The notes beneath the pieces were generated by a model. It ran no database searches. It was not told the DNA's origin and worked only from the letters and a program-made list of their open reading frames with translations. A program made the translations under genes and the position numbers. Positions 1 through 22,060 of a stretch of 22,060 nt of DNA are shown piece by piece (the first letter of the stretch is position 1; each line of letters starts with the position of its first letter). The DNA is taken from NCBI GenBank assembly GCA_000388065.2, contig KB932215.1. One strand, given 5' to 3'. The DNA is from Fonticula alba ATCC 38817. Lineage: Eukaryota; Protista; Nucleariida.

Positions 1-126
1 CCCCCCCCCCCCCCCCCCTATAACCCGAGTCGGGAGGGCACGAAGACGCCCCAAGGCGTCCGAGGCCCCGCCTCCACCGGGCCCCCATCCGGCCCCTCAC
101 GCACACATACACACGCACACACGGAC

Positions 127-208
127 CCTTGGACGAAAGATCTTCAAAGCAAAAGGAGGGGGCCTCGCCCACAAGGAGGGGCACACCCGACGTGCTGGGG
201 GCAATCAT
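127..208 (-). CDS. Candidate first coding exon (MIAPSTSGVPLLVGEAPSFCFEDLSSKG|) of a gene running off the left edge; product unknown
   Basis: ATG at 208-206, an open frame of 27 codons + 1 nt, then a GTCCGT donor followed by a (GT)n-rich intron-like stretch. AT-rich elements lie just upstream (241-280). No recognisable homology. Confidence 0.3.
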
Positions 209-1579
209 TCCCGGACGGGGGCCACCGCGCCGAGCCCCAGATATACGGCTTAACTTCCCCGCTGCGCCGTGCAGTTTAATACCGTCATCACGTGCGCGGC
301 CCGTCGTATCACCAGGACTGCACGTGTGCGGCACGTCCCTGCACGGGTTCGTGTCGGCCGCACCGGCCTGCCCGCCCCCCGCCCCCCCCCCGCGCGCTGC
401 CGTCGCCCCCTCGCCACGACCGACGAGCCCCACGGCCGCATGTCCCCGGGCCCGGGGCGGCCCGCCGACCGAGAGCAGGGGGCCCAGCCAGCGGCGGCAG
501 CCCGCGGAGCATGCCGAGCCCCCTCGGTGCCCTTGTTCCCTGCGGGCCGAGAGGGGGCCCGAAGCGCCTGGACACACGCCCAGACCACCGACAGCAGGGG
601 GCCCCTCCTCCGCCCGCCCGCCTGCCAGGGGTGGAGCAGGGAAACCGCCATGGCGCTGCTCCGGCCTGTGCTTGGTGCGTGTGTATTCCCTCCCGGCAGC
701 CAACAAGAGCAGCTGCCACCGAAGGGGCGGGGGGGGGGGGGCTTACCCGAGCACGGGGCATCTAAAACCCCCTTCCCCCCCGACCGCCCTGCCCTGGCCG
801 AGTGCACTCAAGACGCGCACGACCGCCGGGTGTCATGACTGGGCAGGGAGCGAGTGAAGGGTGCCGGGATATCGCCGGCCACAGCGACGAGTGCGGCCCG
901 GCGCTCGGCCAGCAAGCGCACCGGGTGGCGGGGGGGACGGCGCCATCCGACAAGAGCAGGCCCATTGTGTCGGGCGCCCGGCACCCCGCCCAGCTTCATG
1001 GACCCCGGGGGAGAGGAGGAAGAACACCCGCCGGGAGGGGGGAAACAAGCAGGGTCGAGGGGGAAAAGCCACCACGCGGATCAGCATGCCGGCGCCCTCC
1101 GAGAGGGCCAGGTGCGCGCGTTGCTGCTGGCCCCACGCGTGTCACCTAAAAAACGCCCCGCGGCAAAAGCCCCCCGGCCACGGGGCTGCCCGCCCGTGCC
1201 CCCCTCCATCCACAAGCCCCCGCGCGGCCGAGCCGCCGGACCAGGCCGCCCGGAGTCCCGGGGACGGAACGCCGCCCCCTGGCCATGGAGAGGCGCACAC
1301 GCTCGCTCCCGGCAGCGCCCTCGCCAGCAGCCCCGGCGCCCGGGCGCGCCCTCGAGAAGAACCGACAGCGACGCCGGAAAAGGGGAGCCGAGCAAGCCCA
1401 TGGACCGCACCGGCAGGGGCCACATCGCAAGCACCCGGCGGCCCGCCCATTGCAGGTGCCCATGCGGAGGGCCATCGGCCGTGCCGGAGCGCATGCGCAA
1501 CCCCCACCGACCACCGGCGCCAGGCCCGCACACCGGGGAGCATCCATGGCGCGAGGGCCGGGGTGGCTGGCTGCGCCCA

Positions 1580-4500
1580 TCAAAGTGGCCCGACGCCCGA
1601 ATCGCCAGTCCCCCGGCGCGTCGCCACGGACGGCGCCGAGGGCGCGGCCTCGGCTCCGGCGTCCGTCGATGCCCGGGTCTTGGCCTTCCGGCGGGGGTCC
1701 TTCGCCCGCGGGCCGGCCTGGGACCGTGCGGCGCCCTCGGCCTCTTCCCCGCCCCGGGCCTTCGGCGGAGTCCCGGCCGCGCGCGAGGGTCTCCGGCTCT
1801 TGGAGCCGCCCTCGGTCTTGGGGAAGCCCCCGCCCGTGGGAGCCCCCGGGGATGGGGCAGGGGGCCTGGCCGGCTCGAGGCTGTCCGCGGGAGCCTCGCC
1901 GCCGGCGGAGCCATGCACCCTCGGAAGATCCTGGGCCTTCGGCCGAGCGCCGGCCCGCGAGGAGCCCCTGGCCGCCGTGTCCAGGACACCATCGCCCGCT
2001 GGCCGGGCCTTGGCCTTGGCGCCCTTGCGCTTCGGCGCCTTGGACGCCGGATCGGGGGCCGGGCCGCCGGGGGCCGCCGGGGGCCCAGCCCGCATGGTGC
2101 CGGCCCCGGGCCGGCCCCCGTGCCCGACCGGCCTCAGGTTGTCAAGAGGCCCGGCAACCAGCAGCCCCTGGCTGTGGAAGCGCCGAATGAGCTTGTCCCA
2201 AAGGGGGATCTGCGGCCCGCGCACGGTCCACGCATCAAGGCACATCGGGGGAGGGGGGTCAGTGAAAGGGGCCGATCAGTGCCAAGGAACACCGAGGGGA
2301 AAAAAGCAAGCAAGGAGGAGAGAGACGGAGCAGGCGAGAGAGAGAGACAGAGGGAGAGAGGGAGNNNNNNNNNNNNNNNNNNNNNNNNNNNNNNNNNNNN
2401 NNNNNNNNNNNNNNNNNNNNNNNNNNNNNNNNNNNNNNNNNNNNNNNNNNNNNNNNNNNNNNNNNNNNNNNNNNNNNNNNNNNNNNNNNNNNNNNNNNNN
2501 NNNNNNNNNNNNNNNNNNNNNNNNNNNNNNNNNNNNNNNNNNNNNNNNNNNNNNNNNNNNNNNNNNNNNNNNNNNNNNNNNNNNNNNNNNNNNNNNNNNN
2601 NNNNNNNNNNNNNNNNNNNNNNNNNNNNNNNNNNNNNNNNNNNNGACAGAGCAAGCAAGACAGAGCAAGCAAGACAGAGCAAGCAAGACAAAGCAAGCAA
2701 GACAGAGCAAGCGAGAGAGAGAAAGAGAGACACGCGTACCCGCCGCAGGAGCCCGGTATTGCAAATGACAATCATGCCATACCGCGCACGCGTGATGGCC
2801 ACATTCAGCCGGCGCAGGTCCGTCAGAAAGCCCACGGTCTGCGTGCGCACGGTCGACAGGATGATGTAGTCCCGCTCGGACCCCTGGAAGGAGTCCACAC
2901 TGGCCACATCCACCCGGGCATAGACATCCCTCGGCAGGGTGGTCTGCCTTTCCAGCAGCCGGCGGATGTGCTGGCACTGGCCGTCGTAGGGCGAAATGAC
3001 GCCGATCTCCTCCGGCCGGACGCCCTGGCCCAGCAGCCGGTTCAGCACCTCGAGCACCTTCTGCGCCTCGGAGTAATTCAAGAAGGAGGTCCGAGAGGCG
3101 GAGGACTTTTCCACCCCGGCATCCGAGTAGACCATCATCGGCGAGTCCGGGTCCGGCCAGGGGAAGTCCACCGCCGGCCGGCGCCGCTGGTCTGCCCGAA
3201 CCCCATCCGCCAGGGTCCCCTCGTAGAAGGCCTCCGACGGGAAGGCCGACAGGCAGGGGTGCATGCGGTATTGGACATCCAAGCGCAGGGGCTGGCTCCC
3301 CAGCAGGATCAGCCGCTCGAAGAGTGACCGGCTCAGCCCGGCCGCCACGGCCTCCGGGTTCATGACCACCGGGCCCAGCTGCATGTGGTCGCCCACCAGG
3401 ATGACCATCGACGGCCCGTGCATCAGGGCCACCAGCACCTCCGGGTCCGTGCACTGGGTGGCCTCGTCGACGATCAGCACGTCGAACCGCCGCTCGAAGG
3501 CGGCCGACGAGGAGAGGGTGGCTGCCACGATTCTGGCACGCTGTGTGTGCGGGGGGGGGGGGGGGCAGGGGGTGGGACAGGGGGTGAAACAGCGCGCGGC
3601 AGGGGGTGGATAGGATGCAAGCGCGCGGGAAGGAACACGTCAACACCAAAGCCCGGATGGAGGGCAGGGAGAAAGAGGGGACAGAAGGGCATCTCGTGGG
3701 AAACGCACCCGAAGATAGGTATCCCGCAGGTCCCGCAGGTACTGGGCATCGTCGCGGCCCTGGGCGCCCTTCGGGTTGTAGTGGCCTCGACGCCGTCCGT
3801 CGATGATGCTCCGGGCACGGGGGTCGTCTTTCTTGAGCTGACCACGGCGGTGCGAGGCCGGCACACGCAGCCACAGGCAGGTGAAAGGTGAGCGCCCCTT
3901 CGTCGCCATGGTGCATACACGCGACACGGACACCCGCCCGCCCGGTCCCCCCCCCCCTGCCCCCCCCCCGGCGCGCGCGGGAAAGCAGGGACCCGGACGC
4001 CTCCCGGCCGCCCGGACGTACCCTCTCCAGAAGTGTGAGATGCTTGTGCGGCGAAACCATGAACTCCCGCGCGTCGCTCTCCATCCACAGGACATCCAGC
4101 CCCGAGGCGTGGACACGGCCACACATGTTGGACACGGCCACATTCGACGGGGCGCACAGGAGAATGCTCCGGCCCTGCAGCCACAGGAAGTGCACCAGAT
4201 TGGCGATGGTCGCCGTCTTGCCGGTCCCCGGCGGGCCCTGGATCAGGCTGAACGCCTGCGACACGACCTTCTGCATCACCCGCAGCTGCGACTCATTGGG
4301 CGGGCTGACGCCCGGGGCCTGGAAGTCATCGGCCATGTGCAGCGGCCGGAAGCCGGCCGGCATCTGACGGCCCATGCATTGGCCCAAGACATGGCCCTGG
4401 ATGACCGGGTCGACGAGGGTCCTGTTGGAAAAGCCCTCCAGCGCCCCGAGCACCCGCATGAAGTGGACCGGGTTCTCGCTGAGCTTGACCGAGAGACCGG

Positions 4501-6492
4501 ACTCCCTCAACAGCAGGGGCTCATGCTCGGCGGTGACAAACCGCAGCAGGAGATCCAGCTCCTTGACCGCGCCTTGGCCCCCGGACCACCGGCCCCACGG
4601 GGACACGGGCGTCGGCACCGGCGGCCGACGGAAGAGGAGGACGAGGATGAGTATGAGGCCCAACGGCCAGCAAGAGCCCGAGCACCAGCGGCAGCGGCAG
4701 GGGCGAAAGAAGCAGCAAGCGAAACGGCGGCGAGGAAGCCCCCCCCCCCCCCCCCACCAGAAGTGTCGCCATTCGCCGGGGCCGTACCATGGGTAATACG
4801 GGTCACACAGGCGAAAAGCTCCACCCCTTGAAGGTCCGGATGCGAGATGCACAGGAAGCAGCCGTCCGACAGACGCAAGGCTGCGCCATGACCCGCGCCC
4901 CGCCCGACGAACAGCCAGTCAGACACACGGTCCACCAAGGGACACCCCCCGACCGACAGGAACCAACAGCCAAGCCGGCCACACGCAGCACGCACAACTG
5001 TCCAGCGGAATGTGCAGGAAGCTCCGCCCGTACGGATCCAGCCAACCCTTGGCGTCGTACTCGATGACGGAGTTGGCCATCTCAAGGGCATAGTCGCGCT
5101 CCAGCTTGACAAGCGGCTCGAAGACCCGCCGATAGTGGATCGCCGATGTGAAACTTCGCCCGCCATCCATCGTCAGCATGGCCGGCATGGCACACCGCCC
5201 GGCATCGGCGCCCTCCACTCCTGCCCTCCACCCGAAGCAAGTGGCACACGCACACATCCGGGACCCTGGTGTCCGATGGATCCCTCGGCGCCGGGCCCCG
5301 AGCGCCATATTCCTGATCGACAGCGGGAAAGGCCCCGATCTCCGGCACCTCTGCCAGGCTGGGCGAGCTCGGTCGGTAAGGTGTGCTCGGCGGGTAAGGT
5401 GTGCTCGGCGGGCTGGGCGAGCTCGGTCGGTAAGGGGTGCTCGGCGGGCTGGGCGAGCTCGGTTGCGGACGATTCGCGCCTCGCTGGTGAGAGAGGGAAG
5501 TCCGTCAGCGGCAGCCGCGCACCGGTCGCAGGGCGGGGTGTGTGCGTGTGTGTGCGCGCGGGGCACGCATGAAAGGGCACGCGCGAAAGGGCGCATGCAC
5601 TCGCCGGCGCCCATGCCGGCGGGGGTGTGCACATGCATATGCACGCACCTGCGGCAGGGACCAGGACACCACCAGCTTCGAGAGGACCGGGCCATCGACC
5701 AGCCGCTCCCAGCCAGTGAAAAGCGTAAAACCACACGCCCGGTACAGACACAGTTCGTTGCAGTAGATCCCGTCGCGAGACCAATCGTCGAAGCGATAAA
5801 TCCGCAGAAGGAAGGGGTTCGACTCGTTGCAGGCGCGGCATCGGACGGCCAGGCCGCCGAGGAGGCTCTCCGGGTGCAGACCGATGGCGTCGTGCTGGTT
5901 GCCAGCGGGGGGGGGGCCACCGAGGGGAGGAGACACCGACGCCAGCCCGGGCGTGGGTCAGTTCCAGGCGCACATGGCGGAGGGGGGTCATGGGGTGGGG
6001 GGCGGGGCGCGCGCGCGCGCGCGTGCCCAGTGGCCTCCCTCCCCCCGCCCCGGCTCCTGGGCCCCCGCCGATGGGGCGCCCCAACAAAGGAGGGGGGGGG
6101 GGGGGGGGGTGCAAAACGGCGCCCGGACGCACCTGCGAGTCCAGCAAGTGCCGAATGAGATGGCTCGGCTGGCCGGCCGACAGGCGGATGTTGCAAAACC
6201 ACCGCGAACACCTCTCGCACCTGGCCAAGCAGGCGGGCTGGTCATTCGGGCAAAGGGAGCACACCGGAGGGCGCCCACCGGAGCCGAGGCGCAGGTTGTC
6301 AAAGAAGCTGACCAGCTCCTCGAACCAGGTGTCCTCCGCCGGCCAGTCGGGCACCCGGATCCAGGAGTCATCGTGCATGGGTCGGCCCTCGGGCCTTCGG
6401 CCGGGCTGGCCCGACGAGGAGCCGTCCGAGGTGCCGATCACGACGTCGGTGGCGAACCAACCCGAAGGGTAGGCATGCGGATTCCGGGACAT
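1580..6492 (-). CDS. UPF1: UPF1-like SF1B RNA helicase (regulator of nonsense transcripts 1 family), divergent; 9 exons: 6492-6133, 5894-5649, 5483-5254, 5153-4996, 4880-4788, 4572-4022, 3837-3709, 3540-2740, 2209-1580 (3198 nt, ~1065 aa)
   Basis: CH zinc domain with the expected ligands (CSLC..CERC..WFC..SH..RH..H; CRAC..YC..LC). Stalk YRRVFEPLVKLE, 1B-like LRLSDGCFLCI, NESQ, Walker A GPPGTGKT, CAPSNVAV, DEATQ, GDHMQLGPVV, SLFERL, QYRMHP, SPYDGQ, VDSFQGSE, RRLNVAITRARYG and IPLWDKLI..LVAGPLDNL all follow the UPF1 order. All eight introns are GT..AG and phase-consistent. Exon 5/6 boundary is the least certain, and the last intron contains an N gap. Confidence 0.93.
2645..2712 (+). repeat. 14-bp tandem repeat (GACAGAGCAAGCAA)~5 beside an assembly gap, in UPF1 intron 8, flanked by GA-rich tracts
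   Basis: Read directly: three perfect copies then two degenerate ones. N gap at 2365-2644. Confidence 0.9.
5358..5462 (-). repeat. Coding minisatellite (36-nt unit with partial duplication) in UPF1 exon 3, encoding PSSPSPPSTPYR-type repeats
   Basis: Unit CCGAGCTCGCCCAGCCCGCCGAGCACMCCTTACCGA, about 2.9 copies. Translation: PSSPSPPSTPYR PSSPSPPSTPY PPSTPYR PSSPS. Confidence 0.85.
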
Positions 6493-7006
6493 ACGATGGC
6501 TCCGGCTTCAAACGGCGGGGCGTCGAGAGGCGGGTCCTGCGGGGCACAGGGAAGCGAGAGCAAGGGCGGCAGGGGCAGGAGCGAGGGCAGAAAAGGCGCT
6601 TGCCGTCTCCGAGCACCGGAGGCCGCCCGGGGGCACAAAAGCCCACGAAGATGGCGGCGCCAGGAAGGATGGCCGTGCCCGGCGTGCGGTGGACAAACGC
6701 AAAAAAAAAGAAGCCCTGTGGGACCGCCGGCCCGAGGGCGCCATCGCCTGCGGGCGGCGCACCGCCCCGCCGGGAAGAACGCCACGCCGCCTCGGCCCGG
6801 CAGCCCGGCGCGCTGATCCGGGGCCAGGGGGGGGAGCCCGGCGAAGGATCGCCGATCCCCGCCAGCCGGGGGGGTCCGTTGGGACACCCGAGCGCACCAG
6901 TTGCCATCGGCCCTCCTCGCAAAAGGATGCCCACGTTCATACGCCGGCGGAAAATGTCCCACCAGCATGGTGGGCCACAAATCCCAATTTATTTATTCCC
7001 CCCAAT

Positions 7007-8986
7007 ATGACTGCCCCCCCCCCCCGCCCCGAGGACCATGCAGCCAACCGCCCCGGCCACGGCGGCCTGGCTGCGCTCCGTGATGGGCCCGAGTGCCCCT
7101 TCATTGGCCCGGGCAGCCCCTCTCCTCGATCGGCGGCCCCCCCCCCCCCCCCCCGGGGAGGCTGGTGCACGCCCGCCACCGCCCCGTCTCCCGAGGTGCG
7201 CCGGGCGCCTTTCCCTGCCTGCCCGCGGCACCGCCGGGCCTTGCCCAGCTGCTCGCCGGCCGCCCGGCCCCGAGGTGGCGGCCCTCGCCTTGCGCCGCGC
7301 CCCCGCCCAAATGGGCGCACTGCCGGGGGCGGCGGCCGGCGAGCTCACGGCCCTCGGTGTCCCCCCCGGCCTGTGCGGCAGGCCACGCGAAGGGTGCCCC
7401 GGCCGGGGCTAGCCTGTCCTGAGCCTCGCGCCCTTGCCCGGGGGGGGCGGGGTGCGACCCCCGGCGCCTCCCGGAGCATCGGCCACAGCCCGCCTCCATG
7501 GCAGGGGGGGGGGGGGGGGCGACACATCGCTTCGAGTGTTGGTGGCCCTGTGGTGTTGGCGCAACCACCGTCCCCCCGCCCCTCCCCAGCCCGGGCACCC
7601 GTCGGCTGCGCACGATGCACATCCCGGCCGGTGGCCTGCTCGCCCTGGTGCGGTGGCCTGGCGTGCGTGCCGGCGGGCCGCGGGGCATCGGCCCGCAGTG
7701 GCGACGCCCGCGCGCCCGCCGGCTCGTCATCCCTGGTGCACGCCTTGCACGCTGGGATGCAGCCCGCCCGAGGCGAGTCCCAGGGGGGGGGGGGGGCTGC
7801 CCCGGTGGCCGTGGCCGCCGGAGCATCGGCCGAAAAAGACCACCCCGCCTAGACCGGGCTCCCGGCCGCCGGCGGCACACCCGCACACCTGCCCCATGCG
7901 GCGGTCATCGCGGCCAGTGCTTTGCCGAGTCCGCCCAGGGCAGTCGACCCCGGCATCGAATGCTGCTCACCTCTCTGGGCGCATGGGGCGTTTCGAAGGC
8001 CCACGCGCAGTCGGGTCCTGCTTGTGGCGGACCTGGCCCGGCGGGNNNNNNNNNNNNNNNNNNNNNNNNNNNNNNNNNNNNNNNNNNNNNNNNNNNNNNN
8101 NNNNNNNNNNNNNNNNNNNNNNNNNNNNNNNNNNNNNNNNNNNNNNNNNNNNNNNNNNNNNNNNNNNNNNNNNNNNNNNNNNNNNNNNNNNNNNNNNNNN
8201 NNNNNNNNNNNNNNNNNNNNNNNNNNNNNNNNNNNNNNNNNNNNNNNNNNNNNNNNNNNNNNNNNNNNNNGCCCCCCCCCCTTCGCGCCGCCCGAGGCGA
8301 CTGTCACACCTCCCCAGCCGCGGGCGCAGTGCCCCCCTCTGGGCCCGGATCGGCCCGGTGGAGAGAAGTACACCTGGCTCGCTGGCGCCCGGGCGTGCCC
8401 GGAGCCGCCGCCCGCCCGCCCGCCCGACAATCCTGTGAGCCCACCCGCACAGCGGCCCGGACCCGGACCAGGGCCATCACACCTCGCCCACACGGAGAGC
8501 CGAGGCCCGGGCGGCTGGACCGCCACCTCTGCCCGGCTGCCGCCCGCCTCCCCTGCCAGTGACAAGGCGTCCGCCCCCTCCCTCGCAGGCCATGGGGTGC
8601 CGGGAAGGGCCCCCCCCCCCTCCCCTCCCCGGCCGAGAGACCCCACAAGATCGGTCGCTGGGAGGCGCCAGGGCGCCGCGCCTTTCGAGAGACCGGCCCC
8701 CCGGCCACTCCGCGCGCGGCCGTGCTGGCTCCCCCGCGGTGCGCCTGCCGCTTTTTGTGACACTGCCACAGGTCTCCCGCTTGCCCGCACCAGTGCACCA
8801 AGAGGGCACCCAGAAGGCCAGCAGGGCCAGGCACCGTGCGCGCCCCCCGCGTTTCCATGTTACCGCGGCCACCGTCCCCCCCCCCCCCCCCCCCCCGGGA
8901 GGGCCCCATCCTCTGATACGCGCGCATGCGGCGGAGGGGGGGCAGGGAGAGCGAGAGCTGCTCGCGCGCCCGCCGGGCCAAAATAA
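7007..8986 (+). CDS. Possible spliced Pro/Ala-rich hypothetical gene divergent from UPF1; structure unresolved and spans a gap
   Basis: ATG at 7007, a GAG|GTGCGC donor near 7195 and a TTGCCCAG acceptor near 7249. A long Pro/Ala/Ser-rich frame after the gap ends at TAA 8986 inside an AATAAA. No domain recognised. Confidence 0.2.
8046..8270. other. Assembly gap (other gaps at 2365-2644 and 19796-19930)
   Basis: Runs of N. The two other gaps are flanked by GA-rich repeats. Confidence 1.
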
Positions 8987-8989
8987 AAA
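8980..8989 (-). terminator. Pol III T-tract terminator downstream of tRNA-Arg
   Basis: TTTTTATTTT on the minus strand 6 nt after the discriminator base. Confidence 0.8.
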
Positions 8990-8995
8990 GAGAAG

Positions 8996-9069
8996 TGACC
9001 ACGATGCGGCTCGAACACACAACCTCCTGATCCGTAGTCAGGTGCTCTATCCAATTGAGCTACGCGGCC
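8996..9069 (-). tRNA. tRNA-Arg(ACG), 74 nt, intronless, CCA not encoded
   Basis: GGCCGCG TA GCTC AATTGGATA GAGC A CCTGA CTACGGA TCAGG AGGTT GTGTG TTCGAGC CGCAT CGTGGTC A folds into a full cloverleaf with anticodon ACG and A/B-box-like sequences. Confidence 0.96.
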
Positions 9070-10171
9070 ATTCTGACTGGGGCCCCGCTTGGCCACAAAA
9101 TCCGCCCGGCTGAAGCCCGTGCGCCGCGCCCGGCGGGCCGGCGGGGAGCATCGCGCCTCCCGGCCATGATGCGACCAAGGCCGCCGTGCCCCGCGCCGGC
9201 GGCCGCTCCCGCCACCGCCCGCCCCCGACCGCATCCTCCCCTTTGGTGCCGCCCAGCTCCGCCGCCCGGGGCAGCCACCCCCTGCAAGAGGGCGCCTCGC
9301 CCTCCCGGGTCCCATTGTTGCGGGGGCCAGCCCCTTTTCGACGCCTGTGCCGCATGGCCCGCAGCTGGCGCCCTTCCCGCCCAGATCGCCAGGGCTGCGG
9401 CCGCGCACATGCGCCCATTGTCGCGGCCTCAGGGTGCGCCCGCGCCCATGCGGCGCCCCGCGGCCGACGGCTCCAGCTCGAGGCCCACCAGGAAGAGGCG
9501 CACACGACCGACCTCGGGCCGGCGGCCCGGCCTCGGCAGATCACCCCCCCCCCCTGTACCAGCGTCCCTGGTGCCCCGTGCCCGGCCGATGAGGCCGCCC
9601 GGCGGGGGGTCTGCTCAGCATCAACACCAGCCCGCGGCGCAGGCTGCCCCGACCCCGGAGCCCTGCCGGGCGCCTTCGGCCATGTCTCGGCAGGAGTCCG
9701 CCGCGACCTGCCTCTGCGAGCAGCAGGCGCCGGTCACATCCGATCCCGCCCGGCGCCCGGCACAGCGGATCCCCCCCGGGCGCGAGCGCGTGCGCGCCAA
9801 TGCTCGCATCGGCGACTGGACGATGCCCGCCCCCCCCCCCCCCCCCCCCACGCACGCTGGCACGCGGCCCAGGAGGGGGAAAGAAGTCACTCGCCCGCCG
9901 CCGCCCCGCCCGGCAAACCACCTCACCCCGGAACAGGCAACACATTGGAATACGCATTTGTATTCCAGGAGGGGACCCGTGGCAGCGCGAGGCGCGTGTG
10001 CTCTCCTCCACGCGGGGAAAGCCCACCCCCGGGCGGCACGCCTTCGGTGCCCCGGCCACACCCCGCGCCACAGGCGAGTCCCCCCCTCCTCATCGGACGG
10101 CCGGGGGGCGCGCCAAAAATCCTGGCGCACACGCCCCCGGCCACTGGCCGGCTGGGTCGGGCCCATGGCCG

Positions 10172-10525
10172 TCAGCCACCGGGGGCCGGGTTCTCCTGGT
10201 CGGCGGCCGAGGCCTGGAAGAGCTCCGGCGTGGGCTTGTCATCGATCGAGTCCAGGCGCTCGGACTGGCCGGCCCGGCGGTCCTGCTTCTGCTGGTCCGC
10301 CTCGATGTCGTGCAGGCCCTGGGCCTGGGCCTCGTGCGGCGCATCGGCATTCGACTGGGAGAGGTTGCGCGCCGGCTGCTGCGCCGCCTGGGCATGGACG
10401 TCGCCCTCGGCGCCCACCGACTCCAGGCGGTCCGGCCGCTCGCCGGTGGGCTCCTGCCGCTGCTGGCGCTGGTGCTGCAGGTTCTGCTGCTGCTGCTGGG
10501 ACGGCTGCTCGGGGTTCTTGTTCAT
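10172..10525 (-). CDS. 117-aa Gln-rich, hydrophilic, probably disordered protein (hydrophilin/LEA-like composition), function unknown
   Basis: Clean ORF with strong GC3 codon bias, start context CATCATGA, no Cys/Trp/Tyr and about 20% Gln. An upstream TATA box and 5'-UTR intron support expression. Confidence 0.8.
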   Translation of the reverse strand: MNKNPEQPSQQQQQNLQHQRQQRQEPTGERPDRLESVGAEGDVHAQAAQQPARNLSQSNADAPHEAQAQGLHDIEADQQKQDRRAGQSERLDSIDDKPTPELFQASAADQENPAPGG

Positions 10526-10564
10526 GATGGACTTGCGGGGGGGGGGGGGGGGGGGGGGGATATA

Positions 10565-10788
10565 CTACGCAGAAGCCAAGGCCCCCGGCGGTGTCCGCAG
10601 CACGGGGCGCGGTCGCGTCCACGGTGCCGGCCGCGGTCGGGCGCCGGCAGCAGGGCGCTCGTGCGCACCCGCGCACGGGGCGGGCGACGGTCAGTGAGCG
10701 GTCTCAGGCAGCCGGCCTCCAGGGGGGGGGGGGGGGGGAGGGGCCGGCGCAGGGGCGAAGTTCGGCGAGTGCCAGTGGCCGCGCGCAC
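10565..10788 (-). other. Predicted 224-nt 5'-UTR intron of the 117-aa gene
   Basis: AG|GTGCGC donor matches the local consensus, CACTGAC branch-like motif near 10695, CTGCGTAG| acceptor, then a C23 tract and the ATG. Confidence 0.65.
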
Positions 10789-10863
10789 CTAACGGGGTAA
10801 ATGGAACTCTTTTGGCTTGCTGATGCCCCTGTGCCACGCTGCTCCGGCGCCGGGCACCGGCCT

Positions 10864-10871
10864 CTTATATA
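10864..10871 (-). promoter_or_regulatory. TATA box (TATATAAG) of the 117-aa gene; a CCAATCG box lies at 11151-11157
   Basis: Consensus TATA in a GC-rich background, about 75 nt upstream of the UTR-intron donor. Confidence 0.6.
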
Positions 10872-12349
10872 GGCCCGGCCGCGCTGGCGCCCTTCCCGCA
10901 GCCCATGGCGCCGGGCTGCTCGACACATGGGCCCCATGCCATCGGCGCGGCCCGGCCCCGGCGGGCGCCCCCCCCCCTCGCCCCCGGCCGGGAGTGTGCC
11001 CCGAGGGCGATCCCGCACGGAGACGCGCATCCGGCCTCCGGGCGCAGGGCAAGCTCCCCCCTCGGCAGGAGGGCCCCCCCCCCCCCTGAAGGTGGGGACC
11101 GGCCAGGGCAGGAAAAAAAAGCCACAAAAAGGCCGCCCCGAGGCCCGGACCGATTGGGGCCCCCGCGAGCGGACCAGCGCCGCCGATGCGCCCGGCCATG
11201 GCGGACCAAGGGGGCTCATGGTGAAAAAAAAAATGGCACAAGATGGTCCGACGCCTGGCCCCCCACCCCCCGCACCGGCGCCCCCGCGATCGGCCGCGGC
11301 CTGCGGGTGTGGGGCCGGCACGCCCCAGGCGAGTTAACCCCGCCGCCGGGCCCTCGGGCGCGATTAATGCCCGCTTAATTGATCGCCCGGCCCCCCGTCG
11401 GGCCCCCTGCCGCCGTTGCCCCCCCCCCCCCCCTGGCTGGTGGAGGGACTTCCGGGGCGCCCCTCCGCACCGGCACAGGACCCCGGCAGGCCGCCGTGCA
11501 CATGGCGATGAGCAGCCCCGCCCACACAGCAGCGGCCGGGGGCCGGCAGACCGAGGCGGCCGGCGAGGCCCCACTGCCGGGCACATGCCCGCCCCTGTGT
11601 GCCGAGGGGCGATCCCCGCCGGGGCTCGCGCGCCCGGACTTCGAGCGGGCTGACCCATGCCGGACGTGCCGCACCTGGACCGCCGGGGGGGAGCCCACAG
11701 CAGCGGCAGCAGCGCCGGCGCCGACCACACGGACACACACGGGCGAGAGGCCAGGGCGACGCCACGGCCCACCGGGGGCACCCTGCCGGAGCACGGGGCA
11801 CTGCACGTCGCCGGCCCGGTGGCGGCTCGCCTCGTGCCGCGCACGGCATCCCGATGGCTCAGCATCGGGGAACCCCCCTGCGCAGCAAAAGAGAGGGGGC
11901 CGGGGCCTTTACCTGCTGCTCGCTCGCGCACGCACACCCGCCCCCTTGGCGCCCGCACGGCCGGCGGGAGAGGGTCCAGCCGGGCGCCGCCGCCAGCCCC
12001 CACCGGGCACCCCCCGCCCGTCCGACAGGCCCGCCCAGAGGCCCCAGTCGGTCCGGTCCAGCAGCGCAGGCCCGCCCGCCAGGGGCCGCAGTCCGGCATC
12101 ACGCCCTCGTGCCCGGCCCCCGGCGCGCCGCCCGGCAAATGGCGCAGCGGTGCCCTGCGGCGGCCCGGGGTGGCCTGCACGCCGGCCGGCCGGTGCCGGT
12201 CGCCGCTACGCATGTCCAGCGCGGGCCTCCCTGGCGAGGGGGGGGGGGGGGCGGCCGGCCCCCCACAAGCCGCCAGGCGTCGGCCGGCTCGGCGCGGTCC
12301 TGGCTGCGGCCCCCGCGCGCCGGCAATCCAAAAAAAAAAAAGACCCCCA

Positions 12350-12443
12350 CCGACGGACGAACGCTGCCCGGGCCTGTCCTGCTCTCGCCTCTCGGTCCAT
12401 GGTGGTCGCCCGCTCCCGGCCCCGGGAGACCGCCCACGATTGG
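12350..12443 (-). other. Candidate gene start (CCAAT box, strong Kozak ACCACCATGG, MDREARAGQARAAF...) with unresolved downstream exons toward ~11400
   Basis: CCAAT at 12443-12439, ATG at 12400 and GT donors near 12355. A 35-nt GTAAAG..polypyrimidine..CAG intron-like element lies near 11880-11915. I could not assemble a convincing protein. Confidence 0.2.
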
Positions 12444-14083
12444 GCGCGCGCCGCCACATGCCGTTTGGTGTTGCCGCCAGCACACACATACATCAGCGCG
12501 CGGCCACCGCGGGCAGCGCGTGCGCCGGCCATTCCCCCCGCCGTGCATGCGGCCGCCCTCCGACGCCCGGGGGCCCTGCTTGCCGGCCACAACCGCGCCG
12601 CACCCCCCCCCCCCCCCTCGCGCCGGTCCTCCATCCGAATCGGGGCTCGGCCGGCCCCGGCTGGCGCAAGGTTGCGCGTCCGAACGGCCGGCGCCAAAGA
12701 CACCGGCCCCAGCCGGGCCCAGCCGGGCCCACGCGCCTGGACGCATGTGCACGCCGACCATGCCCTGCCACCTCCGGCACTCGGGCCCTAGTCCTGCTGG
12801 CCATGCCATCCCCGGGAGGCCCCGCCAACGTGCAGCCCGCCCGGCCCCGAGTCGCCCGCCGCCGGGGCCCGGGGAGGATGGCCGCCGAACAGGCCCGGCG
12901 CCCAGGCGCGGCCGCCCGCGCCGGCCGCCCGCCCGCCCCTGGAGCCATCGGACGCGCGGGGGCCATCCACGCGCGGCCGCAGCCGCCGGCTAGACTTCGC
13001 CCCGCTCGGCCCCGGGCCGAGGCCGATGCCGTGCCGCCGCCGCCGCCAGCACAGGTGTGGCCAGCCCCGACCGGCGCTCCCAGTCCGCCGCATCGGCCGC
13101 GAGGGGCCCGTCCCCACGAGGATAGCCCACGCCGGCCATCCGGGCGTCGCACCCGGCCCCCCTCCTGAGAGCCCCCGGCACAGCCACCCCGCGCCCGCCC
13201 GGCGAGCAGCCCCGGCATCGCCCTGCTTGTCCGTCGATACACACACGCATATGCCCATGCGGGGGCTTGCATGTGTCCCGCGCATGGCCCGCCGCGGGGA
13301 AACCCTGCCCGCGGCCATGCGGCCGGCTGCCGCAGGACATCGTCTGCCCCCGGCGCATGCCCGACCCACCATCGGCACCCGCGTCACGCACGCGAGCTCG
13401 CCCGAGCCCCCGCCCCCCGCCCGTCCATGCGTCGCGAGATGCCGCCTCCGCGGGACGCGCTGGCCCGCGCTCCGGCACGGGGAGCGAGCCCTCCCCCCCC
13501 CCTCCCCCGGGCCAGCACTCGCCACCCTCCGCGCCACCTCGGCCGGGCAAACGGGCCATCCATTCCCGGTGGCTTTATTGGCTGGCCGGCGCCCGCAGGC
13601 AGGACGCCAATCGGCGTTGGACATGGGGCACAGTCGCACGCGCCTCCCCGTGCACGACGCACACCAAAAGCACCGGGTCGCGTCCGGGCCCGAGGGCCTC
13701 GCACGCGGCCCCCCTCAGCAGGTCGCCCCTGCGGGGTCCGGGCCACCTCGACCGGCGTATCACGCCCGGCAGGCGCCCCGGGCCCGCGGCCCCCGGGCCC
13801 CGTCCACACAGCCCCCCTCTACACGTCGGTGCCGGGAGCCGGGGCATCGCGTGAGCATGGGGCCCGAGCAAAGGGCCGCCCCTGCCGTGGCTCGAGGGTA
13901 CCCTCGTCGGGGGACAGGCCATCGCGGCCGACCATCGGACGGGCCCGCGCGGCACGGCGGCCGGCGGGCTCGAGCCCGGCGTCGCCAGGGCCCCGCCGAG
14001 GCCGCCGCTCGGGCCAGCCCCGCACCGGCCCCGGCCGGCCATCTTAAATGTCGTCGTCATGCAGGGGCGGCAGCTCACGACCG

Positions 14084-14840
14084 TCAGCGACGCCGACACG
14101 CCCTCCCGGCCCGGCGACACGGCCACGCGCCCCTCCCCCCCTCCCCCGGCTGCCGGCCGGCATCCTCCTCGTACCAGCCGAAGCAATCATACTCCTCGTC
14201 CGAGCACGACAGGTCCTCCATGTCCGAGAAGTAGTCGACAAAGGTGTCGCCGATCCGGGCCGGCTCCGGCCTCGAAACGAACGACACATAGTAGGTGGCA
14301 ATCCGCTCGGCCAGCACCCCGGCCTGGTGCTGCGCGGCGCGGCGCGGCGCGGCGAAGGGGCCAGTCAGTCCTCCGGCCGACCGGCCGCCCGGGCCCCGCC
14401 CTCGCCCCTGCGTGCATGTGCGCGCGCGCGCGTGCAAATGTGTGCACCTACCTCCTGGCCGCCCAGGAGCACCAGGCGCTTGCGCAGGGCCCCGAACAGA
14501 AAGGCCGTCGGATCCACCCCGGAGGGCATCATGCCGAGCGCATGCGCCAGCGCGTCCCAAATTTGCTCGTACATGTCCTCCATCTGCACCGGGCCGGGCC
14601 CATGGCCGGCGACACCACGCGGCACGCTGCACCGTCAGCAAGAGGGCCATGCCCCGGCCGGCAATGCCCCGCAGCACGGGCCCCGGTCTCGCCCGCTCCC
14701 TCCCTCCGGCGGAGACATACCTCAAGCCTCGAGTCCACCGACAGGGCGTAGTACCCGTACTTCAGGGTCGCGTCCAGCCACTCGGACACCATCTTGTCCA
14801 GGGGGGTGGCGCTGGCGCGGGGGCTGCAGAAGTCAGACAT
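14084..14840 (-). CDS. Hypothetical ~163-aa protein; exons 14840-14721, 14583-14452, 14323-14084; helical N-domain plus acidic D/E-rich tail; C-terminus uncertain
   Basis: MSDFCSPRASATPLDKMVSEWLDATLKYGYYALSVDSRLE|MEDMYEQIWDALAHALGMMPSGVDPTAFLFGALRKRLVLLGGQE|AGVLAERIATYYVSFVSRPEPARIGDTFVDYFSDMEDLSCSDEEYDCFGWYEED... Two phase-0 introns (GTATGT..CAG, GTAGGT..CAG) with CTGAC branch motifs. AATAAA at 13579-13574 is a possible poly(A) signal. Confidence 0.8.
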
Positions 14841-14858
14841 CGTGGACGATGCTCGGGC

Positions 14859-14900
14859 GGCGGACGGCGGACGGCGGACGGCGGACGGCGGACGGCGGGC
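14859..14900 (+). repeat. 7-bp tandem repeat (GGCGGAC)5 plus one degenerate copy, in the 5' leader of the 14840 gene
   Basis: Read directly; ends 19 nt upstream of the ATG. Confidence 0.9.
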
Positions 14901-16969
14901 GGGGGGCGGGGGCGGCAAGATACAAAAAGGGGGGGCGCTTCGTTGCATGCGACGAAGCAGTAGTGAAGGGAGAAAGCCTGATTGCCCGCACCATGGCCCG
15001 GCGGCGCCTGCCGGTGCTGCCTTATGTACACTTGCTGCAGCCGGCTCGCCGCCCGAGCGCCCGCCACCCGGCGTCGCCCTGCCCCCTCGCCCGGGCGCAC
15101 CCCCGACAAGCCGGGCCGCGCCCCTATGCTGGCGCACCGCACCGCCCGGGCGGGGGCCGGCCGAGCCAGGCGGCACCCAAGGCCCGGAACACGCCCGGGC
15201 CCTCACCGTCGGCCAGCAGTCGGCCCTCCTGCCCCCGAAGGGGCCGCGCATCCACCGGCGACCGTTGCCAAGGAGGGCGCGAGGGCTTTTCCAAATGCAC
15301 CGCACCCACCGGCGCATGCGGAATCCCCGGCCCGGGCCGACCAAGGCCAACTCGCCCCCCGGGCGGGGGACACACCAGACGCAGATGCCCCACGCATGCC
15401 AGGCGCCCGGCTGCCCGCCTGTTGTGCACCCCGGCACCGGCCCGCGGCCACACACACCGCCGGAGGAAGCCCCGCCCCCGGGGGCCCGGCCAGGCGGGCC
15501 GAGAACACCGCCCCGGCCCCCGCCCCCGCCTCGCCCTGCTGGCACGGCCCGCTCGCGGCCACCGGCCTTTGTGCGCGGTGCCGGAGCACACGACGCCCCG
15601 CCCTCCTCACCCGCAATCGAGCCCCCGGGCGGCCACTCGCCCCGCCTCCCCGCGCGCCCGAGGCCGACGGCACCCCGCGCCGGGGAGCTCGCCCTGTGGA
15701 CTACGCGCCCTGGCCACCAGGTGGGCATCGCCCGCCCGGCACGGCCCAAGCCCGCATGCCCACATGGGCCTGGTGCAAGGGGGGCCAGCCGCCCTCCTGG
15801 GGAGGGGTCAGGCCCGCAGCAAGGGGCAGCTCCCATGCTCCGGAACCGGCGCCGCTTCCGGCCGGAAAGACTGGCCGCCCGCGCCCAGGGTGCCCATAAA
15901 CCGGGCTCCCGGCCTGGCCAGTGCATCTGCGCCGCGCCGCGCCCGCCCGACCGCCCGACCGCCGGCGAGGCGCCCCCTCTGCCGGGGCCACATGCGGCCG
16001 CGCGGCCCGGCCAGCCGAGGATAGCCCGCCTGCTCGGCTGGCATGCCGGTGCCGCCGCGGATGCGCGGAAAAAATCCCCCGCCCCCCGCTCTTCTTTTTC
16101 CCCTGAGAGAAGGCCCGAGAATGACCTCGTCACGCCCCGAGCATGCGGGGCCGAAATAATGCCCCTGCTGCTGGAGCCCCGCCGGCGGAGGCCAGCCCCC
16201 GGGGGGGGGGGGGGGGGGGAACTCAAGCGGGCGTAAAAGGAAACCCTCCCCTCCGCCGAGACCAGGCATCCCCATCCGGGCGCGTGAGGCGGCCAGTCGG
16301 GCAGGCACCGGCCGCCTCCAACGGGCAGCCAGGCCCCCGGCCGAGGGCGGGGAGGCCCCGCGCGCCAGGTGCCCCGGGCGCAGCGCGCACCGGCCGACAA
16401 CCGCCGAGCGGCCGGCGGATGGCGGAACCCCCCCCCGCCCCCTTGGGCCTCTTGGACCACAGGCCGATCGAGGGCTAAGCCACTTGTGCCTCTCACCCCG
16501 CAAGGGCCCACCTGCCGCGGGACCGAGGGCCGGGAAAGCGGGGAGACACGCGGCCGCCATCGAGGGCTCCCCGGCGCGGGGGATGCCCGGGGGCGCCGGC
16601 TCGAGTGTTTCCCCCACAATGGCCACCGGGCCGGAGCCGGCCGCCGGACCGCCGCACGCCTGACAGCCGTCATCCTCGCGCGGCGCCCCGGTCCGGCTTA
16701 ACTCATGCCCGCGTTAATCGAGCAGCCCGCGCGTGATCTCCAGGCCCATGACCGGGCCGGGCGGCGACGGCCCCGGGTGTCCGGCCTGGCCCGCCTCGGG
16801 CGGCGGACGCCCAGCCAAAGAGCCGCCCTGCCCGGTGCATCCGCGCCATCGGCCGGGGACTCGGCGGAACACGAGAAGGACCGCCTGGCTTCCGGGCGCC
16901 TGGCCCATGGGCGGCGGCCCCAATGGCGCCGCCAGGTGCCTCACAGGCGCAACGACCGATCGTCGGACC

Positions 16970-16972
<3 letters not shown>

Positions 16973-17033
<61 letters not shown>

Positions 17034-17043
17034 GGAGAGAGAG
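16973..17043 (+). repeat. (GA)n microsatellite
   Basis: About 70 nt of near-perfect GA repeats. Confidence 0.95.
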
Positions 17044-17580
17044 GCAGGAGGAAGGGCGAGTACATGGCCGTGCGGGTGTGCAGGGGCGAAAGCGCGTGCG
17101 TGCGCACACGTGCCCCGGTCGCGCGGGCCCGTGTGCAGGATGGCGCGGCGGCCGGCTGCTTCGAGCACGAGCCCTGCCCAGCCGGCAGGGGGCGGGAGAA
17201 GCGGCGCCGCATCGGTGCCAGCCGGGGCCAGGCGCTGTGCAGACCACGCGTCCGGCCTGCCAGCCAGGGCCGCGGTGTCCTGCCGGGCTGGCAGGAGGAT
17301 CGCCATCCCCAGCAGGCCAGAGGGCCGCTCGAAGGTGCCCGTCCGGGGTCCACGCGCGCAAACGCCGCGACAGGACACCGGCCGGCCCGTGTCTCCCGGC
17401 CCCTCCCGGGGGCAGCACATGCCCGCCTGCCGGCCGACCGCAACCGCCAGAGAAGGGCCTCGCCCGCATGGCGGACATGTGCCACCGGGGGCCCGGCCCA
17501 CACGCAAGGGTGCATCCGGGTACACCCGGGCCCATGGGTGCATTTAGGTAATAGGCGCAGCGATCCGCAGACACACAGAC

Positions 17581-17652
17581 AAGCATACGCAAGCATACGC
17601 AAGCATACACAGGTATACACAGGTATACACGTATTTACAAGAATAGACAAAA

Positions 17653-17683
<31 letters not shown>

Positions 17684-17695
17684 AATGTACACACA
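17581..17695 (+). repeat. 10-bp tandem repeats (AAGCATACGC/AGGTATACAC)x5 followed by (CA)n, just downstream of the HTH-repeat gene stop
   Basis: Read directly. Confidence 0.85.
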
Positions 17696-17731
17696 CCCAA
17701 CAAACAATCCACACCCCACGCATGGCAGCCG

Positions 17732-19672
17732 TCACATGTATTTCTGATACTCCTTGCTCAGCTTCGCCTTCTCACCACACCGGTGCTTGGCCGGGTCGCC
17801 CGACACCGCCGGCGTCAGCCGCTGAATCGCCTCGAACAGACGCCCACAGGGATGCCGCGCGTAATATGGCAGCTTGAAAGCCTGGCCGATGCCCCGGTGG
17901 TACTTCACCAGCGAGTTGACCACCTGCGGCAGGGCACAGCCCAAATCCGCCGCCAGCTGGTGCAACGGCTCCACGTACGGCCGGTGGATGGCCACATCCA
18001 GCAACATGGGCAGCTTGGCCTCCGGCACGAACATCCCCCCGGGGCCGGACCCGGCCTCCGGGGGCAGGGCCAGGAAAAAGTACTCCGGACAATACCGATG
18101 CAACAGGGAGTACGTCCGATCCGGGCAGAGGACCAATTGCTGGGCAATGTCCCGGACCGTGTGCAACATGCGCCCGCCGGCCGGGTGCACCTGCCCCCCC
18201 AAGCGCCGCAAATGTCGCACCTCCGACTCCGGCAAATCCAACACCACACGCCCGTCCTGCCACAAGCGCCGGCATTCCTCCACCCCGGCCAGGGTCCGGG
18301 CCACTGCTTGGTTTGTTATCCCCAACGACCGGGCCATCTCGGCCTTGGTCAGCGGCGGCCGCAGGCCCGCCGGCCCCAGCAGCTGGTCCACCACCCGGCC
18401 ATCCATCCCCAGGACCAGCGACCGGAGGTCCTGCTCGGCCCTGGCGGCCCCGCGGTCAGCCGGCCGGCAGCCCGGCGCCTCGGGCACCGGCCGATCGCTC
18501 GGACGCACCGGCGACCCGACCGGCAAAAAGCGCCGCGCATAGTCCGAGAAGCTGATGCTGACATCGGCCTTCGGCAGGGACAGATGTCGCACCGGCCGGT
18601 CGTAGTCACCCGGCAGGATGACCGCCGGCTCATAGTACTTGATGTACCACCGGATCCGGGCCACCGAGAGCCTCAACTCGGCCGCCATCTCCCGCAGGCT
18701 CATGCACCGGCTGTGAAGGAGCTCCCGCAGTTGGGTCTGCTTGTTCGGCGACAGTGGCCCCCAATACCGGATGGCATACTCCGCATGCAGGCCGGGCCCC
18801 AGCATATCGATCGCCGGCAGGGACACCCCGGTGGCCTTGGAAATCTGGTACCGCGCAAGGGTCGGCCCCGACACCATCAGCATCTCACGCAGGGCATCCA
18901 TCTGGGCCTGCGGCCTCGGTGACACCAGCACGTCCCGATGCTCGGGCATGTGCTTCTGCAGGGCAAGCGACAATTGCCGCCACGACACCGACAGCATGAT
19001 GGCCATCTGGTCGATGGACAGCCGCGGCACCACGGCCATCAGCTGCCGCAGCCGAGACAGGCACACATGCTCGTCGGTGGCCAAGTCCGGCAGATGGGCC
19101 TTCAGCAGGGGATTCACCCGGGCCAGGGGCAGCCGCAGCAGCCGTGCCAGGGTGATGCCCAGCACCGGCGGGGCCCGCTGGGCCAGCGCCAGCAGATCCT
19201 CGAGCACCGGGTCCCCGGGGCCCACCCCCGGCGACTTGGCCCTCGATGGCCACGGCCCCGGCGCGATCCCATACTCCCAGCCATACTCCACCAGGAGGAC
19301 CCTCGTCGAGGCCCGGTCCAGGCCCATCAGCCGGCCGACAGTCCCGATGGGGACTATCGGCTCCTGGCTCTTCGGCGGCCCGGCCAGCCGCAACAGCAGC
19401 CGGAAGTGCGACACATCGTCAAATCCCTGCGGCAGGGGAACCCGCCCGGACTCGATGTCCCGGCAGAGGCGCTCCCCGGCACAGAGACCCTCCCGGTCAG
19501 CCGCGGCCTGGGCATCTGCCCTGCGGGCGGCGGGGGCGGCGGGGGCGGCGGGGGGGGCGGGGGCGGTGGAGGAAAGCCACGCGCGCTCGGCGCCGGTCAT
19601 CGCCGCCACCCCGAGCCCGGGCTCCGGGGGCGTCGGCCGCCGCCACCATGCTCGGCCAATGTGAGCAAGCAT
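17732..19672 (-). CDS. Intronless 646-aa protein with about eight tandem helix-turn-helix-like repeats and a putative mitochondrial targeting presequence
   Basis: Uninterrupted ORF with strong codon bias from MLAHIGRAWWRR to EYQKYM*. Recurring pattern ls/txx(E/D/Q)(M/I/L)Axx(L)g(V/L/I)sxxx(V/I)xxxLxx(Y/H)xP, e.g. LSIDQMAIMLSVSWRQLSLALQKHMP, MSLREMAAELRLSVARIRWYIKYYEP, LTKAEMARSLGITNQAVARTL, HTVRDIAQQLVLCPDRTYSLLHRYCP. The CDS call is firm; the fold call is by pattern only. Confidence 0.85.
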   Translation of the reverse strand: MLAHIGRAWWRRPTPPEPGLGVAAMTGAERAWLSSTAPAPPAAPAAPAARRADAQAAADREGLCAGERLCRDIESGRVPLPQGFDDVSHFRLLLRLAGPPKSQEPIVPIGTVGRLMGLDRASTRVLLVEYGWEYGIAPGPWPSRAKSPGVGPGDPVLEDLLALAQRAPPVLGITLARLLRLPLARVNPLLKAHLPDLATDEHVCLSRLRQLMAVVPRLSIDQMAIMLSVSWRQLSLALQKHMPEHRDVLVSPRPQAQMDALREMLMVSGPTLARYQISKATGVSLPAIDMLGPGLHAEYAIRYWGPLSPNKQTQLRELLHSRCMSLREMAAELRLSVARIRWYIKYYEPAVILPGDYDRPVRHLSLPKADVSISFSDYARRFLPVGSPVRPSDRPVPEAPGCRPADRGAARAEQDLRSLVLGMDGRVVDQLLGPAGLRPPLTKAEMARSLGITNQAVARTLAGVEECRRLWQDGRVVLDLPESEVRHLRRLGGQVHPAGGRMLHTVRDIAQQLVLCPDRTYSLLHRYCPEYFFLALPPEAGSGPGGMFVPEAKLPMLLDVAIHRPYVEPLHQLAADLGCALPQVVNSLVKYHRGIGQAFKLPYYARHPCGRLFEAIQRLTPAVSGDPAKHRCGEKAKLSKEYQKYM

Positions 19673-20411
19673 CGGAGCGGGCGCGGGCGGGACAAAGAAA
19701 AGTGCGTGGCGCGGTCGCGAGACCGAGAGACCGTCAATCGGGAGGGGTCGGCCCGCGAGGGGAGACAGAGACAAAGAGAGAGGGGGAGAGAGAGANNNNN
19801 NNNNNNNNNNNNNNNNNNNNNNNNNNNNNNNNNNNNNNNNNNNNNNNNNNNNNNNNNNNNNNNNNNNNNNNNNNNNNNNNNNNNNNNNNNNNNNNNNNNN
19901 NNNNNNNNNNNNNNNNNNNNNNNNNNNNNNNGAGAGGGGGAGAGAGAGAGAGAGGGGGGGGGAGGGAGAGACAGAGAGACAGAGAGGGAGAAAAGAGGGG
20001 GGAGAGAGGGAGAATGGATGATCGGGCTGTGCCGTAACAGCACAAGTCATGCCCGTGTCCCAAGACCAACACCGTGAACGGGCTCCCCCTTGCGCGAGCC
20101 CCCCACCCCGGCCCCAGCGGATCGACGAGAGTGTGGCAACGCCCGGACCCCACAGGGCGCTCCCTCCCCCGGCCTGCCGGCTTGCCGGGATATGCGTGGC
20201 GCGCGGCGGAGATGGCGCGCGGCGGTAGCAAGCTGCCCACGGACGCTACTGCCCACGCTTCGGGCTGCATGCCACTCGATCACAGCCCGCGCCCGGACCT
20301 CCGCGCCCGGACCTCCGGCGAATGCCGCGCCTGCCGCCTGCGCCCCTTTCTCACCCCGTGAACAGAGATGGCAGGGTGGTATCGGCGAAGTACAAAGAGG
20401 CTCGATCCCCG

Positions 20412-21943
20412 CTACCGGTCCATGTCGTGCGACTTGCCGACCATCCCTCGAAGGAGATCGACCGCCACCCGCAGGCCGAAGCCGAGGTTGAAGCCGGCCG
20501 CCATGGCCGGATAGGCCAAGCACCAGACCCAGGCGGCCAGCCGGCCGGCCAGCATGCCGATCGGCAGCCGGCCCGTGGGGGGCCTCGCCGCCGCTGCCGG
20601 GCAGGCCCCACTGGGCGCCATTTCCGCCGGGAGGCTGCCACCAGATGCCATGTCGGCCGGGGGATGCGGCCCGGGGACGGCCGGCGGGCTGGCCATGGCG
20701 CCGGAACCCGCGTCGCCGCCGGCCACCACCGACCCCGGCACCGTGACAAAATCCACCACCGCCTCCTGGCAGGGCCCGCGCCGGGTGCCGAGCCCGCACA
20801 GGAAGCCCCGATGCACATACCGGAAGGGGCCCGGCCGCCGGGCGTACGAGGAGAACACTGCATCGGCACATGGCGCACATCGGTCAGCAAAGCCCAACCG
20901 GAGCAGGGGCGAGAAGGGAAAGGCCCCGGCAAAGGGCCCGGGATGGGCGCCTGCGCACCTTGCCCAAGGTAGACCCCATGGTGCTTGGCCAGCTGGGCGG
21001 ACATGGGCCAAGGCCCGGCCGCCGGGTCCAAGGGGGCCGCGCTGTCGCCGGCCACGAAGATCCCCCGGTCGACCGTATGCCCGCCGGCCATGACCTCGCC
21101 ACTGGCATCCACCGCCGGGGCCATGCTGTCGCCCTCGGCGTCGCCCGGCTCCATAACGGCTCGCAGGAAGCTGCATTCCCCACGCGACCGGTCAGTATAT
21201 CGCACGCGCGGCATCCATCCAATCCAGGGCCCGGCTCCATGTGGGGGTATATACACACATACTTGCACACATGCATGCATGTACACATGCACACATGCAT
21301 GCATGTACACATGCACACATGCATGCATGCACACATGTGCACATACTCGCACACATACTCGCACACATATACACACATACATACATACACACACATATAC
21401 ACAAAATACACTCTCTCTCTCTCTCACACACGCACCCGTCCACCAGCAGACGCCCAGTTCGCGGCTCACGCCGGAAACAGCGGTCCAACGAATGGACCAG
21501 CTCCGCGGGCTGGTTGCCGGCGGCCCAGATCAGCAGCCCGCATGCCAGATGCCGCTCCGCAGCTTGCTCGGCCCCGGCCGCGATCGCATCGCGTGCACTC
21601 GCCGGACGCAGCACCACCCGGATGGCCTGGTCCGCCCGGGCCCCCGGGCGATCTCCATCCCCCGCACCGCTGGCCGGAGGCGGGCCCGAACATCCGCCGG
21701 GCCCCGGGCCGCTGTCGGCCTCGCCCGGACCAAGGACCCGGACCACGCGGCTGCCGAGATGCAGGCGGATGTTCGGGCTGCGGTCCGGGTCCCGGAGGAG
21801 CTCCAACACCCGCTGGCGCAGCGCCGGCCCCAGCGTCGCATTGCCCAGCACGCAGGTGCCCGGATCCACCAGGTGCACCCGGGCCATGTCGGCCAGCTCC
21901 CGGCCAAAGGTCGGCCCCGCATACCGCGCCACGAAGGCCTGGA
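20412..21943 (-). CDS. Type II NADH:quinone oxidoreductase (NDH-2, NDE1/NDI1-like), 3' part; exons 21943-21436, 21170-20959, 20857-20412; 5' exons lie outside the window
   Basis: Spliced product reads RVHLVDPGTCVLG..IRLHLGSRVVRV..LLIWAAGN..GRLLVDG|FLRAV..GIFVAGDSA..WPMSAQLAKHHGVYLGQ|V..PFRYVHRGFLCGLG..EAVVDF..LAGRLAAWVWCLAY..LRVAVDLLRGMVGKSHDMDR*. This is the canonical NDH-2 C-terminal motif order, including the membrane-anchor helices. Phase-consistent GTGCG..CAG introns with CTGAC branch points. Confidence 0.88.
21250..21432 (+). repeat. Compound alternating purine-pyrimidine repeat (24-mer CACATGCATGCATGTACACATGCA x~3, CATA/CA runs, (CT)n) filling an NDH-2 intron
   Basis: Read directly within intron 21435-21171. 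Confidence 0.9.
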
Positions 21944-22060
21944 CTGCGGCGGACCATCCAACGGGAGGCCCACCCGGAGGGGGACCAGGGGAAGACACCC
22001 ACGGTCAGAGTCGGATCCGGCAATCGGCAACGGCGCAGAAGCTACCCTCCCCCCCCCCCC

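What the first reader, a model, noticed from the sequence alone, without database searches (positions are those of the whole stretch)
17897..19417. Octa-HTH array protein with a mitochondrial-type presequence: candidate new organellar nucleic-acid-binding repeat family
Seen in sequence: eight units, each an amphipathic helix, a Pro/Gly turn, then an HTH-like pair, spaced about 45-65 aa apart with one longer linker. R1 aa86-131 DVSHFRLLLRL..VPIGTVGRLMGLDRASTRVLLVEYG; R2 156-195 VLEDLLALAQRAPPVLGITLARLLRLPLARVNPLLKAHLP; R3 204-243 LSRLRQLMAVVPRLSIDQMAIMLSVSWRQLSLALQKHMP; R4 257-293 MDALREMLMVSGPTLARYQISKATGVSLPAIDMLGP; R5 311-349 QLRELLHSRCMSLREMAAELRLSVARIRWYIKYYEP; R6 413-463 DLRSLVL..PPLTKAEMARSLGITNQAVARTLAG; R7 484-529 EVRHLRRL..LHTVRDIAQQLVLCPDRTYSLLHRYCP; R8 553-592 KLPMLLDVAIHRPYVEPLHQLAADLGCALPQVVNSLVKYH. 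Established knowledge: this A(5)-G(9)-hydrophobic(10,15) spacing is the signature of tri-helical HTHs (sigma70 region 4, AraC, AsnC-type). Inference: a modular DNA/RNA reader analogous to mTERF, PPR or TALE arrays but built from bacterial-style HTHs. I do not recognise it as a named family.
Basis: partly seen in the sequence, partly recalled or inferred. Interest (0 to 1): 0.78.

Follow-up and report, generated by a model that had tools for sequence, protein, structure and literature searches.

The report
Fonticula eight-module HTH array protein
This intron-free gene of the amoeba Fonticula alba encodes a basic protein made of eight small DNA-gripping helix-turn-helix modules behind a leader that looks like a mitochondrial import signal. 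It belongs to an undescribed family of about twenty genes seen only in this species, and what it binds is untested.

Summary
Units resemble each other by profile comparison (up to 96% probability; reversed controls at most 3%). Single units superpose on transposase, Myb and MarR-type HTH domains (Z 5-5.6, about 2 A).

The organism is Fonticula alba. About 21 gene models form the family, several in tandem pairs. A profile search of 1.84 billion proteins and a metagenome scan found no relative outside this species. The only weak hits were prokaryotic multi-HTH arrays. No paper describes the family.

The mitochondrial leader is plausible but unproven. Most paralogues start ML/MF, have Arg-rich, acid-free leaders, and end in R-x-F-S-S. 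In this gene that needs the upstream Met (19672), not the annotated one (19600).

R1, R7 and R8 are conserved and R3-R6 vary. Codon models give omega 0.2-0.8, so the genes are constrained but evolve fast.

The "organellar modular reader" idea is the best guess, not a result. This scan had already met the same family on other pieces of this genome. It is a new variant of a known kind (HTH).

The parts
17732..19672 (-). Whole coding sequence: 646 codons plus stop, no intron. The public annotation starts at the second Met (19600, 622 aa).
   Evidence: (P0001 100% identical over 622 aa)
19568..19672 (-). Putative import leader, aa 1-35 (MLAHIGRAWWRR...ERAW-LSS). It exists only with the upstream start codon.
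   Evidence: paralogues share the ML/MF start, Arg-rich acid-free leaders and an R-x-F-S-S motif
19418..19489 (-). Conserved N-terminal motif, aa 62-85 (AGxRLCRxIExGxxPLPQGFDD)
19268..19417 (-). HTH unit R1 (aa 86-135), conserved among paralogues
19082..19210 (-). HTH unit R2 (aa 155-197)
18938..19063 (-). HTH unit R3 (aa 204-245), variable third helix
18773..18910 (-). HTH unit R4 (aa 255-300), variable
18620..18748 (-). HTH unit R5 (aa 309-351). It gives the best cross-unit matches and a weak Pfam HTH_24 hit at aa 317-345.
18437..18619 (-). Linker, aa 352-412. Its first half is conserved (VxLP..PVRQL..LTLxEYxRRFLPxxSPV) with short predicted strands. Its second half has low confidence and is variable.
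18278..18394 (-). HTH unit R6 (aa 427-465), the most variable third helix; weak Pfam HTH_Crp_2 hit at aa 436-463
18080..18229 (-). HTH unit R7 (aa 482-531), conserved
18020..18088 (-). Near-invariant segment PEYFFLALxPEAGSGPGGM[YF]VPE (aa 529-551) between R7 and R8; predicted loop of low confidence
17885..18022 (-). HTH unit R8 (aa 551-596). It is the most conserved unit (LHQVAADLGCxLPQVVNSL) and is not similar in sequence to R1-R7.
17735..17884 (-). C-terminal tail (aa 597-646), helical, weakly conserved, low model confidence

Best explanation
A nuclear, intron-free gene of Fonticula alba encodes a basic (pI about 9.6) protein that is a string of eight tri-helical helix-turn-helix modules. 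It is one of about twenty paralogues made by local and dispersed duplication within this lineage.

Shown: the eight-module architecture, the internal homology of units R1-R7, the HTH fold of single units, the restriction of the family to F. alba in every collection searched, and purifying but weak constraint.

Inferred: the protein is imported into the mitochondrial matrix through an N-terminal Arg-rich leader that ends at an R-x-[FWL]-(x)-S-S processing-type motif. There it binds nucleic acid (mtDNA or mt transcripts) along an extended surface. The conserved end modules (N-motif plus R1, and R7 / PEYFFLAL loop / R8) would do a job common to all paralogues, such as docking to a shared partner or sequence. 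The variable central modules R3-R6 would give each paralogue its own target. On this reading the family plays the part that PPR, OPR or mTERF-type repeat proteins play in other lineages.
For: Architecture: AF2 secondary structure; unit-unit hhalign against a reversed control; unit HMMs detect up to 12 units in the 900-aa paralogue H696_00212.

Fold: in VIA-align, almost every top match to a single unit is an HTH or wHTH DNA-binding domain. Examples are Mos1, SETMAR, Tc3, Myb R2R3, Ada, Tn3 resolvase and MarR/IclR, at Z 5.0-5.6, rmsd 1.7-2.8 A over 43-51 aa. Pfam HTH families reach gathering score in paralogues.

Nucleic-acid binding: pI is 8.9-10.6 in all members.

Family and restriction.

Leader: 13 of 15 leaders have no acidic residue and 4-6 basic residues in the first 30 aa, and 11 of 15 carry the R-x-hydrophobic-S-S/T/Q motif. 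This count uses in-frame upstream Mets that restore a conserved MLxSR..RALRAW start in three members. Among 12 neighbouring non-family genes, 1 carries the motif and 4 are acid-free.

Conserved ends and variable centre.

Constraint: intact ORFs in all members read; ML codon omega is 0.24 overall and 0.17 in R7-R8.
Against: No localisation predictor or experiment was available. In a genome with GC3 near 0.9, Ala/Arg/Pro/Gly-rich, acid-poor N-termini arise easily.

This gene's own leader is short, holds two Glu, and depends on an unannotated start codon whose -3 base is C.

The divergent 900-aa paralogue starts with a KRPR stretch that looks like a nuclear signal rather than a presequence.

HTH domains mostly bind double-stranded DNA in nuclei and bacteria. 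Nothing here tells DNA from RNA or names any target.

Structural Z-scores of 5-6 are ordinary for small helical domains (tool note). Foldseek gave nothing at E <= 0.001.

No region shows omega > 1, so there is no signature of target-driven diversification.

Transcription is not proven. The four small 2012 runs that hold the gene are only guessed to be RNA.
Confidence: 0.45

Rival explanations
1. Nuclear sequence-specific DNA-binding factors: a lineage-specific transcription-factor or chromatin family. It may derive from the DNA-binding heads of IS630/Tc1-mariner-type transposases or from acquired prokaryotic multi-HTH genes. The N-terminal leaders would be compositional low-complexity sequence, not import signals.
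For: The best Pfam and structural resemblances are to transposase/paired-type HTHs: HTH_23, HTH_32, Mos1, SETMAR, Tc3. The divergent paralogue H696_00212 starts with a KRPR-containing, non-presequence N-terminus. The genes lack introns while about half of their neighbours have them. The genome is very GC-rich, which favours Arg/Ala-rich termini.
Against: No DDE or other catalytic domain is present. Similarity between paralogous loci stops at the coding sequence. The leader start (MLxSR..RALRAW) and the R-x-F-S-S motif are conserved across paralogues whose leaders otherwise diverge, which is hard to explain as junk. No NLS is evident in the eight-unit subfamily.
Confidence: 0.3
2. A protein-protein scaffold or other function without nucleic acid: degenerate HTH bundles reused as a helical repeat platform, for example an assembly or adaptor factor, in whichever compartment.
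For: In this protein the HTH matches are all sub-threshold. Several third helices are not notably basic: R4 has net charge -1 and R8 has 0. The most conserved piece is a Gly/Pro-rich loop (PEYFFLAL..GSGPGGMYVPE) rather than a recognition helix.
Against: The whole protein and all paralogues are strongly basic. Unit geometry (8-residue helix, 3-residue turn, 11-residue helix) is kept in all eight units. Paralogues reach Pfam thresholds for DNA-binding HTH families.
Confidence: 0.15
3. A decaying or selfish repeat family without present function: relics of a mobile element or of a burst of duplications drifting neutrally in gap-rich, repeat-rich parts of the assembly.
For: Simple Nei-Gojobori dN/dS is 0.74-1.19. 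There are many fragmentary or split gene models. Loci are rich in N gaps and several lie near scaffold ends.
Against: All eight coding sequences read are free of stops over 471-689 codons. Codon-frequency-aware ML gives omega 0.24 overall, 0.17 for R7-R8 and 0.5-0.8 in the youngest trio, all below 1. The Nei-Gojobori values are inflated by GC3 of 0.8-0.9. Invariant motifs persist at 40-45% identity. Most 'partial' models are cut by assembly gaps.
Confidence: 0.07

Closest known systems
Bipartite HTH DNA-binding heads of Tc1/mariner/IS630 transposases and the paired domain (Pfam HTH_23, HTH_32, HTH_Tnp_IS630; structures Mos1 3hos, SETMAR 7s03, Tc3 1u78)
   Same: Small three-helix bundle with an H2-turn-H3 motif. 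Single units superpose at Z 4.7-5.6 and rmsd 1.7-2.9 A. Paralogues reach the HTH_23 gathering score.
   Different: Those have two HTHs followed by a DDE catalytic domain and sit in elements with inverted repeats. Here there are eight units, no catalytic domain and no element-like flanks.
Prokaryotic and phage multi-HTH array proteins (TniQ/TnsD-type plus HTH repeats, HNH_3 plus HTH repeats, IS630-HTH arrays, Bacteroidota DUF7317/HTH_23/HTH_7 arrays)
   Same: Many HTH units in a row. They are the only non-Fonticula hits of the family profile (E 1e-10 to 1e-3, 2-7 matched stretches each) and the nearest ESM Atlas look-alikes.
   Different: The similarity is generic HTH similarity summed over repeats. 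They carry TniQ, HNH or DUF7317 heads that are absent here. They lack the family's N-motif, the PEYFFLAL loop and the P-E-Y unit endings. Atlas scores are below 0.9 and so are leads only.
Myb/SANT repeat arrays (c-Myb R1R2R3, plant R2R3-MYB, Reb1/Ttf1 terminator proteins)
   Same: Eukaryotic tandem tri-helical HTH repeats that read DNA along the major groove. Unit matches: 6kks Z 5.3, 1mbg Z 4.7, Reb1 5eyb Z 4.8.
   Different: No Pfam Myb_DNA-binding hit. The regularly spaced Trp core was not looked for. Unit length is 45-60 aa with a fourth short helix. Those proteins are nuclear.
Organellar helical-repeat nucleic-acid binders (PPR, OPR, HPR, mTERF)
   Same: By inference only: a nuclear-encoded, expanded, fast-evolving family of basic helical-repeat proteins with import-type leaders.
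   Different: The repeat fold is different: those use 30-38 aa two- or three-helix repeats that form a solenoid. Pfam finds no match to any of them. No recognition code, target or localisation is known here.
SelB C-terminal four winged-helix array (1lva, 2uwm) and UFL1/DDRGK1 winged-helix repeats
   Same: They are the top, though non-significant, Foldseek rows for the whole model. They set a precedent for tandem wH/HTH modules that bind RNA or the ribosome.
   Different: E-values are 0.3-1 and TM 0.1-0.3. There is no sequence relation.

Membership tests
Tri-helical HTH (homeodomain-like / HTH_23-type) superfamily, per unit | Three-helix bundle with helix 2, a tight 3-4 residue turn and recognition helix 3 | tested here: met
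   AF2 gives an 8-aa H2, a 3-residue turn and a 9-15 aa H3 in all eight units. Top VIA matches are HTH domains at about 2 A over 43-51 aa, with modest Z of 5-5.6.
Tri-helical HTH (homeodomain-like / HTH_23-type) superfamily, per unit | Sequence match to a curated HTH model at its gathering score | tested here: inconclusive
   Window protein: best 18.4 bits against a cut-off of 27. Paralogues pass at equivalent units (HTH_23 35.3, 28.4 and 25.5 vs 24.6; Sigma70_r4 24.4 vs 24.1).
Tri-helical HTH (homeodomain-like / HTH_23-type) superfamily, per unit | Binds nucleic acid through helix 3 | not testable with these tools
   Only a basic pI is available; there are no binding data.
IS630/Tc1-mariner transposase | DDE/DDD catalytic domain after the HTH head | tested here: not met
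   No transposase catalytic family in Pfam for the query or eight paralogues. The whole length is taken up by HTH units and linkers.
IS630/Tc1-mariner transposase | Element structure: similar non-coding ends or inverted repeats around the copies | tested here: not met
   blastn similarity between four paralogous loci is confined to the coding sequences. At 65-75% identity, older flanks could have faded.
mTERF | About 30-aa mTERF motifs (Pfam PF02536) forming a left-handed superhelix | tested here: not met
   No Pfam hit even at E up to 10. Units are 45-60 aa HTH bundles.
PPR / OPR / HPR organellar repeat proteins | 35-38 aa helical-hairpin repeats matching PPR, OPR or HPR models | tested here: not met
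   No such Pfam family for the query or paralogues. The repeat anatomy differs.
Myb/SANT repeat proteins | Match to Myb_DNA-binding with regularly spaced Trp residues | tested here: not met
   No Pfam Myb hit. The resemblance is structural only. Trp spacing was not examined.
Mitochondrial matrix proteins with a cleavable presequence | N-terminal Arg-rich, acid-poor amphipathic leader with an R-2/R-3 processing motif (established knowledge of MPP/Icp55 sites) | tested here: inconclusive
   Family-wide features fit and beat 12 neighbouring genes. This gene needs the upstream Met and has two Glu in its leader. No trained predictor was available.
Mitochondrial matrix proteins with a cleavable presequence | Observed mitochondrial localisation or leader cleavage | not testable with these tools
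   No proteomic or imaging data.
Prokaryotic TniQ/TnsD- or HNH-headed multi-HTH arrays | TniQ, HNH_3 or DUF7317 head domain before the HTH repeats | tested here: not met
   These domains are present in hits P0022, P0026, P0027, P0029 and P0030 and absent from the Fonticula proteins.

The most novel reading that the evidence does not exclude
Fonticula alba has evolved its own class of organellar gene-expression factors. About twenty or more matrix-targeted proteins are built from HTH modules rather than PPR, OPR or mTERF repeats. Each reads a specific mitochondrial DNA or RNA site through its variable central modules and docks through conserved end modules. This would be an independent invention of the 'modular nucleic-acid reader' on a different fold.
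Probability: 0.25. Interest if true: 0.8.

Novelty: new variant of a known kind. Interest (0 to 1): 0.55.

Why it matters
Expanded families of helical-repeat proteins that read organellar nucleic acids (PPR, OPR, HPR, mTERF) have arisen repeatedly, and they have given both biology and programmable tools. A family that does this with classic HTH modules would be a further, independent solution on a fold normally tied to double-stranded DNA. It would be found in a lineage next to fungi, and its eight to thirteen or more modules per protein could in principle specify long sites.

Even if the proteins prove to be nuclear, a species-restricted, fast-evolving family of about twenty multi-HTH genes with no catalytic domain is an unusual case of de novo family expansion or domestication in a protist. 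The caveat is that only architecture and distribution are shown. Compartment, ligand and function are all inferred.

Tried and rejected
- **Foldseek of the whole 585-residue model and of R3-R5 against the PDB:** nothing at E <= 0.001, only tandem wH/HTH proteins at E 0.3-4.
- **Profile of the family against all PDB sequences:** nothing below E 0.4.
- **NCBIfam:** nothing.
- **Scan of JGI metagenome contigs with the two most conserved peptides:** 204 pattern matches, none a relative.
- **Word search with the 900-aa, 13-unit paralogue:** found only itself.
- **Literature searches:** no description of the family.
- **Nei-Gojobori dN/dS:** it gave 0.74-1.19 and briefly suggested neutrality or positive selection. 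I rejected it as an artefact of GC3 0.8-0.9 after codon-model ML gave 0.17-0.40 by region. No region or helix class stands out, so there is no support for diversifying selection on recognition helices.
- **Subtelomeric location:** several members lie within 2-40 kb of scaffold ends, but no telomere-type repeats were found. The ends are assembly gaps. Left open.
- **A shared 369-aa upstream neighbour of two members:** in L003 it turned out to be the C-terminal half of a split tandem paralogue, and in the window it is an unrelated gene.
- **Reads:** the only runs that hold the gene are four small 2012 runs of unrecorded type, kept as contigs. They cover 17724-19520 but cannot prove transcription or map the 5' end. 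Read laying was given 2,011 letters.
Full report
**What is there.** The window is very GC-rich (0.63-0.79), so all six frames hold long spurious ORFs. One ORF stands out by its protein-like sequence: minus strand, 17732-20050. The part upstream of 19672 is translated (CT)n microsatellite and crosses a 136-N gap (19796-19931), so it is not coding. The public annotation starts at the next Met (19600) and gives 622 aa; P0001 is 100% identical. The gene has no intron (1869 nt for 622 codons plus stop). The finding's coordinates 17897-19417 cover only units R1 to R8.

**Organism and family.**
- The word search found eight full-length relatives at 35-46% identity, all 'hypothetical protein' of Fonticula alba.
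- A profile of the family was scored against 1.84 billion representative proteins. Every hit below E 1e-20 is again F. alba. In all there are about 21 gene models, several of them fragments cut by assembly gaps.
- Some members sit as tandem neighbours: H696_05857/05858, 05959/05961 and 06059/06061, the last with a split copy.
- A divergent 900-aa member (H696_00212) has about 13 very clean units, most ending ..R.[CF]P[ED][YF].
- A metagenome scan with the two invariant peptides found no relative. A word search with the 900-aa member found only itself.
- The remaining profile hits (E 1e-10 to 1e-3, 2-7 stretches each) are prokaryotic multi-HTH arrays with TniQ, HNH_3 or IS630-type heads. The ESM Atlas look-alikes are Bacteroidota and phage multi-HTH proteins, scoring below 0.9.
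- I found no paper on the family.
- Earlier notes of this same scan describe the family on other pieces of this genome, including members of 1,213 and 1,559 aa. They agree with what I found independently.

**The repeats are real and are HTH.**
- AlphaFold2 on the nine-sequence alignment (pLDDT 71.7, pTM 0.54) predicts the same triplet eight times: helix of 8-13 aa, loop, helix of 8 aa, 3-residue turn, helix of 9-15 aa.
- The R3-R5 fragment with 15 sequences is confident (pLDDT 87.7, pTM 0.67). It shows a short fourth helix over the P-E-H / A-E-Y endings of R3 and R4.
- In profile-profile comparison of the units, 8 of 28 pairs score above 80% probability. The best are R5-R7 at 96.4%, R1-R2 at 93.6% and R5-R6 at 93.5%. 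Of 56 comparisons with reversed units, none exceeds 3.1%.
- R8 is the exception. It is HTH by predicted structure but unrelated in sequence to the others.
- VIA-align of the R3-R5 model against 48,161 PDB representatives gives, for single units, a list made almost only of HTH and winged-HTH DNA-binding domains: Mos1, SETMAR, Ada, R2R3-Myb, Z-alpha, Tn3 resolvase, Tc3 and MarR/IclR. Z is 5.0-5.6 and rmsd 1.7-2.8 A over 43-51 residues.
- These Z values are modest, as the tool warns, and Foldseek finds nothing significant. The fold assignment therefore rests on the agreement of four things: geometry, the uniform list of matches, Pfam hits that reach gathering score in paralogues, and the multi-stretch hits to bona fide HTH arrays.
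- In the window protein itself Pfam stays sub-threshold.

**Leader and start codon.**
- The N-termini are not alignable as a whole, but they share features.
- Three members (P0004, P0005, P0008) have in-frame upstream Mets. These restore a start MLVSR/MFASR...RALRAWGSPAL that matches the annotated start of P0010.
- With these starts, 13 of 15 leaders have 4-6 Arg/Lys and no Asp/Glu in the first 30 residues. Most begin ML or MF. Eleven carry R-x-[FLAMIW]-(x)-S-[STQ] some 20-75 residues in. By established knowledge of MPP/Icp55 sites, this resembles the R-3 processing motif.
- Among 12 neighbouring non-family genes, one has the motif and four are acid-free, and two of those four look like signal peptides.
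- In the window gene the motif is RAW-LSS at aa 30-35. It can only be part of a leader if translation starts at 19672 (MLAHIGRAWW, which resembles MLxSR..RAW).
- Against this, the leader holds two Glu, and the -3 base of the upstream ATG is C while that of the annotated ATG is G.
- No predictor, proteomics or imaging was available, so import into mitochondria is plausible but not shown.

**Pattern of conservation and selection.**
- Among ten full-length members, the N-terminal motif plus R1, and R7 / PEYFFLALxPEAGSGPGGM[YF]VPE / R8, are conserved. Helix means are 0.55-0.75 for R1 and 0.64-0.89 for R7-R8.
- R3-R6 are variable. R6 helix 3 scores 0.27, R4 helix 2 scores 0.31 and R3 helix 3 scores 0.38.
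- All eight coding sequences I could read are intact.
- Nei-Gojobori dN/dS is 0.74-1.19, but GC3 is 0.78-0.92.
- Codon-model ML gives omega 0.24 overall, 0.17 for R7-R8, 0.25-0.33 for R2-R6, and 0.5-0.8 in the youngest trio depending on the model.
- The genes are therefore under purifying but weak constraint. No region or helix class shows omega above 1.
- All members are basic, with pI 8.9-10.6.

**What it most likely does.** The best-supported reading is a nucleic-acid-binding array. Its conserved ends would serve a function common to the family, and its variable middle would differ in target between paralogues. The family-wide leaders make the mitochondrial matrix the most likely compartment. 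By analogy with PPR, OPR and mTERF families, that suggests gene-specific roles in mitochondrial DNA or RNA transactions.

Every step beyond architecture is inference. I put the whole chain at 0.45, mitochondrial import alone at roughly 0.55-0.6, and nucleic-acid binding at about 0.8.

The rivals are:
- a nuclear DNA-binding family, perhaps from domesticated transposase heads or acquired prokaryotic arrays (0.3);
- a scaffold that does not bind nucleic acid (0.15);
- a functionless decaying family (0.07; intact ORFs, invariant motifs and omega below 1 argue against it).

**Comparison with known kinds.** The unit is a member of the tri-helical HTH class at the fold level. The protein is not a transposase, since it has no catalytic domain and no element-like flanks. 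It is not an mTERF, PPR, OPR or Myb protein, since it matches none of their models and its repeat anatomy differs. It lacks the head domains of the prokaryotic arrays it weakly resembles. The eight-unit architecture with its N-motif, P-E-Y unit endings and PEYFFLAL loop is undescribed. I rate it a new variant of a known kind.

**Expression.** Four small runs of 2012, kept as about 11.5 Mb of contigs each and with library type not on record, hold the gene from 17724 to 19520. Their size is closer to a transcriptome than to a genome of this organism, but that is a guess, and contigs cannot show starts or strand. They differ from the assembly at two places. At 19173, G>T changes Ala167 to Asp or Glu, where the family consensus is RDPPV. 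At 19488, C>T changes Gly62 to Asp or Glu.

**Constraints observed.** Read laying was given 2,011 letters. Nothing in the window looked human, and no step needed referral.

Noticed in passing
window 19173 and 19488: All four read-derived contig sets differ from the assembly. At 19173, G>T changes Ala167 to Asp or Glu, and the family consensus there is RDPPV. At 19488, C>T changes Gly62 to Asp or Glu. Either the assembly has errors or the strains differ.
   Followed up: partly
window 19600 vs 19672: The public gene model starts at the second Met. Comparison with paralogue leaders favours the upstream Met. The annotated starts of three paralogues (H696_06163, 06112, 02545) also look truncated, because in-frame upstream Mets restore a conserved MLxSR..RALRAW leader.
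   Followed up: yes
window 16973-17043, 17656-17700, 19932-20013; N gaps 2365-2644, 8046-8270, 19796-19931: (GA)n and (CA)n microsatellites bracket the gene. The (CA)n run begins about 30 nt after the stop codon, and a (GA)n/(CT)n run borders the upstream assembly gap. A GGC-type 9-nt repeat at 19525-19566 encodes the Ala/Pro run of the leader.
   Followed up: partly
window 17783-18922, 18938-20077 (+ strand) and other frames: ORFs of 300-380 aa lie antisense to and overlapping the gene. They are Arg/Pro/Gly-rich and are best explained by the scarcity of stop codons at about 70% GC. They are not evidence of overlapping genes.
   Followed up: no
window 20412-21887 (- strand): The upstream neighbour is called as a 369-aa protein with introns and has no Pfam family. 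It is unrelated to the HTH family. The equal length of the gene upstream of paralogue H696_06061 is a coincidence; that one is the C-terminal half of a split tandem paralogue.
   Followed up: partly
L002 2927-8231 and L007 12526-13944: Large Cys-rich VSP/furin-like/GF_recep_IV repeat proteins lie next to two different family members. Several family members lie within 2-40 kb of scaffold ends in gap-rich sequence, and no telomere repeats were found there.
   Followed up: partly
L002 13150-15100: The 'partial' 516-aa model H696_05858 continues. tblastn similarity to the family runs on to about 15063, so the gene is probably full length and was cut short in annotation.
   Followed up: partly
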